Shown: positions 1 to 64,000 of the stretch, in pieces
Position numbering within the stretch: the stretch's first letter is position 1
How the letters are laid out: each line of letters starts with the position of its first letter
Source of the DNA: Escherichia phage skuden
Reading direction: 5' to 3' (one strand)
Sequence record: MN850585.1
Length of the DNA: 64,000 nt
The notes under the pieces: model-generated
What the model was told of the DNA's origin: nothing
The model's database searches: none
Seen by the model: the letters and a program-made list of their open reading frames with translations, nothing else
Made by a program: the position numbers and the translations under genes

Positions 1-30
1 TGTAGAAGACAACATTGTCAAATAATTCAT
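1..30 (-). CDS. 5' end of a minus-strand gene that runs off the window edge (partial)
   Basis: Open frame on minus strand from an ATG near position 30 to the window start; no product assignable. Confidence 0.25.
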   Translation of the reverse strand, partial: MNYLTMLSST

Positions 31-252
31 GACCGTCTTCTTCAGACCAAGTTCCAGTGACTATAGCTAATTTGTCAAGCAATTCATTAGGCAACGCTAC
101 ACCATCTTCTACGGAATCACTTAGAACGTTGTCACCTATGTACAATGTGAAGACCGTATGAAATGTTGAGTATCTTACGTGATTCTTTTCGCAAGAGCCA
201 CACTCTGAGGCGTAATCTTTAATCCACTCTAACTGTTTTTTGTTCAACTTAA

Positions 253-453
253 TCATAATTTCACCTTAGTTGGTAATGCACTGAATGCTATAGCTAACCC
301 TAAAAATGGTTTGAAGCATGACCATAAATCCATCTGACCATGATATGCGAAACTCCATTGCGGGTCTGAAAAACCCCATACCATAACACTAACTCCAAAA
401 AAGAAGATTAGAATGTGAAGTATGTATATCAACGTTTTTGATATTTTAAACAT
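253..453 (-). CDS. hypothetical small membrane protein
   Basis: ORF track 66 aa, hydrophobic segments; no recognisable motif. Confidence 0.35.
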   Translation of the reverse strand: MFKISKTLIYILHILIFFFGVSVMVWGFSDPQWSFAYHGQMDLWSCFKPFLGLAIAFSALPTKVKL

Positions 454-607
454 TTTAACTTATCTCTCAACTCACAATAAGAGAGTCCTAAAAAGAACCC
501 CAGTAAGACAGAACCTATGAACAGGCCAATGATGCTCTCTGCCATATCTAACATCCAATAAAAAAGGTGATGTAAGCCTATCAAGACTCACACCACCTTG
601 TCAAGTT

Positions 608-1480
608 TTACATAGAAACCCTGTCACGAATCTCAGCAATTTTTGCATCATTCATTCGGGATTCACCTTTAATCTTAGTCCATCCCAGATATCCGCACAC
701 TCTGTTAATCACAGAGATGTCATGTGAATGGCAAACCTCACATTCTTCAACATCAGCCTTTGGTCTGTTACCACAATGTTCACAGATTGCTAAGTCAAAG
801 TTAAGTCCCTGATAGAAACCTTTCAACATCCCTCTTGTGATACAACTTTTAAGTGCTGTTAAGTTTTCTGGGTTAGCTACCCTTACATACTGGATTCTAC
901 CACCTCTACAGATATGGAAGAATGGTTCTTCTAAGTCCTGCTTCTCAAATGGTGAGATGTCTGCTGCAACATTCATATGGAAACTGTTTGTAAAATATTC
1001 CTTATCAGAAACACCTTTGATAACACCAAACATTTCTCTGAACTGTTTTAGCTGAGTTCCACAAAGTGATTCTGCTGGAGTACCATAGACGGCATATAAG
1101 AAGCCATCTTCATTTTTAAACTCTTCAGTTTTCATGTTGATGTATGCCAGAACATCATATGCAAAACTATAACTTCCAACTTCATGAAGTCGTTTACCTT
1201 CAGCAAGAACAGATAGCTCATCAAGCGCAGTAACCCCAAAAGAAGCTGTGAAGGACTTCACAATATCCCAACCAACCCTGTCAGTAGGCTTCTTAGTTCC
1301 TTTGTACAGACCACCTTGTGTAAATGCAAGAGGGTTAGAACTTGCTGGCATATTGGCAATCATTTCATAGCGTTTCTTGTGGAAACTACGAATCATCTCT
1401 AGGTACTTATCAAGCTCTTTCCAGAAATCTAAACCATTCTCTTTAGAATACTGGTAAATCATTGGTAAGTTCAAAGACAC
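608..1480 (-). CDS. nrdD: anaerobic ribonucleoside-triphosphate reductase, C-terminal exon (true exon start likely near 1500)
   Basis: C-terminal glycyl-radical region RVCGYLG and Cys cluster CEHCG...CEVCHS; frame stays open a few codons upstream of the first Met. Confidence 0.85.
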   Translation of the reverse strand: MSLNLPMIYQYSKENGLDFWKELDKYLEMIRSFHKKRYEMIANMPASSNPLAFTQGGLYKGTKKPTDRVGWDIVKSFTASFGVTALDELSVLAEGKRLHEVGSYSFAYDVLAYINMKTEEFKNEDGFLYAVYGTPAESLCGTQLKQFREMFGVIKGVSDKEYFTNSFHMNVAADISPFEKQDLEEPFFHICRGGRIQYVRVANPENLTALKSCITRGMLKGFYQGLNFDLAICEHCGNRPKADVEECEVCHSHDISVINRVCGYLGWTKIKGESRMNDAKIAEIRDRVSM

Positions 1481-1499
1481 AGCACCAATGTTAGCACGA

Positions 1500-2294
1500 C
1501 CTACATAAAACTCTTCACCATCTTCGTTATGGTATGGTGATAAAAATGCTCTACACTTGTTGTTCAGGCAAGTTCGCTACGCTTACCCCGCTTTATCCAA
1601 GCTGCTTACTGTCACCAGTAAGTCCAGACTATATCTTCTACTTATTTCTAAGTAGCGTACCATTTCGAGTCGCTTGACCCTACACCGCTACATTCATCAC
1701 GGTTAGTCGTTCGGCATTTAGATGTATTCAAATTCATGTTCAAAGTTATTATGCTCTTTTACACCCTTCAATATTGAAGAGATAGTCTTGCGATTATATC
1801 CGAGTATATTGGATAACTCTCGTATTGACTTGGCAGCAATAACTTCTTTTGTCACTTTGTGTGTAGCCTTCACAGCATATGAACGCTTACAAAACTTGTA
1901 GCAACCGTTCTCATAACCTTCTTTAACATTCTCAGAATGAGTTCCCCATTCTAAGTTAGAAGCATGGTTGTTCAGTTTGTTATCATCTTTGTGTTTTACA
2001 ATTGGAAGATTGTTTGGGTTAGGTACATATTTCTCAGCAACTAACCTATGGACATACATGTCACGATTCTTCTTACCGTAAAACTTTACTTTCATATACC
2101 CAGTGTTGGATTTCCACTGTGTAAGCTCTACACCATTTTCTCTAAAGACTCTTCCGTCTTCAGTAACATGATAATTTGGCATGTAATACTCCTATGTTAT
2201 ATAGTTTCTTACATCTTACATCATTTAGCACAGGATTGTCTACATCTGTAGAGTTTCCCTGTTTAGGCACGTTTTAGATGAGCTATAGAGCCTG
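1500..2294 (-). mobile_element. group I intron interrupting nrdD, carrying an HNH homing endonuclease ORF (boundaries approximate)
   Basis: nrdD split into two ORFs about 800 nt apart; minus strand has AAGATATAGTCT near 1627-1638 (11/12 to group I S element as recalled), an R-like GTCAAGCGACTCGAAA near 1660-1680, and P/Q-like CAGGGAAA / AATCCTGTGC near 2215-2260. Confidence 0.6.
1718..2182 (-). CDS. HNH homing endonuclease (intron-encoded)
   Basis: HNH motif region HKDDNKLNNHASNLEWGTHSEN; C-terminal helix-turn-helix-like tail IRELSNILGYNRKTISSIL. Confidence 0.75.
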   Translation of the reverse strand: MPNYHVTEDGRVFRENGVELTQWKSNTGYMKVKFYGKKNRDMYVHRLVAEKYVPNPNNLPIVKHKDDNKLNNHASNLEWGTHSENVKEGYENGCYKFCKRSYAVKATHKVTKEVIAAKSIRELSNILGYNRKTISSILKGVKEHNNFEHEFEYI

Positions 2295-3494
2295 TTAACC
2301 CATCGGGGAAATTACCTTGCCAGAACGCTCAAAAGCCTCTGCTACAGCACCATGACCAGATACACTTAAGAAGTCTGGGTACATAGCTTTAGAGCAACAC
2401 TCAATAGCTTTACTGTACAGGTGACCTTGACAGATGTTCTCATTATGTCTCTTCTGGTCATAAATATAAACCAGTTTAGGGAATACAACAGGTTTCTTGC
2501 TCTTACCTTGTCCATTCATACGAACATCTAGGAGAGTACTTGCAATCATGTATTGCAGTCGGTTATCTTCATTAGACATATCTGAGTCAAGCAACCCGAA
2601 TGTCAAAGTTGTGAATGCAAAATCACCACGGCTACAAGGTACAGTGTTTAGCTTCATTTCTAGTGACTGGAAGCCTTGAGTTAATTCAATCTGTAGCTGC
2701 TCCATGACATAGTTATGGTAATATTCTTTAGGAATACCATAAGATGCAGCTTTCTCAGCATGATAACGTAGAGACTTCTTAGCATACGGTACAAGTACCT
2801 TATCAATCTCTGCTAAAGTAAATCCACCAAATTGCTGTGCAGTTGCTGAAAGAACTACATCACCAATAACCTGCAAGGCTGACAGCACAGACTTCGGTTC
2901 ACAGTATTCGATGCCAGACATTTCAAAGCCACCTTTCAGTACTTTACCAATGTCAAACAGGCAACAGTTTATACCACCAAAAATCAGGTCTCTTAAATCA
3001 TGGATGTAGATAAACCCTTTTTCAATGGCTTCAAGTTCCTCTGGTGTTAAATGGTACTGTTTAAAGATTTCTTTAGTCAGATAACCACGAATAATTGAAC
3101 CTTTTGTAGAAATTAAACTACTGTCAAAGTTAGCATTCTCTCTGTCACCTAAGAAGAGTGTGTCTCTGGTCTTTTGATAAAGTTCATCCCAATTTTGAGC
3201 AACTTCTTTACGGTAATTTCTATATGTTGAGTAAGACTCATAAATCTCGTGATTGACTTCTGCCAAAGCACCTTCAACAATACTGTGAATATCATTTACT
3301 GAAATGAGTAAATTATTCTGCTTAGTGGATTTCACCAGAATCCTCATAAATGCTGACTCAAGAGCTTGGGTAACATCTGGTGGAAGTTCTTTATACCCAA
3401 CCCTATTAGCTGACTTTGTGACTGCTGCTAAAACTTTTTTGATATCAGGTTCTTCGAGTGAGCCATTCTTTTTAATAATCTGTACTTTGTTCAT
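2295..3494 (-). CDS. nrdD: anaerobic ribonucleoside-triphosphate reductase, N-terminal exon (ORF ends in intron-encoded stop)
   Basis: 399 aa; PKLVYIYD...AMYPDFLSV...SPMG resembles T4 NrdD around the intron region as recalled. Confidence 0.85.
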   Translation of the reverse strand: MNKVQIIKKNGSLEEPDIKKVLAAVTKSANRVGYKELPPDVTQALESAFMRILVKSTKQNNLLISVNDIHSIVEGALAEVNHEIYESYSTYRNYRKEVAQNWDELYQKTRDTLFLGDRENANFDSSLISTKGSIIRGYLTKEIFKQYHLTPEELEAIEKGFIYIHDLRDLIFGGINCCLFDIGKVLKGGFEMSGIEYCEPKSVLSALQVIGDVVLSATAQQFGGFTLAEIDKVLVPYAKKSLRYHAEKAASYGIPKEYYHNYVMEQLQIELTQGFQSLEMKLNTVPCSRGDFAFTTLTFGLLDSDMSNEDNRLQYMIASTLLDVRMNGQGKSKKPVVFPKLVYIYDQKRHNENICQGHLYSKAIECCSKAMYPDFLSVSGHGAVAEAFERSGKVISPMG

Positions 3495-3511
3495 TATTTC
3501 CCCTTTACATG

Positions 3512-3534
3512 CTAAAAAGGTCTCCGAAGAGACC
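3512..3534 (-). terminator. rho-independent terminator, UUCG tetraloop hairpin on minus-strand RNA
   Basis: Plus strand aaaaaGGTCTCcgaaGAGACC; minus RNA reads GGUCUC-UUCG-GAGACC then U-run; sits between the 68-aa ORF and the nrdD start. Confidence 0.5.
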
Positions 3535-3542
3535 CTTTCATT

Positions 3543-3749
3543 TTAAATCTTTTTAGAAAACTTCGAAAAGAGTTCTCTTAGTTTTTCAGTGATACCTAAC
3601 TGTATCTCTAATATTTCGAAGATAACCCATAGTAACATGGCTCCAAACAATGAACCTTGTTCAAAGTCAGTAAATAGGTTAACAATAAGCATACCAATCA
3701 CAATAGCTGGTGCATCAACAACCAAACCTTCCCAAATGCGTTTAAGCAT
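3543..3749 (-). CDS. hypothetical small membrane protein
   Basis: 68 aa with a hydrophobic stretch AIVIGMLIVNLF. Confidence 0.4.
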   Translation of the reverse strand: MLKRIWEGLVVDAPAIVIGMLIVNLFTDFEQGSLFGAMLLWVIFEILEIQLGITEKLRELFSKFSKKI

Positions 3750-3984
3750 TATTCACCTCTGCCATAAAATTCTGTAGCGTCCCAACAGGTTTTAGGTTTT
3801 GTCCATCAGTTTTCATGATGAATGGCATCTGACGAACTGGCATCTGTGCAATATCCATCAGGTCTGATAGTTCATAGTCCTGCCCTAACATTCTCACAAC
3901 ATGGTCAATACCACGAACTTTTGCGAAATTCTTTGCAGTCTCACACTGAGGGCATCCAGTTTTGGAGTAAATTACATAAGTCAT
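3742..3984 (-). CDS. glutaredoxin/NrdH-like redoxin
   Basis: 80 aa with CPQC active-site motif (YSKTGCPQCETAK), immediately beside nrdB/nrdA. Confidence 0.7.
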   Translation of the reverse strand: MTYVIYSKTGCPQCETAKNFAKVRGIDHVVRMLGQDYELSDLMDIAQMPVRQMPFIMKTDGQNLKPVGTLQNFMAEVNNA

Positions 3985-5117
3985 TAAGGAACCTCTAAAA
4001 ATCCACTATTCAAATCATCTACAACAGTATTCAATAGGTACGCACCGTTCTGTTGCTCCTGATTAGCATTCTGCTCTTTATCAATTTCCATCTTCTTAAT
4101 CATGTACTTCAAAGGTGGTTCTTTAGGAGCTACAAAATCTCTGGGAATGCCAAACATATCATACAGTGGGGCAGCATTATAATAAACCCACTCATGAAGA
4201 AGCTTTGTATTTAAGCCAACTACAGCACGTCCTTCGGAGAAGATATAATACGACCATTTCTCTTCACTTTCAACTACTTCATCTAAGATTACTTTAATCT
4301 CTGGAAGAATTTGTTGAAAAGCTTTCTGCCACTCATCATCCCTTAAAGTTTCTTTTAAAACTTCAATATCAATTTTAGTGTGAAGGATTTCATCAAGCAT
4401 AATCTTCTGCACAGCTTGAGCAATACCCTGAAATTTATCTTGAGCATCAAGTGCAAAAGTACATGCAAATGATGCCATAAAAGATATACCTTCAAGTGCA
4501 GTCACTGCAAACAGTCCTTTCAGAATCACTTTATGGAAGTGTAAAGGGTCTTTGTCCAGAAGTGAGTCACGCACATAACTCAGCCGATAGTTTATACCTT
4601 CATCCAGTAATTCTTCAAGAACACGATTCACAGTTTTTAATCGGTCTTGCACAGCAACATTCTGGTTAATCTCATCTAAGATTGTTTCAGGGTTTTTAAT
4701 ACATTGTCTTACAATCTCTGAGTAAGTAAGAGCATGTAGGTTTTCAATCTCAGACTGCTTCATAATTGCAGTTGCATAGATGTCGTCAGAGATAAAGGGT
4801 GCAAAGGCAAATGCCAAACTCTTAGCAACTTGAGTGTCTGCTTCCCATTGCCACTTAAGAATCTCAAGCATTACACCTGACATTGATGCTGGGACACTCT
4901 CAAAATCAAGACGTGATTGTTCAAAAGGGAACTCATCTTCTGACCAATCTTGTGCTTTTTGTTGCTTATATAGTTCAAAGATTTTTGGGTAGTGTTTATT
5001 AAGTGAGTCAAAAGTTTTTCTCTCACCACCTAAAAAGATTGGGTGCTGATTAATCATAGCGTGATTTCTCCTTTCTTTATCATTTCTAAGGCTTGTTTTC
5101 TGTCTAAAACTTCCCAA
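3984..5117 (-). CDS. nrdB: ribonucleotide reductase small subunit (class Ia beta)
   Basis: 377 aa ferritin-like protein adjacent to nrdA; true start may be the internal MINQHPIF Met. Confidence 0.85.
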   Translation of the reverse strand: MGSFRQKTSLRNDKERRNHAMINQHPIFLGGERKTFDSLNKHYPKIFELYKQQKAQDWSEDEFPFEQSRLDFESVPASMSGVMLEILKWQWEADTQVAKSLAFAFAPFISDDIYATAIMKQSEIENLHALTYSEIVRQCIKNPETILDEINQNVAVQDRLKTVNRVLEELLDEGINYRLSYVRDSLLDKDPLHFHKVILKGLFAVTALEGISFMASFACTFALDAQDKFQGIAQAVQKIMLDEILHTKIDIEVLKETLRDDEWQKAFQQILPEIKVILDEVVESEEKWSYYIFSEGRAVVGLNTKLLHEWVYYNAAPLYDMFGIPRDFVAPKEPPLKYMIKKMEIDKEQNANQEQQNGAYLLNTVVDDLNSGFLEVP

Positions 5118-5395
5118 TTTTCTTTGTTAAACATCTCATAAGGTCTTGCATAGATTTTACCATCTGCTGTGGAAATGTAAGAGGCTCCAGTGACCCATAA
5201 GTCATCATTCTGCTTTATCATGATACCTGTGCTACTCACGTAGTACAATGTTTTGCGTGGTTTGTAGAGCAAGTATATTGGTCGCTCATGTTTTTCTATT
5301 AAGTCTTTCATAGTCTCTCCAAAGTTATTTTTAGAGGGTCTTTTACGACCCTCATAGTTGTTAAAACTAAACACCACAACCCTCGCAATAAGCAT
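5054..5395 (-). CDS. hypothetical protein (start probably internal, at MKDLIEK)
   Basis: ORF track 113 aa between nrdA and nrdB; no motif recognised. Confidence 0.4.
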   Translation of the reverse strand: MLIARVVVFSFNNYEGRKRPSKNNFGETMKDLIEKHERPIYLLYKPRKTLYYVSSTGIMIKQNDDLWVTGASYISTADGKIYARPYEMFNKENWEVLDRKQALEMIKKGEITL

Positions 5396-7601
5396 CTTGC
5401 AGTGCAGATTTACCTACACCAATGCGACTGTTAAGGTAGTACATGGTTTTCATACCTACCGAGTTGGCATAAATCATGTACTTCAGAGCTTGAGCCAATG
5501 ATACCTTCTTAGACTTTGCATAGTCAACATAGAAGTCTGAAGAGATAGCTTGACCAGTGAACTTTTGAACAATTGCATAACAATCAATCATATCAAAGGT
5601 GTCAATATCCCAAGCAATTTCATAGACATACTTCAACTCTTCATAATCTGGAACAATAAACAGTACGTTACCAGTTGCAGACTTTTTAGTTAAAATAAAG
5701 TCACGAATTGGGTACAAGCCGTTTGTCGTATTAGTTGCTAGTGAGGAACTCTCATTAGGCATGTAAGCTTCTAATACAGAGTTTCGGATTCCACCATTCT
5801 CTTTGATACGTTGTGCTAAGTCATCCCAATCATATCGTAGTTTTGCATCATGCTTTTCATCAATCTTCTTATTGGCTGTCTTTGTAGGAACCCAGCCTTC
5901 AGGATACTTAGTGAACTTCATGTACTCTGGAACACCACGCTCTTTAGCAAGTCTCAGAGAGGCTTCATGCAGATAGTAAGAGTGCATCTCTGCAAGTTCA
6001 TGAAGCTTCGTCTTACCTGCTCGTGAAGAGTAGTTCACGTAGTTCTTCGCAAGGTAATGAGCCACATTTGTAAGGCCAATCCCAACAGAACGACGCTTCT
6101 GAACATGGTTACGCATCGACGGATACGGATAATCCATAAGGTCAATAACGGAGTCAACCATTGCAAGAGCATAATAAGCAACGTCAGCGTATTCATCTTC
6201 TGAAATTCTCCCTGCAACCAAACTAGCTAGGAAGCAAAGAGCCACCTCACCATCCTCTTTCACAGCATCGTCTCTGTAAAGGTCTGTCTCTTTCTCAAAA
6301 CCATACACTGGCAACACAATTTCCATACAAAGATTTGACATCTTCAAAGGCTCTTTAAATGGTGTATGTGTGTTTGCATTGTTAGTGAAGAATGGATACA
6401 CACGTCCTGTAGCATAACGCTGTTGAATAAACAGCTTAGCAATTTCACGAGCCTTAACTCGTCTGTGCTTAACTCCTGAGTGTACTGCGTGACCAACTGC
6501 CATAGCAAACTCATCAGCAGATGCTGTGTAGAACATGTCATAGAGTTTTGGTGCATCTTTGTACGAGAATAGCAACCAATCTGTATCATACTGAACACAC
6601 TGCCAGAAATAATCGTTTGTGCCGAATGAGTAGTCCATCTCATTAATACGTTTAGAAGGAACCGTTGTAGGGTGCTTCAAACGCAGTAAGTCTTCAATCT
6701 GCGGGTCTAGAGCGGTGTAGAAGTTATTAGCTGAACCACCACGGCTCTTCTGTTTGTTTGCCTCTACAGATGAACGTACAAGCTTGTAATAAGGTAGTTT
6801 ACCCATGTGCTCAATAGTGTTTTGACGGATACCATCACCAATAGTACGTGTCTCCATCAGCATACCAATACCAGCTTGCTTTGTGGTCATATCATAAGCA
6901 ACCTTTGCAGCAATACCGAGAGACTCAGCAGTATCATTTGCCTTAATCAAACAGCATGACGCATAACCTGATTTAGTTGCTCTTAAACCATTTAAATAAG
7001 GCGTAGGAGCGTTAATCTTCAGGTCGGATAGGTAAGTGTACAGCTTGATAACATCTTGCAGTCTACGGTGCTTTGGTTGCTTCTCAAAGGCTTTCATAGC
7101 CATACCCATAAACATAAATTGTGGTGACTCAAAAAGTCTTCCAGTTTTAATATCACGGAGACCATACTTGTCTCTGAACTGTTTCAAGACTGCATAGCCG
7201 TAAGAGATATCTTTTGAGTGTACGATGTAACCTTGCAGATATTCAAGCTCTTCCTGTGAATAGTCCATCTTCTCCCAAAGTCCTGCTCTCTCCATATTTT
7301 TAACGAAGGTAACCAGTGTAGGAACTTTAGTAAAGCCTCCAAAGGCTTCTTTGTAGATAATCCCCAGAAGTAGCCGTCCAGCCATATCTGAGTACTCTTG
7401 AGTTTGTTTATCAACACAAACATCAATCATGGCTTGGTGCATCTCTTTTGTGGTGCATCCTTCATAAACACGTTTCATAGCTTCCATAGTGACTTCTGAC
7501 CAGATAATTCCACGTTTATCTGCCCATGATGCCCACTTATTCAGTCTTTCTGGGTCAAAGCTTACTACTGTACCGTTTGATTTTTTAATTGTCTTAATCA
7601 T
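5367..7601 (-). CDS. nrdA: ribonucleotide reductase large subunit (class Ia alpha)
   Basis: 744 aa; N-terminal ATP-cone-like start IKKSNGTVVSFDPERLNKW; C-terminal CxxC tail; size and neighbourhood typical. Confidence 0.9.
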   Translation of the reverse strand: MIKTIKKSNGTVVSFDPERLNKWASWADKRGIIWSEVTMEAMKRVYEGCTTKEMHQAMIDVCVDKQTQEYSDMAGRLLLGIIYKEAFGGFTKVPTLVTFVKNMERAGLWEKMDYSQEELEYLQGYIVHSKDISYGYAVLKQFRDKYGLRDIKTGRLFESPQFMFMGMAMKAFEKQPKHRRLQDVIKLYTYLSDLKINAPTPYLNGLRATKSGYASCCLIKANDTAESLGIAAKVAYDMTTKQAGIGMLMETRTIGDGIRQNTIEHMGKLPYYKLVRSSVEANKQKSRGGSANNFYTALDPQIEDLLRLKHPTTVPSKRINEMDYSFGTNDYFWQCVQYDTDWLLFSYKDAPKLYDMFYTASADEFAMAVGHAVHSGVKHRRVKAREIAKLFIQQRYATGRVYPFFTNNANTHTPFKEPLKMSNLCMEIVLPVYGFEKETDLYRDDAVKEDGEVALCFLASLVAGRISEDEYADVAYYALAMVDSVIDLMDYPYPSMRNHVQKRRSVGIGLTNVAHYLAKNYVNYSSRAGKTKLHELAEMHSYYLHEASLRLAKERGVPEYMKFTKYPEGWVPTKTANKKIDEKHDAKLRYDWDDLAQRIKENGGIRNSVLEAYMPNESSSLATNTTNGLYPIRDFILTKKSATGNVLFIVPDYEELKYVYEIAWDIDTFDMIDCYAIVQKFTGQAISSDFYVDYAKSKKVSLAQALKYMIYANSVGMKTMYYLNSRIGVGKSALQDAYCEGCGV

Positions 7602-7616
7602 TTTTGAATCCTACAG

Positions 7617-7641
7617 ATAAAAAGAGCCTCCGAAGAGGCTC
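7617..7641 (-). terminator. rho-independent terminator, UUCG tetraloop hairpin on minus-strand RNA
   Basis: Plus strand ataaaaaGAGCCTCcgaaGAGGCTC; minus RNA GAGCCUC-UUCG-GAGGCUC then U-run; just upstream of nrdA. Confidence 0.55.
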
Positions 7642-7647
7642 CGTAGT

Positions 7648-7980
7648 TTAAATCTTGAAAATTTGCTCATTCTGCCACATATCGTAAAACTTATCACTTA
7701 CCTTTGTGACTGAAGATGTGTGCATACAATTGACGAACCATGATATATTATTGCTCATAATAATTTCAAGCTGTTTTGTGACATCAACATTCATGTCTTC
7801 AACAACATAATTACCTCGTATCTTGCAAACAACTCTTCCAAACAAGATTGCACTTCTCCCTCTTCGGTCATCACAGTACATAACTGTGTCTCCGTGCTTA
7901 ACGTCTTGTCCGATGCTGTCAACACCTAGCTTAACACCTGAGATAATGTCATCATAAGATAGCTTTTTTGCTTTAGACAC
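7648..7980 (-). CDS. hypothetical protein
   Basis: ORF track 110 aa. Confidence 0.45.
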   Translation of the reverse strand: MSKAKKLSYDDIISGVKLGVDSIGQDVKHGDTVMYCDDRRGRSAILFGRVVCKIRGNYVVEDMNVDVTKQLEIIMSNNISWFVNCMHTSSVTKVSDKFYDMWQNEQIFKI

Positions 7981-8305
7981 GGTATTTCTCCAAGTTTCTT
8001 TTTAGATACAACCAACCATAGTCAGTCCTTTCTACACCCATAAAGAGTGGAGCCATCACAACTTTACCGAAAGTATTCCTGTGTTGGCAGATTTCAAAGG
8101 AATACTCTTTCTCAATGTCAATCCCGTATTTGTACAGGACTGCTTTTAAAACTTGTTCATTGTTCAGAAGTGTATCTGGAGTCTCACCATATTTTTCTAG
8201 TAACGGGTCATTCATAAACACCGTCATAGAAATATTGTAGTTTGAGAAGTGGCTCTTCTGAGCCACACCCTCTTTATTAATGTTCTGTGAATCCATTATA
8301 ACCAA
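7973..8305 (-). CDS. hypothetical protein
   Basis: ORF track 110 aa. Confidence 0.45.
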   Translation of the reverse strand: MVIMDSQNINKEGVAQKSHFSNYNISMTVFMNDPLLEKYGETPDTLLNNEQVLKAVLYKYGIDIEKEYSFEICQHRNTFGKVVMAPLFMGVERTDYGWLYLKRNLEKYRV

Positions 8306-9032
8306 CCCCTTTTAACCAGCACTTCAGGTTATTAGCATCATAATTCAGTTTCGGGTATGAGGTTACATGGAACTGCTCACCATCATAGTAGACAATATCT
8401 GCAATCCATAGTCCATTCTCTTTACAGAAGTCTTTATCTGCTTTAGAGGTAATTGGATTAACTTCTACAAAACCATCTACACCCAAATCCTTTAAGCTAC
8501 CTACAATACCTTTGCAGATAACGCATGTCTCAGATACTACCACAAAAAGTTCTTGGCTTTCAAGCTCTACAATGTATTCACCAAGCTGTACTTTAGGGAG
8601 ATTTGATTGCTTCATAATCTTCCCATCGGCTGCACGGACAATCGCATACCACTCTTTACCATCAACCACTGACATTCTGATGATACACTCTTGACCAGTA
8701 CGCTTCTCAACATCTGCAAGACGTTTTAAAGCTTCTTCATAGTCATCTGTGTACTTCAGGTCATTATTATGGCAAACAGCTTTCATAGCACCGTTATGGT
8801 CATGTTGTGACAGATAAATCAAACCGTCAAGAACATATTGCAAATCTGCCTGAGCATCCAGTGTCTCAATGGGGTCTTTCTCTTCAATTGCTTTTACAAG
8901 TTCTTTTGCTTCTTCAAGCATACACAGAGATTGAGATTTTAAAGATTCCCAATACTCATCACTGTAAGGTTGCTTTTGAGTGTTTCCACAACGAAGGTTC
9001 CAGTTTTTTACTGATTCTCTTGAGTTAAACAT
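8277..9032 (-). CDS. hypothetical protein, possible MazG-like N-terminal domain
   Basis: 251 aa; acidic helical stretch EEAKELVKAIEEKDPIETLDAQADLQYVLDGL loosely resembles MazG-type pyrophosphohydrolases. Confidence 0.3.
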   Translation of the reverse strand: MFNSRESVKNWNLRCGNTQKQPYSDEYWESLKSQSLCMLEEAKELVKAIEEKDPIETLDAQADLQYVLDGLIYLSQHDHNGAMKAVCHNNDLKYTDDYEEALKRLADVEKRTGQECIIRMSVVDGKEWYAIVRAADGKIMKQSNLPKVQLGEYIVELESQELFVVVSETCVICKGIVGSLKDLGVDGFVEVNPITSKADKDFCKENGLWIADIVYYDGEQFHVTSYPKLNYDANNLKCWLKGVGYNGFTEH

Positions 9033-9271
9033 TCGGACTCCTTAAAATATTTGTTAACCTTTAGCTCTCGTGTTTCAATATATTCTAGATGCTCACGTAG
9101 CTCTTGACGTTTAAGCATTAGGTGCTGCATTTGAGATTCAACAGCTTCAACTTCTTTAATTATTGACTCTTTAGCATTTGCAAGAATGCGCTCAAGTTCT
9201 TCAATCTTGCTGTCAACTTTTGCTACATGGCTCACAGCTTTACTTTTGTTAAACATTTTATTCTCTCTCAA
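9008..9271 (-). CDS. hypothetical coiled-coil protein
   Basis: 87 aa, heptad-like charged sequence. Confidence 0.4.
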   Translation of the reverse strand: MRENKMFNKSKAVSHVAKVDSKIEELERILANAKESIIKEVEAVESQMQHLMLKRQELREHLEYIETRELKVNKYFKESECLTQENQ

Positions 9272-9277
9272 TAGTTA

Positions 9278-9775
9278 TCAAGCACGATTTTCTTTCATTA
9301 CCTTATGGATTCTTTTTTCAGCATCTTCATAAGTTTCTTTAGTGATAAACTTAATTGCTGCAATATTGGCATTGTAGAAGAGTCTGAGCTTCGAGTCAAT
9401 CCTTTTTGTCATTACATCGAACTTATGTTGAAGGTTTGCTTCACCATAAACTAGGCCACCTTTTGTGTAGTAGGTTTGGATAATGTAAAAGTCAAAAGAT
9501 TCCTTTCCAAAGCTTTCAATATCTTTTTTAATATACTCAGAAGAAGTCTCATAAGTCATCCAATCACTTTCCTTAGTGACTATCTTCTTCCGAGTCTTAC
9601 CAGCAACTTTTCTTTTGGTCACACTGTTAAGCTGTTTCTTTCCGATATAATATTGTCCAGTCTTCTTACAGTGTACTAAATAGACGAAGCCGAAATGTTT
9701 AGTGGGGTCAACTTCCCCACATAAAGATACCCAATGACCATAGGTAGGGCAATTACCAAAACCTTTAATCTTCAT
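9278..9775 (-). CDS. putative GIY-YIG family endonuclease
   Basis: GFVYLVHCKKTGQYYIGKK matches the GIY...YIG pattern; 165 aa. Confidence 0.45.
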   Translation of the reverse strand: MKIKGFGNCPTYGHWVSLCGEVDPTKHFGFVYLVHCKKTGQYYIGKKQLNSVTKRKVAGKTRKKIVTKESDWMTYETSSEYIKKDIESFGKESFDFYIIQTYYTKGGLVYGEANLQHKFDVMTKRIDSKLRLFYNANIAAIKFITKETYEDAEKRIHKVMKENRA

Positions 9776-10805
9776 TCATACACGGCTCCCAATTATATTT
9801 CTTAAAAGAGAAATTATCTTTTAGATTTCTCTCTTGATATGCTATCCAGAAATGCTGCTCCATTAACTCTAATGGCGTTTTGGTAACAGTCTGTCCATCC
9901 CATGATACATAGGTATAAGACTCTTTTTTAGCATAGAGTTCATAGATAGCATCAAGACACTCTTTGTAGGTCTCTTTACCCTCTAAAGCATTCATCACAG
10001 CTACTTTACCAGCACCTTTAAGGCCGAAGTAGTTATCTGCATTATCTCCAGCAACAGCCTGATAACACAAGAATTTAAAACCTACGCCAACTGTTTTTGC
10101 AGCTTTTGGTTTTGATTTGATAGGGCAATCCCAGATATCACCAACATTATTGTCAGCAATAAAAATTAGTGGTGACTTTTCATAAGTCATATCAATACAA
10201 TAAGTACCTTCAGCTTGTCGAAGGTCTTTGTCAATACTCATAAGAGCAGCTTTCTTACCCATCTTTTCAGCTTTAGCAATTACGATTGAATCGGCTTCGA
10301 ATCCTCCCTTTAAGAGTTTGAACTCTGGCCTTGACAGGAGGTATTCACGACAAGCGACTAAGTGTGTTGGTGTGACAGCATCTTTACGGTTACCTTGATA
10401 TTGGTGTTCAAGACCTTTAATGTCTTTATGTTTATGCACACCTTTCTCTGTTAAATAACCTACCCAAGTTCTTTCTTTACCCACAATCTTAAGCCATTCC
10501 TGAAGAACCTGTTGAGTAGCCATGATAGCTTCTTTTTCACTCTTAGCTTCTTTCCAAGTCTGTCTTTCCCATTCATCTTCATCAAATGTCAGGCCAAGTT
10601 CTTCCACAAGGATTCTCTGGTCTGCTAACCATCTTGCAGCATCTTTCGCATTATCAAATGGTTCAGATTCCTCTGCTGTGAGTTTATTGACATATTTATA
10701 TTTTGCTTTCTCAACTACACAAGCACCTTTATAGGCAATACTGTCAGAGTCGATAAAAACATGTGTAACTGAATCGGGAAGTTTTGTTAATGTGTACTTC
10801 TCCAT
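9765..10805 (-). CDS. 5'-3' exonuclease / flap endonuclease (T7 gp6-like)
   Basis: 346 aa; FIDSDS and SIDKD acidic motifs and a C-terminal region resembling T7 gene 6 exonuclease as recalled. Confidence 0.65.
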   Translation of the reverse strand: MEKYTLTKLPDSVTHVFIDSDSIAYKGACVVEKAKYKYVNKLTAEESEPFDNAKDAARWLADQRILVEELGLTFDEDEWERQTWKEAKSEKEAIMATQQVLQEWLKIVGKERTWVGYLTEKGVHKHKDIKGLEHQYQGNRKDAVTPTHLVACREYLLSRPEFKLLKGGFEADSIVIAKAEKMGKKAALMSIDKDLRQAEGTYCIDMTYEKSPLIFIADNNVGDIWDCPIKSKPKAAKTVGVGFKFLCYQAVAGDNADNYFGLKGAGKVAVMNALEGKETYKECLDAIYELYAKKESYTYVSWDGQTVTKTPLELMEQHFWIAYQERNLKDNFSFKKYNWEPCMNED

Positions 10806-10820
10806 TATGGCTCTCCATAT

Positions 10821-10850
10821 GAAAAAGCCCCATACTAAGTACAGGGCTTT
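10821..10850 (-). terminator. possible hairpin terminator after the SSB-like gene
   Basis: aaagccc...gggcttt inverted repeat with A-run on plus (U-run on minus RNA); long loop, weak. Confidence 0.3.
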
Positions 10851-10867
10851 AAGGTAACTTTTAGAGA

Positions 10868-11725
10868 TTAGTCTTCTGTATCGAAGTCTTCATCTTCTTC
10901 GTCATCTGGGTCTGGCAAATCTTCATCATCACCATCATCAGAATCATTAGAAGACTTATGGTCTGTTGCGTCTTCTTCGGTGATTTCACCGTTATCTTCA
11001 ACACCATCAAGACCAAGCATAGCCAGTTCATCTTCATCCAGTTCAGGTTCACCATTAGCACCGTTACCACCAGTGTAAGGTACAAGAGTATCAATGATAA
11101 ACTGTTCCTGAATAGGTTTTGTCAGAACATTGTTCTCAAAAGTGTAGAAGTGAGTAGAAAGAATCACACTACCAAAAGAACCGTTACCAACTGCAATATC
11201 TGGATGAATTACGTCATAGTTCTTGTCATCTTCATGTTTATCAGATGCTTGAGCTTTGATTTTCTTCATCGGCTGCTTAACAGCTACACGCTTACCATTT
11301 ACTTCTTCAATCAGCATTACAGGGAATGACTGTTTAGCTGTCCATACAGCACCATCTTTATAAGCTGCTGCACGACTTACTTTCAAGATGTAGTAAGTGT
11401 CTGCTTCAAATGGTGGTTTGCAACCAAACTTCTCTTCGAAGTCATCTGCATCAACTGCTTCAGTAGTAACTTTATCCCAGCCTTCTGGATTTTTCTTAGA
11501 CTTAGTAAACTCTTTAAACAGTTTGTTACCGTCTTCTGCCAGAATTGATACGCTGTAGTTACAGTCTTTGCCTGGGAATTTCTTATCAATAGATTTACCT
11601 TTTCCCGGACGTGGTGAAGTGTTCAGGTAATAAAACCAGACATCTTTCAGCAGGTAACGAAGAGTTTGACGTTCAGTACCGTTGTACTTCTCTACCGGAG
11701 CTTTCATTTTAACAACTTTAGACAT
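10868..11725 (-). CDS. putative single-stranded DNA-binding protein (T7 gp2.5-like)
   Basis: 285 aa with strongly acidic C-terminal tail DDEDLPDPDDEEDEDFDTED; position in replication module. Confidence 0.5.
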   Translation of the reverse strand: MSKVVKMKAPVEKYNGTERQTLRYLLKDVWFYYLNTSPRPGKGKSIDKKFPGKDCNYSVSILAEDGNKLFKEFTKSKKNPEGWDKVTTEAVDADDFEEKFGCKPPFEADTYYILKVSRAAAYKDGAVWTAKQSFPVMLIEEVNGKRVAVKQPMKKIKAQASDKHEDDKNYDVIHPDIAVGNGSFGSVILSTHFYTFENNVLTKPIQEQFIIDTLVPYTGGNGANGEPELDEDELAMLGLDGVEDNGEITEEDATDHKSSNDSDDGDDEDLPDPDDEEDEDFDTED

Positions 11726-11797
11726 TATTTAAACCTCTATCTCAATTTATGAAGAGTACCAATTCTAATTTGTTGATACTCTATTGTCAAATACTAA

Positions 11798-11946
11798 TTA
11801 CTGGAAGTTGTGCTTATCTTTAGAAGCTGCTTTACGTGCAGTTTTTCCAGTTCTTACACGTTTCTCTTCATAGTATTTTGCTGGTTTTCCAGCAGTGGCT
11901 TTTAAGGAATCCCCAAAAACTTTTTCAAATGCTTTAGAGTGTTTCA
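11798..11946 (-). CDS. small basic protein (49 aa), absent from the ORF track
   Basis: Hand translation MKHSKAFEKVFGDSLKATAGKPAKYYEEKRVRTGKTARKAASKDKHNFQ; Lys/Arg-rich. Confidence 0.35.
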
Positions 11947-12196
11947 TGATATTCTCCGATATACTTGATATTCAAACACATTTTCTTTAATTATAAACAG
12001 CCAACTAATATTATGCTGAGGCAGCGCAATGATGACTGTAATCATGCTCTGGTGGAAATCTTCTTTTATCTCAACTTCTCCATCGCATTTCATGAGGAGC
12101 ATTCTATAGAACCTATCAATCTTTGTCAAACACTCTTCCTGAAATTTATTTAAACTTTTTTCTTCAAAGAAGGGTGTGAACCCCTCTCTTTCATAG

Positions 12197-14191
12197 CTAC
12201 CACTCAGTTTCGAACGGGCAGTCATCTGCATCCTCACTTAATACAGGTGGAATCGTTGAGCTTTGACGCTGCTCTTCAGTATAGACTTCACCAGTCTCAC
12301 GGTCAAACACTTCATCCTCATAATGCGGTAAAGAGTCATCGTAATGGTCTTCAGCTTCACCAATACCAAACTGTTGGCGAATATTTTCTGCTGCACCATC
12401 AATGTCAACTCCACAACCAGATGCTTTGATGAGGCGTCCTGTATCTGGATTGTACCAAGTATGCCCAGCAATACCTGTTGACTTACCATGACGACGACAT
12501 TTAGTTAACTTGATTTTTGTCAAGTTTTTCTTAACAGGGTCTGGGTCAACTTTGTTACGCATTAACAGAATGTTGTTCATAGAAATCTGGAAATACGCAC
12601 CAGAACCTTTAATATCCTCTTCAGAGATATCTCCACCTTCAGAGTTAGCCTTCTGACCACCTGCACTTTTACGAACGTGACAGACGTTTACCTGTGCATA
12701 CTGGTAGCGTTTGCAACGGCGCAATAGCTCAGACAAAACTTCCTCTTCATCCGTATCTGAACGTGACAGAGCCAACGTAATAGGGTCAAGAATAATAATC
12801 TTACAGTCCAAGCTGTTAACAAGATAGTCAACAAATTCCAGCAAGTTATCTTGGTCAATTGCCCCTTGATGGTCTACGATGTGGATACGACGACCTTTAG
12901 ATAGCTCTGCGTGTGCTTCCTTCAATTCATCCCAATCACGTTCGTCATAAGGAATCTCAGAAATCTGCTTGCTCAGGTGGATTGCACAAAGCATCTCCAT
13001 CAACTCTTCATAGGTATCTTCTACAGGAATTACACCAATATTGTAATCGGTATCTTTCCAAGCAGTATAAATCATTTCACGAGTGTATGCAGATTTACCC
13101 ACTGAAGATGGTGCTGCCAGAGTTGTAATCTCACCTAAACCGTAACCACCATAAGTCAGCCTGTTCAAATCTCCGAAAGATTCTGGGAAAGGAATCAATG
13201 GAATCTGACCACGATTCTTCATTGCCTCAAAACCATCTGCGAAGTTCTTGATACCAGCAGGGCAGTAACGGGGTGCATTGTAGATACGCTGCTTAAATCC
13301 TTCCAGAACTGTATCTTTTTCTTTATAGAACTTTGTCCACCATTCGTTAAGGTCTTTTACACCCTCTGGATACTGGAATAAACGAACCTTCTCAATAGGT
13401 AGAATACCAGCAGCCTCTTTGGTAGCTTTAGCACCTGCTTCATCGTTATCAAAGCACAAGTAAATCTCATCAAATGATGTGATGTACTGATAGTTGTCTT
13501 TGATAGACTTAATGTTTGCACCTGATGGAACAGATACGTGACAGTAATTCTTACGGCGAGACTTATCCTTAATCGCAAGAGAAGTCATATAGATTGCTGT
13601 CGCACATTCCATCTCACCTTCCCAGATGAATAGACGGTTACCACCTTCTGGAGCAATCCATGAACCGAACATTGCCAGTTCACCTTTAATGTCTCCAACA
13701 CCACCTGAGAAGTCTTTTAGCTTACCTCGTAGGTGCTCTTTTGGATGGTCTTCTGGGTAACGATGACGTACACGGTAACCGACGTGCTCTAGCTTACCAT
13801 CTTCATTACGTTTGTAAGTTGGATAGAAATGCGCATCAATTTCACCATCACTGTCAATGTCAACCTTAATACCCAAACGCTCAAGAACTTTTGCAGGAAT
13901 CTTCCTGTCTTTCAAGTCCATTGCTTCTAGGTTTTCTTTTACATCGTCTAAATCCATTCCACGGAAAGTACGGTTTTTATTGTCTGAACCAGTAGAATAA
14001 GTGCTCACGATTTGTCCTTTATCAAAATCCCACTCTGGGAAACCTTTATTACAGCTAAAGCAAGTCATCGAATAAGAATCATCGTCATGATGGTAGATTG
14101 AACCAGCATCTGATGAACCACAACGCGGACATGCACAATGACCAATAAACTGACCAGCCTCTTTCAATTTACGACCTTTAGACATTAGCAC
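12197..14191 (-). CDS. DNA primase-helicase (T7 gp4-like)
   Basis: N-terminal zinc ribbon HCACPRCGSS...CFSCN; Walker A-like GEITTLAAPSSVGKS in C-terminal half; 664 aa. Confidence 0.85.
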   Translation of the reverse strand: MLMSKGRKLKEAGQFIGHCACPRCGSSDAGSIYHHDDDSYSMTCFSCNKGFPEWDFDKGQIVSTYSTGSDNKNRTFRGMDLDDVKENLEAMDLKDRKIPAKVLERLGIKVDIDSDGEIDAHFYPTYKRNEDGKLEHVGYRVRHRYPEDHPKEHLRGKLKDFSGGVGDIKGELAMFGSWIAPEGGNRLFIWEGEMECATAIYMTSLAIKDKSRRKNYCHVSVPSGANIKSIKDNYQYITSFDEIYLCFDNDEAGAKATKEAAGILPIEKVRLFQYPEGVKDLNEWWTKFYKEKDTVLEGFKQRIYNAPRYCPAGIKNFADGFEAMKNRGQIPLIPFPESFGDLNRLTYGGYGLGEITTLAAPSSVGKSAYTREMIYTAWKDTDYNIGVIPVEDTYEELMEMLCAIHLSKQISEIPYDERDWDELKEAHAELSKGRRIHIVDHQGAIDQDNLLEFVDYLVNSLDCKIIILDPITLALSRSDTDEEEVLSELLRRCKRYQYAQVNVCHVRKSAGGQKANSEGGDISEEDIKGSGAYFQISMNNILLMRNKVDPDPVKKNLTKIKLTKCRRHGKSTGIAGHTWYNPDTGRLIKASGCGVDIDGAAENIRQQFGIGEAEDHYDDSLPHYEDEVFDRETGEVYTEEQRQSSTIPPVLSEDADDCPFETEW

Positions 14192-14378
14192 CTCTTCGTT
14201 GTAGTTCTGCCTTCAATCCATTTTCAATCTTGTCCAGTTCATGAATTTCATCTGCAATCTCTTTCCTTCGTGATTCAACTCTCTTAAGACGTTCAATCAT
14301 TACCTCATTGGAAAGAGATGAGAGTTCCACTAAACGGTGGTCAATAACTTTAAAATTGTCTTTTACTCTCATCTTCAT
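14178..14378 (-). CDS. hypothetical coiled-coil protein
   Basis: ORF track 66 aa. Confidence 0.4.
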   Translation of the reverse strand: MKMRVKDNFKVIDHRLVELSSLSNEVMIERLKRVESRRKEIADEIHELDKIENGLKAELQRRGANV

Positions 14379-14386
14379 TCTCTCTT

Positions 14387-15130
14387 TTAAATATTCAGGA
14401 TAGCTCTTAGTTTGCTCTCAAGGTCTTCAAGAGTACCATTATTATGAATAATGTCACGCTCATATTTTGTGGAAATGCCATTTTCTGAAACATGTGATGA
14501 AACTTTGTCCACATTGTCTCTTTTTACTTCAATAGTTTGGTGTGCAAATCTACTCAGCCACTCAGCTTCAGAGTCAAATCTTAAATCACTGATTAAAACA
14601 ACACCTTCTTGATTTCTAAGTGAGCAAACATCAAAGAAATTTACCATTCGTTTTTCGAGGTCTTTAGACCAGAACTTGTCACCCATAACTTTACGGATAA
14701 CTTCAGTGCCCCAAATCTGTTGAATTTGCCTTGATGAGAATCTATACTTTTTGCTAAATCCCAGACGTGTTAATAGAGTCGGTTTAGCAACCTTCTTAAG
14801 CTCCATGATTAATCGTCCGGTTAACTCTGACATAAGCTTAAAATCCATATGGTAACGTTCGCCTTTGAAGGTGAACTCCATAGCTTCAGTAACTTTGAAC
14901 ATTAGCTCAGGATATGATAAGTCAAATACCTGTGGAGTCTCTTTAGTTTCACCATACAGGTCATTCCAAGTCAGGTCAAATATCTTTGATGCAGATAGCT
15001 TAAGGTTGTCTGCATAAGCCATTACAGCAACATTATAGCCATATTCATCCTCTAAGATGTTCTTCACAATAGAACATGAGGTGTCTTTTCCAGAACGTGC
15101 CTTTCCAGTAAATGCGATAATATTACTCAT
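14387..15130 (-). CDS. deoxynucleoside monophosphate kinase
   Basis: P-loop IIAFTGKARSGKDT at N-terminus; 247 aa, similar in size and start to phage dNMP kinases. Confidence 0.7.
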   Translation of the reverse strand: MSNIIAFTGKARSGKDTSCSIVKNILEDEYGYNVAVMAYADNLKLSASKIFDLTWNDLYGETKETPQVFDLSYPELMFKVTEAMEFTFKGERYHMDFKLMSELTGRLIMELKKVAKPTLLTRLGFSKKYRFSSRQIQQIWGTEVIRKVMGDKFWSKDLEKRMVNFFDVCSLRNQEGVVLISDLRFDSEAEWLSRFAHQTIEVKRDNVDKVSSHVSENGISTKYERDIIHNNGTLEDLESKLRAILNI

Positions 15131-15191
15131 TTTATCTCCCTTAATTACTAAAAAGCCCCCAACTAAGGAGGCTTGTAAGATTTATAAAGAC

Positions 15192-15992
15192 TTAGTGCAG
15201 TTGCTCAGCAGACTCTTTTTCAGCCATAGCTGAGAGTTGCTTCACAAAATCATCACCGAAGTTAATGCGAAGTTTCTCTTCAATGATTGAAGCACCAATA
15301 TTCACCAAAACATCATTGATTGCTTGCATACTGACACCGCCAGTCATCTCCTCAATGAACTCAATACTCATACCCATCATCTGTGAAAGTTGGATTAGTG
15401 CAACGATATTCATCATCGTAGAGATAGCTGGAATCATCAGTGCAACTTTCACCTGAAGTGGTTCTATATCAGCTACAGAGTCATTTTCAACAGCTTCTTC
15501 CAAAGAATCTTTAGTTTGCTGGATAATTTCTTGGATTCGTGGGTTTAGTTCTTCTACCCCCCAATCAAGTTTTTCATATCGTGACAGCTTCTCTTCCATT
15601 CGCTTCTCAAGAGCAGCCATAACAGCACTTGTTGATGAAATTATCATGGAAATTAACTCATTATTACCTAATGACAGTAACAAGTCCTTTTCTTCAGAGT
15701 TAAGGGAGATATAGTCATTTTTCTGCATCTCCTTAAAAATGAACTCTGCAAGAGCATCAACACCTACGACTATAGATGCCAAAGCAAGTGTAGTGTCTGT
15801 CAGCATCATGTTGACCTGTTCTGCAAAAGCACCGTTATCAGACTTGTCTTTAGGCAGGTTATAGATTGCAGGCATAAACTGTTCTGTGTAGTTGTTACCA
15901 CGAAGAATCATAGCCATGCTTTCTACGGCATTGATTAAAAATGCTTCGTCAATACCTTTTTCTTCAAGCATCTTTTCTACATCGATATTCAT
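15192..15992 (-). CDS. hypothetical protein
   Basis: ORF track 266 aa. Confidence 0.45.
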   Translation of the reverse strand: MNIDVEKMLEEKGIDEAFLINAVESMAMILRGNNYTEQFMPAIYNLPKDKSDNGAFAEQVNMMLTDTTLALASIVVGVDALAEFIFKEMQKNDYISLNSEEKDLLLSLGNNELISMIISSTSAVMAALEKRMEEKLSRYEKLDWGVEELNPRIQEIIQQTKDSLEEAVENDSVADIEPLQVKVALMIPAISTMMNIVALIQLSQMMGMSIEFIEEMTGGVSMQAINDVLVNIGASIIEEKLRINFGDDFVKQLSAMAEKESAEQLH

Positions 15993-15993
15993 A

Positions 15994-16416
15994 TTATTTC
16001 TCTCTCAGTTGGTTAAGTTTCTTTCTAGAACATTTTAAGTTTTCGGATGAAGAAAAGTCAAGTGTCTTTTCAGAACGTGGATAATAGTGCCTATCCCAAG
16101 AAGTTTCAACATCGTTAATCAGTGACGCTAGATTACACAGGTCTGTACCACTTTGCAACCTCTTTTTAAGAGAATCTAGTAAAGCAACTGTGTCTTTAGC
16201 TTTACGTCTAGCTGTAGCAACATCTTTCATATGCTCAAATACAGAGCATTTCAAGTCATCTTCATAGTTTTCAGACAACTCTATTTCATGTTGTATATCA
16301 ACCATTCTCCTGTGATGGTGAGCATATTCCCGTTGAGCAGCAATGTCAAGTTCTTCCAACTTCTGCAAAGCTCTAACAAAGTCAGCTATGTCTGGGTGAA
16401 CAAACATTTTCTGCAT
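15994..16416 (-). CDS. hypothetical protein
   Basis: ORF track 140 aa. Confidence 0.45.
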   Translation of the reverse strand: MQKMFVHPDIADFVRALQKLEELDIAAQREYAHHHRRMVDIQHEIELSENYEDDLKCSVFEHMKDVATARRKAKDTVALLDSLKKRLQSGTDLCNLASLINDVETSWDRHYYPRSEKTLDFSSSENLKCSRKKLNQLREK

Positions 16417-16590
16417 GTAAGCCTCTTTTAAGTAACTATTAAGTTTTAATCTTTTATCTTAACGTATTCTATACGTTATACTTTAAAGCTTTTTAAAAGC
16501 TATTAAATAATCTTTTAAGAGTTTTAAAGTATCTGTATAGTTAAACTGTTAAGTAACCTTTTAAGTAAAAACCCACTTCGCAAAGATTAA

Positions 16591-16614
16591 CACCTTGTCA
16601 AGTACATTGTCAAC
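16591..16614 (+). promoter_or_regulatory. conserved motif CACCTTGTCAAGT plus second TTGTCAAC half-site, copy 2 of 3
   Basis: Exact 13-mer also at 594 and 57100; divergent intergenic region upstream of the DNA polymerase gene, followed by TTTTTATAAT. Confidence 0.5.
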
Positions 16615-16673
16615 TTGCTTTTTATAATTTTTTGCAGTAATGTATGAGGTTAATGATTTTAGAGGGAGTAAAA

Positions 16674-19373
16674 ATGGAAAACGTAGATTTTAAAAACTTA
16701 CATTTGGTTGGTGATACAGAAACTGATGGTTTACTCCTTGAGTTCACTAAAGTTCACGTAATGGCTTTCGCAGACTATAAATCTGACGATGAAGAGCCGC
16801 CTGTATGGGTCTTTACAGATGAGCCTATCCTCGGTCACAAGTATACTAAGTATATTAAGGGTGGCTTACGTGAAGGTATTGAGTTTGCGTTAAAGGCAAA
16901 ACGTCTTTGCATCCATAACGGTCTCGGTTATGACTGGTGGGTTTTCAATCACATTGCACCGGATTTATGGAACTTTGATAATCCAAAATGTAAACCGTGG
17001 AGTAATTTCTTTCAGGATTCTCTTATCCAGTCTCGTGTTCAGTGGATGGATAGACCAACTCCAAAGGGCTATAAAGGTGCTCATGGTTTGGCTGCATGGG
17101 GTGCTCGTGTTGGTGTTCGTAAGCCAGAGATTGAGCATTGGGGTGTGTGGAATGCAGAAATCTTCACTCGTGTTGTAGAAGATATCCGTATTAACGCCAA
17201 AACTAAACGGGCACTTGATAACGAGTATCTCAAGCTTAAGAAGTGTGGCATAGACACTTATGAAACCTACATGCGAGCTAAAGAGACATCTTTCTGGATG
17301 AGCCAGCAAGCTATCAATGGTTGGAAAGCTGATAAAGAGCTTATGGAGTTCCATGTAAAGGAACTTGACAAGTTGACTAATGAGCTTGCTTCAGAGGTTG
17401 AACCACATCTACCTCCAACTATTAAGACCAAAGGTAAAGTCACTGGAGAAGAGTTTGCAAAAGCTTGGAATGAGTATGTTGAAACATTTGGTCATGCAGA
17501 TGGACTGAAGAGAATTACCAAGTACCCTAAGACAAAGTACCGTCAGCAGGTACGTAATGGTGAGATGCAGACATATGAAATCAAACCATTTGGTAAGCCA
17601 ACTACAAAGATTTTTAACATTGAAAAGAGAAATTGCTATACACCAACCAACTCTGTAACTGGTGAAGAGTACAAGGAAGGTTTTGTAGCAATGAAGGATG
17701 CTCGTGCAATTTGCAATGAGTTGAATGCAAAGATTGGTAAGAAGTGCAAAGACTGGAAGCCAGTAAAAACAGTTAAAACTGTGAAGTACTATAACAGTCA
17801 TGTTGTTAACCACTTTGAGCTTGAGTCAAGTCGCTACACAGGTTTGATTGATGCACCATATACACCAATTGAGTTCGAAGTTTCTCGTATGACTCAGGTA
17901 GCAGTTGTTAAAGACTACTTGAAATCAGTTGGTTGGGTTCCAGATGACTGGAACTACAAGAAAGACTCAGATGGTCGTCCTGTTAAGGTTTGTCGTTTCA
18001 AAGACAACAAAAAGATGATTACAAAGCATCCTAAGTGGCAGGAAATGGTTGAGCGGTGTGGTTTGAGTTATGTTGAACATGAAGGTGTACAGTACATCGA
18101 GCATAACTGGTCTGTGAAGAAATACACAGATTTGCTTGAGCCTTGCTTAATCCGTACTTCACCAAAACTTACTGAATCATCTTATGATACGATTGAAGGT
18201 GAGCTTGGACAGAAGATTGCGAAGTACTATACTTTGATGCACCGACGTAGAACTATTGAGAACTCAAAGGATGACGAGAAAGGTTGGCTGAACCAGATTC
18301 GTCCTGATGGTCGCCTTAGTGCTGGTGCAATGGTGTTTGGTACTTCAACTGGACGTATGACACAATATGGTATTGTAAACGTACCATCTGGTGCTGCTGT
18401 ATATGGAGCACCTATGAGGGAGGTGTGGACTTGTGAAGATGGTACAGATATCATCTCCGTAGACCAAAACTCAGCCCAGTTAGTTCTTCTTTGTAACTTT
18501 ATGGGTGATGAAGACTTCACTAAAGCGGTAACTGAGGGTAAAGAGTCAGTAGAGTTCACTAAGCAAGATGATGGTAGATACTACTGTAAGCATCTTGACA
18601 AGTATCTTAACCCAGAAACTGACAAGTATCTGCGTTATGATGCTGAGAATGACCTCTATGAAGTCTACACAGGGACTGATGCGCATACACTGAACAGTAT
18701 TTACTTTGGTCTTAACAAAGAAGAGGATATTATTCTTTGTCGGGAGACGCAGGATGAGGAACTTCTTCACGAGATTACAAAGGGTCGTAAAAAGGCTAAG
18801 AATGGCATCTACGCCCTGTTATTTGGAGCCGGAGACGAGAAGTTTGCAAAAACTATCAAAGCATCATCTACGGAAGAGGGTGCATTAACTAAACAAACTT
18901 ACTTTGTACGTCTACCTAAGATTAAAAAGCTGCTTGATAGACTAGAGGAAGACTTCAAAGCAACTAAGAAAGCACTTGAAGAGGTTTTTGGAAAAACTTC
19001 TGCAATTGCCAAAGGTGGTTATATCAAAGTTGCTGGGGCGTGGTTATGGTGTAAATCTCCACATAAGTTATTGAATTACACACTTATGGGCAGTGAGGCT
19101 CAAGTTCAGAATGAAGGTATTAACTTGGCAAACAGGGAACTCACAGAGCGTAAGCTTACAGTACTAAATGGTAGGAAGCCTGCTATTGGTGCTAGGTGGG
19201 TCTGTAGTTACCACGATGAGGTCTCTTTAGAGGTTCCAACCAAAGATGTACCTGATGTTAAGGAGATTATTGATAGAATGTATGGTCAAGCATCAAAAAA
19301 TCTTGGATTAAAGAGTAAGACGCTTGTTACAGGCACTGGTAAGGTAGGTAAGACATGGTACGCCGTACACTAA
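16674..19373 (+). CDS. DNA polymerase, family A
   Basis: Exo I DTETDGL; motif A-like VDQNSAQLVLL; motif B KKAKNGIYALLFGAG; motif C YHDEVSLEV; start set at ATG 16674 with RBS AGAGGGAG. Confidence 0.9.
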   Translation: MENVDFKNLHLVGDTETDGLLLEFTKVHVMAFADYKSDDEEPPVWVFTDEPILGHKYTKYIKGGLREGIEFALKAKRLCIHNGLGYDWWVFNHIAPDLWNFDNPKCKPWSNFFQDSLIQSRVQWMDRPTPKGYKGAHGLAAWGARVGVRKPEIEHWGVWNAEIFTRVVEDIRINAKTKRALDNEYLKLKKCGIDTYETYMRAKETSFWMSQQAINGWKADKELMEFHVKELDKLTNELASEVEPHLPPTIKTKGKVTGEEFAKAWNEYVETFGHADGLKRITKYPKTKYRQQVRNGEMQTYEIKPFGKPTTKIFNIEKRNCYTPTNSVTGEEYKEGFVAMKDARAICNELNAKIGKKCKDWKPVKTVKTVKYYNSHVVNHFELESSRYTGLIDAPYTPIEFEVSRMTQVAVVKDYLKSVGWVPDDWNYKKDSDGRPVKVCRFKDNKKMITKHPKWQEMVERCGLSYVEHEGVQYIEHNWSVKKYTDLLEPCLIRTSPKLTESSYDTIEGELGQKIAKYYTLMHRRRTIENSKDDEKGWLNQIRPDGRLSAGAMVFGTSTGRMTQYGIVNVPSGAAVYGAPMREVWTCEDGTDIISVDQNSAQLVLLCNFMGDEDFTKAVTEGKESVEFTKQDDGRYYCKHLDKYLNPETDKYLRYDAENDLYEVYTGTDAHTLNSIYFGLNKEEDIILCRETQDEELLHEITKGRKKAKNGIYALLFGAGDEKFAKTIKASSTEEGALTKQTYFVRLPKIKKLLDRLEEDFKATKKALEEVFGKTSAIAKGGYIKVAGAWLWCKSPHKLLNYTLMGSEAQVQNEGINLANRELTERKLTVLNGRKPAIGARWVCSYHDEVSLEVPTKDVPDVKEIIDRMYGQASKNLGLKSKTLVTGTGKVGKTWYAVH

Positions 19374-19858
19374 CACTTCAAGATTACAAGGATAATTTTA
19401 TTTACGACCCCGACAAAGGGGTCTTCTACAACAAGTATGACAGGAATAGACAAGCTAAAGCTGGGCAGATTGCAGGAGGTGCTGATGCTTACGGTTACAA
19501 AGTACTTAAATTCAAAGATGTCGTAATAAAAATTCATCACCTCGTTTGGTGGTTCGAACATGGTTACAAACCCACTAAGATGATAGACCACATTGATGGT
19601 AACAGGAGTAATAATCACATTTCTAATCTTAGGGAGACTGATAAATACGGAAATGCTCAAAATAGAGTAAAGCAGACAACTAACAAATCAGGTTACAAGG
19701 GTGTACATTACTTTAAAGACTGCAATAAGTGGAGGGCAGCTATAACATGCAGAGGTAAAAGGACATCACTTGGTTTATTTGACACACCTGAAGAAGCCCA
19801 TAAAGCTTACTGTGAAGCTGCTATTAAACTCCACGGAGAGTTTGCAAAACTGAGTTGA
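19355..19858 (+). CDS. HNH endonuclease with AP2-like DNA-binding domain
   Basis: HLVWWFEHGY...HIDGNRSNNHISNL HNH motif; GYKGVHYF...WRAAI AP2-like segment; overlaps polymerase 3' end by 19 nt. Confidence 0.7.
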   Translation: MVRRTLTLQDYKDNFIYDPDKGVFYNKYDRNRQAKAGQIAGGADAYGYKVLKFKDVVIKIHHLVWWFEHGYKPTKMIDHIDGNRSNNHISNLRETDKYGNAQNRVKQTTNKSGYKGVHYFKDCNKWRAAITCRGKRTSLGLFDTPEEAHKAYCEAAIKLHGEFAKLS

Positions 19859-19909
19859 CAAGGTGCTCAGGGAAGAGTACCTTATACTATATCTTGTATA
19901 GGAGGGCTT

Positions 19910-20119
19910 ATGAGCCACCGTGGAAGAACCCATGCAGCGATGATGAAAGGTGCTTCAAAGGAAACTATCAAGAACCGTAAGCAGAAGTTGTTTGAGAGAA
20001 TGAACAGGTTAATTGACAATTCATCTCTTTCAGGTTCTGAGAAGGTTTTCTTGAAAGATAATCTAAAAAGCATTGCACAAGAACTTATTGACATTGAGTA
20101 TTGGAGACATCAAAAATGA
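19910..20119 (+). CDS. hypothetical protein
   Basis: ORF track 69 aa. Confidence 0.4.
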   Translation: MSHRGRTHAAMMKGASKETIKNRKQKLFERMNRLIDNSSLSGSEKVFLKDNLKSIAQELIDIEYWRHQK

Positions 20120-20328
20120 CACTTGCAGACGTTATTCAGCAACTTCACGACAATTGCTATACTCCAGAGTTGATTCAGGAGATGTCCATTGTAGTGATGC
20201 CTAGTAAGTTCGTAAAAGGTTTTAATAGTGACTCTTTAAGGACTGCACACATCCTTATTGTTGACGGTAAGATTGCAAGAGACCGCACAGGAGTCCTTAA
20301 GGGCGAACGTATTAGTATTGACATCTGA
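20116..20328 (+). CDS. hypothetical protein (start taken at MTLADV)
   Basis: ORF track frame, ATG at 20116. Confidence 0.4.
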   Translation: MTLADVIQQLHDNCYTPELIQEMSIVVMPSKFVKGFNSDSLRTAHILIVDGKIARDRTGVLKGERISIDI

Positions 20329-20333
20329 GTATT

Positions 20334-20342
20334 GGGGGGGGG
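20334..20342 (+). repeat. G9 homopolymer tract 9 nt upstream of a start codon
   Basis: attGGGGGGGGGacaccaaaATG. Confidence 0.9.
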
Positions 20343-20350
20343 ACACCAAA

Positions 20351-20506
20351 ATGAAACGCAAAGTAAAATTATTTAGTTTGTATGGAAGAGTCGGTAAAGG
20401 TTTTGACTGGCAACTGCTACGTTCAGATGTTAAAAGCAACGAGTTAGCACAGCTTATTATAAACTATCGACGAACATACAGAGAAGTAGAACATCGTGAA
20501 CAGTAA
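20351..20506 (+). CDS. hypothetical small basic protein
   Basis: ATG at 20351 in frame with ORF 20258..20506; MKRKVKLFSLYGRVGKG. Confidence 0.4.
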   Translation: MKRKVKLFSLYGRVGKGFDWQLLRSDVKSNELAQLIINYRRTYREVEHREQ

Positions 20507-20519
20507 TAGGAGAAGTATT

Positions 20520-20756
20520 ATGTGGAAAGCAGTAATTGCGCTTGGTGTTATTTTTCTATCTGGCTGCAACCCTTCTTATGAAGATAAAAATGCTTCTTAC
20601 AGCCTCCCACCAGAGATGCAAGATTGCAGAGTATACAAGTTACATGGTGATGCTATAAGTAGGGATATTGTTGTTGTCAGATGTCCAAACTCTCAAACAA
20701 CAACATCTTATAGCTATGGCAAAAATGGTCAATCACATACCACGGTTATTGAGTGA
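20520..20756 (+). CDS. putative lipoprotein
   Basis: Signal peptide plus lipobox MWKAVIALGVIFLSGC; RBS TAGGAGAAG upstream of ATG 20520. Confidence 0.55.
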   Translation: MWKAVIALGVIFLSGCNPSYEDKNASYSLPPEMQDCRVYKLHGDAISRDIVVVRCPNSQTTTSYSYGKNGQSHTTVIE

Positions 20757-20766
20757 GGTTTTCACG

Positions 20767-20973
20767 ATGGAAGTATTAGTAAACTATACCTATCGTTATG
20801 ATGTTGTTCACTCCACTACAACCGTAGCTCAACGTAATCCAATCGTCCCACGAGAAGGCGAGTTGGTTCGCATTGATGGTTGGACTTACACTGTGGAAAG
20901 CATCATTCATAAGTTTGATGTTGCTGGCGATGTTCAAGTTATCGACGTAGAGATTGGTGGTAAGAGAAAATGA
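20767..20973 (+). CDS. hypothetical protein
   Basis: Internal ATG (MEVLVNYTYRY) in frame of ORF 20668..20973 with RBS GAGG upstream. Confidence 0.4.
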   Translation: MEVLVNYTYRYDVVHSTTTVAQRNPIVPREGELVRIDGWTYTVESIIHKFDVAGDVQVIDVEIGGKRK

Positions 20974-21161
20974 ACAAAGAAGACAAGCACAAAAATGCTG
21001 TACGAACTCCTGATGGGAAGATTCAATCATTCACCCTGACAGTTGGTGGAAAGCCATTCCGTTGCCACTGCGGAGCAAATTGTTTTCATAAACCGGATAA
21101 AAATGACTTAGAGCTTTACGCATGTAATGCTTGCAATACTTGGTATCACTCAGAGGAATAA
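20970..21161 (+). CDS. small zinc-ribbon protein
   Basis: CHCGANCFH...CNACN Cys/His cluster, 63 aa. Confidence 0.4.
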   Translation: MNKEDKHKNAVRTPDGKIQSFTLTVGGKPFRCHCGANCFHKPDKNDLELYACNACNTWYHSEE

Positions 21162-21162
21162 A

Positions 21163-22263
21163 ATGACAATTCTGTACAAACAAAATAAAGATGGTTCCTT
21201 CAACGTCTGGTCATGCGTTGCTGTAGGTGACAAAGTTATTACAACCTACGGTAAAGAAAATGGCAAGATGATGTTTGAAGAGTATACAGCAGAACCTAAA
21301 AACATCGGTAAAAAGAATGAGCGTAACGCTGAACAGCAAGCTCTCTTTGAAGTCGCTGCTAAGTATAAAAAGCAAGTTGACCGCAAGGGTTACGCTTACA
21401 CAAAAGAGTCTGCACAGAATACTGAGAAGGTAGGTGTACAGCTTGCTCATGATGCTGCAAAGGTTAGTCATGCAAAGTATCTGAAGTTCCCTGCTGATGC
21501 TCAACCAAAACTTGATGGTGTACGTTGTAGAATTTCAAGAGATGATGATTCAGTTAGTTTCACGGCTTATTCTCGTGAGAATACTGTTTACAACGTTCCA
21601 GCAGAACTAATCCCAGATTTGCTTTTGTTGCTTAAATTGCACCCACAAGTCGAAGATTTTGATGGTGAGATTTATGCTCACGGTTGGGACTTAGAAGATA
21701 TTGTCTCTATGATTAAGAATGCTGACAATCCAGACCGTCACCTTCTTAAATTCTACTGGTATGATATCTGTGACAATTCAAAATCTTGGCCTGAGCGTCG
21801 TGAAGTTATTGATAACTCACCCATTGTTGAGATTGGGGATACCTGTAGAGTGGTTCCTGTACAGACTATCCGTGTAAATTCTTGGGAAGAGTTTGATGAA
21901 GCTCATGATAAGTGGGTTGAAGCTAAGTTTGAAGGTGCAATGTACCGTTCAATCTCTGAAGACTCCTTCTATGAGTGTTGTCACCGTTCATACTTCTTGA
22001 TTAAGCACAAGAAGATGCACACTGAAGAGTTTAAAGTGACTGGTGTAAAGACTGATAAACGTGGTCATGGCAAGTTCGTTGTAGAGACTCTTCCTAACGT
22101 CTTTGTAGATGTCTCATGGAAGACTACTCATGAGAAGAAACAGTATCTTGCTGAGCATCCTGAAGAGTTTATCGGGAAGCCTTTAACGGTACAGTTCCAG
22201 AAGATGACTCGTAAGGGTTCTTTACAGTTCCCTGTCGGGCTAGTTATTAGGGATTATGAGTAA
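21163..22263 (+). CDS. ATP-dependent DNA ligase
   Basis: Adenylation motif I KLDG (QPKLDGVRC); about 366 aa as in T7-type ligases; start ATG 21163 with RBS GAGGAA. Confidence 0.8.
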   Translation: MTILYKQNKDGSFNVWSCVAVGDKVITTYGKENGKMMFEEYTAEPKNIGKKNERNAEQQALFEVAAKYKKQVDRKGYAYTKESAQNTEKVGVQLAHDAAKVSHAKYLKFPADAQPKLDGVRCRISRDDDSVSFTAYSRENTVYNVPAELIPDLLLLLKLHPQVEDFDGEIYAHGWDLEDIVSMIKNADNPDRHLLKFYWYDICDNSKSWPERREVIDNSPIVEIGDTCRVVPVQTIRVNSWEEFDEAHDKWVEAKFEGAMYRSISEDSFYECCHRSYFLIKHKKMHTEEFKVTGVKTDKRGHGKFVVETLPNVFVDVSWKTTHEKKQYLAEHPEEFIGKPLTVQFQKMTRKGSLQFPVGLVIRDYE

Positions 22264-22420
22264 ACTATGTTAAGTACAATCATTCTGTTTGCATTAGTTG
22301 TCTTTGTGTTGTCTTACATCACAAGTAAACTTTTGAACACATCCTTTGCAATGGGTGTTTTGTTCACAATCTTTTGTTTTGTAACACATATAGCTGTCAG
22401 GACTTTTATATAAAAAGTTG

Positions 22421-22448
22421 TTGACATAGAAAATTTGGTGAGTATACT
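22421..22448 (+). promoter_or_regulatory. sigma70-like promoter
   Basis: TTGACA - 16 nt - TATACT. Confidence 0.5.
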
Positions 22449-22623
22449 GAGCAGCATAAACCAACGGGTACTCACCAGCATCACTTAAGAGTCTTCTAAG
22501 AGGGTTTTTAAGTCATGTATTGCACGGTAAGGTGATGTGAAGTCTGGTCTGGCATGGTGTAGTCTGGTATGGAAGGATGGCAGTAGCCTTATAAAAAATC
22601 TGCCAAATAAGCTATAAAATCTG

Positions 22624-22652
22624 TTGACAAGTCAGGTGTTATAGCTTATTTT
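22624..22652 (+). promoter_or_regulatory. sigma70-like promoter
   Basis: TTGACA - 17 nt - TATTTT, upstream of ORF 22697. Confidence 0.45.
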
Positions 22653-22696
22653 TATACTCAATGTAATACAAAATTTAATATAGCTTTGAGGTCATT

Positions 22697-23080
22697 ATGA
22701 AAAAGATTTTATTAGCTGCTGCAATGGTTATGGCAATGAATTTACCAGTCAATGCAACAGAACTTCCAAATGTGGACTTATCAGGTGTTCCAGAAGATAC
22801 TTGCCAGATTGTAAAAGGTGTTGCTCTAGCTAATGGTGAGCTACTTAAACCAATCTCTGAAGAATCTTTGACAGAGATGACTGATAAGGTGACTGACTAC
22901 CAGTATCGTGTTCTTGCAGAGTATTTCCTGCAATCTGCAAATATTAAAGAGAAGCACCATGATGATATTGATGTACAGGCGATGCTCAACCACCGTATCC
23001 AGTTTAAAGAAGATTTGATGCAAAAAGCCATGTATGGTGTTGAGTATTTCTTAGAAAACAGAAGCTGCACAGGTATTTGA
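22697..23080 (+). CDS. secreted/periplasmic protein of unknown function
   Basis: N-terminal signal peptide MKKILLAAAMVMAMNLPVNA-TE. Confidence 0.5.
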   Translation: MKKILLAAAMVMAMNLPVNATELPNVDLSGVPEDTCQIVKGVALANGELLKPISEESLTEMTDKVTDYQYRVLAEYFLQSANIKEKHHDDIDVQAMLNHRIQFKEDLMQKAMYGVEYFLENRSCTGI

Positions 23081-23081
23081 T

Positions 23082-23294
23082 ATGGCTCTTAAAAAGTTAC
23101 ATCCCAGAAGCGGTTATGGTAAGATAATTGACGATACAGATGGCTTTACAGTCTTTACAGTTATCTGTCAAGATGATTCACAGATTGAAAAGGCTCTTGA
23201 TGATTATCTTAACGATGAACGTGAAAAGGTTAGGGCTACAAACATAGATTCATTGATTGATACTTCACGCAAACGGAAGAAGAAAGATGAATGA
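23082..23294 (+). CDS. hypothetical protein
   Basis: ORF track 70 aa. Confidence 0.4.
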   Translation: MALKKLHPRSGYGKIIDDTDGFTVFTVICQDDSQIEKALDDYLNDEREKVRATNIDSLIDTSRKRKKKDE

Positions 23295-23586
23295 AGCTTT
23301 TGACCCTTATTCCCCACAAGATGATTGGGAGGCTGATAGAGAGGCTGAAATGGAGAGTTATATTTGTCCAATGGATGTAGACGAAATGAGAGACTTCGTT
23401 GCACATCGTTTTAAGAGAGAGATTAAATCCAGAGGTCTTTCTCAAGAGCAAGTTGCTAAAATTTGTGGTATCTCTCAGGCTCGTGTATCCAACATAATCC
23501 ACCTCACTGGTAATGTTTCCCTTGAGTATATGTTGGAAGTATGTGAAAAATTTGGTGTTAATTTCAATTTAAGGTTGGCAGATTAA
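23287..23586 (+). CDS. putative helix-turn-helix DNA-binding protein
   Basis: LSQEQVAKICGISQARVSNI resembles XRE-type HTH; start taken at MNEAFDPY. Confidence 0.45.
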   Translation: MNEAFDPYSPQDDWEADREAEMESYICPMDVDEMRDFVAHRFKREIKSRGLSQEQVAKICGISQARVSNIIHLTGNVSLEYMLEVCEKFGVNFNLRLAD

Positions 23587-23587
23587 T

Positions 23588-23947
23588 ATGAAACGCGAAA
23601 ACATTATCCACTCTGAAAACTTCGCATTAGGCTTTTATGGCGTACCAACTCACCTTGAAAAGTATTATGGTGTGAAGATTCTCTCCAATCTCATTATGGC
23701 TTACAAAGATGGTAAGATTAAGCACACTGAGAAGAAACGTGTCATGGGCTATATGGCTGTAGGCTCAGCAATCTCAAACATTAAGCTGGAAACAACTAGC
23801 AGTCAGGTTGTGAAAGACCACTTCATCAAAGAGCTTTACCAGAATCTTGATGGTGTAGATGTTCAGGCTGTTTGGTTGGATGTTGATGGCCATAACTACA
23901 CAAGTTTCGTTTTCAAAAATGATGACATTAAGTGTCTGTTCCCATAA
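23588..23947 (+). CDS. hypothetical protein
   Basis: ORF track 119 aa. Confidence 0.45.
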   Translation: MKRENIIHSENFALGFYGVPTHLEKYYGVKILSNLIMAYKDGKIKHTEKKRVMGYMAVGSAISNIKLETTSSQVVKDHFIKELYQNLDGVDVQAVWLDVDGHNYTSFVFKNDDIKCLFP

Positions 23948-23960
23948 TAGGTGATTAACT

Positions 23961-24476
23961 ATGATTGATATCTACTTACAAGATGCTCATGCAGACTTCC
24001 TTAAAGAAATGCTTAAAAAATTTATGGCTTCACAGTATGAGAATGAAGCATCTTTTAAAATAGTTACATGTGGCGATGAAGCTGGTTTTGTTGAGATTGA
24101 GCATGAAGGTACTGGAAAGACTGTTTGTAAGCTACCTGATAGTATGTTCTCTAAAACGTTCTTAACAAAGACTAGTATAAATGTTAAACTTGTACCACAG
24201 ATTGAAACATATTCTGGTACAGATTACCCTAAAGGTTTCAAGTCACTAATGAAGTACTTCTTAGATGACTTTGTGAGTAATCTTCTGAGGGAGGTAAAAG
24301 AAAGTCGTACAGTGTTGACTGTAGAGAACATGGGAGGGACTATCAAGGTCACTTCTGACTGTTTTGTTATGAGCCTCTTCGACTTCGTTCCTAAGAACTT
24401 TGATGGTATTCTGGATGAAGAAGATGACTGTGTAGACTTTATATTGGTTCTTGAGCCAGTTTTTGAGGTTAAGTAA
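23961..24476 (+). CDS. hypothetical protein
   Basis: ORF track 171 aa. Confidence 0.45.
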   Translation: MIDIYLQDAHADFLKEMLKKFMASQYENEASFKIVTCGDEAGFVEIEHEGTGKTVCKLPDSMFSKTFLTKTSINVKLVPQIETYSGTDYPKGFKSLMKYFLDDFVSNLLREVKESRTVLTVENMGGTIKVTSDCFVMSLFDFVPKNFDGILDEEDDCVDFILVLEPVFEVK

Positions 24477-24737
24477 ATGAAAATTGAACACTGCTATGAG
24501 TCTGACGGAACACCTATCCGTTGTCCACATTGTGGGTGTACAGACTTACAAGGCGAGGTAAGTGAAATAGTCAATGGTCATATTGCTGAAGAGAGTACAA
24601 GGTGTATAGGGTGTAATGAAATCATTGCTTTCTGGGCTTATGGTTCATACCAACCCTCTCCACATTTTATCTACCATCGTAGTAAAGTTGTGAAGAGTGT
24701 CATCAACTGGTTCATTAAGAAAGGGTTTACAAAATGA
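24477..24737 (+). CDS. small zinc-finger protein
   Basis: CPHCGC...CIGCN Cys pairs, 86 aa. Confidence 0.4.
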   Translation: MKIEHCYESDGTPIRCPHCGCTDLQGEVSEIVNGHIAEESTRCIGCNEIIAFWAYGSYQPSPHFIYHRSKVVKSVINWFIKKGFTK

Positions 24738-25279
24738 TTAAACTAATATTTGCAAGTGGTGAAAACGGTGAATTTGGTACACCGACTGGTATGCCGTGGC
24801 CTCGACATAAACAGGACATGCAAGAGTTTAAGAGACTCACTAAAAATAACTTAGTAGTCATGGGTAATGAGACTTTTAAGACTCTGGGTAGTAAACCTTT
24901 ACCAGAACGTGCAAACCTCATCTTAACAAATTCTGTACCATACTTAGGCATAGACTTTGGCAAAGATGATGTAATGTATGCTAAAGCCAGTAAAGAGTCA
25001 TTTGGAGCATTTTTGAAGTATCTTGATAGCTCTATTGATGAAGATGTCTTTGTAATTGGTGGTGCAGGTATCCTTGTCAATGCTTTACCGTATGCTAGTG
25101 TGGTGTTCCATACTGTTTTCCATAAAGTTACTGAAGAGGCCACTGTGCATTTACCTTTTGAAAACTTCTTTGAGAAGCTGTATGATAACCGTGTGTTTAC
25201 AAAGGTACAGTCAAAACCATCAGAGGATGGTAAAGCAACTTTTGAAATTTATGTTCCACAAGTAAAAGGACACTTTTGA
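24734..25279 (+). CDS. dihydrofolate reductase
   Basis: MIKLIFASGENGEFGTPTGMPW start typical of DHFR; 181 aa; directly upstream of thymidylate synthase. Confidence 0.8.
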   Translation: MIKLIFASGENGEFGTPTGMPWPRHKQDMQEFKRLTKNNLVVMGNETFKTLGSKPLPERANLILTNSVPYLGIDFGKDDVMYAKASKESFGAFLKYLDSSIDEDVFVIGGAGILVNALPYASVVFHTVFHKVTEEATVHLPFENFFEKLYDNRVFTKVQSKPSEDGKATFEIYVPQVKGHF

Positions 25280-25280
25280 T

Positions 25281-26180
25281 ATGTCACAAGCAGATACAAG
25301 TTACAAAAATATCTTGAACCATGTTTTATCCGTTGGTGAACTGCGTACTACACGAACTGGAGATGTTATCTCTGCATTTGCTCCACCAAAGTTTCGTTTT
25401 GACATGCGTACTGGTTTCCCACTCTTAACATCTAAACAGGTGTTTACACGGCAAGTTATTGGGGAAGCTTTATGGTTCCTGAACGGCGAGAATAAGCTGG
25501 GTGAACTTCGTTACCGTACTTGGGGTGAAAATGACGGAGAACGCTGGACTATCTGGTCAGATGATTTTAAACGTTGGTTAAGCTCTAATTATTCTTCTGA
25601 ACAAGATTGGTTAGAAGATGCAGGTGGAAGAATCTACGGGGTTCAGTGGAGAAACTTTGAAGGTCATAACGGTTGTGTTGTAGACCAGCTAGAGACCTTA
25701 GTAACGAAGATGAAGGGTGATATCACAGACCGTTACATGCTTGTGAATGCTTGGAATGCAGCAGATATTGCAGCAAACTCAATGGCTCTAGCACCTTGTC
25801 ATGTTCTGTTTCAGATTTATATCACTAATGAGGGTGAAGTTGACTTACAATGGTATCAGCGTTCTGTAGACACCTTTTTAGGACTTCCGTTTAACATTGC
25901 ATCCTATGGTTTTATTCTGGAAGTTCTTTGCAAGATGACTGGATACACTCCACGGTACTTGATAGGTGTCTTTGGAGATACTCAGATTTATCAGAATCAT
26001 ATGAAGCAGGTTTATGAACTGATGAACAATGAAGAGTTCCATGCACCAACTTTTGAGATTGGTCTACAACTTAATACTTTAAGTGACCTGAAACATCTTA
26101 CTGCAAGTGACTTTATCGGTGGAATTAGTAACTACCAACATGCAGGAAAGATTGAAGCACCTTTGTCAGTAGGTAAGTAG
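25281..26180 (+). CDS. thymidylate synthase
   Basis: 299 aa; LRTTRTGDV, FLGLPFNIASY and active-site region LAPCHVLFQ typical of ThyA. Confidence 0.9.
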   Translation: MSQADTSYKNILNHVLSVGELRTTRTGDVISAFAPPKFRFDMRTGFPLLTSKQVFTRQVIGEALWFLNGENKLGELRYRTWGENDGERWTIWSDDFKRWLSSNYSSEQDWLEDAGGRIYGVQWRNFEGHNGCVVDQLETLVTKMKGDITDRYMLVNAWNAADIAANSMALAPCHVLFQIYITNEGEVDLQWYQRSVDTFLGLPFNIASYGFILEVLCKMTGYTPRYLIGVFGDTQIYQNHMKQVYELMNNEEFHAPTFEIGLQLNTLSDLKHLTASDFIGGISNYQHAGKIEAPLSVGK

Positions 26181-26188
26181 AAACAAAA

Positions 26189-26222
26189 AAGGCTCCCGTA
26201 AAAAGGAGCCTTAAAATTTTAT
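26189..26222. terminator. bidirectional hairpin terminator between convergent genes
   Basis: aaaaaaGGCTCCcgtaaaaaGGAGCCttaaaattttatttt. Confidence 0.6.
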
Positions 26223-26590
26223 TTTTCAGTATTCTTTGTGTTCTTTTCAGTAATAGCTTGGAGGGCTGATACTGATTGAGCCAGATTGTTAACACTATCA
26301 GAGAATTTATCAAGAGTCTTAGTAAGTTTTGCGTTCTCTCCCTTAACATTCTCTAACTGAACTTTCTGGTTCTCCATCCCTAGCTGAATCAGTCTCATGT
26401 CAGACTGTAAATCACGAATAGCTGAATAGTTACTTTTGGAATAATTATCTAGCTGCTGTAACTTTGTTGTGACAGACACTTCTTGCTTACCACTTGAAAC
26501 TTGCATGGTGGTATACATCCCAATAACACTAAAAATACCAACAACAATTGCACCAATATTGTTTTTAAAAGCTTCCTCTAGCCACTTCAT
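26219..26590 (-). CDS. membrane-anchored coiled-coil protein (spanin-like candidate)
   Basis: N-terminal TM segment IGAIVVGIFSVIGMYTT then coiled coil; 123 aa. Confidence 0.35.
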   Translation of the reverse strand: MKWLEEAFKNNIGAIVVGIFSVIGMYTTMQVSSGKQEVSVTTKLQQLDNYSKSNYSAIRDLQSDMRLIQLGMENQKVQLENVKGENAKLTKTLDKFSDSVNNLAQSVSALQAITEKNTKNTEK

Positions 26591-26785
26591 TTATTTCTCC
26601 CCCTTAAAAGCTTTTTCTAAGTTGTCTACGAACTCATCATCGATAGGCGTGTCTGTTTTACTCGCAAGATATCTTGCAAGCCTAAAGAACACTTTCTCAA
26701 TCATGTATTCACTCAGAAGGGATAAAATGAGTTTCCAGAAGAAGCTACCTAGATTTTTTAGAAGAATTGCTAGGATTGTAGGCAT
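26591..26785 (-). CDS. small membrane protein (holin candidate)
   Basis: 64 aa, hydrophobic N-terminus, charged C-terminus. Confidence 0.3.
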   Translation of the reverse strand: MPTILAILLKNLGSFFWKLILSLLSEYMIEKVFFRLARYLASKTDTPIDDEFVDNLEKAFKGEK

Positions 26786-26864
26786 TTAATCACCTCATCA
26801 GCCAAGATGGTGAGAATACCCATAAAGAATATTAACACCATCTTAACAATCAGTCAACAAGGGA

Positions 26865-29210
26865 TTAAGCAGTTCTCACCCAAGCCATTAACTTGTAGAA
26901 CTGGTTAGTAACACTAAATGCTGAACCAGAACCTGTACCACCAGTGTTACCACTAACTGTATGGCTGTGAGCACCAATACCAACACTGTGAGCATGGTTA
27001 CCAGCAGAAGCGGCAGTACCACTTACAGAGTGGGTGTGAGCACCGTTAGCATCGGTGTAACCCGGTCCTACACCAATACTACCACCACCACCACCAGAGT
27101 AGTGTGTAGAGTTCTGACCAATCCACGAAATGGAATGGTTGTGGTTACCAGCAGATGAAGTAGAGCCACTTACAGAGTGAGCGTGAGCACCAGTCGTGTT
27201 AGTGTTTTTTGTTCCGTAGTCAAAAGATGAAGTGGTAGCAGAAAAACTGTGAGTGTGTGAAGGCAAGTTCCCAACAGCTAACGTCACAGAGTCTGAACCA
27301 CCAGTTGTAGCAACATCTGAACCATTTGCTGCTGCAATTCTGATAGTTCTACCAACACCATTGTTGAGGTACGTCCAAGTTAGACCAGGCAGTGCTGTAT
27401 TAGGGTTAACATTACTGTTAAACCACGTTACAATACCTACTGGATAGATTTTATTAAGGTCTGTAGAGTCACTTACTGCCTGTGCAATCTTCTGGTCAGT
27501 TTCAGTTTTAGTGTATGCACCAATATCTGAAGGGGTTGGTTTAAATGCCGTTGAATACAACTGTGCCTCTCCAACATATTCTCCATCTGACCCATAAGCA
27601 TATGTGAAGACATCAAGACCTTTAGACCCATATGTAAAAGCAATACCTCTGGCATGAGCAATGCCAGCAGAGTGTGCTACATGGATGGCTAAATCTTTCA
27701 GACCCTGCTCAATATCGTTATTTCTTACAAACCCTGAATAATCTTTATTGAATGACGCTGTGTCCTCCAACCTATTAGTTGTCCTTACCATTAAAGATTG
27801 GTTTAGCAGTTTTGTTTTTAAGAAATATCTAGCATCTAAGTTAGACCAATCAGAAGGCTGCACTTGACCAGTGATTTTGACAGTTTTATTCAACAAGAAA
27901 TCATCTTTCATATAAATCGTAGTTGCGGTTCTGTCGTTATGGATAACAAATCTTTCTGGGTTGGATGGTTCCCCATTCCCAATGTACCACCTTCTAACAC
28001 CATCAGCATTATGACCAGCAAAGTATAGCTCTCTGTCTTGTGTAGTATTCTTTAGCTGTAACAATGAGCCATTCTGATTAATAATCTGTGCAATCCTAAA
28101 AGTGTTTACATCACTTAACTTAGCAAGATTGCTCAAAGTTCCTGCTGAGATGTATCTAGAGTCAATGTTAGTCCAATCTGAAGGTTGAACTTGACCAGTG
28201 ATTTTCACAGTCTTAGTAGTGGTAATCACATTTGACAAAGAGATAGTTGTACTCGTGGTGTAGTTATGTAGGTTGACTACAGAATCAGAGTCATCAGTCC
28301 CTAAGTAGAACTTGTTTGTCCCATCAGCCTTCTGCCCCAGCAAGTACAGTCCAGTTGCAGCAGTGGCATTCTTAACGACTAGCACAGCGTTATCTCTGGT
28401 GATATTGAACTCTCCTACAAAATTGTTAATACCCCTGAAGGTGTTATTGCCAACTAGCTGCGCAAATCTCTGATTAGCTGCTGTCTGAGTAAAGTATCTA
28501 GCATCTAAGTTAGAGAAGTCAGAAGGTTGAACCTGTCCAGTAATAGCGAGAGCCTTATTAACAGACACAATTGCACCTAGAGTGATTCTTGAACCTCTGC
28601 TGTTTTCGAGATGAACATCAAGACTTCCTCGAGTTAGATTCCCAACAGCCCAAGTTTTATCATTATTGGCATTTCGACCTACAATAGCGGAGTATGCCTC
28701 ACTTGCACCCGCAGGGGTCTTCAGTGTCAACTGCTCACCATTTGCTACGACACTCTGTTTAGCTTGGAATGAGTTTGTAACAGCAAGTCTTGCATATCTT
28801 GCATCATTCTCTTCATTAGTTCTCATCCCAAGTTCATTAGGACTTGGCTTATTAAGAGTATGATAAACAGTTGCAGACCTTGAAGCATCTGCAATAGTTA
28901 GTTTAAGACCATTTGCATTGATTTTAAAAGCCTTTAAAACATCCCCCATAGTAATCTCAGAAGAACCTGTAGGGTCAAATACTGCCTTACCACCATAAAG
29001 TAACTTGACAATTCCTAAGTCACCCGTCATAGTGCTACCAGCAATCTGGACAAATCTTTCTAGTTTAAAAGACGCTAAGAAGTCTTGATAGGTCATTCGA
29101 CGGTCTTCATCACCCAGCATTTCAGGTCTCTTTTTAACCCTGATATGAAGGAGGTCGTCTGAACGAATTGTATCAATTGAGTTTAATTCACTCAACTTGT
29201 AATCTGCCAT
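26865..29210 (-). CDS. tail fibre protein (long)
   Basis: 781 aa; three internal repeats KITGQVQPSD(W/F)(S/T)N(L/I)D(A/S)RY; C-terminal Gly/Ser-rich region with six H-x-H motifs. Confidence 0.75.
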   Translation of the reverse strand: MADYKLSELNSIDTIRSDDLLHIRVKKRPEMLGDEDRRMTYQDFLASFKLERFVQIAGSTMTGDLGIVKLLYGGKAVFDPTGSSEITMGDVLKAFKINANGLKLTIADASRSATVYHTLNKPSPNELGMRTNEENDARYARLAVTNSFQAKQSVVANGEQLTLKTPAGASEAYSAIVGRNANNDKTWAVGNLTRGSLDVHLENSRGSRITLGAIVSVNKALAITGQVQPSDFSNLDARYFTQTAANQRFAQLVGNNTFRGINNFVGEFNITRDNAVLVVKNATAATGLYLLGQKADGTNKFYLGTDDSDSVVNLHNYTTSTTISLSNVITTTKTVKITGQVQPSDWTNIDSRYISAGTLSNLAKLSDVNTFRIAQIINQNGSLLQLKNTTQDRELYFAGHNADGVRRWYIGNGEPSNPERFVIHNDRTATTIYMKDDFLLNKTVKITGQVQPSDWSNLDARYFLKTKLLNQSLMVRTTNRLEDTASFNKDYSGFVRNNDIEQGLKDLAIHVAHSAGIAHARGIAFTYGSKGLDVFTYAYGSDGEYVGEAQLYSTAFKPTPSDIGAYTKTETDQKIAQAVSDSTDLNKIYPVGIVTWFNSNVNPNTALPGLTWTYLNNGVGRTIRIAAANGSDVATTGGSDSVTLAVGNLPSHTHSFSATTSSFDYGTKNTNTTGAHAHSVSGSTSSAGNHNHSISWIGQNSTHYSGGGGGSIGVGPGYTDANGAHTHSVSGTAASAGNHAHSVGIGAHSHTVSGNTGGTGSGSAFSVTNQFYKLMAWVRTA
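27790..28590 (-). repeat. three tandem repeats of about 300 bp inside the long tail fibre gene
   Basis: Repeated protein segments around the ITGQVQPSD motif; repeated nucleotide blocks containing cagaaggttgaac-tgaccagtgatttt. Confidence 0.6.
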
Positions 29211-29256
29211 TATAAATTTTCCTCTTAAAAGGGGCTATACAGCCCCTGTAAAGAAA

Positions 29257-30405
29257 TTAAGCTGTTCTCTGCCATACATACAATACGAAGGATGGCTGTT
29301 CAACGCTAAATGCTTGACCAGAACCAGTTGTGCCAGTTGTGCCAGAGTGCGAATGCTCACCTGCTCCGGTTACTGTTACTGTTGCTGAGTGGTTGTGGGA
29401 ACCAATTGCAACAGAATGGCTGTGAGCACCAATCCCAACTGTGTGATTATGCGCACCAATTGCTACAGAGTGAGTGTGGTTGTTAGCTGTTGTCAGCGTA
29501 GCTCTTGGGTCATAGCTTGCCCCCTCAACTGATAAACCTCTCCAACCACCATCAGCATAACCACGATTAATGAATGTTGTTTGTGTTAAACCAGCAGCAC
29601 TGGTTGTTCTGTTACCATAGTCATAAGTAGATACAGTCTTTGTTCCATAGTCAAACGTTGTAGTCCCTTTAGTACCGTAGTCAAAAGCACTGATAGAGGC
29701 CGTTGCACCGTGTGTGTGACCACCACCAGTGACGTATACTGAGTGAGTGTGTGCAGGAATATTGTTAACTGTCAGTGCAGTAGTCTGCGAACCAAACGTT
29801 GAACCAACTGGCCTAGAAGCACTATCATAACCTACAAGTGCTCTTCCTTTTGAAACTAACTCCCAAGTACCCCCACAAATTAAATATGTAGAAGGGTTTG
29901 CAGGATTCATAGAGAGATGGATAGTACCTACTGGATAAGAAGCCTGAACAGCCTTGTACAAGTTATTTACTGCTCTTGCTGTAGCATACTTATCTGCATC
30001 CTCATTATAAAGGTTAGATGTCACCCAGTTCTGAACATTACTTAACCCAACCTGTGCCTTAGTGGTGTTGTGTGGGTTGCTCTTATCATCAATATGTTGT
30101 TGAATAAGATTATTAACCTCTTCTGAAGACATAATCTGTAGATTTGCTCTTGCCTCAGCTACATTAACAATGTCTGATAAGTTATTTTCAGCAACTAACT
30201 GGAGAGCATTAATAACGTTATCTAAACCAATTTGTGTCTTAGTAACACCATGAGGGTTATTTCTTAGGCTTGAGTGTGGAGCAAGTAATTGCTCAAGAGT
30301 ACATCTCTTATCCTCGATACCCTGTTTAAGATGGAAGATATCACTAAGGTCAATTGGTAAGGCTGCTTGAGGCAAGGCACTAATTTGAATTTCACCTACT
30401 GCCAT
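29257..30405 (-). CDS. tail fibre protein (second fibre)
   Basis: 382 aa; C-terminal H-x-H repeats and FDYGTK repeats; C-terminus QAFSVEQPSFVLYVWQRTA parallels SAFSVTNQFYKLMAWVRTA of the long fibre. Confidence 0.7.
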   Translation of the reverse strand: MAVGEIQISALPQAALPIDLSDIFHLKQGIEDKRCTLEQLLAPHSSLRNNPHGVTKTQIGLDNVINALQLVAENNLSDIVNVAEARANLQIMSSEEVNNLIQQHIDDKSNPHNTTKAQVGLSNVQNWVTSNLYNEDADKYATARAVNNLYKAVQASYPVGTIHLSMNPANPSTYLICGGTWELVSKGRALVGYDSASRPVGSTFGSQTTALTVNNIPAHTHSVYVTGGGHTHGATASISAFDYGTKGTTTFDYGTKTVSTYDYGNRTTSAAGLTQTTFINRGYADGGWRGLSVEGASYDPRATLTTANNHTHSVAIGAHNHTVGIGAHSHSVAIGSHNHSATVTVTGAGEHSHSGTTGTTGSGQAFSVEQPSFVLYVWQRTA

Positions 30406-30407
30406 TA

Positions 30408-38405
<7,998 letters not shown>

Positions 38406-38406
<1 letters not shown>

Positions 38407-38645
38407 TACATTTTTCCTGCTCTTCTAAGTTCGTTGTAAGCAATTTCCTCTTTATACGACCTCTGAATCTCAAGAAATTGTCTCAATGATAATAAATCAG
38501 AGAATGTCATAGCAAAGAGTTGGTCAAGTGTTTCTTTACACCCTTCCATACCATAAATAGCAAGCACAAATTTCATCTCGTCTGCTTCTTCATAGGTTGC
38601 CTCTACAGCAGCATCAGTTAGTGGTGTCTGTAGAGTGTTACCCAT
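38406..38645 (-). CDS. tail assembly chaperone, -1 frame extension ORF (GT-type)
   Basis: ORF in the -1 frame relative to the upstream chaperone; reachable from the slippery site with no intervening stop. Confidence 0.6.
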
Positions 38646-38647
38646 GT

Positions 38648-39046
38648 TTACTGAGAAGTTAGGCTTTTGAAAATGCTTGCTTCGAAAAAACTTCCGAAGT
38701 TTGCCTCCAGCGCAAATGCTAAGTAATCAATAAACTCACCGTAGTTTGCTTGGAAGTACGTATCAATATTAAGTGGGAAGTCATCAACAGTTGCCCCTTG
38801 AAATAACAGGGTAGCCATTTCTTCAAGGTTAATTTCTTCAATTCTGTCAAAACAAGCTTCAACAAGTTCTTTAAATGGAACCATTGGAGCTTCTTTCTTA
38901 CCCTTGTCAGTCAGACTTGACAGCATCTGTGCAAAGGTTGGAACAACAATTTTACCCAACTTCATAGACATCTTAATACCATCTCTTGCCCCAAGCAGAA
39001 CGATATTTACTTTCTTACCATTAATTACTCTAGATTCTGTTTTCAT
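38648..39046 (-). CDS. tail assembly chaperone (G-type)
   Basis: 132 aa between tail tube and tape measure; contains slippery heptamer. Confidence 0.6.
   Translation of the reverse strand: MKTESRVINGKKVNIVLLGARDGIKMSMKLGKIVVPTFAQMLSSLTDKGKKEAPMVPFKELVEACFDRIEEINLEEMATLLFQGATVDDFPLNIDTYFQANYGEFIDYLAFALEANFGSFFEASIFKSLTSQ
38684..38690 (-). other. candidate -1 programmed ribosomal frameshift site U UUU UUC
   Basis: Minus-strand heptamer T TTT TTC with in-frame codons UUU UUC, 13 codons before the chaperone stop. Confidence 0.6.
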
Positions 39047-39072
39047 TGTGATTCCTTAATACTTTTAAAAGA

Positions 39073-39107
39073 AACAAAAAAGGGGAAGACCTTTTAAAGT
39101 CTCCCCC
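39073..39107 (-). terminator. rho-independent terminator after the tail tube gene
   Basis: Plus aaacaaaaaaGGGGAAGACcttttaaaGTCTCCCCC; minus RNA hairpin followed by U-run. Confidence 0.5.
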
Positions 39108-39119
39108 TTATAGGATTTA

Positions 39120-39566
39120 TTAAACACTTGACGCTGGAATTGTAGAAGTGTAGTCTAGCTTCTCACAACCAAAAATCCAAGTTTTAGAGTTCTGGTCACG
39201 ACCAAGTTCAATCTGCGGTAATTCCTGCAACCAAGCATTAATACCAGTTGCCAGAACAGAGCCTGATGGGTCGTAGATTACGAAGTTAGAAGAGATATCT
39301 TCTTCAAGTTCCATATTGTCTTGTTTAGCTTGAATTGCAGAAAGCATCTGGTTAGAGAGAGAAGTCTGCATTAACTCAATCTCAATAGTACCTGTCTTGT
39401 CTGCATTTCTTGTCAGAGCAACTTGACCACCTGCACCAACAACTGGTGTCACAAGTGGTGATGTTCTCTGTAGACGCAAGAATGAATCTGGGGCAAAGCC
39501 TTCAATGGCAATACCATTCCAGCTACATACAACGTCTTTAGGGGAATATTGCTGATACATAGCCAT
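39120..39566 (-). CDS. tail tube protein
   Basis: 148 aa immediately downstream of the sheath gene. Confidence 0.55.
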   Translation of the reverse strand: MAMYQQYSPKDVVCSWNGIAIEGFAPDSFLRLQRTSPLVTPVVGAGGQVALTRNADKTGTIEIELMQTSLSNQMLSAIQAKQDNMELEEDISSNFVIYDPSGSVLATGINAWLQELPQIELGRDQNSKTWIFGCEKLDYTSTIPASSV

Positions 39567-39581
39567 TCCAATTTACCTCTA

Positions 39582-40934
39582 TTATTCGTAAGCCACTGTA
39601 CCTTTCAAGTCAACATCCAAGATAGCCCCTGCTAAGATACCTGCGAAGGTAACGTCTTTCAGGATACGTGCTTTCTTGTCTGCTAAAGCAACTTGAGAGG
39701 CTTTAGGAACATTAACTGTGTAAGATGACAGGAAGTTTCTGTTGACTGCTCTTTGCAGAGAGGTTTCAATGACTTGACGAATACGAGTAATACCAGTATC
39801 ATCATAAGTAATCTTACCACCCTTCTGGTTAATTAGCAAGTCTCTCAGAGAAGTTTTCAGGTCTGATTCTAACCAGTCAACACCACGGATGATATCAATC
39901 CATTCCCCACCAGAAGTAATCCCTCTACGAACCACTGGAACACCACCATCAAGGTCAATAAAGTTACAGTGACGTGCATCTAAAGCAGACTTCTGAATAC
40001 TTGTCAGAGGTCTCTGATTAGATGGTTGTAGAGAAGCTGCTACACCAGTTAGCTGAGCATTACCCCAAGCAATCGAACCTGCGTCATATGGAGCACCATA
40101 AGCAATGTATGCCATCTCTGGATAATCTTCTGCTGCTGTGTGATGCCACAAGCAAACTGTACGAGTGTACATATTCTTAGCAAGCTGTGCTGGAACATCA
40201 TTTGCACTGGCTAATTCTGTGCCTTGCAGTGCTGCTACATCTGAGTTAGCCGTAAAGAAGATTTTCTTGCGAGCCTGAATCTCAGAAGCCATTGCTAAGA
40301 CAAACTGTTGAGTTCTGTCTTCTGCTGCAATGAAATACCAGTCAGTAGAATAAGCTTCGATAGCTGCCAGAGCAGTTGATGCTGTATCGGCAGTTGTACT
40401 TGCAATGTATACAGTCTGTGCTGTGGTTGTTACTTTCACAAAGTCATTATCACCAGCTTTGGTAATAATCATTGTGGCAGAGCCATTGCTACCAGTTACA
40501 TTCACAGAAACCTTATCTTTGATTGTTGGGTCAGCTTCAATCTGTGTTTTAAACTGTTGCAACACTACCTCAGCAGTGTCTGAGTCTTGTGCTGTGTACT
40601 GGTATGGTTGAGAAATTCCACCGCCAGCAGCTACAGTAATTGAGTAGTCTGTACTTTCGGTAACGGCATCAGGAATTGATACAGTGTACTGCATAGCACG
40701 TCTACCAATATAAAGCTGAGTTACTTTAGGAGTCTGACTCCAAAGTTGTTTAGCAGCCTTATATGCAGCAGAGTTTTCATCGAAATCTTCAGCAACTTCA
40801 GTTAAGGAAGTGTAACCACGGACTCTTTCTTCAAAGTTATCTGTTGAAGCTAAGAATAGTGGCAAACCAAAACCTTCTCTTGTAGTTCCTGCGGTGTTCA
40901 ATGTAATATCTACATTAACAATTGGATTCCACAT
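39582..40934 (-). CDS. tail sheath protein
   Basis: 450 aa, position upstream of tube and chaperones; contractile-tail gene order. Confidence 0.55.
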   Translation of the reverse strand: MWNPIVNVDITLNTAGTTREGFGLPLFLASTDNFEERVRGYTSLTEVAEDFDENSAAYKAAKQLWSQTPKVTQLYIGRRAMQYTVSIPDAVTESTDYSITVAAGGGISQPYQYTAQDSDTAEVVLQQFKTQIEADPTIKDKVSVNVTGSNGSATMIITKAGDNDFVKVTTTAQTVYIASTTADTASTALAAIEAYSTDWYFIAAEDRTQQFVLAMASEIQARKKIFFTANSDVAALQGTELASANDVPAQLAKNMYTRTVCLWHHTAAEDYPEMAYIAYGAPYDAGSIAWGNAQLTGVAASLQPSNQRPLTSIQKSALDARHCNFIDLDGGVPVVRRGITSGGEWIDIIRGVDWLESDLKTSLRDLLINQKGGKITYDDTGITRIRQVIETSLQRAVNRNFLSSYTVNVPKASQVALADKKARILKDVTFAGILAGAILDVDLKGTVAYE

Positions 40935-41534
40935 TTATTTTACCCCTTTGGAGTCTACATCTAGATGGATAGTATATTCTGGTGGCTCTTGTCCTTCTTC
41001 ATAAACTAACTCACCATCAACAATGACACGCTCAATAATACTTCCACGTTCATCTTTCAGGACTGAGTTTTTTACAAGAGTTACAACAAGAGGTGCAGAA
41101 TTTTCGAAATCTGTATTGAGATAAGTGTAATCATTTGGGATTGCTCCAGTGTCCAGTACTGTAGCTCCTGTTTCTTCAAGAATTAAATCTCTGACTGAAC
41201 TCATCTCTAATCGTTGTTTAAGCTCAAGCATAATACTGTGAGCACCTTTACCATTCACCGTAATTAGTACAGGAATCTGAAAAGCAATTCTGTAGCAAAC
41301 TACATCATCCTCAACAAACTTATCAAGAACCCAACCATAAGGTGTTGCAGCATCTTGACAATATACGGTAATAAATGGCTGGTCAGGTTTTAAACCTTTG
41401 TCATTTGAGTTATCAGAAGGGTAAGCTCTAATTACGTTTGGTCTATTATTTTTATCACGAGCTAGTCTGTGACCAATAACATCCACTAAGGTTCTAACTA
41501 GACCTTTTTCAAGTTCTGCTGTTTCTAACTGCAT
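40935..41534 (-). CDS. tail completion / head-tail joining protein
   Basis: 199 aa, synteny. Confidence 0.3.
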   Translation of the reverse strand: MQLETAELEKGLVRTLVDVIGHRLARDKNNRPNVIRAYPSDNSNDKGLKPDQPFITVYCQDAATPYGWVLDKFVEDDVVCYRIAFQIPVLITVNGKGAHSIMLELKQRLEMSSVRDLILEETGATVLDTGAIPNDYTYLNTDFENSAPLVVTLVKNSVLKDERGSIIERVIVDGELVYEEGQEPPEYTIHLDVDSKGVK

Positions 41535-41910
41535 TCATTTTATCCCTTCTAATAATGATATATTCATAATGGGACGTATGGGCTAATTGCTGTGACCAAT
41601 CCATAGTCATAAATACTTCATACTCATGACCATCAATCATAACAATGTCAGACTCATTCCACTCTACATCATCTGAAGTTCTAAGCTTATATGTGGTATA
41701 CAGGATTCTTGTATCAGTAAGTCTAATACCTTCCGGTAAAGCAATCTGTGTACCGTTCTTTACAGAACCTTTGATATATGGCTGGATATTACCTTTACAG
41801 TTAACCTCTACAATATCTTGTGAAGCTACCCAATCACCATCATCGTTATAATAACCGTCTTCAGAGACTTTACGCTTTACTACAAAGCTGTGTCTGTTTA
41901 AGAGTCTCAT
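41509..41910 (-). CDS. head-tail connector protein
   Basis: 133 aa, synteny. Confidence 0.3.
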   Translation of the reverse strand: MRLLNRHSFVVKRKVSEDGYYNDDGDWVASQDIVEVNCKGNIQPYIKGSVKNGTQIALPEGIRLTDTRILYTTYKLRTSDDVEWNESDIVMIDGHEYEVFMTMDWSQQLAHTSHYEYIIIRRDKMNAVRNSRT

Positions 41911-42389
41911 TTCTTAATACCCTTCTTAGTAGAAATTTTATAAGCAAGGTTATCCCTTAAGTCACCTGTCTCAACAAGAGGTGCGTTAAAGCCTTTTTTC
42001 TTGACTGTGGAAGGTGCGTTAGGAGGGAGGATAGCAGAATTACCAAAACCTCTTTTAATTGCCTTTTGAGCATTCTTTGCAAATGCTTCTAAGGTATTTG
42101 AAGGGTCTGTGTTGAGACTGCTAAGTTGCTTATATAGATTCTTCTTAGTCTGCTCTAACAAGGTCTGTTTGTTTAGCATCATAGTGATTTCAAACAACCT
42201 ACGATATACTTTACCAGAAGCTGAAGGAACCCCAATAACTTCTTGTAAATACATTAAAGCAGGATAAGAAAAACCAGAGCTATGTTGACCTTGTTCTTGA
42301 AAATACCCAACTTGAGCATTAGCCGTTTGCAAGTTCTTCATAGCCCCGACTAATTTTGCTCTAGCGGGGTGAATAACCCTTTTAACCAT
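41907..42389 (-). CDS. head-tail connector protein
   Basis: 160 aa, synteny. Confidence 0.3.
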   Translation of the reverse strand: MVKRVIHPARAKLVGAMKNLQTANAQVGYFQEQGQHSSGFSYPALMYLQEVIGVPSASGKVYRRLFEITMMLNKQTLLEQTKKNLYKQLSSLNTDPSNTLEAFAKNAQKAIKRGFGNSAILPPNAPSTVKKKGFNAPLVETGDLRDNLAYKISTKKGIKK

Positions 42390-42838
42390 TATTCATCTCG
42401 CTCGATAATAAATACGCCATTAACACGGTTGCAGTAATCTCTGCCTTCGTATCTGGCAGCATCACCATATTCTGTGTATTTCTTGACAGAGCAAGGATTC
42501 TGACGACGCATGTCAATATCACACTGATTAATACCACCTGCATAGGGTAGTCCTGAAACAGAGCTTTTAACAAGGTCGTCATAAACAGCTTTCAGAGATT
42601 TGAATCTGGAAGAGTTACGTAAATAAACACCACCAACCTTCTCATCTCCCATCTTGGCTACTTGAAAGAGTAAATATTTAAGAGCTTTGATGGCTGCTTT
42701 CTTTTCATCCTTTCCAGATTCTAGATAGAACCACTCTAGCACAGACTGTTCAATAAGAATTTCATCATTATTGGTGTCTGTGCAGAGGATTCTTACTCTA
42801 TCAAGAGGGTTATTGGCTGGGTCGCCTGTATAACACAT
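42389..42838 (-). CDS. head completion protein
   Basis: 149 aa, synteny. Confidence 0.3.
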   Translation of the reverse strand: MCYTGDPANNPLDRVRILCTDTNNDEILIEQSVLEWFYLESGKDEKKAAIKALKYLLFQVAKMGDEKVGGVYLRNSSRFKSLKAVYDDLVKSSVSGLPYAGGINQCDIDMRRQNPCSVKKYTEYGDAARYEGRDYCNRVNGVFIIERDE

Positions 42839-42859
42839 TCATAACCCTCCTTAAGAATA

Positions 42860-43966
42860 TCATTCGCTTTTAGCGTCAGCGCGAACATCTACCAGCAACT
42901 GAGGACGAGTACAGTATGGCAGCATGTAAGAGTGAGCTTCGAAGTCAATACCTTCGTCACGGTCTTTTTCGTATTCGAATACGTACAGTTCCTGACCAAG
43001 TGTATTTGCGTAACCCATCTTAGGACATGGACCATATGCAACTTCGAAGATGTTGTTAGCTTCACCCAGCATAGCTACGTTAGGGAAAGCATGACCAACA
43101 CCAACAGTGTCTGCTACGCTGTCAATGCTAACCAGAGTGTGAACCTTACCACGCTTGTCTTTGAACTTACCGTTGTACTGGACAAACTTAACACCACCGT
43201 AGTAGAAAGTATTCATATGAGCCTGAACGCCGTCAGCACCACCAGTTCTCAGAGAACCAGTAATCTGTTGCCAAGCCAGTGGAGTTTGCTGTGCAAGATA
43301 AGCGTCACGAATCTTAGGATGCTTAACCAGTTTGCTGAAGAATACACGGTCAACAACTACGTGAATCTCTTCACCGTTGATTACAGTGCCAGTCTTAGCT
43401 TCATCTTCCATGTGCATACGCAGTTCTTCAATAGAAGCGTCGATATCAGCATTAGGATTGTCAAGGTCGAAGTAAATAGTCTTCTTCTCAACGTCGAACT
43501 GCTTGTACAGGTCAGCGTACAGAGTACCACGAGCATCAACAACTTTACCCTTCAGAGCTTGCATAAACAGGAACTCACGAGTAATATCGAACTTGGTACG
43601 AATCTTCATCAGCTTCTTAGCACGTACTACAGCTTCAGTAGTCAGTTCGTTTGCAGTGCCTGGCTGACGTACACCCTGAATTTCATCAGGAGTGATGCTT
43701 TCAACTTCTTTGAAGTACATCATTGGGAAGCTGATTTGACGAACACGCTCAGGTGCGCTAGTCTCTGCTTTACGGCTATCACGGTCTACCGCATCAAGCA
43801 AGCTAACATCCCAATCAGTCAAGTCCATAAGGAAAGTAGTTTGGGTGATTGGTGCTGAACGGAACAGACCTAAGTTGGAAATATACCCATAAGTATTTGG
43901 GATAGACTGGACTTCACCAGTCAGGTCAGCAAGGAAAAATCTGCTTTTTTCAGAATTAGTCAACAT
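42860..43966 (-). CDS. major capsid protein (lambda gpE-like)
   Basis: 368 aa with GC-rich third-position codon usage typical of highly expressed genes; follows protease and a small decoration-like gene. Confidence 0.65.
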   Translation of the reverse strand: MLTNSEKSRFFLADLTGEVQSIPNTYGYISNLGLFRSAPITQTTFLMDLTDWDVSLLDAVDRDSRKAETSAPERVRQISFPMMYFKEVESITPDEIQGVRQPGTANELTTEAVVRAKKLMKIRTKFDITREFLFMQALKGKVVDARGTLYADLYKQFDVEKKTIYFDLDNPNADIDASIEELRMHMEDEAKTGTVINGEEIHVVVDRVFFSKLVKHPKIRDAYLAQQTPLAWQQITGSLRTGGADGVQAHMNTFYYGGVKFVQYNGKFKDKRGKVHTLVSIDSVADTVGVGHAFPNVAMLGEANNIFEVAYGPCPKMGYANTLGQELYVFEYEKDRDEGIDFEAHSYMLPYCTRPQLLVDVRADAKSE

Positions 43967-43999
43967 TGTAAAATTCTCCAGAATGTCTTATTATTGTTA

Positions 44000-44377
44000 T
44001 TACAGGCCAGTTGGTACGAAATCAATACCTTTAGCAGCCAGAGCTTTCTTGACTTCAGTAGCATCAACGCTTGATTCAAGAGTTAGCAGGTCTTTCAGTT
44101 CTGCATCACGGTGGATACCTACTACTTTCAACTGACCATGATAAGACAGTTGCAGGTCTGCGTAGAAATTAACGATACATACAGAGTCTGCTTGGGCTTC
44201 TTCTCCAGCTTGTACCTTAGTACCATCTGCTTTCAGAACTTCACCTACACGATACTCTGTAGATGCCTGTGGAGTGTACTCTTTACGAGAGTGGCCTGTT
44301 GGGGTAATCTGTTCCCAAAGAATGATATCATTCAGAGGTTCTCTGTTACCTAACTTAGTAAAACCTTGATATGCCAT
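44000..44377 (-). CDS. head decoration protein (lambda gpD-like position)
   Basis: 125 aa between protease/scaffold and capsid gene. Confidence 0.4.
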   Translation of the reverse strand: MAYQGFTKLGNREPLNDIILWEQITPTGHSRKEYTPQASTEYRVGEVLKADGTKVQAGEEAQADSVCIVNFYADLQLSYHGQLKVVGIHRDAELKDLLTLESSVDATEVKKALAAKGIDFVPTGL

Positions 44378-44388
44378 TATTTTGTTCC

Positions 44389-45735
44389 TTATTTGATAAG
44401 AGATTTTAGAGCATTCTGGAGAGCCAGTTTGCGTTGTTCAGCGGTGTCTTCGGAAGCATTCTTAGCTGGTTCTTTTTCTTCTTCAACCAAATCAGCTTCG
44501 CCGTCATTACCCATTTCTTCCATAGCATTAGAATGTTCAAGAACAGCACCAGCAGTTTCTTTCAGCTTGGTAATTTCTGATTCTTTTTCTTCCATTGCAG
44601 AAGCATGGGACGCGATAGTTTCATTAAGTTTCTGGTTAGCACCTTCCATAGCATTCATAAACAGAACACTCAGAGGGTTGTCAAGACCAGCACCTAAAAT
44701 AGTCGTTGCAGCTTCTTTTGCATCAAATCCAAAAGCTTCAGCAGAAGCAGAAATCTTATTAGTCAAATCTGACAAAGCAGCTTCCTGTTCTTTAGCTTTC
44801 ATTTGAGCAACCTGAAGACGCAAAGCTTCTAGTTCTTGCTTTTCTTGTTCAGTCATTTCTTCACCTGAATTGTTAACGTTTAAACTTACAGGAGCCTCTT
44901 CAGAACCTTGTAAGTAATTTAAGAAATCATCTTGAGACATGATTGAGTTAATTAAACCAAGTTCAAGAGCTTCCTGAGCAGAATAAACATTCGCCTCAGT
45001 ATTCTTTACAGCTTCTTCAGAGAGTTTACGAGATTCAGCTACAAAACCTGTAAAGGTTGCGTAGGTATCATTAATTCTCTTTTGAAGTCTTTCTTTGCTT
45101 TCTTCTGAGAGTGCTTGGAATGGTGAACCCATACCTTTAAACTCACCAGCTTTGATGACGTTAATTGTTACGCCATTCTTTTCAAATGCTTTAGTTAATT
45201 CCTGATGAACCATAATTACACCAATAGAACCAACATCTGCATCTGGTGATGCAATAATTTCTTCAGCAGAAGATGCAAGAGCGTATGCAGCGGAACAAGC
45301 GAACTCATCTACATAAGCAATAATTTTCTTTTGGCCTCTTGAAGCCATAATGTGACGTGCTAATTCAAAGCAACCTGAAGCTTCACCACCACCAGAATCG
45401 ATATGCAGAACAATAGTCTTGATTGACTCATCTGCTAAAGCTTCGTCAAAGCCTCTGCGCAAACCTTCATAAGAGCTTAATCCACCTGTACACATTGCAT
45501 CAATGAATGTCATACGATGGGTTAAACCACCCATAATAGGGATAATAGCAATGTCATCTTTTACTTTTAAAAGACTTCTTGCTTCACCTTTGGGTTTATC
45601 AAAGTTTACTGCTGCTTGGACATCACCCAGCAATCTGTTATTCACATAAGTTGCTGCTGAGTGAGCTAATGATTCAGTGGCTAGTAAAGGTTGGTTGAAT
45701 AATCTATCAGCAAGTCTGAAGATATTCGAACTCAT
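44389..45735 (-). CDS. prohead protease (S49/ClpP-like) fused to a scaffold-like coiled-coil domain
   Basis: IVLHIDSGGGEASG...YVDEFACSAAYALAS resembles S49 peptidase core; C-terminal half is E/K/A-rich coiled coil. Confidence 0.75.
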   Translation of the reverse strand: MSSNIFRLADRLFNQPLLATESLAHSAATYVNNRLLGDVQAAVNFDKPKGEARSLLKVKDDIAIIPIMGGLTHRMTFIDAMCTGGLSSYEGLRRGFDEALADESIKTIVLHIDSGGGEASGCFELARHIMASRGQKKIIAYVDEFACSAAYALASSAEEIIASPDADVGSIGVIMVHQELTKAFEKNGVTINVIKAGEFKGMGSPFQALSEESKERLQKRINDTYATFTGFVAESRKLSEEAVKNTEANVYSAQEALELGLINSIMSQDDFLNYLQGSEEAPVSLNVNNSGEEMTEQEKQELEALRLQVAQMKAKEQEAALSDLTNKISASAEAFGFDAKEAATTILGAGLDNPLSVLFMNAMEGANQKLNETIASHASAMEEKESEITKLKETAGAVLEHSNAMEEMGNDGEADLVEEEKEPAKNASEDTAEQRKLALQNALKSLIK

Positions 45736-45746
45736 TTTTACTCACC

Positions 45747-46079
45747 CTATTTGTTTAAATCTACAGAGACTGAAGAGATAACATAGATACCTTCTTCAGC
45801 AAAGAATTGAGGTTTGCTAAGAGCACCAGTTGCCACGCATTTATCGTTAGCATCCCACAAGCTATAGTGTGAGACCGTTGCAGAAGCTGGAACAGTAATA
45901 TTAACTGTATCTTCTGAGGCAATTAAGCCATTATCCGGTTCAGAAAAATAAATAGCCACTGGCTGAGTAACCTTATTTGCTGTAGGGTCTGCCGTTGGGT
46001 CTACATTGTGTAAAATAATAGTCGTTGGGGTTAGCGTGGCGAGGATTTTATTCTTACCATCAATAGTTAATGTTCCCAT
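45747..46079 (-). CDS. hypothetical protein
   Basis: ORF track 110 aa. Confidence 0.4.
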   Translation of the reverse strand: MGTLTIDGKNKILATLTPTTIILHNVDPTADPTANKVTQPVAIYFSEPDNGLIASEDTVNITVPASATVSHYSLWDANDKCVATGALSKPQFFAEEGIYVISSVSVDLNK

Positions 46080-46579
46080 TAATTAAACCTTACTTTTTGT
46101 TTAAGGACTGTTGAATGGTTACCAGATTCATCTACCACATTTACAATCATATCATATACTTTGCCTTTGACAAGTACTTTGTAATCATTTTGTGAAAAAA
46201 TGTATTCAAGTCTGTTTGTTTCTTTATTAACTGTCATTGGAGATTGAAATGCAGTGTCGAGGGTAATGAAAGCGGCTTCAATGCTATTAACATTGATACG
46301 TTTATTCTCGCAGTTATATAACTTTACACCCAAAAGGCATGAACTGTCAAATGGAATTTTAACAATTTCACTACAATTTCCTGAAATAAACGGTTTTCCA
46401 CTCATTGGTGCATCAAGTAACCTGCAAATAGTGAAAACGTCAGAGGTTCCACCATCACTTACATAACCTGAAAGGCTGACCCTTGAGCCAGCCTCTACAG
46501 ATAATTTGTCAGTGATAATAAGAACACCTCTATACGAATGCACTCGTGTAGCATTTGAAATAGAGATAACTTCAGCCAT
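46079..46579 (-). CDS. hypothetical protein
   Basis: ORF track 166 aa. Confidence 0.4.
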   Translation of the reverse strand: MAEVISISNATRVHSYRGVLIITDKLSVEAGSRVSLSGYVSDGGTSDVFTICRLLDAPMSGKPFISGNCSEIVKIPFDSSCLLGVKLYNCENKRINVNSIEAAFITLDTAFQSPMTVNKETNRLEYIFSQNDYKVLVKGKVYDMIVNVVDESGNHSTVLKQKVRFN

Positions 46580-54854: not shown

Positions 54855-54861
54855 ATTAATT

Positions 54862-54938
54862 TGGTCTCTGTTGGAGGACTTGAACCTCCGGCCTTACCGC
54901 CCCAAACGGAACGCTCTACCAAGCTGAGCTAAACAGAG
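54862..54938 (-). tRNA. tRNA-Pro (anticodon UGG)
   Basis: Acceptor CTCTGTT/AACAGAG, D-arm GCTC/GAGC, anticodon loop TTTGGGG, T-arm GGAGGTTCAAGTCCTCC. Confidence 0.7.
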
Positions 54939-55103
54939 ATAAACTTTTCAAACTCTATGTAACCACTTTAACATTATTTTTTAGTGATTGTCAAGAACTT
55001 TTTTAAAATATTTTTCAGTATCTTAGAAAAGCTCTCGTTTCGTTTCTATGTAGAACATATTAAAGGGTATCAAACACATTGTCAATACCCTTTTTAAAAC
55101 TTT

Positions 55104-56519
55104 TTACCAGATATAGCGGTCAATCATTACTGCTTTGAGCATTACGCTGATTGGGTCAAACTTCTCACCACCAAGCAGAGCTTTTAAAGTGGCTGGAGAG
55201 AAACCAGATACCATTGCTACACCGTTATCCTTAACAGACACTTCGCAAGTACCATTACGGTTTGCTAAGTACCAGAATACCAGTTGTGGCATTTCGTATC
55301 CAGCTTTCTTGTACTTACTCTGAATTGCTTCAAAGTTTGTACGACCGTTAGCTCCATCAACCTGATTGAACTCCATATCGGAGAAGATGATAAGCTTACT
55401 TGGCATATCTTTCTGAGTCAAGTTGTTTCTTTTACCTGTCTCAAGAATACGGTCAAAAGCTGCTTGTAAGTTAGTTGAACCATATTCAACATGACGCATC
55501 ACCTGACGATGACGGTTTCGTAAATCACCACTCAGTTCGATGAAGTGAGGGTTTGTTGAGTAAACCATTAACTCATTCTTAAAGCAACCAGTATTGCGTT
55601 CTGCTACATACAAGGCAAGTGATACACCAATATCCAGAGCAGTAATGGAGCCAAAATTCACCCAAGACATTGAACTTGATACATCAGACATACACAAGAT
55701 GTTTTCACCTTCTGCCATCCAGTTTGGTAGTGCTTTCCACTGCTCATTAGCAACATCTGCATTACCATACTTGACAGATTTAATCACATCGTATGGGTAA
55801 ACAGCACCAGCGTTAATCTTAGTCTCACCTTTTGATAAGGACTCGATGTAAGCTTTGTAACGCTCTCCATCTTTACGGTTAAACAGTTTTTGGTAACGTG
55901 CAGCAGCAAGTGAAGGAATCTTACTGTAGTCAATCTTACCAAACTCATTAGCAGAGATTTTTTGCTCAACTGTATCAGATAGTGCAGACAACAGTGTGCG
56001 GTACTCTTTCTCACTCAAGTTGGCAAACTTGCAGAAACGTTTTACAAACTGCTTATGACGTGGTTTGACTCGTGGTAACCACTTAGCCGCCAAACCTGCT
56101 GTTGCAGGGTCTAGTAATGCTGCTTCTAAATGTTTGAAGGCATCTGTCTCGAAACGAGTACCTACGAAGATTTTGAAGTCATCAAAACGACCAAGTTCTG
56201 CAATCTTATCCATAATGCGAAGAACCTGCGTAGACTCTAAAACTTTGTCTTCAATTGCTTGAAGCAAAACAGTTCTAAAGGCTTTACGCTCACCCATACC
56301 TTCTCGTACATCTCGCATATGAAGCAAAATACGAACTGCAACATCAACATCCTCACGCAAAGCTTTGTAGAACAGGTCTGGTAAGATTTCTACGTTGCTA
56401 CGGCTTGAACCAGCAGCTTTGTAAAAGTCTACAAGAGCAGACATTGATGAAGTATGGTTTACAGCACCATTTTCAGTTCGACCTGCATGAAGGTGCGCAT
56501 GTTTAAATAATTCGCTCAT
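55104..56519 (-). CDS. von Willebrand factor A (vWA) domain protein with MIDAS motif
   Basis: 471 aa; MIDAS DxSxS at CMSDVSSSMS, then GSTNLQ and LIIFSDMEF; helical N-terminal 270 aa of unknown fold. Confidence 0.6.
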   Translation of the reverse strand: MSELFKHAHLHAGRTENGAVNHTSSMSALVDFYKAAGSSRSNVEILPDLFYKALREDVDVAVRILLHMRDVREGMGERKAFRTVLLQAIEDKVLESTQVLRIMDKIAELGRFDDFKIFVGTRFETDAFKHLEAALLDPATAGLAAKWLPRVKPRHKQFVKRFCKFANLSEKEYRTLLSALSDTVEQKISANEFGKIDYSKIPSLAAARYQKLFNRKDGERYKAYIESLSKGETKINAGAVYPYDVIKSVKYGNADVANEQWKALPNWMAEGENILCMSDVSSSMSWVNFGSITALDIGVSLALYVAERNTGCFKNELMVYSTNPHFIELSGDLRNRHRQVMRHVEYGSTNLQAAFDRILETGKRNNLTQKDMPSKLIIFSDMEFNQVDGANGRTNFEAIQSKYKKAGYEMPQLVFWYLANRNGTCEVSVKDNGVAMVSGFSPATLKALLGGEKFDPISVMLKAVMIDRYIW

Positions 56520-56600
56520 ATTTTACTCTCTTCTCTCATTTGTTTGTTGATGTGACAGACTTTAGAGCAACTTTGTAGAGTCTGTCAACACCTTTTAAAA

Positions 56601-56972
56601 TTATTTTTTGAGAGTCGCTACAGCAGAGAACGTTGGTTTGTTATCTGTCTGTTGTTGACCACCATTATCAGGAGTCTTCTTAGTGTCTGCTGCAAGTGCT
56701 TTCATCTCACCTGCTGAGTGGGTAAAGATAGTTTTACCGACATCAATCATACTCTTGATGGTTACGTCATCTGTGTTTAACCCGAACTCTGCAAGCTTAG
56801 CCGCGTCCCTTGTAACAATCGCCTCAAACAGCTTTGCAGCGAACTCAGCAGAATTATCAATGGTCAGTTGAGCTTTTACGAGTGAACTTTTGTTACGAGA
56901 GCCTTTTGGTCTTCCAGATGGGTTTCCAGACTGGCCTTTTTTAAACTGGCCTTTGTTTGTTCTGTTTTTCAT
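56601..56972 (-). CDS. small basic protein with GNPxGRPKG motif
   Basis: 123 aa; N-terminus KGQSGNPSGRPKGSRNK; upstream of and co-oriented with the vWA gene. Confidence 0.5.
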   Translation of the reverse strand: MKNRTNKGQFKKGQSGNPSGRPKGSRNKSSLVKAQLTIDNSAEFAAKLFEAIVTRDAAKLAEFGLNTDDVTIKSMIDVGKTIFTHSAGEMKALAADTKKTPDNGGQQQTDNKPTFSAVATLKK

Positions 56973-57099
56973 TGGTATGCCTCTTATAAGACCTCTTAAA
57001 AGGCTTTTAAGATAAAAGATAGATATCCAGAAAGATATCTGTTTAAATAGCCTTTTTAGAGGAACCTTTTAAGTTATCTTCTAAGTATTTATAAGCCTA

Positions 57100-57123
57100 C
57101 ACCTTGTCAAGTCCTTTGTCAAC
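57100..57123 (+). promoter_or_regulatory. conserved motif CACCTTGTCAAGT plus TTGTCAAC half-site, copy 3 of 3
   Basis: Same architecture as 16591-16614; divergent intergenic region upstream of the plus-strand block starting at 57201. Confidence 0.5.
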
Positions 57124-57200
57124 AACTTTTTTAACTTGCAATAGTTCTTGACTTGTTGTATGGATTACTGTACCATCTTACTTAAAGCTGTAGGTCTGCC

Positions 57201-57383
57201 TTGTTCTACAAAGGAGACTTAATGAGAAAATCAAATAAACCGAAGAAAGGTAAGAATACCAATCACTGTAAGGAATCAAAAAGGGTAGAATTAATCTACT
57301 ATTCATCCTCTGAAATTGGTCTGTACCTGTTCTTTCAAAATTACAGAAGACAAGAGGATTATCTATGTGTAGTTCCCAATTAG
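57201..57383 (+). CDS. hypothetical small basic protein
   Basis: ORF track 60 aa. Confidence 0.35.
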   Translation: MFYKGDLMRKSNKPKKGKNTNHCKESKRVELIYYSSSEIGLYLFFQNYRRQEDYLCVVPN

Positions 57384-57598
57384 AAATCGCAGATATTATA
57401 GATTTATATCAAACTGCAAAGAGTCATGGCTATATAACCTCAATTGGAAAGAATAGTCACTATGATGCTTTGACTGGAATGTATTTCAGGGCAATGGCTC
57501 AATCTAGTGAACAACACTTAGTGGTTTCTTCCAGTGAGTTTACTTCGTTTCTCTATTGCAGCAAAATTATAAATCGCAGGAGAACTGAAAAATGTTAA
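57365..57598 (+). CDS. hypothetical protein
   Basis: ORF track 77 aa. Confidence 0.4.
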   Translation: MCSSQLEIADIIDLYQTAKSHGYITSIGKNSHYDALTGMYFRAMAQSSEQHLVVSSSEFTSFLYCSKIINRRRTEKC

Positions 57599-58182
57599 CA
57601 GTAAGTTTTAATTACAATAGTGACGGCTCTGTATCAATTAACTCACCATATGCAAATGACCTACTTAAAGAGCTAGTCAATCAGTGTGAGAGGGGTCTTC
57701 ACTATGTTCAAAATTCTTTTAAACAGAAGACTATTGCTAATAACTTGATGCGTGTAACAGTGACGGCATCTAATCCAAATTATGACTTTGATAGTGAAAG
57801 TCCGTACTCATTAGTTGCGCTTGGAGAGTCCAGCCAATTCAAACTTGTTTGCCACGACTCAGAAACATTCCTTAAGGTATTTTCCAACCTTATCCATAAT
57901 AATAAGTACAGCTACGTTGATGGTAGTGTAAACTTCTATCCAGCAAACTATACATGTTTGTTGACTGATAATATGAGAAAAAGTAAGCAAGAGCCTACAG
58001 AAATCTCATTTGATGTGAACTCTAGTCCAGACGCAGAAACAAGTAAGAACTTTGATATGAGTTATGCGTTGTCACTCAGTAAGAAATCCGAGTTCATTGA
58101 TTATGTCAATGGATTTGGTTTTAAGTTTGATGAGAGTATGAATCTTAAAAAACTTAAGAACCTACTTAAGACCAAAGCTTAA
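57592..58182 (+). CDS. hypothetical protein
   Basis: ORF track 196 aa. Confidence 0.45.
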   Translation: MLTVSFNYNSDGSVSINSPYANDLLKELVNQCERGLHYVQNSFKQKTIANNLMRVTVTASNPNYDFDSESPYSLVALGESSQFKLVCHDSETFLKVFSNLIHNNKYSYVDGSVNFYPANYTCLLTDNMRKSKQEPTEISFDVNSSPDAETSKNFDMSYALSLSKKSEFIDYVNGFGFKFDESMNLKKLKNLLKTKA

Positions 58183-58229
58183 GTGTGAATAGGGGCTGAT
58201 GCCCCTTTAACTATTTATAAGGATATTTA

Positions 58230-58601
58230 ATGAAAGCTAAGAGTGCAAAAGACTTTTATTGCTTCCTACAATCCTATATCAATTCCGTGCAAAATGGTGA
58301 AAGGTACAGCCTTAATGATGTTATCCCAACACCTTTGACATGGAGACTCAGTAAATGGCCTGAAGAAGATATTACACCAACAAGCAAACAACACACCTAC
58401 AAACCTGAAATCAATATTCCAGACTCTGAGAACCTATTATATCCAATGTTCCATATTGTTGGTCTTGGGAGATTCCTTATGGATATTCAGTATGTAATTG
58501 GTAAAGGTTATAAGGTTAAAGGCATTGTTGTTGGTGATGTATCTCCACACCACAAAGGTTATTTTAGACTAAACGCACATTTAGAGGCTAAAAAGAAATG
58601 A
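58230..58601 (+). CDS. hypothetical protein, paralogous to the N-terminal domain of the next gene
   Basis: Shared pattern K-(A/T)-x-DF...GERY/GKRY...W-(P)-E-(E/A)-DI...FMDLQY/LMDIQY. Confidence 0.5.
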   Translation: MKAKSAKDFYCFLQSYINSVQNGERYSLNDVIPTPLTWRLSKWPEEDITPTSKQHTYKPEINIPDSENLLYPMFHIVGLGRFLMDIQYVIGKGYKVKGIVVGDVSPHHKGYFRLNAHLEAKKK

Positions 58602-59731
58602 TTAAAGCAAAGACTTACCCAGACTTTAAAGAGTTTGTGAAGGGCTTCATTGCAAACGTAAAAGCTGGTAAGAGATATGATTTTAGAGCATATCAAGAGG
58701 CTATTTTACCGCTTACCTATAGTTCGTATTGGCCTGAAGCTGATATTGCAGAAGTTGAGGAGTTTGACTACAAACCAGACTACAAAGTTCCATTTAGTGA
58801 TGAGTTGCTTTACAGCATTGGTGCTCAAATGAGAACTTCTGACTTCTTCATGGACTTACAATATGCAATTATCAATGGTAAAGATGTTGATACAATTTAT
58901 TGTGAATGGCTGGCAAGAGTTAAACCATTCTCAATGTTGAATGCTAAGTTGAAGGATGCTATCAAGCCGCCAGCAATCACTCAGCAGCCAACCAATCAAA
59001 CAGTAAATGAAGGTGGTACGCTTACCCTAAGTGTTGTTGCAACGAATGCCACTGGATATCAATGGAAAAAGGATGGTGAGGATATCACTAGCGCCACATC
59101 TGCAACCTACACAAAACAGTCTGTATTACCTTCTGATGCAGGTTCATACACTTGTGTTGTATCTGGAGAGGCTGGGACAAGTGTTACCTCAGATGCGGCA
59201 ACAGTTACTGTTAATGCACTGCCTGTGATTACACAGCAGCCTTCTGGTCAGACCGTCAATGAGGGTGGAAACATCAACTTGGAAGTGACTGCAACAGGTG
59301 CAACAGGTTACCAATGGAAGAAAGATGGCTCTGACATTCCTTCAGCTACAAATGCTACCTATAGCAAGTCTGGTGCGCTGCCAGCAGATGCAGGTTCATA
59401 CACTTGCGTTGTAACAGGTGCGGGTGGTGCAGTGACATCTAATGCTGCTGTAGTAACTGTGAACGCACTTCCAGTAATCACTCAACAGCCAACCAATCAA
59501 GAAATCACTGAAGGTGAGACCTTAACGCTGAATGTTGCGGCAACAGGTGCGACAGGTTACCAGTGGAAGAAAGGTGAGGAAGACATCCTCGATGCAACTA
59601 CTGCAACTTACACCAAAGAAGGTGCAACTGCTGCTGATGCAGGAAGCTATACATGTGTAGTTACTGGCGCAGGTGGCTCTGTAACATCTAATGCAGCAAC
59701 AGTTACTGTTAACCCAGCAGGGGAGGCATAA
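58598..59731 (+). CDS. protein with three tandem Ig-like domains
   Basis: Three repeats of about 81 aa: ITQQP(T/S)xQ(T/E)...ATGYQWKK...DAGSYTCVV(T/S)G...VTVN. Confidence 0.65.
   Translation: MIKAKTYPDFKEFVKGFIANVKAGKRYDFRAYQEAILPLTYSSYWPEADIAEVEEFDYKPDYKVPFSDELLYSIGAQMRTSDFFMDLQYAIINGKDVDTIYCEWLARVKPFSMLNAKLKDAIKPPAITQQPTNQTVNEGGTLTLSVVATNATGYQWKKDGEDITSATSATYTKQSVLPSDAGSYTCVVSGEAGTSVTSDAATVTVNALPVITQQPSGQTVNEGGNINLEVTATGATGYQWKKDGSDIPSATNATYSKSGALPADAGSYTCVVTGAGGAVTSNAAVVTVNALPVITQQPTNQEITEGETLTLNVAATGATGYQWKKGEEDILDATTATYTKEGATAADAGSYTCVVTGAGGSVTSNAATVTVNPAGEA
58965..59725 (+). repeat. three tandem repeats of about 243 bp encoding the Ig-like domains
   Basis: Repeated blocks ggttaccaatggaag...gcaggttcatacacttg(c/t)gttgta. 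Confidence 0.7.
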
Positions 59732-60195
59732 TGCAACTCTCAAGAAAAGGTTTAGAAGCTATTAAGTTCTTTGAAGGTCTTAAACTAGAGGCTTACGAAG
59801 ATTCTGCTGGAATCCCTACAATTGGGTATGGGACAATCCGTATTGCTGGTAAACCTGTTAAGATGGGTATGAAGATTACCGCTGAACAAGCTGAACAGTA
59901 TCTTCTCGCAGATGTTGAAAAGTTCGTTGCAGCAGTGAACAAATCCATCAAGGTTCCAACTTCCCAGAATGAGTTTGACGCACTTGTAAGTGAAACATAC
60001 AACATTGGCATCACAGCTATGCAAGACTCTACATTTATCAAGCGCCACAACGATGGTAATAAGGTCGGTTGTGCAGAAGCTATGCAGTGGTGGAACAAGG
60101 TTACAGTCAAAGGTAAGAAGGTCACTTCAAACGGCCTGAAAAACAGACGTAGAATGGAAGCTGACATTTATCTTGACAGTGTATATCCAAAGTAA
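59731..60195 (+). CDS. endolysin, T4 lysozyme-like (GH24) muramidase
   Basis: LEAYEDSAGIPTIGYGT matches the GH24 catalytic region (Glu, Asp, then TIGYG); 154 aa. Confidence 0.8.
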   Translation: MQLSRKGLEAIKFFEGLKLEAYEDSAGIPTIGYGTIRIAGKPVKMGMKITAEQAEQYLLADVEKFVAAVNKSIKVPTSQNEFDALVSETYNIGITAMQDSTFIKRHNDGNKVGCAEAMQWWNKVTVKGKKVTSNGLKNRRRMEADIYLDSVYPK

Positions 60196-60203
60196 TATCT
60201 TCA

Positions 60204-60232
60204 TAGGCTCCTTCGGGAGCCTTTTTATTTTT
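60204..60232 (+). terminator. rho-independent terminator after the endolysin gene
   Basis: AGGCTCC-TTCG-GGAGCCT followed by TTTTTATTTTT. Confidence 0.75.
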
Positions 60233-60246
60233 CTAAGGAGAAAACT

Positions 60247-60645
60247 ATGAGACTTTGGGCTAGTGACTTTGGAACTTTTAAGTACACTCGTAATGGCTCG
60301 CTTGTACGCATTGTCGGGAACAATGTGGTTTCAAGAGGTGACAAGGTATATACACGGTTTACTGTAGAGCTTGTTGAGCTGTCACCTATTGAGTCTGTGA
60401 ACAATGGCCTGTTCAAGTTTGAGACTTACAATGTCAACGAACATGGACAATTCAACCCTCTTGGTGAAAGTGGACTTGATATTATTTCAGAGCACCCATT
60501 GACAAAAGAGCAACTCGCAAGTTATTATAAAACTGTTCTGGAAAGGCAGTTAGCAACACATGAACAAGAAGCTAACTATCATTTACAACATTGCGAAGCT
60601 TTAAGAGCAAAAATCGAACAAGCAGAGAGAGGTTTTTATGAATAA
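60247..60645 (+). CDS. hypothetical protein
   Basis: ORF track 132 aa. Confidence 0.45.
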   Translation: MRLWASDFGTFKYTRNGSLVRIVGNNVVSRGDKVYTRFTVELVELSPIESVNNGLFKFETYNVNEHGQFNPLGESGLDIISEHPLTKEQLASYYKTVLERQLATHEQEANYHLQHCEALRAKIEQAERGFYE

Positions 60646-61033
60646 TATCAGTCAGATTAAAGTTAAAGTTGATGTTAGTCGTTACAGTGGAGATGAAGAA
60701 TTAGACCTGCGAGATGCGATTCTCTATGAGAAGAATGGTAATCTGCATTTACATTTTGAAGGCACAAACACATATCTACACAGATGTCGAGATGATGTAG
60801 ATGGTTGTCCTGTTTTTGCTTGGTATAATTTAGAGTTTCCTCTTTATGCAATCCACTATCCAGATGGTGGAGAAGACTGGACAACTCAATCAATCTTTGA
60901 TGAGCTTAATGGTGTTCCAGTTGAGCAAGAAGAGCAAGAACCTGTTGAACTCACCTTCACTTTTATCAAAGAAGAGAAAGTAGGTGACTTGTCAGTAACT
61001 GAAGCAATTCAAGTCTCACAGGTTATTCGTTAA
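60638..61033 (+). CDS. hypothetical protein
   Basis: ORF track 131 aa, start overlaps upstream stop. Confidence 0.45.
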   Translation: MNNISQIKVKVDVSRYSGDEELDLRDAILYEKNGNLHLHFEGTNTYLHRCRDDVDGCPVFAWYNLEFPLYAIHYPDGGEDWTTQSIFDELNGVPVEQEEQEPVELTFTFIKEEKVGDLSVTEAIQVSQVIR

Positions 61034-61326
61034 TGAGTAAAGTACAGGTTGTTTTCCCTATTTGTGACTTCTCACTAGAGCGTGAACTTGACCTGTACGA
61101 AGAAATTACTGACGAAATTATCTGGTCTGTTGTAGAAGAGGCTATCAAGAAGCTGTATGGTGGCCTCTTAAACCCATCAAGTAAGAAGTTAAGCACTAAA
61201 CAAGTAGCTGACACATATACTTCTTATGATGCCTACAACAAACCTTTTGAAAATACCTGCTTTGACCTTATGGTAGGTAATAACAAAGTCAACTATTTCT
61301 TCGTCAGAGAGTTTAACGATGAGTAA
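61033..61326 (+). CDS. hypothetical protein
   Basis: ORF track 97 aa. Confidence 0.45.
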   Translation: MSKVQVVFPICDFSLERELDLYEEITDEIIWSVVEEAIKKLYGGLLNPSSKKLSTKQVADTYTSYDAYNKPFENTCFDLMVGNNKVNYFFVREFNDE

Positions 61327-61663
61327 GCTCCATGTCACAGTATACAAAAACTTCTCAGATATCAAAGAGTCTTTAACAAATAAGCTTGACTTACAACGTA
61401 AAAGACTCTTTTTAATGTACGACATAGACAACTACAACCATCCTAAAGAGTTTAACTACAAAGATGGTACAAAGGTTGTCGAATTTGAAGATTCTGTGAC
61501 GGTGTATGTCAAGCATGACTTACCAGCAAAGTACATAGGGATGTTAGAGTATTACATATTCAAACATACAGGTATGCGTGGTGAAGCTGTCAAGATATCT
61601 TCTATAGAAGTTTTTGAGAAACCTAACACACAACTTAAAAAGTATTTAATGAGGAAACTGTAA
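61319..61663 (+). CDS. hypothetical protein
   Basis: ORF track 114 aa. Confidence 0.45.
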   Translation: MSKLHVTVYKNFSDIKESLTNKLDLQRKRLFLMYDIDNYNHPKEFNYKDGTKVVEFEDSVTVYVKHDLPAKYIGMLEYYIFKHTGMRGEAVKISSIEVFEKPNTQLKKYLMRKL

Positions 61664-62244
61664 TGTCCGAAGAGCAACAGGATATCATTCCACAAGTAAC
61701 ACTTGTACAACACTTTGGAAATATTGAAGGGTGTGTTGCACTTTTTCAACCAAGCATCAACTCTCCTGCAAAAGTTTGCAAGCTGACTATGAATGTTAAC
61801 AACATCAGTGTTTGCCTTGTTGATGAAGTTCAGTACTTCAAGTTTAATGACAGAGAGGTTGATGCTGCACTATTGAAGTACCGAGCAAACCTAGAAAAAG
61901 ACATCGACCACAAAGAACTTGTAACACTGTTTGGTGACCTTCACAAACTTCTTGAAAAAGTTATGAAGCGCACATATTACATGAACAATGGTTCAATCAT
62001 CACCACTTTGATTTCACCATGTATTTCAGAGCCAATTTTAACTGATGACGGTGGATACTACGTGGTAGCATCAGCAGATTCTGATTGGTGGATGAAGAAC
62101 ACAGCACTTAAAACAGTGATTGAGGCTATCCGTGAACACATTCCTTCATTCAGCCCGTGGAAAGGTAAAAATGATGATTTTATCGCACTATTGAGTGAAG
62201 AGAGTAACAAGCGCAGTGCATTACTGCCTAAAAAATACTCTTGA
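61663..62244 (+). CDS. hypothetical protein
   Basis: ORF track 193 aa. Confidence 0.45.
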   Translation: MSEEQQDIIPQVTLVQHFGNIEGCVALFQPSINSPAKVCKLTMNVNNISVCLVDEVQYFKFNDREVDAALLKYRANLEKDIDHKELVTLFGDLHKLLEKVMKRTYYMNNGSIITTLISPCISEPILTDDGGYYVVASADSDWWMKNTALKTVIEAIREHIPSFSPWKGKNDDFIALLSEESNKRSALLPKKYS

Positions 62245-62327
62245 CCGAGTATACAAAACTGATTATGATGGGAGCTATCGAGAGGTAGTTCCCTTTTTAG
62301 TTTCTAGATAAGAGACATGGTAAAAGA

Positions 62328-62546
62328 ATGAAAAAGTTAACTACAGTTGAAGATTACTACAAACTTTCCCTGTTAGAACAGTATCGTAGAAGCCAGAATA
62401 TCAGAAAATGCTATGGTAAACACGCTGAAGGTGACTTTTACCGTTGCTACGATGCAGATTTAAAAGGCGTAACACCTAGAGGGAAAGTCCTGCAAAGACT
62501 TGTTGACCTTGAATGGAACAAACGATTGAGAGGGGTTGGAAAATGA
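62328..62546 (+). CDS. hypothetical protein
   Basis: ORF track 72 aa. Confidence 0.4.
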   Translation: MKKLTTVEDYYKLSLLEQYRRSQNIRKCYGKHAEGDFYRCYDADLKGVTPRGKVLQRLVDLEWNKRLRGVGK

Positions 62547-63046
62547 TTTACGAAGAAAGATACAAAATAGATTACCAGAAGACTGGTCATCATGTCTCCC
62601 TAAGAGTAACCAAACCAAATGGAGATACCGGTATCATAGCACATTTTGGTGGTGATTACTGGTACGGTACAGGATGCTTTGAAGGTTACAATCAAGAATA
62701 CTTGAAAGCTTTCTACAGAGACTTTACAAATGACTACAATAGGGTTGTTGATGAAAAGAATAAGTGCATTAAGCATGAACACCGTGCCAGAGGCTGCCTA
62801 AGTATTGCTATGGTACTGGCGTTCTTCTTAGCAATGTTACTGACAGTATCAGCAATTAGCTGCATAGCTCAAGACTTGACCATTACACAGATTACTGCAA
62901 AGGTACATGATGTTTGGTACTTGTATGCTGTTCCTTTAGCTGGTATCATCATCTCACTAATGAGGTTCAGAGTTCATAAGAAACGACTTAAGGACTCTGA
63001 GGTTAAACTTGAAGAGGTAAGTAAAGAATGCAACCTACAATTATAG
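62513..63046 (+). CDS. hypothetical membrane protein
   Basis: TM segments LSIAMVLAFFLAMLLTVSAISCIA and YLYAVPLAGIIISL. Confidence 0.45.
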   Translation: MEQTIERGWKMIYEERYKIDYQKTGHHVSLRVTKPNGDTGIIAHFGGDYWYGTGCFEGYNQEYLKAFYRDFTNDYNRVVDEKNKCIKHEHRARGCLSIAMVLAFFLAMLLTVSAISCIAQDLTITQITAKVHDVWYLYAVPLAGIIISLMRFRVHKKRLKDSEVKLEEVSKECNLQL

Positions 63047-63122
63047 CTGTATGTGTTCGTTTTGCAATCGCTGAAATGATTAACAAGGCAATCTTAAAAG
63101 ATGCCTATGGAGAGACTAAGTA

Positions 63123-63347
63123 ATGATTAAGACACCTGTACCAATTTTTGGATTTCCTTCTATAGAAGAGTTTAAAGTTTATCTTGACAAAAACTTCTAC
63201 AACGAGCAGCCTGTTACTTTGCTGAAGAGTGACTTATCAGAGCTTCTTGATATGGTTATTAAGGCAACTCCTGAGAAGGAACCTGAACAGAAAGCTGAGA
63301 AGAAGACTAGTAAGAAATCCGATAAGAAGACTGAAAAGTCTGAGTAA
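63123..63347 (+). CDS. hypothetical protein with Lys/Glu-rich tail
   Basis: 74 aa; C-terminal PEKEPEQKAEKKTSKKSDKKTEKSE. Confidence 0.4.
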   Translation: MIKTPVPIFGFPSIEEFKVYLDKNFYNEQPVTLLKSDLSELLDMVIKATPEKEPEQKAEKKTSKKSDKKTEKSE

Positions 63348-63398
63348 TAACTTAGGGGTTACTTGATAGCCCCTTTGTAGAGCTTAGAAGGTAGCGAA

Positions 63399-63863
63399 AT
63401 GAAAATTAAAGAAGTCGTTCAAAAAGCAATGCTTGACAACTCAACTAAAGATGAAATGTACAAAGAGATTTGTGATAAGTTGAATTGTTCAAGACATGCT
63501 GCTAAGGCTCTTGTACATTGCTTTATCTGGGAATGCTCAGAAGCTTATATGCAATATGTAGCTTTTGAAAGTTCTCACTTACTAGGTGATGTAGAAGTTG
63601 GTGAGAAACTAAAAGAACCTGAGATGAAAACAGTTCCTAAAGTTGGTAATGTATACCCTCTTAAAGATTTCAAGACTGGAAAGATTGTTGCAAAAGGTGT
63701 AGTAGAATCTGTCTACCATGATGGTAAATACTTACTTAAAATATTTGAGTATGACAGCCACTATAAGCACTTATGTGGGATTACATTCTTAGTAACAGAA
63801 GAAGACCTTATTAAGAACAACAGCAACAAGTTTGCAGTACCAGCCTACCAAGTTTTACGATAA
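63399..63863 (+). CDS. hypothetical protein
   Basis: ORF track 154 aa. Confidence 0.45.
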   Translation: MKIKEVVQKAMLDNSTKDEMYKEICDKLNCSRHAAKALVHCFIWECSEAYMQYVAFESSHLLGDVEVGEKLKEPEMKTVPKVGNVYPLKDFKTGKIVAKGVVESVYHDGKYLLKIFEYDSHYKHLCGITFLVTEEDLIKNNSNKFAVPAYQVLR

Positions 63864-64000
63864 TGGTGTGATAGCTATGGAAAAAGATAACTTAAAAGAA
63901 GTTGAAGGTAACTACCTAGTACTTGATTGGAATGATATTCGGGAAGCACTATCCGAAGAAAGCCTTGACCTGCTAGAGCAACTTATCTTCTCAGTACGCC

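Follow-up and report, generated by a model that had tools for sequence, protein, structure and literature searches.

The window, a 64,000 nt stretch of DNA from Escherichia phage skuden (MN850585.1), a Felixounavirus (Felix O1-like), carries the anaerobic ribonucleotide reductase gene nrdD on its minus strand in two separate open reading frames. The upstream frame (3494..2295, 399 aa) encodes the ATP-cone and the N-terminal part of the NRDD family, and the downstream frame (1480..608, 290 aa) encodes the C-terminal part of NRDD and the glycine-radical domain. The initial annotation placed the two about 800 nt apart, and the gap between the frames is 814 nt. The true intervening sequence, however, is 742 nt (2297..1556), because the frame of exon 2 is open upstream to position 1555. 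Exon 1 (2298..3494, minus strand) has 399 codons, contains the ATP-cone and N-terminal NrdD part (PF03477 and PF13597, positions 1–250, by Pfam) and ends in ...ISPMG, with GGU as the last codon. Exon 2 (608..1555, minus strand) has 315 codons plus the stop and includes the glycyl-radical motif RVCGYLG. It opens with UGU, the codon for Cys400, which aligns with Cys290 of T4 NrdD. The insert, a putative group I intron of subgroup IA type (1556..2297, minus strand), directly precedes this codon in phase 0; it begins with UAACAG and ends with ...AACAAG, i.e., with a 3'-terminal G. The 154-aa HNH reading frame that had been noted between the exons is present at 2182..1718 on the minus strand. A terminator-like hairpin of the intrinsic type (564..599, minus strand) has 16 pairs followed by a T run and lies just past the nrdD stop codon. 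The record of Salmonella phage Meda has a terminator annotated at the equivalent position, immediately behind the stop codon of nrdD. A promoter scan gave 7 sigma-70-like sites compared to 10.5 in shuffled sequence, and no internal promoter is claimed.

The splice sites, which could not initially be fixed by eye, are now placed between 2298 and 2297 and between 1556 and 1555 with the help of intron-less alleles. The junction reads CCGAUGGGU / UAACAG...AACAAG / UGUAGAGC. Alignment of the window with the intron-less alleles of phages dune and FO1a shows a difference of exactly 742 nt, 2297..1556. The alignment permits two placements of the intron end, and only the chosen one is G-terminal. The empty allele of FO1a agrees with the report that Felix O1 is intron-free (PMC3185647). 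Once the insert is taken out, the frame continues without a break through the conserved SPMG/CR motif, and the spliced coding sequence of 2145 nt, which is the length of the intron-less coding sequences, specifies a 714-aa NrdD. The same junction applied to phages JohannRWettstein (Bas63, MZ501086) and Meda (MH586731) yields exactly the GenBank proteins QXV81758.1 and AXY86276.1. The element and its splice junction were already known, in that both of these records join the coding sequence identically, from two pieces with the endonuclease gene located between them. The JohannRWettstein intron is identical to that of the window (742/742 nt), while the flanking genome is about 3% different. Intron boundaries in the BASEL collection paper were set by comparative genomics (PMC8594841), and earlier papers go no further than to mention that nrdD is split by a homing endonuclease (PMC4837284, PMC3728262). 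A literature search found no paper on the fold, insertion site or population structure of the intron.

The segments expected of a group I ribozyme can be placed along the insert. The 5' splice-site region (2277..2304, minus strand) contains the exon strand of P1, GAUGGGU (2304..2298), and a candidate internal guide sequence, which consists of GCUCUAUA (P10 strand, 2291..2284) followed by GCUCAUC (P1 strand, 2283..2277). Six sequences from four phage lineages were compared. In all six the P1 helix (GAUGGGU/GCUCAUC in the window) forms 7 of its 7 pairs, with one distal pair changed on both sides, and the splice-site G·U pair (U2298 with G2283) is invariant in 6/6. The exon-2 strand of P10, UGUAGAGC (1548..1555, minus strand), is complementary to the intron segment GCUCUAUA over 8 bp. 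In Vibrio phage F97 both P10 strands are changed yet the 8-bp pairing is kept (GAUUGGCA/UGCCGAUC), i.e., P10 tracks the exon. P10 is 5 bp in phita32 and was not identified in T4. The 5' half of the core (2217..2270, minus strand) consists of P3 GUGCC, P4 ACAGGG, the P5 hairpin UCUACA/UGUAGA, P4' UCCUGU, P6 GC and the 5' strand of P6a, and matches positions 60–139 of the Rfam model. The P/Q-like elements pointed out in the initial annotation, AAACAGGGAAAC and AAUCCUGUGC, are found here at 2265..2228. The 3' half (1605..1726, minus strand) begins with P6a'/P6', J6/7, P7 GACUA, P7.1 ACCG/CGGU and P7.2 GGGUC/GACUC and continues with P3' GGUAC, the P8 hairpin with a GAAA loop, J8/7 and P7' (AAGAUAUAGUCU, 1637..1626) and the P9 hairpin with a GUGA loop. 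The R-like element recognized earlier, GCCGAACGACUAACC, is at about 1715..1701, and the S-like element, AAGATATAGTCT, at 1637..1626. Peripheral 3' elements (1556..1602, minus strand) are P9.1 GCUU/AAGC, P9.2 GGUAAG/CUUGCC and the 3' tail CUGAACAACAAG.

Base pairing is conserved between the six sequences in spite of changes in the bases themselves. The variable hairpins P5, P6a, P7.2, P8, P9.1 and P10 were misaligned by MAFFT; the formal pair count is limited to 8 helices in gap-free columns, and the remaining helices were checked lineage by lineage. In these 8 helices, with 42 pairs, 98% of positions are paired compared to 31–43% in slid controls. Two-sided changes are found in 14 of the 42 pairs, and the observed values were reached by 0 of 500 shuffles. 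The covarying helices are P3, P4, P7.1, P9 and P9.2, the last with compensatory changes in 4 of 6 pairs; P7 is invariant and is therefore uninformative on covariation. Each lineage has complementary strands for all 14 helices, except for P10 in T4. This includes P7.1 and P7.2 (1703..1667 in the window), and T4 has compensatory changes in P7.1 (TCCC/GGGA). The P3/P7 pseudoknot core together with the extra P7.1 and P7.2 helices supports a predicted fold of the subgroup IA type. The subgroup is presumably IA2, the type of the T4 td, nrdB and sunY introns, and the choice of IA2 over IA1 rests on the similarity to T4 sunY.

Comparison with the Rfam model Intron_gpI (RF00028), a check named in the initial annotation, gave a divided result. 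The ORF-containing copy in the window scores 38.9 bits, with a separate 17.5-bit match to P4–P6, and is below the gathering threshold of 50, because the match is interrupted by the 465-nt ORF in P6. REP8, a natural allele without the ORF whose core departs from that of the window at only a few positions, is above the threshold with 55.4 bits (E = 5e-13). A scan of the whole window at the gathering threshold did not detect the intron; a permissive scan and the ORF-less allele were needed. The match to the intron stretch has E = 4e-8 locally and 2e-6 over the whole window, and is the sole match of its kind in the 64 kb, beyond what chance would give.

The putative homing endonuclease gene (1718..2182, minus strand) encodes a 154-aa, I-HmuI-like HNH protein and occupies the loop of P6, with its terminal codons, UAC AUC UAA, serving as the 3' strand of P6a. 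It has its own start codon and an AGGAG Shine-Dalgarno sequence at 2193..2189. The protein scores 40.2 bits for HNH_3 in Pfam (cut-off 24.8) and matches phrog_59 at 8.6e-44. Its alignment with I-HmuI (PDB 1U3E) is full-length, residues 3–145 against 12–163, with E = 1.1e-9, and H64, N76 and N85 align with H75, N87 and N96 of I-HmuI. The counterpart of I-HmuI D74, an acidic metal ligand that immediately precedes the catalytic His, is Lys63. This residue is not conserved among homologs, being Lys in phita32 and Cys in F97. Catalytic competence of the protein is uncertain because Lys63 stands at the D74 position; D66 or D67 might replace the acidic ligand. The ORF is intact in 10 of 10 full-length alleles with a dN/dS of 0.056 at a dS of 0.35, and is under strong purifying selection. 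Variable sites make up 15% of the ORF and 4–5% of the ribozyme halves. A hairpin that would mask the Shine-Dalgarno sequence and AUG of the endonuclease gene, as in T4 td, is non-significant in the window (z = -1.1), in contrast to the strong hairpins of the rV5-like and Vibrio homologs (z = -4.1 and -2.8). Since the hairpin is weak in the window, no statement is made on the regulation of the gene.

Three allele states are found at this one site: empty, with the 742-nt intron, and with an ORF-deleted intron of 316 nt or 292 nt. The last represent two independent deletions of the ORF in which the ribozyme is retained. A 23-sequence sample has 10 empty, 10 full and 3 ORF-deleted alleles, and in a larger collection of phages the intron is in about 94 of about 288 related records, with the ORF in 59. 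Both exons are intact in all of the intron-bearing alleles (10–11), with dN/dS values of 0.05–0.06 at dS 0.26–0.37. The exon dN/dS is about twofold higher in intron-bearing than in intron-less alleles.

Presence of the intron is strictly linked to a haplotype in exon 2 at 1502..1553 (minus strand), which covers +3 to +54 relative to the insertion site. Among the 23 sequences of the sample, association with the intron reaches p < 1e-3 at 10 exon-2 sites (lowest value 1.5e-6), and no associated site was found in 300 nt of exon 1 or in exon 2 from +78 to +300. The changes are mostly synonymous, with the addition of H408 in place of L/F and D411 in place of N. No such structure is seen in exon 1 or in distal exon 2, where markers are common to both intron classes. 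Sequence L023 has a shorter linked tract, as expected of an independent conversion or recombination. The haplotype is likely a co-conversion tract and/or the target region of the endonuclease, and it could in part reflect common ancestry of intron-bearing lineages rather than repeated co-conversion.

The junction, the fold and the Pfam match together support the earlier suggestion that nrdD is interrupted by a group I intron with an HNH homing endonuclease gene. We estimate a probability of roughly 0.9 that the element is a mobile group I intron of the IA type, related to that of T4 sunY/nrdD and inserted in phase 0 in this phage nrdD. We infer splicing, endonuclease activity and the position of cleavage from the sequences. 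The guide sequence would pair both with the 7 nt at the end of exon 1 (P1) and with the 8 nt that open exon 2 (P10), and an external guanosine bound at P7 would attack the 5' splice site. The freed 3'-OH of exon 1 would then attack after the terminal G, with ligation of the exons into an mRNA for the intact 714-aa NrdD. Unspliced RNA is predicted to give the 399-aa fragment only, because the exon-1 frame is stopped immediately by UAA, the first triplet of the intron, and there is no ATG, GTG or TTG between the upstream in-frame stop and Cys400. The enzyme encoded in the P6 loop most likely nicks or cuts exon 2 of the intron-less nrdD in co-infecting phages, no farther than ~55 nt from its start. 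The damage would be repaired with the intron-bearing genome as template, and the intron would be copied together with the adjoining stretch of exon 2, i.e., homing with asymmetric co-conversion.

A broader role is conceivable, although we hold it to be doubtful as a whole: that the intron and its I-HmuI-like nickase serve more as a competition device against co-infecting Felixounaviruses than as a plain selfish element that homes, that the linked haplotype confers self-immunity, and that the intron lineage moved from the T4-type site and spread across three phage groups. The enzyme may then target the first ~55 nt of exon 2 in rivals, the finger-loop DNA around the Cys that aligns with T4 C290. 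The immunity haplotype would be dragged along with the intron, with marker exclusion as in SPO1/SP82. The T4-type site and the window site share the exon context AUG(A/G)GU.

Another reading, in which the intron splices and the HNH protein is no longer a homing enzyme but persists as a maturase, regulator or anti-competitor weapon, with the haplotype as a relic of one ancestral invasion, is unlikely. The Lys at the I-HmuI D74 position is consistent with such a loss, and the strong purifying selection could equally mean that the phage profits from the gene. A role for intron endonucleases in phage–phage competition is documented (PMC11620839), and I-HmuI and I-HmuII cut intron-bearing and intron-less DNA alike (PMC3428280). 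However, presence and absence of the intron are spread over otherwise intermixed backgrounds, which fits repeated transfer better than a single event. The shorter tract in L023 and the conserved H64, N76 and N85 also argue for homing.

A disrupted pseudogene is very improbable. Here a free-standing HNH cassette would interrupt nrdD, the RNA would stay unspliced and the phage would rely on aerobic NrdAB. The window copy is under the Rfam gathering score and many records annotate two separate nrdD coding sequences. Phage viability is uninformative on splicing, because T4 nrdD is dispensable in aerobic laboratory growth. Nevertheless a complete, covarying group I core is present in the insert, along with a P1 and P10 that match the exons. 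The ORF-less derivatives retain the ribozyme, whose halves vary far less than the ORF, and both exons are intact and constrained with the frame restored at SPMG/CR. It is more improbable still that the gene is split without splicing, the 399-aa and about 290-aa polypeptides assembling into an active reductase. Both ORFs are conserved and there is a reported precedent in the NrdA of Aeromonas phage Aeh1, which is split by mobE, intron-free and functional (cited in PMC3653736), but a conserved ribozyme would be needless, and the finger-loop Cys with its CRAFLSPY... segment would be absent from both pieces, because the first start in exon 2 is the GTG at 1480, 25 codons past the Cys. An intein was also considered and is rejected, in that the exon-1 frame stops at the UAA and the HNH ORF is equipped with a separate Shine-Dalgarno sequence and start.

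With a mobile group I intron as the preferred reading, nrdD should be annotated as one joined coding sequence, 3494..2298 plus 1555..608, for a protein of 714 aa. Many Felixounavirus records list two 'NrdD-like' fragments instead. The finding is an ordinary one and leaves current understanding unchanged. Its interest is that one genus displays the life cycle of a homing element, with empty sites, invaded sites and two independent losses of the endonuclease with the ribozyme kept, and displays as well an intron-linked exon tract that is confined to one side and has sharp limits. A familiar point is illustrated too, namely that such introns insert at highly conserved catalytic codons, the most conserved ones of the gene, in this case before the finger-loop Cys.

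An nrdD intron at the identical site, ..(S/Y)MG/CRS.., is found in rV5-like phages (phita32 and 'Campylobacter phage A138') and in Vibrio phage F97. These introns have a homologous core, and a homologous HNH ORF of 168–169 aa in the P6 loop. The cores are about 72–76% identical over the stretches aligned by blastn, which are about 40–50% of the intron, with many compensatory changes in the helices. The rV5-like phages and F97 apparently have further insertions in nrdD.

The protein resembles a group of small, intron-encoded HNH enzymes, I-HmuI from the DNA polymerase intron of Bacillus phage SPO1, I-HmuII, I-BasI and I-TwoI. It shares with I-HmuI an N-terminal HNH motif, a C-terminal helix-turn-helix-like part and the H/N/N residues, but differs in host gene, phage group, low sequence identity and the Lys in place of D74. 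Enzymes of the I-HmuI type nick in exon 2 (PMC3428280), and the linked exon-2 tract in Felixounavirus nrdD fits this mode of nicking.

Among the three T4 introns the closest is that of nrdD (sunY), in the same host gene, with 78% identity over 111 nt (P7–P9) and 82% over 62 nt (P1–P5). The two introns share P7.1/P7.2, P9.1, P9.2 and the CUGAACA...G 3' tail, and have nearly the same splice-site context, AUG(A/G)GU followed by UAAC...GCUCAU. T4 nrdD is located at 43.5–46.4 kb; the 118–146 kb region of T4 holds nrdB and td, not nrdD. The initial annotation allowed that the endonuclease type and the insertion site might differ from T4, and both do. The T4 intron is inserted within codon 180 in phase 1, which aligns with aa 279/280 of the window protein, whereas the window intron is between aa 399 and 400 (T4 289 and 290), about 120 codons downstream. 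The T4 ORF encodes the GIY-YIG enzyme I-TevII and follows P9 (intron positions 236–1012 of 1033), and the window ORF, in the P6 loop, encodes an HNH protein. At C290 T4 itself has no intron, despite an identical 5' context, CCGAUGGGU. Since a sunY-like core is found here with a different nuclease, in a different loop and at a different nrdD site, it illustrates a second familiar point, the independent evolution of ribozyme and endonuclease gene.

The nrdD gene of Escherichia phage skuden is located on the minus strand in two ORFs with an HNH ORF between them, as the initial annotation had described; all three ORFs are present and their domains were assigned by Pfam. The 5' ORF (3494..2295, 399 aa) contains an ATP-cone and matches Pfam NRDD over model positions 1-250. 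The 3' ORF (1480..608, 290 aa) encodes NRDD positions 283-560 and the glycine-radical domain, and the 154-aa ORF (2182..1718) matches Pfam HNH_3 and PHROG 59. The phage is Felix O1-like (Felixounavirus). About 290 related records match region 400-3800, over which Escherichia phage JohannRWettstein is 97.2% identical. Some records are longer by ~574 nt because of an additional homing endonuclease gene downstream of nrdD; it is free-standing and directly follows nrdD in Salmonella phage BPS17W1 (comparison sequence L030, 3401-3967), and is shared by some Salmonella Felixounaviruses.

The exon junctions were located by a search of window positions 1300-2560 against the phage collection, with one sequence per size class aligned. 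Matches fall into three classes, one of full length and two that are shorter, by 426 and 742 nt. In phages dune and FO1a, whose alleles lack the intron, the junction (^) reads ...CCGATGGGT^TGTAGAGC..., and in the alignment the window has exactly 742 extra nt, at 2297..1556. The insert can be placed in two ways one base apart, and only one has a terminal G. This placement was chosen because group I introns require G as the last intron nucleotide. At 2145 nt (714 aa), the predicted spliced CDS equals uninterrupted nrdD genes in length. When the derived junction is applied to phages JohannRWettstein and Meda, whose records annotate nrdD as a two-piece join, the GenBank NrdD proteins QXV81758.1 and AXY86276.1 are reproduced residue for residue. 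The introns of the window and JohannRWettstein are identical (742/742 positions).

The group I-like motifs noted initially are present where they had been placed. At gathering thresholds, Rfam finds tRNAs only in the whole window and no intron match. The tRNA array (50111-54938, minus strand) has 23 genes; a long-armed tRNA at 52956-53043 clears the tRNA model only narrowly (33.2 bits), and its tRNA-Sec match is below threshold (39 vs 47 bits). With permissive filters, the group I model RF00028 (threshold 50) matches the intron in two parts, P7-P9 at 38.9 bits (E = 4e-8) and P4-P6 at 17.5 bits, the sole such matches within the window. A split match is expected when one loop of an intron contains a large ORF. 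The 426-nt-shorter alleles, e.g., phage REP8, have the same intron with the ORF removed by an in-frame deletion, and the 316-nt ORF-less REP8 intron scores 55.4 bits with RF00028, which exceeds the threshold. Its minimum-free-energy fold recovers P3, P4, P5, P6, P8, P9 and a P10-type pairing.

Helices P1 to P10 were assigned by eye and then tested on ORF-trimmed sequences from the window, REP8, RPN213, the rV5-like phage phita32, Vibrio phage F97 and T4 nrdD. Eight helices, with 42 pairs in total, lie in gap-free columns of the alignment; in these, 98% of cells are paired, vs 31-43% when partners are slid one to three columns. There are two-sided changes at 14 of the 42 pairs, and 0/500 shuffles match the observed pairing values. 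All 14 helices are complementary in every lineage except for P10 in the T4 nrdD intron, which was sought in the lineage-by-lineage check and not identified. In every sequence tested, the splice-site pair of P1 is U·G, and P10 covaries with the exon (GCUCUAUA/UGUAGAGC in the window, GAUUGGCA/UGCCGAUC in F97). The intron belongs to subgroup IA, alongside the T4 introns, because helices P7.1 and P7.2 are present.

The intron interrupts nrdD in phase 0, separating Gly399 from Cys400 within the conserved motif SPMG^CR(A/S)FL. The T4 NrdD counterpart of Cys400 is residue 290, a numbering that agrees with the glycyl-radical Gly580 in RRTCGYLG; the T4 number is based on our own count. We take this cysteine to be the finger-loop cysteine that initiates catalysis in class III reductases. 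The finger-loop cysteine of these enzymes has been described in general terms (PMC4493059). From the reading frames, unspliced RNA cannot give a working enzyme, because the exon-1 frame meets UAA straight after the junction and exon 2 has no start codon ahead of Cys400. A pseudogene is argued against in that both exons are intact in all intron-bearing alleles, with dN/dS of 0.05-0.06. An arrangement in which the two ORFs form a split protein would lose the finger-loop cysteine. The stop codon rules out an intein, as do the translation signals that the HNH ORF has of its own.

The alignment with I-HmuI (PDB 1U3E; E = 1.1e-9) spans the entire 154-aa ORF and places H64, N76 and N85 at the positions of I-HmuI H75, N87 and N96. 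The residue ahead of the catalytic His is Lys rather than the Asp of I-HmuI, which casts some doubt on metal binding. The HNH protein is under selection, as the ORF is intact in all ten full-length alleles with dN/dS of 0.056 at dS 0.35; in these alleles only 4-5% of sites in the ribozyme halves are variable. Assemblies labelled Staphylococcus hyicus, E. coli and Shigella also contain an identical endonuclease sequence, presumably as phage DNA, and some members of the sequence cluster are shortened to 123-125 aa.

In 23 Felixounavirus sequences the site is empty in 10, has the full intron in 10 and an ORF-less intron in three. The ORF-less introns represent two different deletions, leaving 316 nt (REP8 type) and 292 nt (Salmonella phage vB_SAg-RPN213; L025, 301-592). 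Because these deletions differ, the endonuclease gene must have been lost at least twice with the ribozyme retained. In the phage collection, approximately 94 of about 288 related records have the intron and approximately 59 of these also the ORF. In the 23 sequences, all variable sites in the 300 nt flanking the insertion on each side were compared with intron presence. Ten exon-2 sites from +3 to +54 are associated (p down to 1.5e-6), and association is found at 0/~93 sites in exon 1 and 0/~38 at +78 to +300 in exon 2. This pattern fits a cut in exon 2 followed by one-sided co-conversion; the tract could also be a target-site variant that protects its carrier. One intron-bearing contig (IMGVR_UViG_3300045988_024527) has empty-site markers from +24 onward, an apparent shorter conversion tract or later recombination. 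We infer splicing by the intron and cleavage by the endonuclease.

Homologous introns with a homologous P6-loop HNH ORF are found at the identical site in rV5-like phages (...TSMG^CRSFLSKY) and in Vibrio phage F97 (...SYMG^CRSLLSPW). The F97 nrdD also has a second HNH ORF farther upstream (L006, 327-1256), and the annotation of its 3' part has two adjoining CDSs (3303/3304), which suggests further insertions or a frameshift. In phita32 (L027, 65-946) the nrdD piece upstream of the same-site intron is only 84 aa, with another 'hypothetical protein' ORF ahead, which may reflect a further intron or endonuclease insertion in this gene. In Aeromonas phage 4L372D (L028), terL is annotated in two pieces ~380 nt apart (1420-1802). 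The gap matches the window intron core (74% over 120 nt) and is probably an ORF-less group I intron. The UNVERIFIED records MG065664.1 and MG065684.1 ('Campylobacter phage A132/A138') have nrdD of Felixounavirus or Vequintavirinae type; they probably carry a wrong label or are mixed assemblies.

At the annotation level this element was known before, and its kind is thoroughly studied. Felix O1 was reported without introns (PMC3185647), in agreement with the empty FO1a allele. Other Felix O1-like phages are described with a split nrdD and an interrupting homing endonuclease, in reports that do not use the term intron (PMC3728262, PMC4837284). The authors of the BASEL collection report setting intron boundaries by comparison (PMC8594841), and a BASEL record contains the same intron. 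The new details are the exact fold, the site ahead of the Cys that corresponds to T4 C290, the kinship to the T4 nrdD (sunY) intron even though site, ORF position and nuclease family differ, two independent losses of the endonuclease gene, and the exon-2 tract with its sharp bounds.

The T4 nrdD intron is 1033 nt and lies within codon 180, equivalent to window residues 279/280 and ~120 codons upstream of the window site. Its ORF follows P9 and encodes I-TevII, a GIY-YIG enzyme (PMC2988022), whereas the window ORF is in the P6 loop and encodes an HNH_3 protein. Of the three T4 introns it is nevertheless the closest in sequence (78% over 111 nt, 82% over 62 nt), and collinearity of the two introns extends to P9.2 and the 3' tail. 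At the 5' splice site the sequence contexts are almost the same (AUGAGU^UAAC...GCUCAU in T4, AUGGGU^UAAC...GCUCAU in the window). Short near-identical matches in T4-like genomes are located inside their nrdD introns and reflect the conserved J6/7-P7-P7.1 core. The T4 nrdD site at codon 290 is unoccupied but shares its 5' context (CCGAUGGGU^UGC) with the site that is occupied in Felixounavirus; in principle the window intron could target it.

Follow-up and report, generated by a model that had tools for sequence, protein, structure and literature searches.

A predicted HNH-AP2 homing endonuclease gene and the mosaic 3' end of the DNA polymerase gene in Escherichia phage skuden

The DNA polymerase gene of Escherichia phage skuden is followed, with a short overlap, by a gene for a 167-amino-acid protein that we consider likely to be a functional free-standing HNH-AP2 homing endonuclease, whose allele in this phage (allele A) would home with co-conversion and marker exclusion, the linked polymerase tail serving as the resistant form of its target. 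The stretch of DNA analysed, 64,000 nucleotides of sequence record MN850585.1 and called the window below, belongs to a Felixounavirus. The gene has been annotated before and belongs to a known kind of selfish gene, of which it is a clear example and nothing novel as such. It corresponds to ORF95 of Felix O1 (NP_944955.1, 'HNH endonuclease') with 99% amino acid identity, the same position and the same 19-nt overlap, and there is no material difference between the two.

Six HNH genes were reported for the Felix O1 genome in a study that counted them and left the locus without analysis across relatives (Whichard et al., 2010, PMC3185647). Felix O1 is a classic example of the HNH-AP2 class of homing endonucleases and is named among its carriers in PMC4237383; the class goes back to Magnani et al. 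(2004, as quoted in PMC10448857 and PMC4237383) and Wuitschick et al. (2004), and Barth et al. (2023) treat such genes under the name 'IPA-HNH'. HNH-AP2 genes adjoin polymerase genes in 29% of cases and are often situated at boundaries of genetic exchange (PMC10448857). Our literature search found no paper on the activity of an ORF95-type protein and no cleavage test of any member at the Ounavirinae site.

Results

Domain content and predicted structure of the endonuclease

The endonuclease ORF runs from an ATG at 19355 on the plus strand (19355..19858) and lies between the polymerase gene and a promoter-like element, in a reading frame that differs from that of the polymerase. The upstream neighbour (16644..19373, plus strand) encodes a family-A DNA polymerase of 909 amino acids (Pfam DNA_pol_A, PHROG 17); its counterpart is annotated as DNA polymerase in Felix O1 and other phages. 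The polymerase stop codon, TAA, occupies 19371-19373 and the endonuclease ATG is placed 16 nt upstream of its first base. The 19 nt given in the first-pass annotation, which was made from the sequence alone, is the length of the overlap when the stop codon is included. That annotation had also described a 167-amino-acid ORF with HNH and AP2 segments, a description borne out by the ORF list, by a PHROG profile search (PHROG 99, 'HNH endonuclease', E 7e-63) and by two Pfam matches above their curated cutoffs. These are an HNH_3 nuclease motif at residues 60-98 (19532..19648, plus strand; PF13392, 44.8 bits, cutoff 24.8 bits) and a predicted AP2-type DNA-binding domain at residues 112-161 (19688..19837, plus strand; PF00847, 41.3 bits, cutoff 33.3 bits), the latter giving sequence matches to WRI1, ERF096 and AtERF1.

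In a phmmer comparison with the sequence of 1U3E, residues D78-H79, N91 and N100/N103 of the ORF align with D74-H75, N87 and N96/N99 of I-HmuI, which are the catalytic His and the metal-ligand Asp and Asn residues of that enzyme. Across 33 homologues, no variation is seen at H79, N91 and L92 and almost none at D78, N87, R93 and N103, and the catalytic D-H...N...N residues are kept in all alleles found at the site. The AF2 model of the protein has a pLDDT of 93.2 and its best PDB match is I-HmuI (1U3E; E 9e-5, probability 1.0), with a global TM-score of 0.43 that is low because the C-terminal domain and the domain arrangement differ. The nuclease half is accordingly assigned to the HNH_3/I-HmuI-like beta-beta-alpha-metal class, with predicted nuclease activity. 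The modelled AP2 region consists of three strands (residues 117-120, 125-132 and 135-142) and a helix (145-163), and superposes on the AP2 domains of TEM1 and AtERF1 with an rmsd of 1.1-1.4 Å over approximately 50 residues.

Occupied and empty sites among relatives

The first-pass annotation had proposed that the locus be compared in relatives without the ORF. This revealed a precise empty site after the polymerase stop in 13 of the 35 loci examined, including those of JH2 and Moogle, with further empty sites in outgroup genera; wV8 is likewise an empty-site phage. The polymerase stop is located 5-6 nt from a TTGACA element in the 13 empty loci and 3 nt from it in the Erwinia-phage outgroup, which is also empty; Hafnia phage Zyzzx likewise has no HNH gene behind its polymerase and a different sequence downstream. 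Rather than being kept in all relatives, the ORF alternates with other occupants. Four HNH-AP2 alleles share the site and the same architecture, with 37-57% identity to each other; some allele is present in ~155 of ~261 Felixounavirus records and ~40% of relatives are empty. Allele A itself occurs in only 17 of ~260-300 phage records, with momo, humlepung and radambza among its carriers, and its ORF is intact in all 17 as well as in metagenomic copies.

The 3' end of the ORF (19790..19858, plus strand; ending in …EEAHKAYCEAAIKLHGEFAKLS) is near-identical in all four alleles, with 91-100% nucleotide identity and mostly at least 97%, whereas the rest of the gene is either unalignable or ~76% identical. 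Judged from these alignments, this segment is the right-hand recombination boundary. We also considered an origin of the empty sites by deletion between short ACTAA repeats, which flank the gene in Felix O1 and of which the right-hand copy reads ACTGA in skuden. This was rejected, as the empty junction differs from the product of such a deletion and the outgroup genera are empty as well.

The polymerase 3' end is mosaic and linked to allele A

In a region that is otherwise 93-97% conserved, mosaicism is strongest over roughly the last kilobase of the polymerase gene. An allele-A-exclusive core (19130..19753, plus strand), comprising the last ~81 polymerase codons with motif C (YHDE) and HNH codons 1-133, occurs in exactly 17 phage records, always as a single unbroken block. 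Within it, positions 19134-19253 have only ~48-50% nucleotide identity to every non-A class. The polymerase tail protein encoded with allele A is at least 95% identical among the 17 records and at most 78% identical to the next best sequence; with the gap between 78% and 95% empty, no donor lineage of this tail was found among cultured phages. Upstream of the core lies a nested mosaic tract (18386..19129, plus strand) with breakpoints at ~18386-18401, ~18878-18904 and ~19117-19130. Identity to close relatives falls from 94-100% to 75-85% at ~18386, and for HY02-type phages at ~18880, and many megablast matches end at 19116-19127.

Nearest-neighbour concordance between polymerase tail and site state was 0.71 against an expected 0.24 (0/500 permutations), a statistic that ignores phage kinship, and it was weaker 300-555 nt upstream. 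The polymerase tails of the B, C, D and empty classes are broadly alike (73-88% identity), therefore an allele-specific tail is clear for A only. Nested breakpoints, the decay of linkage and a 24-nt polymerase end that travels with allele D together form a pattern of co-conversion, to which adjacency and ordinary recombination could give a similar appearance. The first-pass annotation had connected the gene with marker exclusion, and the co-variation of the polymerase 3' end with the endonuclease allele is consistent with that expectation, bearing in mind that adjacency alone would yield some linkage too.

Lateral transfer and selection

Allele D was found in a Hafnia-phage relative (L026), with 93-97% nucleotide identity to the Felixounavirus copies and flanks of 50-75% and ~35%. 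There it replaces 77 nt of the Zyzzx sequence and carries ~24 nt of a Felixounavirus-type polymerase end. A further allele, A', which is 85% identical to A, occurs together with an A-like polymerase tail inside a backbone that is 95-100% identical to empty-site Moogle. The transferred segments of these sister alleles are bounded by the polymerase stop on one side and by the stop codon of the HNH gene on the other. The comparisons indicate that sister alleles have moved between genera together with adjoining polymerase sequence; for allele A itself we observe a patchy distribution and a linked foreign polymerase tail, the contrast between transferred gene and flanks being seen for D and A'. Empty sites, several alleles and sister-allele transfer thus lend support, at the level of sequence, to the earlier reading of the ORF as a free-standing homing endonuclease near a polymerase gene.

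Among allele-A copies dN/dS is 0.03-0.10, which corresponds to strong purifying selection. Between A and A' synonymous sites are saturated, with a dN of 0.10 and 85% amino acid identity kept. Such selection could equally be read as a benefit to the phage or as ongoing homing.

Expression signals and a GC-rich palindrome

Downstream of the ORF, a promoter-like element (19855..19909, plus strand) consists of TTGACA, 17 nt, TACCTT and TATAGGAGG, followed by the start codon ATG of the downstream gene. Its TTGACA contains the stop codon TGA of the HNH gene. The consensus promoter and terminator scan did not flag this TTGACA element and placed no terminator near the ORF; we call the element promoter-like because its -35 and the 17-nt spacing from TTGACA to TAYCTT are conserved across genera, being the same in relatives and in the Erwinia-phage outgroup. 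With the endonuclease stop built into the -35, the element stays intact. The endonuclease ORF appears to lack a separate promoter, and the polymerase mRNA is probably the template for its translation. Immediately ahead of its start codon stands TAAGGTAGGT, which doubles as code for a conserved GKVGK. No Rfam match near the ORF reached its gathering score.

Codons 18-23 of the ORF contain a GC-rich palindrome, GACCCC-GACAAA-GGGGTC (19406..19423), which is the sole such element within the 64-kb window and is invariant at the nucleotide level in 21/21 occupied loci, covering every allele. It is built from the rarest Pro and Gly codons. Of the five invariant columns in which one codon alone is used, four are its arms, and the corresponding RNA hairpin has a computed stability of -12.8 kcal/mol (z -4.4). 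In Felix O1 and Moogle, an HNH paralogue beside the exonuclease gene has the palindrome too, and the element is thus not confined to the polymerase site. We asked whether it could be forced by the coding of Asp-Pro..Gly-Val. The remaining invariant Gly and Pro columns are each encoded by 3-4 different codons, and in two distant homologues the palindrome is absent or incomplete, so that a coding constraint is not a sufficient explanation. The palindrome may, for example, act as an RNA hairpin that limits expression or as a site for self-binding by the AP2 domain.

Other nuclease genes in the window

Two further nuclease-type genes named in the first-pass annotation were confirmed at the level of domains, both on the minus strand. 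The GIY-YIG-like ORF at 9278-9775 encodes a SegE-type protein (E 6e-28), and the HNH gene described as intron-borne (1718-2182) encodes an HNH_3/NUMOD1 protein between two nrdD halves, with group I intron signals beside it that remain sub-threshold. A tblastn search of the window for HNH-AP2 paralogues of the ORF gave only a marginal match, to this nrdD-intron ORF (E 0.1).

Discussion

We favour a mechanism in which the modules of the protein, an I-HmuI-like HNH_3 nuclease and a C-terminal AP2 DNA-binding domain, would act on the genomes of competitors. In a mixed infection the enzyme would nick or cut the genome of a non-A rival within the 3' end of the polymerase gene or close to it, this gene (16644..19373) being the most likely carrier of the target. 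Repair from the allele-A genome would then provide the rival with the endonuclease gene and with the stretch of polymerase 3' end next to it. The divergent allele-A polymerase tail may represent a form of the target that resists cleavage, which would explain that allele A and this tail are never found apart. Since adjacency alone would also link tail and allele, the immunity role of the tail is put forward as a proposal, and nuclease activity, nicking as opposed to double-strand cutting and the location of the target are likewise predictions. Free-standing phage endonucleases are known to cleave DNA some way off from the gene that encodes them, to co-convert flanks and to cause marker exclusion, and the HNH types MobE and I-HmuI nick DNA (PMC2988022). 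A wider scheme, possible but in our view rather doubtful, would have four or more HNH-AP2 alleles competing for the site behind the polymerase gene of Ounavirinae, each with its own resistant polymerase tail, an old and cross-genus A pair, and the palindrome as a control or recognition element of the subfamily.

The same enzyme might instead be a weapon of interference, damaging the polymerase gene of co-infecting relatives, suppressing their replication and being kept for the benefit of its carrier, with copying of the gene as a by-product. The strong purifying selection and the position beside an essential replication gene would suit such a role. The PhiPA3 intron endonuclease is a precedent for interference competition (PMC11620839), and the several alleles that exclude one another from the site recall the competition between I-HmuI and I-HmuII (PMC2988022). 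However, the gene does reach other genomes, as is shown by the lateral transfers in which flanks were co-converted, and we regard interference as an unlikely primary explanation, while acknowledging that it is compatible with homing and that sequence data do not separate the two.

It is also conceivable, if highly improbable, that the gene has been domesticated as a regulator, with the AP2 domain controlling the promoter-like element or the palindrome and the HNH domain no longer a site-specific nuclease; the ORF abuts an element conserved across genera, and I-TevI of phage T4 is both endonuclease and autorepressor. The nucleotide conservation of the palindrome in every allele, together with the reported preference of AP2 for GC-rich DNA (PMC10448857), would be in line with this idea. 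Yet the gene is missing from the site in ~40% of relatives and in the outgroup genera, its catalytic residues are conserved in all alleles, and a patchy distribution with cross-genus transfer is what one would expect of a mobile element and not of a core regulator. Defects are common among phage endonuclease genes and allele A is rare (17 records), hence one could picture a decaying relic that no longer cuts and hitch-hikes with the polymerase module in ordinary recombination. This is the account we find hardest to credit, given an ORF intact in the 17 records and the metagenomic copies, intact catalytic residues, dN/dS of 0.03-0.10 and 85% amino acid identity retained in spite of saturated synonymous sites.

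Re-identification of an annotated gene in a classic phage adds little alone; the comparison provides a well-resolved natural example of free-standing endonuclease genes shaping an essential gene, in which the polymerase tail of a phage can be predicted from its state at the endonuclease site. Felix O1-type phages serve in Salmonella typing, biocontrol and therapy cocktails, and where phages of different site states are mixed, recombination should be directed to the polymerase gene. Many sequenced phage isolates on E. coli K-12 are available for each state (empty, A, B, C and D). They would make a convenient experimental system in which competition between alleles, and the way in which HNH-AP2 enzymes choose targets and spare their own genome, are directly approachable.

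Like the other members of the HNH-AP2 class ('IPA-HNH', PMC10448857), the skuden protein has an N-terminal HNH and a C-terminal AP2 domain; its gene adjoins a polymerase gene, as is frequent in the class. In contrast to ICP1-type IPA-HNH proteins, which are too divergent for Pfam HNH_3, it matches HNH_3 directly. I-HmuI (PDB 1U3E) is both the closest solved structure and the closest sequence relative of its nuclease half. The I-HmuI gene lies within an intron of the polymerase gene, and its product binds DNA through a helix-turn-helix domain at the C-terminus, whereas the skuden gene stands free behind the polymerase stop and encodes an AP2 domain instead. In the Bacillus phages SPO1 and SP82, I-HmuI and I-HmuII are different endonucleases at the same polymerase-gene position that nick DNA and exclude the flanking markers of the rival (PMC2988022). 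The closest parallels in gene organization are MobE and SegG of T4, which are likewise promoter-less cassettes between conserved genes that use the upstream transcript and keep the downstream promoter, and by analogy the skuden enzyme would be expected to cleave the essential gene beside it, some way from its own gene, and to bring about co-conversion (PMC2988022). The exchange of occupants recalls the allelic replacement by SegH/Hef, in which different endonuclease genes swap at one site in related phages (PMC2988022). The skuden gene differs from these systems in its DNA-binding domain and phage family, and the genes that replace one another at its site are homologous HNH-AP2 alleles, not unrelated nuclease families.

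An HNH-AP2 gene overlapping the polymerase gene

The ORF at 19355-19858 (plus strand, ATG start) encodes 167 aa, as the first-pass annotation had read it, and its start indeed lies within the 3' end of a family-A DNA polymerase gene (16644-19373, 909 aa; Pfam DNA_pol_A, PHROG 17), whose TAA at 19371-19373 gives an overlap of 19 nt. The HNH motif and AP2 segment noticed earlier both score above the Pfam cutoffs (HNH_3 at aa 60-98, 44.8 versus 24.8 bits; AP2 at aa 112-161, 41.3 versus 33.3 bits), and the protein matches PHROG 99, 'HNH endonuclease', with E 7e-63. Using 33 homologues as input, we obtained a confident AlphaFold2 model (mean pLDDT 93.2). Of the solved structures, I-HmuI, an HNH homing endonuclease (1U3E, E 9e-5), matches the model best, and the C-terminal domain of the model fits plant AP2 domains at 1.1-1.4 Å. 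By sequence alignment, D78-H79, N91 and N100/N103 correspond to D74-H75, N87 and N96/N99 of I-HmuI; H79 and N91 are unchanged across the 33 homologues.

Neither the gene nor its class is new. Felix O1 and many Felixounavirus isolates share 95-96% identity with the region, and the ORF is Felix O1 ORF95 (NP_944955.1), annotated as 'HNH endonuclease', with identical position and overlap. The genome paper on Felix O1 counts six genes for HNH endonucleases and reports no intron (PMC3185647), and Felix O1 is among the founding HNH-AP2 endonuclease examples in the work of Magnani et al. (2004), as quoted in PMC4237383. Among phages, HNH-AP2 genes form an established class of homing endonucleases, and 29% of them adjoin a polymerase gene (PMC10448857); the family is very widespread, with a homologue in 1187 phage records at E <= 1e-15.

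Intact and under selection, the gene immediately follows the polymerase gene as a cassette that lacks a promoter of its own. An SD-like TAAGGTAGGT is located 6-15 nt upstream of its ATG, and its stop codon sits inside the TTGACA of a downstream promoter-like element, which a consensus promoter scan did not flag; the 17-nt spacing from TTGACA to TAYCTT also occurs in Erwinia phages. The first small gene past this element (19910-20119, plus strand) varies among relatives (loci L003-L035 of our collection), it and its equivalents starting with ATGAGCCACCGT, ATGACACTTTCA or ATGAAACTTTCA, and mosaicism therefore extends downstream of the endonuclease site.

The site is empty or holds one of four alleles

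The first-pass annotation had proposed a comparison with relatives lacking the ORF. Besides the window itself, we drew on phage records and IMG/VR contigs for 35 loci at the 3' end of the polymerase gene, and read the state of the site from the distance between the polymerase stop and the conserved element TTGACAAGGTGCTCA. Five states were found. Thirteen loci, those of JH2 and Citrobacter phage Moogle among them, have a precise empty site, with the TTGACA element 5-6 nt after the polymerase stop. The window, Felix O1 and three IMG/VR contigs have allele A (167 aa); the others are allele B (Alf5 type, 170-174 aa), allele C (HY02 type, 175-177 aa) and allele D (170 aa), in which one base of the ATG is shared with the polymerase TGA. 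All four alleles are homologous and have one architecture, yet they are only 37-57% identical. The gene is clearly not conserved at this position in all relatives: some allele, detected via the common 3' end, is present in ~155 of ~261 Felixounavirus records, and allele A in only 17 phage records. As TTGACA lies 3 nt from the polymerase stop in the outgroup Erwinia phages, and Hafnia phage Zyzzx, with a different downstream sequence, also lacks an HNH gene after its polymerase, the ancestral state was most likely empty.

Sister alleles have moved between genera. In L026, a metagenomic phage, the polymerase is ~90% identical to that of Zyzzx and ~68% to Felixounavirus, and allele D shows 93-97% nucleotide identity to Felixounavirus copies between flanks of 50-75% (upstream) and ~35% (downstream). 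Compared with Zyzzx, 77 nt are replaced by 600 nt; the replacement starts ~24 nt short of the polymerase stop, these nucleotides being of Felixounavirus type. Allele D was thus transferred laterally, along with a short flank that was co-converted. In the metagenomic contig L037, most of the polymerase is 95-100% identical to that of empty-site Moogle, and the HNH allele (A') is 85% identical to A, with the same 19-nt overlap; its polymerase tail resembles the A type (70-80%, versus 53-64% to non-A tails).

Three records named as Staphylococcus phage SA1 (GU169904.1, 147 kb), Campylobacter phage A126 (MG065668.1) and Listeria phage LPML1 (OK283618.1) hold Ounavirinae sequence, 88-97% identical to enterobacterial phages; their host labels or assemblies look wrong.

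A divergent polymerase tail accompanies allele A

The phages compared here are 94-100% identical to the window up to two thirds of the way along the polymerase gene. Identity then drops abruptly to 75-85% at ~18386-18401 (~18880-18900 in HY02-type phages), reaches ~50-58% within 19074-19273 and is ~70% in the last 100 nt of the gene; many sequence matches stop at 19116-19127. The segment from ~19130 to ~19753, which joins the final 81 codons of the polymerase, motif C (YHDE) among them, to HNH codons 1-133, occurs in exactly 17 records, always as one piece and never partially. The tail protein is at least 95% identical in these allele-A records and at most 78% identical in all 288 others. Over this segment, allele-A phages are more distant from other Felixounaviruses than Erwinia phages are, with identities to the latter group's Felixounavirus counterparts of ~59-64% for Erwinia phages and ~48-50% for allele-A phages; no donor lineage of the A-type tail is visible among cultured phages. 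The ORF's final ~70-100 nt differ little between any of the alleles, which marks the right-hand recombination boundary.

The polymerase tail also predicts the state of the site, with a nearest-neighbour concordance of 0.71 versus 0.24 expected (0/500 permutations) and, without allele A, 0.65 versus 0.32, both uncorrected for genome-wide kinship; the concordance is weaker 300-555 nt upstream. Because relatedness is uncorrected and adjacency alone gives some linkage, co-conversion of the tail with the endonuclease allele is supported but not proven by these comparisons.

In JH2-type phages (L003:3358-4122; also loci L030-L034), ~760 nt split the polymerase gene at the equivalent of ~18816; the window gene is uninterrupted. 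The insert holds an ORF annotated 'endonuclease VII', its matches to group I introns are weak (E 6.5e-4 and 0.51), and this second mobile element probably adds to the mosaic 3' third of the gene.

A conserved palindrome within the endonuclease gene

The GC-rich palindrome GACCCC-N6-GGGGTC at 19406-19423 (ORF codons 18-23), the only such element within the 64-kb window, is present without any nucleotide change in 21/21 occupied loci and in all alleles, 33-51 nt past the polymerase stop. Pro and Gly are encoded in it by CCC and GGG, each the rarest codon of the phage for that amino acid (0/33 and 2/65, respectively, in the polymerase gene). Among 19 distinct sequences, five of 23 invariant degenerate amino-acid columns keep a single codon throughout, and four of these five form the palindrome arms. 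The predicted hairpin has an energy of -12.8 kcal/mol (z -4.4). Since the palindrome, with identical flanks, also occurs in an HNH gene after the exonuclease gene of Felix O1 (ORF106; L036) and Moogle (L041:637), it belongs to the endonuclease subfamily rather than to the polymerase site; in two more distant homologues it is partial or absent. Expression control, an AP2 self-site and a recombination anchor are candidate roles.

Other mobile elements and the tRNA genes

The window nrdD (anaerobic ribonucleotide reductase; 608-3494, minus strand) is split into halves at 2295-3494 and 608-1480, matching NRDD profile positions 1-250 and 283-560. Between them lies an HNH_3/NUMOD1 ORF (1718-2182, minus strand), which bears out the HNH part of the intron-borne HNH gene proposed earlier; the group I intron matches beside it (1605-1890, 38.9 bits, E 3e-8; and 2165-2262) are sub-threshold. 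As Felix O1 nrdD is uninterrupted, the insert is another presence/absence mobile element. The GIY-YIG-like ORF at 9278-9775 (minus strand), directly after the exonuclease gene, proved to encode a SegE-type GIY-YIG protein (Pfam E 6e-28). Its homologues are labelled 'NAD synthetase' in Felix O1 (ORF107, RefSeq) and 'GIY-YIG homing endonuclease' in Moogle; in both phages, unlike the window, an additional HNH gene (ORF106) separates this ORF from the exonuclease gene. Twenty-three tRNA genes, each passing the Rfam gathering score, cluster at 50111-54938 (minus strand), as expected for a Felix O1-type genome.

Interpretation

The marker exclusion put forward in the first-pass annotation, and endonuclease homing with it, is supported as far as sequence reaches by the empty sites, the lateral transfers and the allele-A-linked tail. 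Following the biology of free-standing phage endonucleases (PMC2988022), in a mixed infection the enzyme would nick or cut the rival genome some way off its own insertion point, most likely in the polymerase 3' end, and repair would transfer to the rival both the endonuclease gene and the polymerase sequence next to it; the tail of A type, being divergent, may then represent a resistant variant of the target. An interference weapon is compatible with the same observations and, by sequence, inseparable from homing. A domesticated regulator is a weakened explanation, given the many relatives without any gene at the site and the conserved catalytic residues. The idea of a decaying relic is likewise weakened and is unlikely, since dN/dS among allele-A copies is 0.03-0.10, all copies are intact and the catalytic residues are kept in every allele; between A and A', synonymous sites are saturated at a dN of 0.10.

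Because the gene and its class were known before, what the comparison adds is a clear view of this locus, where the site stands empty or is filled by one of four alleles, alleles have crossed between genera, allele A has a strictly linked polymerase tail, and a palindrome is conserved. A strand-specific nick seems more likely than a double-strand cut, because I-HmuI, the closest solved relative, and T4 MobE are nicking enzymes. The putative competition of several alleles for this one site beside a polymerase gene has parallels in I-HmuI and I-HmuII of SPO1 and SP82 and in the SegH/Hef replacements of T4-like phages (PMC2988022).

Follow-up and report, generated by a model that had tools for sequence, protein, structure and literature searches.

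The G9 homopolymer that precedes a small gene in this phage is probably a Shine-Dalgarno element composed of G alone and expanded by slippage, and it serves as the predicted ribosome-binding site of a gene encoding a 51-aa protein. Changes in the length of the tract are probably buffered, and it is unlikely to act as a switch. The features on which this reading depends are listed here, with positions in the window, by which we mean the whole 64-kb stretch of DNA that was analysed.

20116-20328, + strand: upstream gene, encoding a 70-aa protein (phrog_4230, E=3e-41), with its stop codon TGA at 20326-20328.
20329-20350, + strand: intergenic spacer of 22 nt, GTATT-G9-ACACCAAA, in which GTATT and ACACCAAA are conserved in relatives and the middle is hypervariable.
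20334-20342, + strand: the G9 homopolymer GGGGGGGGG, probable expanded G-only Shine-Dalgarno element of the 51-aa gene.
20351-20506, + strand: downstream gene, encoding a 51-aa basic protein (phrog_2381, E=8e-19), the gene probably served by the tract.

An earlier note on this DNA had described a G9 tract at 20334-20342 in front of a start codon, and the tract is present as claimed. The distance of 9 nt that it gave to the ATG (20351-20353) is right when counted from base to base, as 8 nt (ACACCAAA) lie between the last G and the A of this codon; its placement of the tract directly after the upstream stop codon is slightly off, as 5 nt (GTATT) intervene between the TGA and the first G. No other homopolymer in the 64 kb, of whatever base, is as long as G9, and no other G or C run reaches 7 nt. 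The next-longest runs in the window are A6 (13 occurrences), T6 (26), C6 (one) and a single G5, and counts of G-runs of length 1 to 5 fall from 8283 through 1419, 241 and 35 to 1, after which there is only the G9. The GC content of the window is 38-42%. An independent-base model predicts 0.047 G or C runs of at least 9 nt in 64 kb, and a first-order Markov model 0.026. With one such run seen, the rarity asserted for a tract of this kind at this GC content was borne out.

By sequence, the DNA belongs to a Felixounavirus, one of the Felix O1-like myoviruses that infect E. coli, Salmonella and Shigella. Querying with 1.9 kb around the tract gave matches to 253 phage records, and with a 20-kb query the best GenBank identity was about 95-96%, the closest phages being humlepung, nataliec and bumzen. 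For the 70-aa protein, no exact match was on record in the assemblies. One record, GU169904.1 ("Staphylococcus phage SA1", 147 kb), carries at 93757-95812 a region with 94.8% identity over 100% of the 1.9-kb query, which suggests that this record may be chimeric or contaminated. The G9 tract is located inside a block of + strand genes at 16-26 kb that runs from DNA polymerase (16644-19373) to thymidylate synthase. For Felix O1, genes 96-80 are described as a single transcription unit that is started from divergent promoters lying before the polymerase gene, and the authors gave no promoter at the corresponding place (PMC3185647). Since transcription of this unit is started upstream of the polymerase gene, the 51-aa gene relies on its own ribosome-binding site.

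The product of the downstream gene had been called a small basic protein, and this description fits: it has 51 residues, with 12 K/R versus 6 D/E. No match to it was found in Pfam, PDB (by sequence) or NCBIfam. The ATG of the ORF is at the identical position in all relatives, and its variable sites are distributed over the three codon positions as 5/5/23. The Felix O1 allele has diverged to about 72% nucleotide identity, with the reading frame and most residues retained. On these patterns of sequence conservation, the gene is a genuine one under purifying selection. It is also an accessory gene, since it is missing in humlepung and many other relatives. We take it to be an early gene of a polycistronic operon for replication.

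Several further observations concern the genes around the tract. The small genes around 19910-20119 and 20351-20506 come and go as cassettes with cuts at start codons, and the gene for a 69-aa protein at 19910-20119 is missing in L001, L007, L009, ECML-1 and a JGI contig. In humlepung (L016, 1032-1301), a deletion fuses the first ~9 codons of a Felix O1-type 51-aa gene to a lipoprotein gene, and the fusion is annotated as a single CDS of 89 aa. In the window, positions 20520-20756 encode a 78-aa protein with a lipoprotein-type signal (…VIFLSGC); it carries a PF16225 (DUF4884) tag in an assembly index, and gave no Pfam match at E<=0.1 when scanned. At 19355-19858 there is an HNH homing-endonuclease gene, which overlaps the DNA polymerase gene at the latter's 3' end. 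When a query was started at 19300, its first 450-550 nt were unmatched in most relatives, indicating that this HNH allele is absent or different there.

We read the junction between the 70-aa and 51-aa genes in 46 relatives drawn from GenBank phages, IMG/VR contigs, JGI, ENA and Logan metagenome contigs, giving 47 sequences with the window. The flanks TGA GTATT and A[C/T]ACCAAA ATG are conserved in the 46 relatives, and the 5-10 nt between them occur as 24 variants in the 47 sequences, with the whole spacer measuring 16-23 nt. These variants include GGTAT, GGAGAT, GGGAGT, GTGGAT, AGGGA, GGGGA(T), G4, G5, G6, G7, G5TG3T and G9, the last confined to the window. The longest G-run per sequence was 2 in 22 sequences, 3 in 13, 4 in 6, 5 in 2, 6 in 2, and 7 and 9 in one each. 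In a 250-nt alignment, indels were present only in the spacer columns, where mean column entropy was 0.59 versus 0.23 in the flanks. Among the 60 matches listed of 80 GenBank matches to a 90-nt query, lengths were 84-87 nt except for PK6 with 91 nt, and no match measured 90. Pattern scans for further long tracts returned 6 matches in viral contigs, none of them expanded, one in metagenome contigs (AGGGA), and none in genome contigs.

The longer G-runs belong to identifiable relatives: G5 to GE_vB_7A, G6 to DE17 and the ENA contig L044, G7 to L046, and the interrupted G5TG3T to PK6. The G7 sequence comes from ENA assembly ERZ28622549 (sample SAMEA104467458), and the G6 of L044 from ERZ27304021. 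L046, a scaffold from a sewage metagenome, is the closest relative at this locus, with 98.4% identity over 958 nt. It differs from the window by 13 substitutions, and the sole indel in the 958 nt is the 2-G difference in the tract. Identity to the window at the locus is 97.2% for L044, 95.8% for GE_vB_7A and 95.7% for VSe11 (AGGG), so that the series G5-G6-G7-G9 runs parallel to relatedness. That tract lengths differ among isolates by single or few bases is a signature of replication slippage. The earlier note had held that an invariant length across isolates would speak against a variable tract; in the relatives, the lengths differ. The A-run before the ATG (20343-20350 in the window) differs too, being AAA, AAAA or AAAAA (L022, L023, L048, L050, L054, L055); this variation alters the spacing from Shine-Dalgarno element to ATG, and variation of the G-run does not.

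The same comparison bears on whether the tract could be a product of sequencing or assembly, with a true run of fewer G's (for example G5-G7) whose length was exaggerated by a homopolymer miscall or a poly-G artefact. A count of nine that is unique among the 47 sequences and among the 60 matches listed of 80 in GenBank invites this suspicion, as homopolymer lengths are error-prone on several platforms, and a related record illustrates the problem. GE_vB_7A (L017, MG969404.1, labelled UNVERIFIED) has 1-nt deletions in A-runs within conserved genes (relative to window positions 20214 and 20721), and its homopolymer lengths, G5 included, are therefore unreliable. However, independent assemblies of the closest relatives hold G6 and G7 between identical flanks, the 10-nt G5TG3T of PK6 cannot be a homopolymer miscall, and no uncompensated 1-nt coding indels were present over 20 kb in comparison with humlepung. 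Moreover, platform errors usually shorten long homopolymers and do not lengthen them, and two-colour poly-G artefacts sit at the ends of reads or contigs, not between collinear flanks. The assembly artefact proposed in the earlier note is thus improbable for the tract as such, given G5-G7 in independent assemblies of relatives and the lack of homopolymer frameshifts in the 20 kb compared; we give the count of 9 as assembled.

Three of the four properties by which we judged a Shine-Dalgarno element were found at the tract: complementarity to the anti-Shine-Dalgarno sequence, a distance of about 5-10 nt from a genuine start codon, and homology with known motifs in orthologous loci. Most relatives have GGAG, GGGAG or GGGG at 7-8 nt from the ATG, and GGAGA, GGGAG and GGGGA fill the same alignment columns as the run, which gives it positional homology with recognised Shine-Dalgarno motifs. 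As the run is without the A of GGAGG, its pairing leans on G.U wobbles: the predicted duplex of G9 with the 16S rRNA 3' end ACCUCCUUA has 8 bp, consisting of 4 G-C, 3 G.U and 1 U-A. RNA duplex energies with ACCUCCUUA, calculated with a nearest-neighbour model that is a crude proxy for initiation rate, were -2.8 kcal/mol for GGTAT, -6.4 for GGAGA, -8.4 for G5 and -11.0 for G9. The 66 crude gene calls made in the window had a median of -6.0, which places G9 in the top ~5%; random sites gave -0.9.

Other genes in the window also have sites with G-runs (AAGGGGGAG, AAGGGGAC and AAAGGGG). The only other G5 in the window lies in the upstream sequence CTTTTAAGGGGGAGAAATAAATG of a gene on the - strand (26219-26590), where the Shine-Dalgarno element AAGGGGGAG has a predicted energy of -11.2 kcal/mol. 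With this second G5 also being a Shine-Dalgarno element, ribosome-binding sites with G-runs appear to be a habit of the phage.

On the mRNA, the run of nine would pair with the CCUCC core of the 16S rRNA 3' end by G-C and G.U pairs, and the 30S subunit would thereby be placed 8-12 nt upstream of the AUG at 20351, at what is predicted to be a strong ribosome-binding site with multiple registers. Shine-Dalgarno pairing that is very strong or long can also delay entry into elongation, so that it is uncertain whether G9 raises or lowers translation relative to G4-G5. The suggestion of an unusual G-rich ribosome-binding site, made in the earlier note among others, is supported by the GGAG, GGGAG and GGGG at the same place in relatives, the 8-nt distance from a conserved ATG and the strong predicted pairing.

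The region immediately before the 51-aa gene resembles the junction that precedes the 70-aa gene. The two junctions are the following.

20086-20119, + strand: junction J1, TATTGACATTGAGTATTGGAGACATCAAAAATGA, containing the 3' end of the 69-aa gene (…IDIEYWRHQK*), a GGAG Shine-Dalgarno motif and an ATGA overlap with the 70-aa gene.
20316-20354, + strand: junction J2, a copy of J1 that holds the G9; its TATTGACATCTGAGTATTGG matches J1 at 19/20 positions in the window.

Where the spacer of a relative is unexpanded, its J1 and J2 agree at 32/35 positions with one gap (E=6e-6 in a 64-kb search space) or at 25/26 (E=1e-7), and the common sequence can be written TATTGACAT[-/C]TGAGTATTGGAGA…CAAAA(A)TGA. 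Paralogy of the 69-aa and 70-aa proteins was considered as the source of this likeness and not supported, with a BLASTP E of 2.0 and the likeness confined to the junction. J1 and J2 are direct repeats 231 nt apart around the 70-aa gene, and they could mediate deletion or duplication of that gene.

J1 is coding and almost invariant, being identical in 12/14 relatives that have it and carrying a single substitution in each of the other two, and J2 is non-coding and hypervariable. The extra C in J2 (ATC TGA versus ATT GAG) makes a stop codon, so that the copy of TGGAGACAT no longer codes for protein and has only its role as a ribosome-binding site to constrain it, which explains both its substitutional diversity and the tolerance of indels in the spacer. 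We propose that the 35 nt before the ATG arose as a duplicate of the preceding junction containing TGGAGA, that one added base created the stop codon and left the copy non-coding and free to drift, and that in one lineage GGAGA became GGGGA. The G-run would then have been lengthened stepwise through G4, G5, G6, G7 and G9, presumably by replication slippage; this order of growth is read from five or six genomes with no rooted tree. In PK6, a run of similar length is interrupted by two T's (G5TG3T).

A homopolymer that changes the length of a spacer could also act on transcription. In the promoter version of this idea, the -35 box would be TTGACA (20318-20323) and the -10 box CAAAAT, which overlaps the ATG, and the separation of 18 nt in relatives would have grown to 23 nt here, switching an internal promoter off. 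The junctions do offer some resemblance: J1 scores 10/12 as TTGACA-18-AAAAAT, and J2 reads TTGACA-18-CAAAAT in those relatives that have TTGACA and a 17-nt spacer. Promoter-like sites in a scan of 19300-21300 were however at chance level (7 versus 5.1 +/- 2.4 in shuffled sequences), and the only one touching the tract was a 9/12 match that begins inside it. The -35 hexamer varies in J2 (TTGACC, TTGGCC, TTGTCC, TTGACT, TTAACT), as expected for codons of a variable C-terminus. Since the putative -10 overlaps the start codon, the transcript would begin inside the 51-aa gene, and the treatment of genes 96-80 in Felix O1 as one unit with no promoter here (PMC3185647) also counts against one. With hits not above chance and a -35 that is not conserved, we rejected the promoter spacer as very improbable.

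Recoding is still less probable, to the point of being negligible. It would require that the G-run or the stop context induce ribosomes to shift by +1 or to read through at AUC UGA G, so joining the 70-aa protein to the 51-aa one. The frame GAG TAT TGG GGG GGG GAC ACC AAA ATG is indeed open with G9 and in phase with the 51-aa gene, and an ORF of 82 aa (20258-20506) crosses the tract in that frame. This relation is limited to the spacer length that G9 provides, and spacers of 16-20 nt in 45/46 relatives break the frame, which led us to reject a fusion. The codons found before the UGA (AUC, CUC, UUC) are not +1-slippery, and in its upstream portion the 82-aa ORF shares its nucleotides, in a different frame, with the conserved 70-aa gene. 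A Shine-Dalgarno-like element precedes the stop codon in the prfB frameshift, whereas the run here follows it.

Structured RNA was likewise rejected as an explanation. No Rfam match at E<=1 was found except a chance match to a miRNA 300 nt away, the run is mostly unpaired in the predicted folds, and the minimum free energy is independent of run length. An intramolecular G-quadruplex was also set aside: such a structure needs four G-tracts of at least 2-3 nt with short loops between them, and G9 is a lone run, with the next GGG 30 nt upstream (20301-20303).

To return to the reading of the tract as a Shine-Dalgarno element, we rebuilt the mRNA context with G2-G12 and applied nearest-neighbour models. 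Predicted pairing with the anti-Shine-Dalgarno sequence rose to G8 and was then flat at -11.0 kcal/mol through G12, with a predicted gain of about 5.5 kcal/mol from G4 to G8. The minimum free energy was about -21 kcal/mol whatever the run length, and from G5 on the run was mostly unpaired (pairing probability 0.2-0.35). Added G's sit 5' of the fixed 8-nt spacer, so the pairing register nearest the AUG does not move. Since pairing saturates at G8, the spacer is constant and neither an ORF nor a credible promoter crosses the tract, an on/off phase switch is unlikely. In these models, slippage by +/-1 around G9 would be nearly silent for translation, and only a long-range change (G4 to at least G8) would strengthen the Shine-Dalgarno element. 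The tract may thus be described as a mutable yet functionally buffered site.

The earlier note had also suggested a slipped-strand variable tract that modulates expression of the downstream gene. The variable part of this suggestion stands, with graded lengths of G3, G4, G5, G6, G7 and G9 among relatives; the geometry argues against a switch. In a fuller form, the tract would be a contingency locus or rheostat, kept as a hypermutable site at which slippage generates subpopulations with unequal translation of the 51-aa protein, or of downstream genes coupled to it, as a form of bet-hedging like that proposed for homopolymers of T-even phages and polyG tracts of Campylobacter phages. At 9 nt the tract is longer than the 6 nt taken as the threshold for putative contingency loci of phages (PMC12633550). 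Close relatives show lengths of G5, G6, G6, G7 and G9 as well as the interrupted 10-mer, with identical flanks for the G-runs, and the tract is the one place of length change against 13 substitutions in the comparison with L046. The predicted change in strength of ~5.5 kcal/mol from G4 to G8 means that longer-range changes in length could tune expression. However, the tract is outside any ORF and cannot cause a frameshift, no credible promoter spans it, and with a fixed spacer and with pairing and structure flat from G8 to G12, the commonest events, of +/-1, are predicted to be silent. Lineages without a run also vary by substitution (24 variants) and the gene is deleted in many relatives, for which relaxed constraint is the better fit. 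Repeat length (6-7 nt or more) and polymorphism among close relatives are thus as in known contingency loci, and the placement is not one capable of switching. We regard a contingency locus as doubtful on this evidence. Somewhat more doubtful again is a rheostat acting on translation initiation of phrog_2381, an accessory early gene that may have a role in host takeover or anti-defence, in a lineage selected for longer runs; were the rheostat reading true, higher or more variable expression of the 51-aa protein would pay off on some hosts.

Taken as an ordinary ribosome-binding site that gained a homopolymer, the tract is a minor curiosity and brings no new mechanism. Its interest is in the natural series to which it belongs, in which one gene with constant flanks has a Shine-Dalgarno element ranging from near-absent (GGTAT) via GGAG to G5, G6, G7 and G9, and in which J1, the coding paralogue of the 35 nt, is frozen and serves as an internal control. 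The series shows the drift of a Shine-Dalgarno element freed from coding constraint, together with the growth of a G-run once formed. It offers a ready test set for the effect of homopolymer Shine-Dalgarno length on initiation, and for whether intergenic homopolymers in virulent phages act as contingency loci, a claim that has been raised for T-even phages. For annotation and assembly pipelines, the tract length here is worth checking against reads.

Among known systems, the prfB-like +1 frameshift differs from G9 in that the run here is downstream of the stop, the codons are non-slippery and the frame is broken at other spacer lengths. In Neisseria, Bordetella and Haemophilus, phase variation occurs via homopolymers in promoter spacers. 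G9 is alike in being a G/C homopolymer in a 5' regulatory region, but no conserved -35/-10 pair surrounds it, and the distance from Shine-Dalgarno element to ATG is unaffected by its length.

Homopolymers of at least 6 nt in T2, T4 and T7 show slippage variants in reads, and a 9-nt run in T2 agt averages ~7e-4 (PMC12633550). The contingency repeats of T2 agt and T4 rIIA (Gomez, Barrick & Waters preprint, PMC12633550) resemble G9 as homopolymers of at least 6 nt in a virulent coliphage that differ in length among relatives and probably undergo slippage. They act by reversible frameshift inside ORFs, whereas G9 is intergenic and upstream of a fixed spacer. Hypermutable polyG tracts are also found in Campylobacter Fletchervirus phages, as these are described where Sorensen et al. 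2021 is cited (PMC12633550). On that description, they too are phage G-runs (7-11 nt) of variable length, but there are several per genome, inside receptor-binding-protein genes, where they give on/off switching, and the host itself uses polyG phase variation. G9, set against these tracts as so described, is single, non-coding, in an enterobacterial phage, and between two small genes of a replication operon. It resembles phage contingency loci and the Fletchervirus tracts only as a slippage-prone run; the position from which such a run could switch a gene is the key feature in which it departs from them.

The canonical Shine-Dalgarno element, GGAGG pairing with ACCUCCUUA, is a further point of comparison. 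G9 differs from it as a pure homopolymer of 9 nt without A, with G.U wobbles and several registers, and is like it in lying 8 nt from a conserved ATG, in being purine-rich and in its complementarity to CCUCC.

Follow-up and report, generated by a model that had tools for sequence, protein, structure and literature searches.

What does the interval between positions 20520 and 23080 contribute to the phage that carries it? We asked this for the window, that is, the whole stretch of DNA analyzed here, which covers ∼64 kb of a roughly 86-kb genome. Its source phage is a Felixounavirus (Felix O1-like myophage), and 259 Felixounavirus-type records match it at 80 to 96% identity. The original prediction had read the interval as an early-region lipoprotein and a secreted protein, both driven by strong promoters and both candidates for superinfection exclusion. 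Our analysis makes it likely that three unrelated things lie side by side here: an exported lipoprotein, a cut-down VIPR cassette, and a secreted protein driven by its own promoter (termed P2). VIPR is a phage-borne RNA-guided DNA-binding system that a mid-2026 preprint proposes to be older than CRISPR (10.64898/2026.04.26.720920).

We found the two near-consensus sigma70 sites of the original prediction, both on the plus strand: P1 (TTGACA-16-TATACT, 22421..22448) with an 11/12 match and P2 (TTGACA-17-TATTTT, 22624..22652) with a 10/12 match. P1 is the best promoter-like site in 12 kb, and the region holds no excess of such sites (33, versus 29.1 expected from shuffles). What the sites serve had been largely mis-assigned. 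P1 and P2 lie 1.9 kb downstream of the lipoprotein gene and do not drive it, and the 283-nt stretch from P1 to the 127-aa ORF of the secreted protein (22414-22696), which had been overlooked, is a non-coding RNA gene. Judging by its sequence, this gene is a vrRNA, the guide RNA of the VIPR system, and we infer that P1, which directly precedes it, is its promoter. Because a non-coding RNA gene follows P1, this site is unlikely to serve the secreted protein as a dedicated promoter. A tempting mis-annotation is thereby corrected, as what P1 serves is not simply the protein gene downstream of it. P2 sits inside the putative vrRNA terminator and probably drives the 127-aa ORF and the genes downstream of it.

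We then compared the two sites among relatives, in which the orthologues of the 127-aa gene and of the lipoprotein gene are ORF87 and ORF91 of Felix O1. P1 is identical, spacer included, in Sl26, JohannRWettstein, ASO1B, heid, Moogle, and SUSP1, and has a single change in Felix O1 (−10 element TATGCT); in SUSP1 it stands before vrRNA1. P2 is nearly invariant (0 to 2 spacer substitutions) and lies directly upstream of the ORF87 homologue in all relatives examined. This conservation spans three Ounavirinae genera (Felixounavirus, Mooglevirus, and Suspvirus), the neighboring proteins being far more diverged. Two things confound it: the entire cassette has recently spread horizontally, and hairpins overlap both sites. 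On comparative grounds, both P1 and P2 are part of a horizontally mobile VIPR cassette. The 48-aa ORF just upstream (22267..22413, plus strand) encodes a small membrane protein with two hydrophobic segments by hydropathy (phrog_22006, E 2e-30) and is optional, as it is missing from the corresponding Felix O1 gap.

The type example of VIPR in the preprint is the SUSP1 locus, whose order is ligase, P1, vrRNA1, vipr, vap, vrRNA2-4, P2, and the ORF87 homologue; vrRNAs are defined there as 9 to 16 YNNGG repeats (conserved GGY, hypervariable NN) plus a conserved structured tail, and those of SUSP1, detected by sRNA-seq, are ∼100-nt RNAs that copurify with Vipr and guide DNA binding (10.64898/2026.04.26.720920). 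The window has the same anatomy on its plus strand. A 5′ handle stem-loop (22482..22511, CACTTAAGAGTCTTCTAAGAGGGTTTTTAA), with a predicted 14-bp stem that relies on G-U pairs, is nearly invariant in an alignment with SUSP1 vrRNA1 and vrRNA4 and ASO1B vrRNA4. It is followed by a tract of 12 in-phase period-5 units (GY NN G, i.e., GGY/NN; 22512..22571), whose NN code reads ca at ac aa ga ga ct ct at gt ct at. In the alignment with the SUSP1 and ASO1B vrRNAs, the G/Y columns are conserved and the NN columns variable. The conserved 3′ tail (22572..22604, GAAGGATGGCAGTAGCCTTATAAAAAATCTGCC), with a GGCAG/CTGCC hairpin inside, is identical to the tails of SUSP1 vrRNA4 and ASO1B vrRNA4. Beyond it, an AT-rich hairpin (ATAAGCTATAA / TTATAGCTTAT, 22607..22653) followed by a T-run looks terminator-like from its fold and sequence; it encloses P2, at a place annotated as a promoter/terminator region in ASO1B. 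Three to four repeat units depart from strict GGY (TGT or AGT, with T or A for the first G); such deviations could mean decay, and similar ones occur in vipr-carrying relatives.

With an array defined by at least 6/10 in-phase GT pentamers, the tract is unique in the 64 kb on both strands (8/10, against at most 5 elsewhere), and in related genomes such arrays occur only in the ligase-to-ORF87 gap, 1 to 5 per phage. Rfam at gathering thresholds returned only the 23 tRNAs. By analogy with SUSP1, the starts, ends, and processing of the window transcript are presumably the same: P1 would transcribe a single vrRNA, consisting of handle, 12 GGY/NN pentamers, and conserved tail, that would end at the AT-rich terminator hairpin.

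We then looked for the protein partners. The gene for Vipr, a RAMP-like effector, and the vap gene occupy the equivalent of the gap 22414-22696 in about half of the related phages. A tblastn search of the window with the SUSP1 and heid Vipr and Vap proteins gave nothing below E 0.13. The complete Felix O1 genome has neither gene and a single array, with the same guide as that of the window. Since the window represents ∼64 of ∼86 kb, Felix O1 stands proxy for the source phage in this respect, and on this basis the latter seems to have no vipr gene of its own. No overlap was found between vipr-positive and guide-bearing records among the matches listed (30 and 30).

What does the lone guide target? 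In the published targeting rule, each NN pairs and one target base is skipped, a natural target having at least 80% NN match. Read in this way, the guide of the window matches codons 156 to 167 of vipr itself, with 22/24 NN (92%) in heid and ASO1B and 21/24 (88%) in SUSP1 and Moogle, and the skipped bases fall on codon position 3 (wobble). None of the shuffled guides reached 22 (0/2000 and 0/1000, i.e., 0/3000 in total), and the next-best target scores 15 to 17. No self-target of the guide was found. Exact scans of IMG/VR and GTDB genomes with a 10-unit guide pattern found nothing; two 8-unit scans gave mostly chance matches, from which rescoring with the full 12 units picked three contigs of Felix-like size, which led to vipr. 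Among 5,426 complete E. coli genomes, none carries this gene, which speaks against a copy in a resident prophage or satellite as the target.

Other lone guides and the arrays of vipr-carrying phages were scored in the same way. The unrelated lone guide of phage SP3 matches vipr codons 1 to 11 at 20/22, antisense and again with wobble skips, a score reached by 1/1000 shuffles. SP3 looks vipr-less. A third lone guide, that of FSL SP-012, gave a nonsignificant 17/22 against vipr and was left uncounted. None of 19 guides of other loci (15 from four vipr-carrying phages and 4 near-threshold ones from the JohannRWettstein, Moogle, and heid arrays) attained an 80% match over at least 9 units on these phage sequences. 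In the reading proposed below, at least two independent guide sequences would have converged on vipr, that of the window and Felix O1 on codons 156 to 167 and that of SP3 on the region of its start codon.

How could a guide work in a phage that seems to have no vipr gene? In single infection it therefore could not act. In a coinfection with a VIPR-carrying relative, the lone guide would load onto the rival's Vipr protein, and the loaded Vipr would then repress the rival's own vipr operon, a guide-only countermeasure. We propose, as a tentative reading that is quite possible, that vipr-less Felix O1-type phages keep a promoter-driven anti-VIPR guide RNA that turns a relative's Vipr on its vipr operon. 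Silencing a non-essential gene of the rival gives no obvious selective benefit, which speaks against such a role, as does the result that in the five VIPR-positive loci examined no guide is aimed at the window phage.

The locus resembles the type II VIPR of SUSP1 (vipr, vap1, vrRNA1-4) in its position, flanked by the ligase gene and the ORF87 homologue, in identical P1 and P2 sites, in an identical 5′ handle and 3′ tail of vrRNA4 type, in its 12-unit GGY/NN tract, and in a one-base-skip target with wobble skips. It differs in having a single guide without vipr and vap, and in aiming that guide at vipr itself; in the preprint, 18/20 assigned guides of the SUSP1 clade aim at a satellite phage (10.64898/2026.04.26.720920). 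The preprint also reports vrRNAs aimed at other VIPR loci (P. fulva clade) and vrRNAs carried on SUSP1 satellites (10.64898/2026.04.26.720920), two properties that here combine in a lytic Felix O1-type phage without vipr. The survey is based on Vipr, so that guide-only Felix O1-type phages apparently fall outside it, and the words "orphan" and "Felix" do not occur in the part of its text that is accessible (10.64898/2026.04.26.720920).

The main competitor of an anti-VIPR guide is that the lone vrRNA is a non-functional remnant, left when recombination between the two handle copies removed vipr and vap along with the remaining guides; the guide that matches vipr would then descend from an ancestral autoregulatory or anti-rival guide. 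The layout fits such a deletion, as in the window P1 and the leader of vrRNA1 join, at the handle, a body and tail of vrRNA4 type; without Vipr, the RNA is also partnerless in single infections, and several units are off GGY. Against a remnant, about 45 records of Salmonella and Escherichia phages have this guide with at least 90% identity, and the NN code of units 2 to 12 is constant across the window, Sl26, and Felix O1 while scaffold positions vary. In addition, we saw no vipr-targeting guide in the four VIPR-positive phages examined, and the fact that the unrelated SP3 guide also falls on vipr makes chance retention hard to uphold. We regard a remnant as doubtful and continue to favor, tentatively, the anti-VIPR guide.

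We then analyzed the two exported proteins. The ORF at 20520..20756 (plus strand, ATG start, AGGAG Shine-Dalgarno ∼8 nt upstream) encodes a 78-aa lipoprotein precursor, in agreement with the original prediction of a small lipoprotein with lipobox LSGC. Its N terminus, MWKAVIALGVIFLSGC, comprises a signal peptide (residues 1 to 15) ahead of Cys16, with a charged n-region, an h-region, and the lipobox in the layout MWK-AVIALGVIF-LSGC (hydropathy peak, 3.24), and no other ORF on either strand of the 64 kb has a convincing lipobox. The mature part has 63 aa, with Cys36 and Cys55. Among 85 aligned homologues, the lipid-bearing Cys, C36, and C55 are invariant (85/85 for the lipid-Cys), the VVRCPNSxT motif is conserved, and the lipobox is recognized in 80. 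The family (phrog_902, E 1.6e-16), predicted to be beta-rich and disulfide bonded without being proline-rich, retains the lipobox in over 120 clusters of homologues, which come from unrelated lytic phages. Its members are scattered over Felixounavirus, Straboviridae, Demerecviridae, and jumbo phages of Escherichia, Vibrio, Aeromonas, Serratia, and Acinetobacter. Asp at position +2 is an inner-membrane retention signal in enterobacteria, and 29/80 family members have it. Precomputed matches to PF16225.11, which we take to be DUF4884, are on record for nearly all homologues; hmmscan against Pfam-A with the window lipoprotein and seven homologues gave no PF16225 match up to E 10. Matches in the PDB were confined to lipoprotein signal peptides, and a structure model (pLDDT 67) had no PDB neighbor.

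The ORF at 22697..23080 (plus strand; phrog_4332, E 3e-67) encodes a secreted, periplasmic protein of 127 aa, and its predicted signal peptide likewise held up. The N terminus, MKKILLAAAMVMAMNLPVNA (residues 1 to 20) followed by TE, is a classical Sec/SPase I signal with an AXA-type site (layout MKK-ILLAAAMVMAMNLP-VNA, then TE), and 33%-identical homologues share an ASA or AYA cleavage layout. The mature protein (107 aa) is acidic (pI 4.6) and predicted to be helical, with two Cys (Cys36 and Cys124) that, like the signal peptide, are invariant in these homologues. Invariant cysteines in both exported proteins suggest periplasmic disulfides. The family is confined to Ounavirinae, and an AlphaFold model from a 5-sequence alignment was too poor for use (pLDDT 40). 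For neither protein did Pfam, NCBIfam, or PADLOC return a match above threshold; below it, only signal peptides were matched. T4 Sp (Spackle) and RI are small secreted helical periplasmic proteins that control superinfection and lysis inhibition. The 127-aa protein is likewise small, signal bearing, predicted to be all-helical, and periplasmic in a lytic myovirus that has rII genes, the relative Mushroom being described with a T4-like lysis system; it differs from Sp and RI in lacking detectable homology and a genetic link to holin or tail-lysozyme genes. An envelope role during infection, possibly in exclusion or lysis control, is our guess. The region had been called early, which is right only in part: by RT-PCR in a gene set without ORF91, expression of Felix O1 ORF87 is maximal at 25 min and classed as "middle" (PMC3185647, Table 3 and supplement).

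Could one or both proteins nevertheless be superinfection-exclusion factors, with the lipoprotein acting as T5 Llp and phi80 Cor do, by blocking the phage receptor from within the periplasm? Llp is a small phage lipoprotein with one disulfide, and such proteins are a known exclusion class. The window lipoprotein resembles Llp and phi80/T1 Cor in its size (∼60 mature residues), a probable internal disulfide, and expression before lysis; both proteins of the window carry export signals, and both are encoded by small accessory genes of a replication/middle transcription unit, from which ORF87 is transcribed in infection (PMC3185647). Nevertheless, the analogy with Llp found no support. Neither protein is similar in sequence, nor the lipoprotein in fold, to T5 Llp, Cor, T4 Sp or Imm, or any solved structure. 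The reported target of Felix O1-like phages is LPS and not a protein receptor (PMC8594841), which makes an Llp-style receptor block unlikely; in the case of Llp the receptor is FhuA. The lipoprotein gene has small ORFs and the ligase gene as neighbors and is not beside receptor-binding genes. Finally, the spread of the family over many phage families and hosts makes a shared specific receptor implausible and, together with the frequent Asp at +2, argues against an outer-membrane receptor blocker. An exclusion role for either protein is unlikely in our view, as is the plugging of a specific receptor by the lipoprotein, which would most likely act, membrane anchored, on a conserved periplasmic or envelope component.

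Two further readings fared far worse. A DNA-level role of the period-5 GT array, as a replication origin (an R-loop formed by a strong promoter and a G-rich non-template strand, with AT-rich DNA after it), a cluster of T7-type primase recognition pentamers, or an array bound by a TRAP-like ring protein, could draw on the GC skew, which is +0.6 across the array and gives way to a stretch of 22% GC, on its position among replication genes, and on a T7 gp4-like primase-helicase in Felix O1. It is very improbable, since none of these models predicts NN dinucleotides that decode to a precise in-frame gene target, since close relatives differ in the number of arrays (1 to 5), and since the homologous SUSP1 arrays are experimentally shown to be ∼100-nt RNAs that copurify with Vipr and guide DNA binding (10.64898/2026.04.26.720920). 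On account of the SUSP1 homology and the decoded target, we dropped all such candidates (R-loop origin, T7-type primase clusters, TRAP-like array, G-quadruplexes, pac site, and PeSL-like cassettes). Scarcely credible, and rejected, is the idea that the lipoprotein serves lysis as the outer-membrane spanin, the counterpart of Rz1: it is the sole lipobox ORF of the window and lysis genes are scattered in Felix O1-like phages, but no i-spanin adjoins or overlaps it, JohannRWettstein has an annotated i-spanin/o-spanin pair, canonical and overlapping, at another place (beside rIIB), Felix O1 has an Rz-like spanin with an overlapping ORF at that position, the Moogle authors annotated spanins yet kept the lipoprotein homologue "hypothetical," and the family has Asp at +2 in many members and is predicted to be beta-rich and disulfide bonded rather than proline-rich.

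If the anti-VIPR reading is true, the lone guide is an RNA counter-weapon in phage-phage conflict, with a logic like that of phage-borne anti-CRISPR RNAs and mini-arrays. The locus offers a natural guide together with a natural target for it, the partner protein being known, and surveys anchored on the Vipr protein would miss guide-only elements of this kind. The lipoprotein family, conserved across very different lytic phages, is in its own right a reasonable candidate for work on how phages alter the envelope. For VIPR itself, a lone guide that is aimed at the effector gene and carried by Felix O1, a classical typing phage, and by ∼45 relatives would add countermeasures between sibling phages to the picture of the system.

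We examined the two exported proteins and the promoters that the original prediction had linked to superinfection exclusion. Both ORFs and both promoter-like sites are present: the lipoprotein ORF at 20520-20756, with a good Shine-Dalgarno sequence and the N-terminus MWKAVIALGVIFLSGC; the secreted-protein ORF at 22697-23080, with the N-terminus MKKILLAAAMVMAMNLPVNA followed by TE; P1 (TTGACA-16-TATACT, 22421-22448), which tops a consensus scan with 11/12; and P2 (TTGACA-17-TATTTT, 22624-22652), among the best in 12 kb with 10/12. Overall, promoter-like sites are not more numerous than in shuffled sequence. Export of both proteins is well supported. Strong promoters had been proposed to drive both genes, but the lipoprotein gene lies 1.9 kb upstream of P1 and P2 and is unrelated to them, and the two sites preceding the secreted-protein gene mark either end of a reduced VIPR cassette.

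The 283 nt from P1 to the secreted-protein ORF are non-coding and contain a G-U-rich stem-loop followed by a run of pentamers, each beginning with GT. At this array (22512-22571), 8 of 10 pentamers carry an in-phase GT, a density of at least 6/10 being found nowhere else on either strand of the 64 kb (maximum elsewhere, 5). Relatives have 1 to 5 such arrays, all in the same gap; the remaining sequence examined, which for Felix O1 was the complete genome, has none. Every array has a conserved stem-loop motif 5′ and a conserved tail plus hairpin 3′, and phages with several arrays carry two additional genes, of 195 and 146 codons, in the middle of the locus.

According to the preprint on VIPR, a phage RNA-guided DNA-binding system, it comprises a ∼20-kDa RAMP-like Vipr, an accessory Vap, and guide RNAs (vrRNAs) with 9 to 16 YNNGG repeats and a conserved 3′ tail, whose NN dinucleotides pair with a double-stranded DNA target, one target base being skipped per unit (10.64898/2026.04.26.720920). 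The type example in the preprint, Escherichia phage SUSP1 (Ounavirinae), has vipr/vap with one vrRNA upstream and three downstream, all four of which were seen in sRNA-seq and copurified with Vipr. The SUSP1 locus occupies precisely the interval from the ligase gene to the homologue of Felix O1 ORF87 (the orthologue of our secreted-protein gene), the slot in which the window array also lies, and has the same P1 and P2 sequences as the window. The window RNA shares its 5′ handle and tail with SUSP1 vrRNA4 and differs in the NN columns. Because slot, P1/P2, handle, and tail are the same, we infer that the array is a vrRNA gene; by its anatomy, P1 would be placed for vrRNA transcription, and the AT-rich hairpin and T-run at 22607-22653, which enclose P2, are likely the vrRNA end. 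An inverted repeat (TTGGTGAGTA/TACTCACCAG, 22435-22444 and 22470-22479) may form a processing or attenuation hairpin, only in read-through transcripts from the ligase gene, since the left arm runs into P1 (spacer and -10 element). The 48-aa ORF at 22267-22413 (plus strand), located between the ligase gene and P1 and containing two hydrophobic stretches, encodes an optional small membrane protein, found in Sl26, JohannRWettstein, mio, and FSL SP-012 and not in Felix O1.

A wider scan for 11 in-phase GT pentamers matched at least 120 viral contigs in IMG/VR (loci L014 to L133). The matches listed include plain microsatellites and many multicopy, high-diversity period-5 arrays with other fixed triplets (GTC, GTT, GTG, xGT+T, xGT+A), such as GTCNN (L033, L085, L104), GTTNN (L015, L035, L102), GTNNT (L029, L036, L043), and GTNNG (L038, L039, L049, L056, L122). 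They could represent vrRNAs from other types of VIPR system, for which the preprint speaks of "a related consensus" (10.64898/2026.04.26.720920), or something else.

We then searched for the target of the guide, writing its 12 units in the published form, in which NN pairs alternate with single wildcards. In IMG/VR and GTDB, scans for exact matches to 10 units were negative. Two 8-unit scans, with all 12 units rescored, put three Felix-size contigs on top at 22/24, and the matched sequence translates to QITKEELLMVLE, part of Vipr. Scored directly against vipr codons 156 to 167, the guide reached 22/24 in heid and ASO1B and 21/24 in SUSP1 and Moogle. The skipped base is codon position 3 at every unit, the position reported for natural targets in the preprint (10.64898/2026.04.26.720920). 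Second-best scores in vipr-carrying loci were 15 to 17, no unit-order shuffle reached 22 (0/2000 and 0/1000), and the best score was 18 within the window and 17 within Felix O1. Guides of Sl26 and Felix O1 score 20 to 21/24 at the same vipr site. None of 19 further guides, from JohannRWettstein, ASO1B, heid, Moogle, and SUSP1, matched these phage sequences at ≥80% over ≥9 units, which fits the preprint, where such guides were found to aim at a satellite (10.64898/2026.04.26.720920). Leu codons at the target read CTC TTG in SUSP1 and Moogle vipr and CTT CTG/CTA in heid and ASO1B (L134:2617-2651 and L012:11038-11072 versus L002:4592-4626). The synonymous CTG-to-TTG switch alters a non-wobble base and so lowers the match from 22 to 21; it may reflect escape or be coincidental.

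Vipr and Vap of SUSP1 and heid had no tblastn counterpart in the window (best E value, 0.13) or in the complete Felix O1 genome, which has one array with the same guide as the window. Vipr was found at ≥90% identity in ∼118 Ounavirinae records versus 258 with an ORF87 homologue; thus, about half of these phages are without Vipr. Among the matches listed, Vipr is 96 to 100% identical across Felixounavirus, Mooglevirus, and Suspvirus, whereas the adjoining ORF87 homologue is ∼33% identical (in SUSP1, L134:2152-2739 and L134:3714-4094, respectively). From this disparity, a recent horizontal spread of the cassette, P1 and P2 included, is evident and would explain the near-perfect conservation of P1/P2. 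In the window, P1 and a vrRNA1 leader are joined at the handle to a vrRNA4-type body, a layout that looks like a deletion between two handle copies.

These genes lie in a rightward transcription unit for replication and nucleotide metabolism: DNA polymerase (16644-19373), HNH endonuclease, several small ORFs, ATP-dependent ligase (annotated start ∼21164, end 22263), transcriptional regulator, DHFR, and thymidylate synthase. The surrounding 3.2 kb match 259 phage records at 80 to 96% identity, almost all Felix O1-like myoviruses (Felixounavirus, Ounavirinae) of Salmonella, Escherichia, Shigella, and Citrobacter; Felix O1 14355-79902 is collinear with the window. The end of the polymerase gene is a mobile-element hotspot, where an HNH homing-endonuclease ORF (19355-19858, plus strand) overlaps the stop, relatives have other endonucleases, and the Sl26 polymerase is annotated as two pieces flanking an endonuclease VII gene. 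A nine-G run (20334-20342) separating ORF 20116-20328 from a 51-aa ORF that starts at 20351 could be a ribosome-binding stretch, a slippage-prone tract, or a sequencing artefact. On the minus strand, 23 tRNA genes cluster at 50111-54938, as expected in Felix O1-like phages.

The lipoprotein, whose Felix O1 orthologue is ORF91, belongs to a family with >120 homologue clusters in a profile search. The lipid-modified Cys, C36, and C55 are invariant in an 85-sequence alignment, a VVRCPNSxT motif is nearly so, and the mature protein has ∼64 residues, with three Cys in 71/80 members. Members detected by tblastn come from Felixounavirus, Aeromonas Straboviridae, T5-like Vibrio Demerecviridae, Klebsiella and Acinetobacter phages, and jumbo phages such as 121Q and Serratia BF; in each case the gene sits amid other small early/middle genes, and no neighbour is conserved. 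PF16225 has precomputed database matches and was not recovered by hmmscan. At +2, directly after the lipid Cys, the Felix group has Asn and 29/80 members have Asp, a residue that at this position keeps enterobacterial lipoproteins in the inner membrane (the Lol-avoidance rule). Felix O1-like phages are reported to use LPS as their receptor (PMC8594841). Together with the wide host range of the family, these points argue against an Llp-like receptor plug, making that form of exclusion unlikely, and favour a conserved component of the periplasm or envelope as its target. An o-spanin identity was rejected, as spanin genes sit elsewhere: an overlapping i-/o-spanin pair is annotated beside rIIB in JohannRWettstein, and the corresponding Felix O1 position, which falls outside the window, carries an Rz-like spanin gene overlapped by another ORF. 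Separately, a 123-aa protein (26219-26590, minus strand) with an N-terminal TM segment and a coiled coil ("putative holin" in Moogle, "PseT.3-like membrane protein" in the Felix O1 paper) resembles an i-spanin; its gene neither contains nor adjoins one for a lipoprotein partner, and a 64-aa hydrophobic protein (26591-26785, minus strand) comes next.

The secreted protein forms a tiny family: four clusters at 90% identity, six matches among 1.8 billion representatives, and 258 phage records, all Ounavirinae, with Mooglevirus and Suspvirus-type members only ∼33% identical. Its signal peptide and two Cys close to the ends of the mature chain are invariant, the latter suggesting a periplasmic disulfide. 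An all-helical fold is predicted (the structure model, at pLDDT 40, is unusable), and no sequence relatives were found in the PDB, T4 Spackle and RI being included in the search. Felix O1 ORF87 peaks in RT-PCR at 25 min and was classed as "middle" (PMC3185647). Superinfection exclusion by either protein remains an analogy.

The array between them has the anatomy of a vrRNA and is homologous to SUSP1 vrRNAs known to be expressed; vipr was found in neither the window nor Felix O1, and the guide matches vipr specifically, in frame, and with its skips at wobble positions. The window guide tract occurs at ≥90% identity in ∼45 records, never annotated, and no record among the matches listed is positive for both vipr and the guide. 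Since none of 5,426 complete E. coli genomes contains vipr, the only known target carriers are sibling lytic phages. The selective benefit of a lone guide is not evident, as the VIPR-positive loci examined have no guides against the window phage. The main alternative, made less likely by the NN code kept across ∼45 phages and by the convergence of two unrelated guides on vipr, is that the lone vrRNA is a decaying remnant. The second guide emerged among six more phages with compact vipr/vap-less gaps: SP3 (Salmonella phage SP3_SHan-2021, MW296865; array at ∼400-454 of locus L278) has a different lone guide, matching vipr codons 1 to 11 antisense at 20/22 with wobble skips, a score reached by 1/1000 shuffles. 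The FSL SP-012 guide also has its best match in vipr, at only 17/22 and not significant.

We propose that the vrRNA would be made from P1 and stay idle in single infections. Upon coinfection by a VIPR-positive relative, it would be loaded onto the rival's Vipr and repress the rival's vipr-vap operon; competition for Vipr with the guides of the rival itself may be a second effect. The preprint offers precedents in satellite-carried vrRNAs and guides against other VIPR systems, and its accessible text contains no mention of orphan guides or Felix O1 (10.64898/2026.04.26.720920). Within this interval, the RNA gene between the two ORFs is the most plausible participant in phage-phage conflict.

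Follow-up and report, generated by a model that had tools for sequence, protein, structure and literature searches.

Two adjoining genes on the minus strand of the window (the whole 64-kb stretch of DNA that was analysed) encode proteins ending in similar histidine-rich segments, and the longer protein carries internal repeats. This raises the question of what the two proteins are, whether their ends are homologous, how those ends came to be shared, and whether the repeats vary in number. Very probably, the two proteins form homotrimeric side fibres on a Felixounavirus virion, both with a tip of the T4 gp37 type, to which the longer fibre adds a shaft of repeated beta-domains.

Identity and gene order of the two fibres

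The window was assigned to Felixounavirus (E. coli phage, Felix O1-like) by identity and synteny. The two genes are as follows:

26865..29210, minus strand: long tail fibre (LTF), a 781-aa ORF, orthologue of Bas63 gp27
29257..30405, minus strand: short tail fibre (STF), a 382-aa ORF, orthologue of Bas63 gp26

The LTF was 100% identical to the 'tail fibers protein' of Escherichia phage skuden, 81% identical to the momo protein and 73% identical to Bas63 gp27, and phrog_4277 matched it over its full length. The STF was 98% identical to Bas63 gp26 and 99% identical to momo_14. The gene order was also retained, running from baseplate J, wedge and a 100-aa ORF through STF, LTF and small ORFs to the convergent thyA and DHFR genes; the ORFs downstream of LTF encode small proteins of 64 aa and 123 aa, and the momo homologue of the latter is annotated as a holin. 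High identity and conserved synteny thus identify the pair as the Felixounavirus fibre pair.

The architecture of these fibres is already known from a 2025 publication on the near-identical phage Bas63 (Escherichia phage JohannRWettstein; cryo-EM, Sci Adv 2025, PMC12609058), which belongs to the same genus and has the same gene order. Its published structure shares the collar-needle-head tip and the repeated beta-domain shaft with helix-and-turn linkers, and what is proposed below on trimerisation, reversal of the chain, bound metal and contact with the receptor is extrapolated from T4 and Bas63. The increments beyond that publication are small, namely that cassette breakpoints were mapped to the linkers, that long fibres of four or five units exist in uncultured relatives, and that STF relatives carry between 6 and 11 HxH motifs.

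Homologous tips and their histidine motifs

The preliminary description held that the two fibres have an HxH-rich C-terminal module in common. Protein alignment bore this out, in that the C-terminal ~200-230 aa of LTF and STF were found to be homologous. The LTF, which ends in ...GSGSAFSVTNQFYKLMAWVRTA, and the STF, which ends in ...GSGQAFSVEQPSFVLYVWQRTA, aligned between LTF residues 589-781 and STF residues 157-382 with 34% identity (BLASTP with composition adjustment, E=1e-16). The T4 gp37 tip crystal structure 2XGF was matched by both proteins (phmmer against PDB; LTF E=4.4e-17, STF E=3.2e-14), and T4 gp37 as tblastn query found both genes (LTF E=3e-18, STF E=2e-16). In a three-way alignment, identity to T4 gp37 residues 785-1026 was 42% for LTF and 35% for STF; the collar, the HxH needle and the C-terminal return were all alignable, and FDYGTK motifs were common to T4 gp37 and the window fibres.

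The composition of the tips is strongly biased (HMMER bias terms of 27.1 and 25.7 bits), and such Gly/Ser/Thr/His-rich low complexity might create a resemblance without common descent or fold. This explanation is hardly credible. The tip score of 63.5 bits lay about 22 SD above the scores of 200 STF-tip shuffles (15.0 +/- 2.2 bits, maximum 23.1), and the similarity is therefore beyond mere composition. Moreover, the BLASTP E-value was obtained despite composition adjustment, the alignment extended over the collar (YPVG...NP.T...W), which has no such bias, and over AFSV...W.RTA at the C-terminal end, and HxH columns were invariant in T4, LTF and STF. Judged from the sequences, the HxH-rich modules and the metal-binding tip of T4 gp37 are genuinely homologous. 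The modules and their parts were placed as follows:

26868..27458, minus strand: LTF putative receptor-binding tip module, aa 585-781, from the 2XGF match and the T4 gp37 alignment; its sub-boundaries, derived from the alignment, place the collar at ~585-650, the head loop at ~696-722 and the C-terminal return at 757-781, with the ascending needle (HxH 652/676/690) before the head loop and the descending needle (HxH 725/739/748) after it
29260..29949, minus strand: STF putative receptor-binding tip module, aa 153-382, with collar, needle with 7 HxH, head loop (~aa 258-308) and C-terminal strand back to the collar, in a domain order taken from gp37 homology and the Bas63 paper (PMC12609058)
29387..29478, minus strand: 27-nt tandem array of 3.4 copies within the STF gene (Tandem Repeats Finder, period 27, 69% matches)

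Pfam Gp10_C (PF21939), whose cut-off is 27 bits, recognised the STF collar with 65.2 bits. The LTF collar, at 25.4 bits, fell slightly under that cut-off; it still aligned with the STF and T4 collars, and precomputed PF21939 matches are listed for many LTF relatives.

Six HxH motifs were located in LTF (aa 652, 676, 690, 725, 739 and 748) and seven in STF (aa 219, 230, 310, 319, 328, 337 and 351). In both fibres the motifs lay on the outgoing and returning needle segments, and most of them aligned by column with the seven of T4. The three-way alignment showed that LTF keeps T4 motifs 1-6, whereas STF keeps motifs 1 and 4-7 and, having lost two, has gained two; four of the seven T4 motifs were invariant across T4, LTF and STF. 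Descending-strand motifs are spaced 14 and then 9 aa apart in the window, as in T4 gp37. On the descending needle strand of STF, the 27-nt array encodes 9-aa GIGAHxHxV 'His-box' repeats, and the motifs at aa 310-337 are spaced 9, 9 and 9 aa apart. Bas63 has the same HxH counts (7 in STF, 6 in LTF); it reads HHxH at residues 692-695, whereas the window reads NHNH at 689-692. T4 gp12 has a single metal-binding HxH and not an array.

At each HxH level, a single metal ion would be held in octahedral coordination by six histidines from the three chains, and by analogy with T4 the predicted sites, six in LTF and seven in STF, would staple the trimer into a rigid rod. According to the Bas63 paper, the seven HxH motifs of the T4 tip coordinate Fe along the needle (PMC12609058). 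It might be argued that the motifs are kept for inter-strand packing or as a pH sensor and that the needle is metal-free in this phage group, since no Felixounavirus fibre has so far given a direct observation of metal (in Bas63, side chains could not be built into the weak fibre density; PMC12609058), STF relatives differ in their HxH count (6 to 11), and two motifs kept by T4 and LTF are lost from STF. However, the fibres are homologous to 2XGF with its Fe-coordinating needle, both histidines of each retained motif were invariant or nearly so across the relatives compared (62 diverse ones for STF, 65 for LTF), and HxH metal sites have also been modelled in the central spikes of Bas63 (PMC12609058) and Sf14 (PMC11821841). 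A non-metal role accordingly seems very improbable, and metal binding by the needle is the preferred reading.

In the proposed tip, the collar would be followed by a thin six-stranded needle, along which each chain runs out, forms a small variable head and runs back; such chain reversal is stated for the Bas63 fibres (PMC12609058). Among 120 relatives, LTF conservation was lowest, at 0.48, in aa 701-720, and reached 0.96-1.00 at aa 741-781. This combination of mid-module variability and a conserved C-terminus is what a doubled-back chain predicts. By gp37 homology and the LTF variability map, the distal variable head would be formed by LTF aa ~690-730 and STF aa ~258-308; the LTF head loop is much shorter than that of T4 gp37. 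The conserved last ~25 residues would sit near the collar and not at the distal end. The extreme C-terminus had been considered as the fibre tip, but the same homology and variability map, which suggest a chain that folds back, speak against it. The head would contact the host surface, most likely lipopolysaccharide in this phage group. Host range is set by tail-fibre tips, so that knowledge of the head residues is useful in engineering the host range of Felix O1-like phages and in predicting their receptors.

AlphaFold2 (AF2) monomer models gave a mean pLDDT of 60 for STF, confident only in the collar at aa 150-200 and over the last 13 residues (aa 370-382), and of 49 for LTF, and neither model resolved the needle and head. 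A fold search with the STF monomer model returned only gp10-type collar matches with very low TM-scores.

The tip stands on a single-protein fibre in the window and on a four-protein fibre in T4; homologues of gp34, gp35, gp36 and gp38 were not found in the window. T4 gp37 requires the chaperone gp38. As the search of the 64-kb window for gp38 gave a best tblastn match of only E=0.2, assembly may differ from that of T4; the missing gp38 is a difference in assembly and no argument against the homology of the tips.

Origin of the shared tip

The shared tip had been taken to suggest domain exchange between the two fibres, and nucleotide alignment of the two C-termini did not agree with this. Recent exchange or gene conversion between the two genes in this genome would explain the short His-box coding patches that are 73-86% identical between them (e.g. 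37 nt at 86%; repeat families D2-D4). Tetart et al. in 1998 reportedly proposed conserved His-box sequences as recombination sites in T-even gene 37/38, which would speak for the same process. However, the shared patches in the tip-coding DNA never exceeded 45 nt, the longest common exact word was 18 nt, and amino-acid identity was only 34%. LTF tips compared with Ounavirinae-type STF tips showed a median identity of 33% and a maximum of 51%, and the two fibres of a syntenic phage with five repeat units were likewise ~33% identical to each other. In addition, the LTF tip was closer to other fibre tips, apparently prophage-borne (50-58%), than to its own STF. Recent exchange is thus very improbable. 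The low identity, the short DNA patches and the closer outside tips instead point to an ancient shared origin in a widespread family of tips.

The N-termini of LTF and STF showed no significant similarity, as 17 of 200 shuffles reached the real score.

Repeat units and cassettes of the long-fibre shaft

The remainder of the LTF was divided into the following parts:

28785..29210, minus strand: conserved N-terminal region, aa 1-142, made up of a baseplate-binding domain, the first domain of the shaft and the first linker (KPSPNELG...DARYA)
28491..28784, minus strand: repeat unit 1, aa 143-240 (repeat HMM 145.7 bits; Pfam PF20744), ending in ITGQVQPSDFSNLDARYF
28149..28457, minus strand: repeat unit 2, aa 252-354 (repeat HMM 151.8 bits), ending in ITGQVQPSDWTNIDSRYI
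27822..28115, minus strand: repeat unit 3, aa 366-463 (repeat HMM 158.9 bits), ending in ITGQVQPSDWSNLDARYF
27543..27821, minus strand: fifth shaft domain (hypervariable), aa 464-556, with an all-beta prediction; the linker KPTPSDIGAYTK comes after it
27821..27888 (reference), 28148-28215 (82%) and 28490-28557 (75%), minus strand: 68-nt DNA repeat core, from a repeat search

The N-terminal region was conserved at 89-99% across the 120 relatives, and its baseplate-binding role is taken from the Bas63 paper (PMC12609058). Pfam PF20744 (gp37_trimer) matched the LTF in three stretches (165.9 bits, cut-off 21.7, E=2.1e-49), the best being aa 382-467 in unit 3, and the unit HMM built here found exactly three copies (146-159 bits). 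The motif ITGQVQPSD occurs at aa 223, 337 and 446, at spacings of 114 and 109 aa. The triplicated segment of about 100 aa around this motif, as given in the preliminary description, therefore stands at the protein level. Its encoding by near-repeats between 27790 and 28590 holds only for the 68-nt cores, which lie inside that interval and are 75-82% identical; identity between whole units was 47-56% for DNA and 28-41% for protein, and unit 1 extends to 28784. The three repeats are the units detectable in sequence; in the published structure, the shaft of the Bas63 orthologue comprises five beta-rich domains (PMC12609058). The shaft would be a series of trimeric beta-rich domains, of which three are recognisable as repeats and another two have diverged, and short, conserved 'helix-and-turn' linkers such as ITGQVQPSDxxNxDxRY would lie between them.

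In the LTF monomer model the units appeared as all-beta blocks (pLDDT ~60-88; 61-88 for unit 1) with helices between them, and strands were predicted with low confidence at aa 474-548 of the fifth domain. Foldseek with this model gave the T4 gp34 rod as best PDB match (C-terminal structures 4UXG, 5NXH and 4UXE, E=3.5e-5 to 7.5e-5), with TM-scores of only ~0.1 because the query was a monomer model of low overall confidence; sequence similarity between LTF and T4 gp34 was not significant.

It had further been proposed that the repeats are a likely site of recombinational length variation, and the copy numbers of relatives did not bear this out. Exactly three units were present in 120 of the 120 nearest cluster representatives, including five long forms (841-844 aa), and according to the Bas63 paper repeat number did not vary among 18 ICTV species (PMC12609058). 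The extra length of the momo protein comes from a fifth domain that is 62 aa longer and not from an extra unit. Forms with more units were found only in distant though syntenic metagenomic relatives, P0241 with five (1015 aa, from a 77-kb contig that keeps this gene order) and P0242 with four (901 aa). They extend the Bas63 picture of a non-varying repeat number and favour unequal recombination at an active site that tunes fibre length, as does the 63% identity of P0241 units 3 and 5, which is consistent with an old duplication. Such activity among isolates is nevertheless unlikely: protein identity to P0241 did not exceed 49% among isolated phages, nor did identity to P0242 exceed 44%, and the units of the window have exact words of only 11-20 nt in common. 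Furthermore, direct reading of the three core copies showed that synonymous codon positions differ, and therefore no sign of homogenisation was seen.

Relatives vary instead in repeat content, through replacement of cassettes at conserved linkers. Nucleotide identity to Bas63 and momo, at least 90% outside, fell to 31-71% in the unit bodies and returned to at least 90% over most of each linker. The body of unit 1 is a replaced cassette relative to both phages (38-56%); for unit 2 this is so only relative to Bas63 (40-63%), the body being retained in momo (93-100%). The fifth domain could not be aligned between the window, Bas63 (31-60%) and momo (38-71%). Against an overall LTF identity of 73%, the Bas63 tip was ~95% identical, and units 1, 2 and the fifth domain are other cassettes there (31-63%). 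Linkers conserved in DNA between phages would act as crossover points, at which shaft domains and the head loop are swapped as cassettes.

A broader view would treat the shaft as a cassette system in which the ITGQVQPSD...RY linkers serve as inter-phage joints, beta-domains are replaced and the unit number (3, 4 or 5) rarely changes, while the hypervariable domains, especially the fifth (aa 464-556), are under diversifying selection as binders of secondary ligands or targets of host defence and are not inert spacers. We regard this view as tentative and rather doubtful as a whole; the Bas63 authors name host recognition and defence escape as open possibilities for the variable domains (PMC12609058).

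The unit profile also matched the pyramid domain of T7 gp17 (E=2.6e-4 to 5.8e-4; 4A0T, 7BOZ), the 4A0T match (E=2.6e-4) covering gp17 residues 368-436, and Mu protein S (5YVQ) at E=0.079. The pyramid-like unit occurs serially along the LTF shaft but once, below the tip domain, in T7 gp17. The resemblances to the gp34 rod and to T7 gp17 are already in the literature (PMC12609058, PMC11821841). Sf14, of the other Ounavirinae genus Mooglevirus (Commun Biol 2025, PMC11821841), likewise has two fibres, gp52/gp53 (391 and 792 aa; ~430 and 630 A long), which show low identity to those of Bas63 (51.99% reported, PMC12609058). Both appear to be single-protein fibres; the longer is reported to have T7 gp17-like, Mu gp49-like and T4 gp37-like parts, and the shorter a C24-like (T4-tip-like) and a gp10 C-terminus-like domain (PMC11821841).

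Genomic setting and published architecture of the fibre pair

A megablast search of phage records with the region 26865-30405 matched 234 records. With few exceptions these belong to phages of Escherichia, Salmonella or Shigella whose genomes span ~82-98 kb, and every matching record that was inspected or is so named was a Felixounavirus. The window is a Felix O1-like myophage genome of this genus. The fibre genes and their neighbours were as follows.

29257-30405, minus strand, short tail fibre (STF) ORF, 382 aa
26865-29210, minus strand, long tail fibre (LTF) ORF, 781 aa, adjoining the STF ORF, the two together filling the region
30408-30710, minus strand, conserved 100-aa ORF immediately upstream of STF, matching phrog_4141 (unknown function)
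26591-26785, minus strand, 64-aa ORF with a hydrophobic N-terminus, directly downstream of LTF
26219-26590, minus strand, 123-aa ORF, hydrophobic in an N-terminal segment and coiled-coil-like in the rest
26189-26212, GC-rich stem-loop of 24 nt, terminator-like on both strands

The 781-aa protein matched the Escherichia phage skuden 'tail fibers protein' at 100% identity. In coding-strand order, the fibre genes were preceded by genes for a Baseplate_J protein and a DUF2612-like wedge protein and by the 100-aa ORF, and were followed by the two small ORFs, the stem-loop terminator, and convergent genes for thymidylate synthase and DHFR. The stem-loop separates the thymidylate synthase gene (plus strand, ending at 26180) from the convergent 123-aa ORF (minus strand, ending at 26219). 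The homologue of the 123-aa ORF in momo, a related phage, is annotated 'holin', while PHROGs (phrog_4038) lists its function as unknown; a homologue of the 64-aa ORF in L004 (Logan contig SRR22802239_169) bears PF26925 (Phage_PM2_Gpl). The fibre-then-holin order recalls T4 37-38-t, but the window has no gp38 homologue. Elsewhere in the window, 25 tRNA genes were clustered at 50108-54938 (minus strand), covering most amino acids, with two genes each for tRNA-Met and tRNA-Gln. A large tRNA gene cluster is typical of Felix O1-like phages.

A Pfam search with the 100-aa ORF gave no match. In the Mooglevirus Sf14, the gene that occupies the equivalent position, immediately ahead of the shorter fibre, is entered as 'Homolog of T4 gp11?'; its product was undetected by mass spectrometry (PMC11821841).

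The annotated gene order around the fibre genes is the same in momo and in Escherichia phage JohannRWettstein (Bas63), whose STF (gp26, 430 Å) and LTF (gp27, 630 Å) were described by cryo-EM in 2025 (PMC12609058). The STF of the window was 98% identical to gp26, and its LTF was 73% identical to gp27 overall and ~95% in the tip. Both Bas63 fibres combine a structurally conserved N-terminal baseplate-binding domain with a gp37-like tip of collar, needle and head, and carry seven (STF) and six (LTF) His-x-His (HxH) motifs (PMC12609058). The feature is an ordinary Felixounavirus fibre pair of a kind that had already been described. An N-terminal similarity between STF and LTF (EDRRMT and EDKRCT) was considered and rejected as not significant by sequence, as 17 of 200 shuffles reached the real score; this agrees with the remark of the Bas63 authors that the baseplate-binding domains are alike in structure, not in sequence (PMC12609058). 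Both Sf14 fibres are apparently single-protein, and homologues of the Mu chaperones are absent from the Sf14 genome (PMC11821841).

HxH-rich tip modules and their resemblance to T4 gp37

The C-terminal modules of the two fibres (LTF 589-781 and STF 157-382) aligned with 34% identity (E=1e-16, composition-adjusted BLASTP). The pair scored 63.5 bits, against 15.0 +/- 2.2 (maximum 23.1) for 200 shuffles of the STF tip. Since the real score lay far above the shuffles, the similarity does not come from Gly/Ser/Thr/His richness, and the shared module claimed in the preliminary description is more than compositional. HxH motifs were located at six positions in LTF (aa 652, 676, 690, 725, 739 and 748) and at seven in STF (aa 219, 230, 310, 319, 328, 337 and 351).

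Both proteins matched 2XGF, the crystal structure of the receptor-binding tip of T4 gp37 (LTF, E=4.4e-17; STF, E=3.2e-14), which suggests that the modules are, as had been proposed, of the gp37-like, metal-binding type. STF also matched the T4 gp10 C-terminal domain and Pfam Gp10_C. T4 gp37 residues 785-1026 aligned with both modules (LTF 42%, STF 35% identity). With the seven Fe-coordinating HxH motifs of T4 (PMC12609058 and the 2XGF sequence alignment) numbered 1-7 by sequence order, motifs 1-6 were retained in LTF and motifs 1 and 4-7 in STF, which has two additions of its own (aa 230 and 351); four motifs were column-invariant across the three proteins. The common fibre ending AFSV...W(V/Q)RTA aligned to ...IAFNYIVRLA of T4.

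The T4 tip consists of a collar, a six-stranded needle with Fe-coordinating HxH motifs, and a small receptor-contacting head, at which the chain doubles back to return to the collar (PMC12609058). Among 120 cluster representatives, LTF conservation was 0.97-1.00 through the collar, fell to 0.48 at aa 701-720, and was 0.96-1.00 at aa 741-781. This variability map fits a doubled-back topology of the gp37 type. Taken together with the T4 topology, it indicates that the extreme C-terminus, previously taken for the tip, is probably the conserved returning end near the collar, and that receptor contact would be made by a mid-module loop, where variability peaks.

Monomer AlphaFold2 prediction left the needle and head of STF without a resolved fold (62 sequences, mean pLDDT 60), and a Foldseek search of this model against the PDB gave gp10-type collar matches only, with TM-scores of ~0.15. 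The tip was similarly without a resolved fold in the monomer model of full LTF (mean pLDDT 49).

Relationship between the two tips

A shared tip had been read as a sign of domain exchange between the two fibres. At the DNA level, the tip-coding regions had only patches of up to 45 nt in common, which encode the His boxes and GSG.AFSV, and the longest shared exact word was 18 nt. At the protein level, LTF tips shared a median identity of 33%, and at most 51%, with Ounavirinae-type STF tips. Among the STF search matches, the tips of further fibre proteins (P0196, P0203 and P0209-P0217; 50-58% identity) resembled the LTF tip (26868-27458, minus strand) more closely than did the STF encoded by the same genome (34%). 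Several of these proteins, from Klebsiella and Mixta, go under the names prophage tail fibre, baseplate protein or microcystin-dependent protein, and several carry PF12571, PF03335 or PF03406, which are domains characteristic of prophage tail-collar fibres. In a distant syntenic phage, the two fibres of the same genome were likewise ~33% identical to each other. The nucleotide and protein alignments therefore speak against exchange between the two fibres; the LTF and STF tips appear instead to be old paralogues in a large, horizontally shared tip family.

Shaft units and length variation

The three internal repeats reported for the long fibre were upheld, PF20744 being assigned to all three units (165.9 bits, Pfam). 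They and the adjoining domain lie at the following positions.

LTF aa 143-240, repeat unit 1
LTF aa 252-354, repeat unit 2
LTF aa 366-463, repeat unit 3
27543-27821, minus strand, LTF aa 464-556, hypervariable fifth shaft domain, unalignable among the window, Bas63 and momo

In view of the Bas63 architecture, these three repeats are those of the five shaft domains that can be recognised from sequence. The motif ITGQVQPSD occurs at LTF aa 223, 337 and 446, and its coding core forms a 68-nt three-copy direct repeat (27821, 28148 and 28490; 75-82% identity). Codon-by-codon reading showed that the copies differ at synonymous positions (ATC/ATC/ATT, GGT/GGT/GGA, CAA/CAA/CAG and others), so the DNA repeat is explained by protein constraint, not by sequence homogenisation. 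Protein identity among the units was 28-41% and DNA identity 47-56%, and their longest exact matches measured 11-20 nt. A search with the unit HMM found no extra degenerate copies in LTF or STF below E=0.1.

The unit profile matched the T7 gp17 pyramid domain (E=2.6e-4) and, weakly, Mu protein S; the longer Sf14 fibre is described as having T7 gp17-like, Mu gp49-like and gp37-like parts (PMC11821841). In the LTF monomer model, the only confident parts were the three units, all-beta blocks (pLDDT ~60-88) with short helices between them. The best PDB matches of this model were crystal structures of the T4 gp34 rod (E=3.5e-5 to 7.5e-5). The unit HMM gave no significant match to T4 gp34, gp35, gp36, gp37 or gp38, and thus the resemblance to gp34 is structural only.

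The repeats had been considered a likely site of length variation among isolates. Exactly three units were present in all 120 of the nearest LTF cluster representatives (at least 69% identity), which were 774-795 aa long apart from five of 841-844 aa. In momo, one of these five, the extra 62 aa reflect a longer fifth domain, not an extra unit. Variable repeat number was also not found in 18 species by the Bas63 authors (PMC12609058). Nucleotide identity to Bas63 and momo dropped from at least 90% to 31-71% in unit 1 and the fifth domain, and likewise in unit 2 in the Bas63 comparison, returning to at least 90% over most of each linker. The shaft thus varies in content, by replacement of cassettes, and the crossovers fall at the linkers. 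In PHROGs, a separate fibre family (phrog_8378) matched LTF aa 481-569.

When 1.84 billion representatives were searched with a profile, 104 proteins matched at E<=0.001; those at E<=1e-28 were one fragment and five full-length proteins with 5, 4, 3, 3 and 3 units. The five-unit protein, P0241 (1015 aa; units 3 and 5 63% identical), is encoded at 6001-9048 of L004, a contig of 77 kb that shows the complete gene order of the Felixounavirus type. The four-unit protein, P0242 (901 aa), has a start that aligns with LTF M31. Among isolated phages, the best tblastn matches reached only 49% identity for P0241 and 44% for P0242, so neither form has a close homologue in an isolated phage. Variation in copy number consequently holds on a long evolutionary scale, in distant relatives, but not among isolates.

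The STF tip module lies at 29260-29949 (minus strand). The clearer length polymorphism is that of its needle, whose 9-aa His-box repeats are encoded by a 27-nt tandem array. Ounavirinae-type relatives (P0121-P0193) carried 6 to 11 HxH motifs, with 9 in 51 of the 73 and also in the STF of the L004 phage. The seven-motif STF, found in the window, Bas63 and momo, was a minority type; relative to the family consensus, it is missing two distal ascending motifs and has a third FDYGTK-like repeat instead.

Follow-up and report, generated by a model that had tools for sequence, protein, structure and literature searches.

Do the two open reading frames that lie between the tail tube and tape measure genes of Escherichia phage skuden (sequence record MN850585.1) encode two separate proteins, or are they a single gene that the ribosome reads in two ways? 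We analysed a 64,000-nucleotide stretch of this record, hereafter the window, in which the features discussed below all lie on the minus strand unless stated otherwise. From the sequence and its relatives, a programmed -1 ribosomal frameshift on a U_UUU_UUC heptamer very probably yields two tail assembly chaperones from this locus, a short protein G and a longer fusion GT.

Over the 5 kb around the pair, about 200 GenBank phages share 95-99% identity with the window; they belong to the genus Felixounavirus, the Felix O1-like myophages, whose hosts are Escherichia and Salmonella. The sheath gene (40934-39582, 450 aa, PHROG 205) is followed by the immediate upstream neighbour of the pair, the tail tube gene (39566-39120, 148 aa), whose product matches the 'Tube protein' of PDB 9mt4_P with E=2.9e-96. 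The first frame of the pair, ORF1 (39046-38648), encodes the 'G' tail assembly chaperone, a 0-frame product of 132 aa and 14.8 kDa that matches Pfam PF21822, Phage_TAC_15, over residues 9-124 (71 bits, gathering threshold 22, E=1.7e-19) and PHROG 1613, 'tail assembly chaperone' (E=2.9e-48). The second frame, ORF2 as annotated (38645-38406, 79 aa), falls in PHROG 4963, and a Pfam scan at E ≤ 1 gave no match for it. Residue for residue, ORF1 and ORF2 are the Felix O1 proteins AAQ14792.1 and AAQ14793.1. Downstream lies the tape measure gene (38406-36196, 736 aa, Pfam TMP_3, PHROG 4036), whose product matches PDB 9ndy_F, 'Tape measure protein (gp017)', with 1426 bits. The sequence-only reading had placed the pair between tube and tape measure, and since both neighbours match solved structures, that position is confirmed beyond synteny. 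A sequence and profile search of the PDB with the chaperone came back empty, which is in keeping with its expected absence from virions. Two plus-strand ORFs in the region, 38302-38439 and 38904-39059, were set aside as short shadow ORFs within well-supported minus-strand genes.

The proposed shift site, U_UUU_UUC, occupies 38690-38684. The minus strand around it reads ...GGA AGT TTT TTC GAA GCA AGC ATT TTC AAA AGC CTA ACT TCT CAG TAA AC ATG GGT..., and T_TTT_TTC is in the X_XXY_YYZ phase: the Ser119 codon (AGU in the mRNA) contributes the first T as its third base, and the two codons that follow are Phe120 (UUU) and Phe121 (UUC). The earlier claim of an in-frame heptamer on the minus strand, 13 codons ahead of the ORF1 stop, is correct, the count being taken from Phe120. 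Translated in the -1 frame, the sequence that starts with the C of TTC encodes a 13-aa linker, RSKHFQKPNFSVN, followed by MGNT... of ORF2; the direct run into the 79-aa ORF that had been proposed is reproduced by translation. This extension (38683-38406) has 92 codons, the linker plus the 79-aa 'T' part, and its stop codon overlaps the ATG of the tape measure gene (ATGTAATG). With no stop codon in between, the -1 frame extends from 12 codons ahead of the heptamer to the tape measure start. The predicted GT would therefore consist of G residues 1-121, the 13-aa linker and the 79 aa of the T part, a protein of 213 aa and 24.2 kDa, with a predicted junction peptide of ...GSFFRSKHFQKP... Digestion with Glu-C is predicted to release ANFGSFFRSKHFQKPNFSVNMGNTLQTPLTDAAVE from the fusion, as against ANFGSFFE from the 0 frame. 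By sequence-level criteria, the arrangement supports a reading of the gene pair as the standard G/GT-type layout of tail assembly chaperone frameshifting.

We infer the following course of events. Most ribosomes translating the chaperone gene would terminate normally and release the 132-aa G. A minority would slip back one nucleotide while two tRNA-Phe(GAA) are bound to UUU in the P site and UUC in the A site; the tRNAs would re-pair on UUU_UUU, the A-site exchange of UUC for UUU being a cognate pairing, and translation would continue in the -1 frame to give the 213-aa GT. By analogy with gpG/gpGT of phage lambda and E/E+E' of phage P2, G, alone and as the N-terminal part of GT, would cover the tape measure protein, while T would bring in the tube protein. 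Slippage at a low rate would fix the ratio of G to GT, and neither protein would stay in the virion.

How readily might such a signal arise by chance? To estimate this, we counted in-phase XXXYYYZ heptamers in the 63 long ORFs of the window, which together offer 17,145 codon positions. Such heptamers occur 54 times, giving P~0.08 for any one of them falling within the 25-codon overlap, and the narrower T_TTT_TTY occurs in phase just once among the 63 ORFs, at 38690-38684 (P~0.0015). The doubt that these values leave is removed by the retention of the heptamer across relatives. The sequence-only reading had looked to homologues for a check on its proposal, and they uphold it. Our comparison set comprised GenBank relatives and 36 IMG/VR loci, about 50 related loci from nine lineages, down to ~28% identity, and T_TTT_TTC or T_TTT_TTT is in phase at the ..NF/Y-G-x-F-F motif in all of them. 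In every case a -1 extension of 87-124 codons follows, ending at or beside the tape measure gene. The heptamer is kept in Suspvirus and Mooglevirus (fusion-protein identity ~77-84%), in Yersinia phage P778 (49%), in the Erwinia phiEa21-4 group (44%), in Pectobacterium phage Arno162, in uncultured phages (27-34%) and in the Vequintavirinae phages Av-05 and phiTE (~28%).

A retained run of T could still be the work of the protein. If ORF1 and ORF2 encoded two separate proteins, with no frameshift and ORF2 translated from its own ATG by termination-reinitiation (TAA-AC-ATG), a coupling suggested for the chaperone pair of T4-like myophages, then the heptamer would be a mere by-product of the Ser-Phe-Phe that it encodes. 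We consider this distinctly improbable, in part from the choice of codons. The pattern NNT-TTT-TTY appears in 12 of 12 representative lineages, more than the amino acids demand: the first Phe is TTT every time, and the codon ahead of the Phe pair is AGT in nine lineages, ACT in one and TGT in two. Another invariant Phe in the same alignment is TTC in 10 of the 12. In the window, TTT accounts for 0.56 of Phe codons, and the NNT codons for 0.53 of Ser, 0.45 of Thr and 0.64 of Cys. From amino acids and codon usage alone, the heptamer would be expected in nine lineages with P~2e-5, a value that assumes independent lineages, an approximation. The same constraint is visible in the surrounding DNA. 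Synonymous variation at invariant residues is common over the first ~115 alignment columns and gone from the heptamer onward, and of all 30-nt stretches in 35 unique relatives, the one that holds the heptamer varies least. With the Erwinia phages, the DNA is still alignable only over 38701-38661, 41 nt at 92.7% identity that cover the slip site and ~20 nt downstream.

The start of ORF2 bears on the same question. Its ATG (38645-38643) lies 2 nt after the ORF1 TAA, as reinitiation would have it; two CDSs are given in all of the Felixounavirus GenBank records inspected, namely Sl26, humlepung, JLBYU32, BPS17S6, GEC_vB_NS7, wV8 and VpaE1_ev78; and a passage of PMC10885494 cites Vladimirov et al. 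2022 for a route to T4-like tail assembly chaperones that involves no frameshift. Against two separate proteins, the ORF2 ATG has no Shine-Dalgarno (SD) sequence: its anti-SD duplex is +0.7 kcal/mol versus a median of -6.1 for the 63 ORFs, weaker than 62 of the 63, with one in 63 as weak. In contig L015, which is 96% identical, the ATG is replaced by ATA. Counted in codons past the slip, the first ATG of the -1 frame comes at 13 in the window, 44 in Av-05, 45 in Arno162, 57 (of 94) in Erwinia, 60-62 in the distant relatives L042-L045 and 63 in phiTE, and Yersinia P778 has none, although in all of these relatives the -1 frame is open from the heptamer. Most lineages thus have no usable ATG for the T part, and at the equivalent place there is none in the Yersinia, Erwinia and Pectobacterium phages, the Vequintavirinae or the uncultured relatives. 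A further argument comes from the -1 linker FFR.K.FQKP, which lies upstream of the ATG and is invariant in relatives 44-84% identical; the 0-frame FFEASIFK that overlaps it is also conserved, so the invariance fits dual coding and is not proof of it. Taken together, the sequences indicate that the ORF2 ATG is probably not a genuine initiation site, or is a minor one. In the window phage, where this ATG follows the G stop by 2 nt, termination-reinitiation could also give some free T.

Granted a ribosomal slip, is it pinned to the heptamer? Five codons downstream, at 38672-38669, the gene has a weaker in-phase tetramer, U_UUC (AUU UUC), and a slip there would give ...FFEASIFQKP... where the heptamer gives ...FFRSKHFQKP... 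The tetramer U_UU.C is the second most shift-prone in E. coli when combined with a pseudoknot (PMC4066793), and the Felix, Moogle and Erwinia groups all keep the copy seen here. Tetramers alone, on the other hand, shift barely above background (PMC4066793), and U_UUC is absent from L042-L046, Av-05 and phiTE, all of which retain the heptamer. The -1 frame itself is also informative. Across lineages it opens 1-15 codons upstream of the heptamer, with three codons to spare in Suspvirus and Av-05 and a single codon in Yersinia P778 and L043. An opening so near the heptamer pins the shift to it, and we regard slippage at the tetramer as exceedingly improbable.

A shift on the heptamer could in principle take place one step earlier, during transcription. 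RNA polymerase would lengthen the run, U6 in the window and U7 in distant relatives, by one U, and the edited mRNA would be read in one frame to give the same GT. The site is a homopolymer, T6 in the window and T7 in L042-L046; a terminator scan flagged a weak hairpin plus T run at 38710-38694; and the insertion of one base gives the exact fusion, as the record of phage CL1 (OK040806) illustrates. That record has T7 instead of T6 and a single ORF that resembles GT, with the same junction and C-terminal part and 98.6% identity overall. The window's own 213-aa fusion was absent from a collection of 15 billion proteins. For bacterial RNA polymerase to slip efficiently, a run of about 8-9 or more A or T is usually required, and six is short for this. 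Moreover, the hairpin upstream of the T run is not conserved, and the run always keeps the X_XXY_YYZ phase and a pyrimidine end, as the rules of tRNA re-pairing would have it, though the phase also follows from the protein motif. Transcriptional slippage is, on balance, very improbable. The main doubt that is left lies here, between ribosomal and transcriptional slippage, together with free T in the window phage.

For the favoured ribosomal frameshift, we looked for elements that might stimulate it. The canonical -1 cassette has a stable, conserved structure 5-9 nt past the heptamer, and none was found at this locus. In the window, the first 64 nt downstream fold at -3.4 kcal/mol (z=+1.19), with no stem-loop or pseudoknot; RNAalifold on 13 sequences gave -1.34 kcal/mol, with pairs far downstream only; and an Rfam scan of 38300-39200 returned one sub-threshold match, on the other strand. 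Two candidates for more remote structure were rejected. A long-range helix between GCAAGCAUUUUC (38680-38669) and GAAAUUUGUGCUUGC (38574-38560) scores z=-3.4 in the window, and its 3' arm is not kept in the Erwinia and Yersinia phages; within the close group both arms are invariant, so covariation is uninformative. A hairpin in the T coding region, CUCUACAG...CUGUAGAG (CCCCG...CGGGG in Moogle), lies ~50 nt downstream, too distant from the slip site for an effect at the ribosome entrance.

Upstream of the heptamer the picture is different. An SD-like GGAGG (38708-38704), 13 nt upstream, has an anti-SD duplex of -9.3 kcal/mol, which ranks among the strongest 0.4% of 3,572 background windows and exceeds the phage's median genuine ribosome-binding site. 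Nine of 13 representative loci have a comparable element, and Yersinia P778, Erwinia phiEa21-4, L045 and phiTE lack it. Because a conserved (L/K/R)-E dipeptide is encoded at the same place, part of the element's retention may come from coding constraint; a role for it as an upstream stimulator of the dnaX/IS911 type is plausible. In E. coli, UUUUUUC shifts at 0.12% alone; adding the IS911 stimulators raises this to 0.89%, and the IS3 pseudoknot to 7.6% (Sharma et al., PMC4066793 supplement). Since the motif reaches only ~0.1% when no stimulator accompanies it, the efficiency of the shift here could be very low.

The Phage_TAC_15 family spans the Ounavirinae, the Vequintavirinae and uncultured relatives. 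Across it, U_UUU_UUY is conserved, often with an upstream SD-like element in place of a 3' structure, which is a modest extra yield of the comparison. It is conceivable, though on present evidence we would sooner doubt than assert it, that U_UUU_UUY at '..N[FY]G.FF' is an ancient recoding signal of the whole family, working with no 3' structure and boosted by upstream SD-like contact with the rRNA and possibly by the phage's own tRNA-Phe(GAA). If true, this would be a form of the tail chaperone frameshift that needs no RNA structure and is stimulated by an SD-like element.

The main value of the present analysis is the repair of annotation, the correct product being, by prediction, the 213-aa GT fusion. 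In the Felixounavirus and Vequintavirinae records inspected, the gene is split into two CDSs or the second is truncated, and outside Mooglevirus, Vequintavirinae included, the slip site is unannotated in the records inspected. Where the ATG of the T part is missing or late, genome annotators left the region empty or called truncated stubs; a 37-aa ORF in phiEa104 is one such stub. Some records carry wrong product names, 'head closure protein' and 'tail completion protein' among them. In the literature checked, we found no protein, ribosome-profiling or genetic demonstration of the frameshift for the Ounavirinae: the cryo-EM papers on Bas63 and phiTE treat neither chaperones nor frameshifting, and the main text of the PhageMaP essentiality paper on Bas63 has nothing on the chaperone genes. 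There is a practical side as well. Anyone recoding Felix O1-type therapeutic phages must leave the T6 run and its phase intact. Otherwise the locus adds a further well-conserved case to those that follow the textbook rule, and it raises no new question.

The frameshift is indeed an ordinary feature, already annotated in sister phages. The closest case is Citrobacter phage Moogle, whose orthologous genes (~80% nucleotide and ~77% fusion-protein identity) stand in the same order of tube, chaperone and tape measure and have the same T_TTT_TTC at the same GSFF motif. Its RefSeq entry gives a joined CDS, and the deposited product, YP_009145710.1, is identical to the 212-aa fusion that we built by a -1 slip at the Moogle T_TTT_TTC; Michonne and Mordin have an equivalent product, YP_009177317.1. 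The frameshift is stated, as a prediction, in two genome papers (PMC4319497, PMC5543628), Moogle's own among them. Moogle differs in belonging to another genus, in a 0-frame tail that is three codons longer and in a first -1 frame ATG that lies further downstream.

Beyond these sister phages, the locus is tied to the chaperones of lambda and P2 by its position and its proposed mechanism, with no homology that we could detect to the lambda gpG and P2 gpE families: PF21822 was the only Pfam match to ORF1 at E ≤ 1, and the PDB profile search was empty. The lambda gpG/gpGT pair, the subject of Levin (1993) and of Xu, Hendrix and Duda (2004, 2013, 2014), shares the gene position and the -1 direction; there G binds the tape measure protein and T the major tail protein, and G and GT are needed in a fixed ratio (review PMC5009743). 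Lambda, however, is a siphophage and uses a G_GGA_AAG heptamer. In the distant relative L042, a lambda-type G_GGA_AAG adjoins the U7 run. With dnaX and IS911 the locus shares the SD-like GGAGG, whose 13-nt distance from the heptamer is within the 6-17 nt that Sharma et al. searched (PMC4066793), whereas the 3' hairpin of those two systems is absent here and the SD-like element is not universal in the chaperone family. Phage P2 is a myophage case with experimental demonstration, the present frameshift being predicted from sequence. Its tail is contractile, its E and E+E' products are a short and a long protein with a shared N-terminus, their genes are flanked by the major tail gene and the tape measure gene, and the -1 shift takes place on a U6-type TTTTTTG with no downstream hairpin (PMC3091744). 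The P2 heptamer ends in G, where those described here end in C or T, and its products, at 91 and 142 aa, are smaller. A myophage site that works with no hairpin in P2 means that a structure-free slippery site such as the one in the window is not unusual for this class of genes.

The slippery heptamer T_TTT_TTC, which occupies 38690-38684 on the minus strand of the window, is also retained in phase by the tail assembly chaperones of Vequintavirinae, which are only about 28% identical and carry it at an NYGCFF motif. In the related loci of Escherichia phage Av-05 (L052, NC_025830) and Pectobacterium phage phiTE (L053, JQ015307), where the heptamer is found at positions 1773 and 1851, respectively, the -1 frame extends for 123-124 codons and its stop codon is exactly that of the small downstream ORF given in the annotation. 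A frameshift is annotated in neither of these two records, and both downstream ORFs were annotated as shorter, truncated versions of the open -1 frame.

Among closer relatives, Escherichia phage CL1 (L008, OK040806.1), also a Felixounavirus, has seven T residues at the slip site (1152-1164) instead of six, and therefore G and T are fused in a single 213-aa ORF, whose junction is the one predicted for the frameshift product, and a separate G is absent. The additional T could stem from a sequencing error in the homopolymer; if it is instead a real variant, the phage would yield GT only. A second natural variant concerns the start codon of ORF2 (38645-38406, minus strand): in a 96%-identical contig (L015, IMGVR_UViG_3300045988_004167) the ATG is replaced by ATA, 47-49 nucleotides past the point where the heptamer begins (1857), and the -1 frame is still open over 92 codons, a hint from natural variation that the ORF2 start codon may be dispensable.

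Downstream of the heptamer, a long-range RNA helix is predicted between 38680-38669 and 38574-38560 (minus strand), in which the 5′ arm GCAAGCAUUUUC begins 3 nucleotides past the heptamer and pairs with GAAAUUUGUGCUUGC approximately 105 nucleotides downstream, enclosing a local hairpin. The 124-nucleotide fold containing this helix has a free energy of -36.5 kcal/mol (z = -3.4), and an equally good fold was obtained in 1 of 200 shuffles. Both arms are invariant across the Felix, Susp and Moogle group; the Erwinia and Yersinia phages do not conserve the 3′ arm. On U_UUU_UUC, both ribosomal sites would hold tRNA-Phe(GAA), a species that the phage itself encodes (51033-51107, minus strand) within a cluster of 25 tRNA genes (50108-54938, minus strand).

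Between the tube and chaperone genes there is a strong intrinsic terminator (39109-39080, minus strand), consisting of a 13-bp stem, AAGGGGGAGAC...GGTCTTCCCCTT, followed by a T run, and a terminator is marked at the equivalent position in the annotation of phage wV8. It would lower the expression of the chaperone and tape measure genes relative to sheath and tube.

LR597663.1 (VpaE1_ev78) appears to be mislabelled: it gives ORF1 the name "Hc1 head closure protein" and ORF2 that of "Tc1 tail completion protein", and its "Tail sheath protein" is the tape measure gene. The 147-kb "Staphylococcus phage SA1" record GU169904.1 contains a 97%-identical copy of this Felix O1-type region, and a protein identical to the 132-aa ORF1 product is also filed under Staphylococcus hyicus; these are probably mixed or contaminated assemblies.

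The related IMG/VR locus L042 (IMGVR_UViG_3300025655_000030) holds four in-phase slippery heptamers within 12 codons (1827-1866), namely TTTAAAG, TTTTTTT, GGGAAAG and AAAGGGT, all of which lead into the same -1 frame of 87-98 codons. One of the four, GGGAAAG, is the G/GT heptamer of phage lambda.
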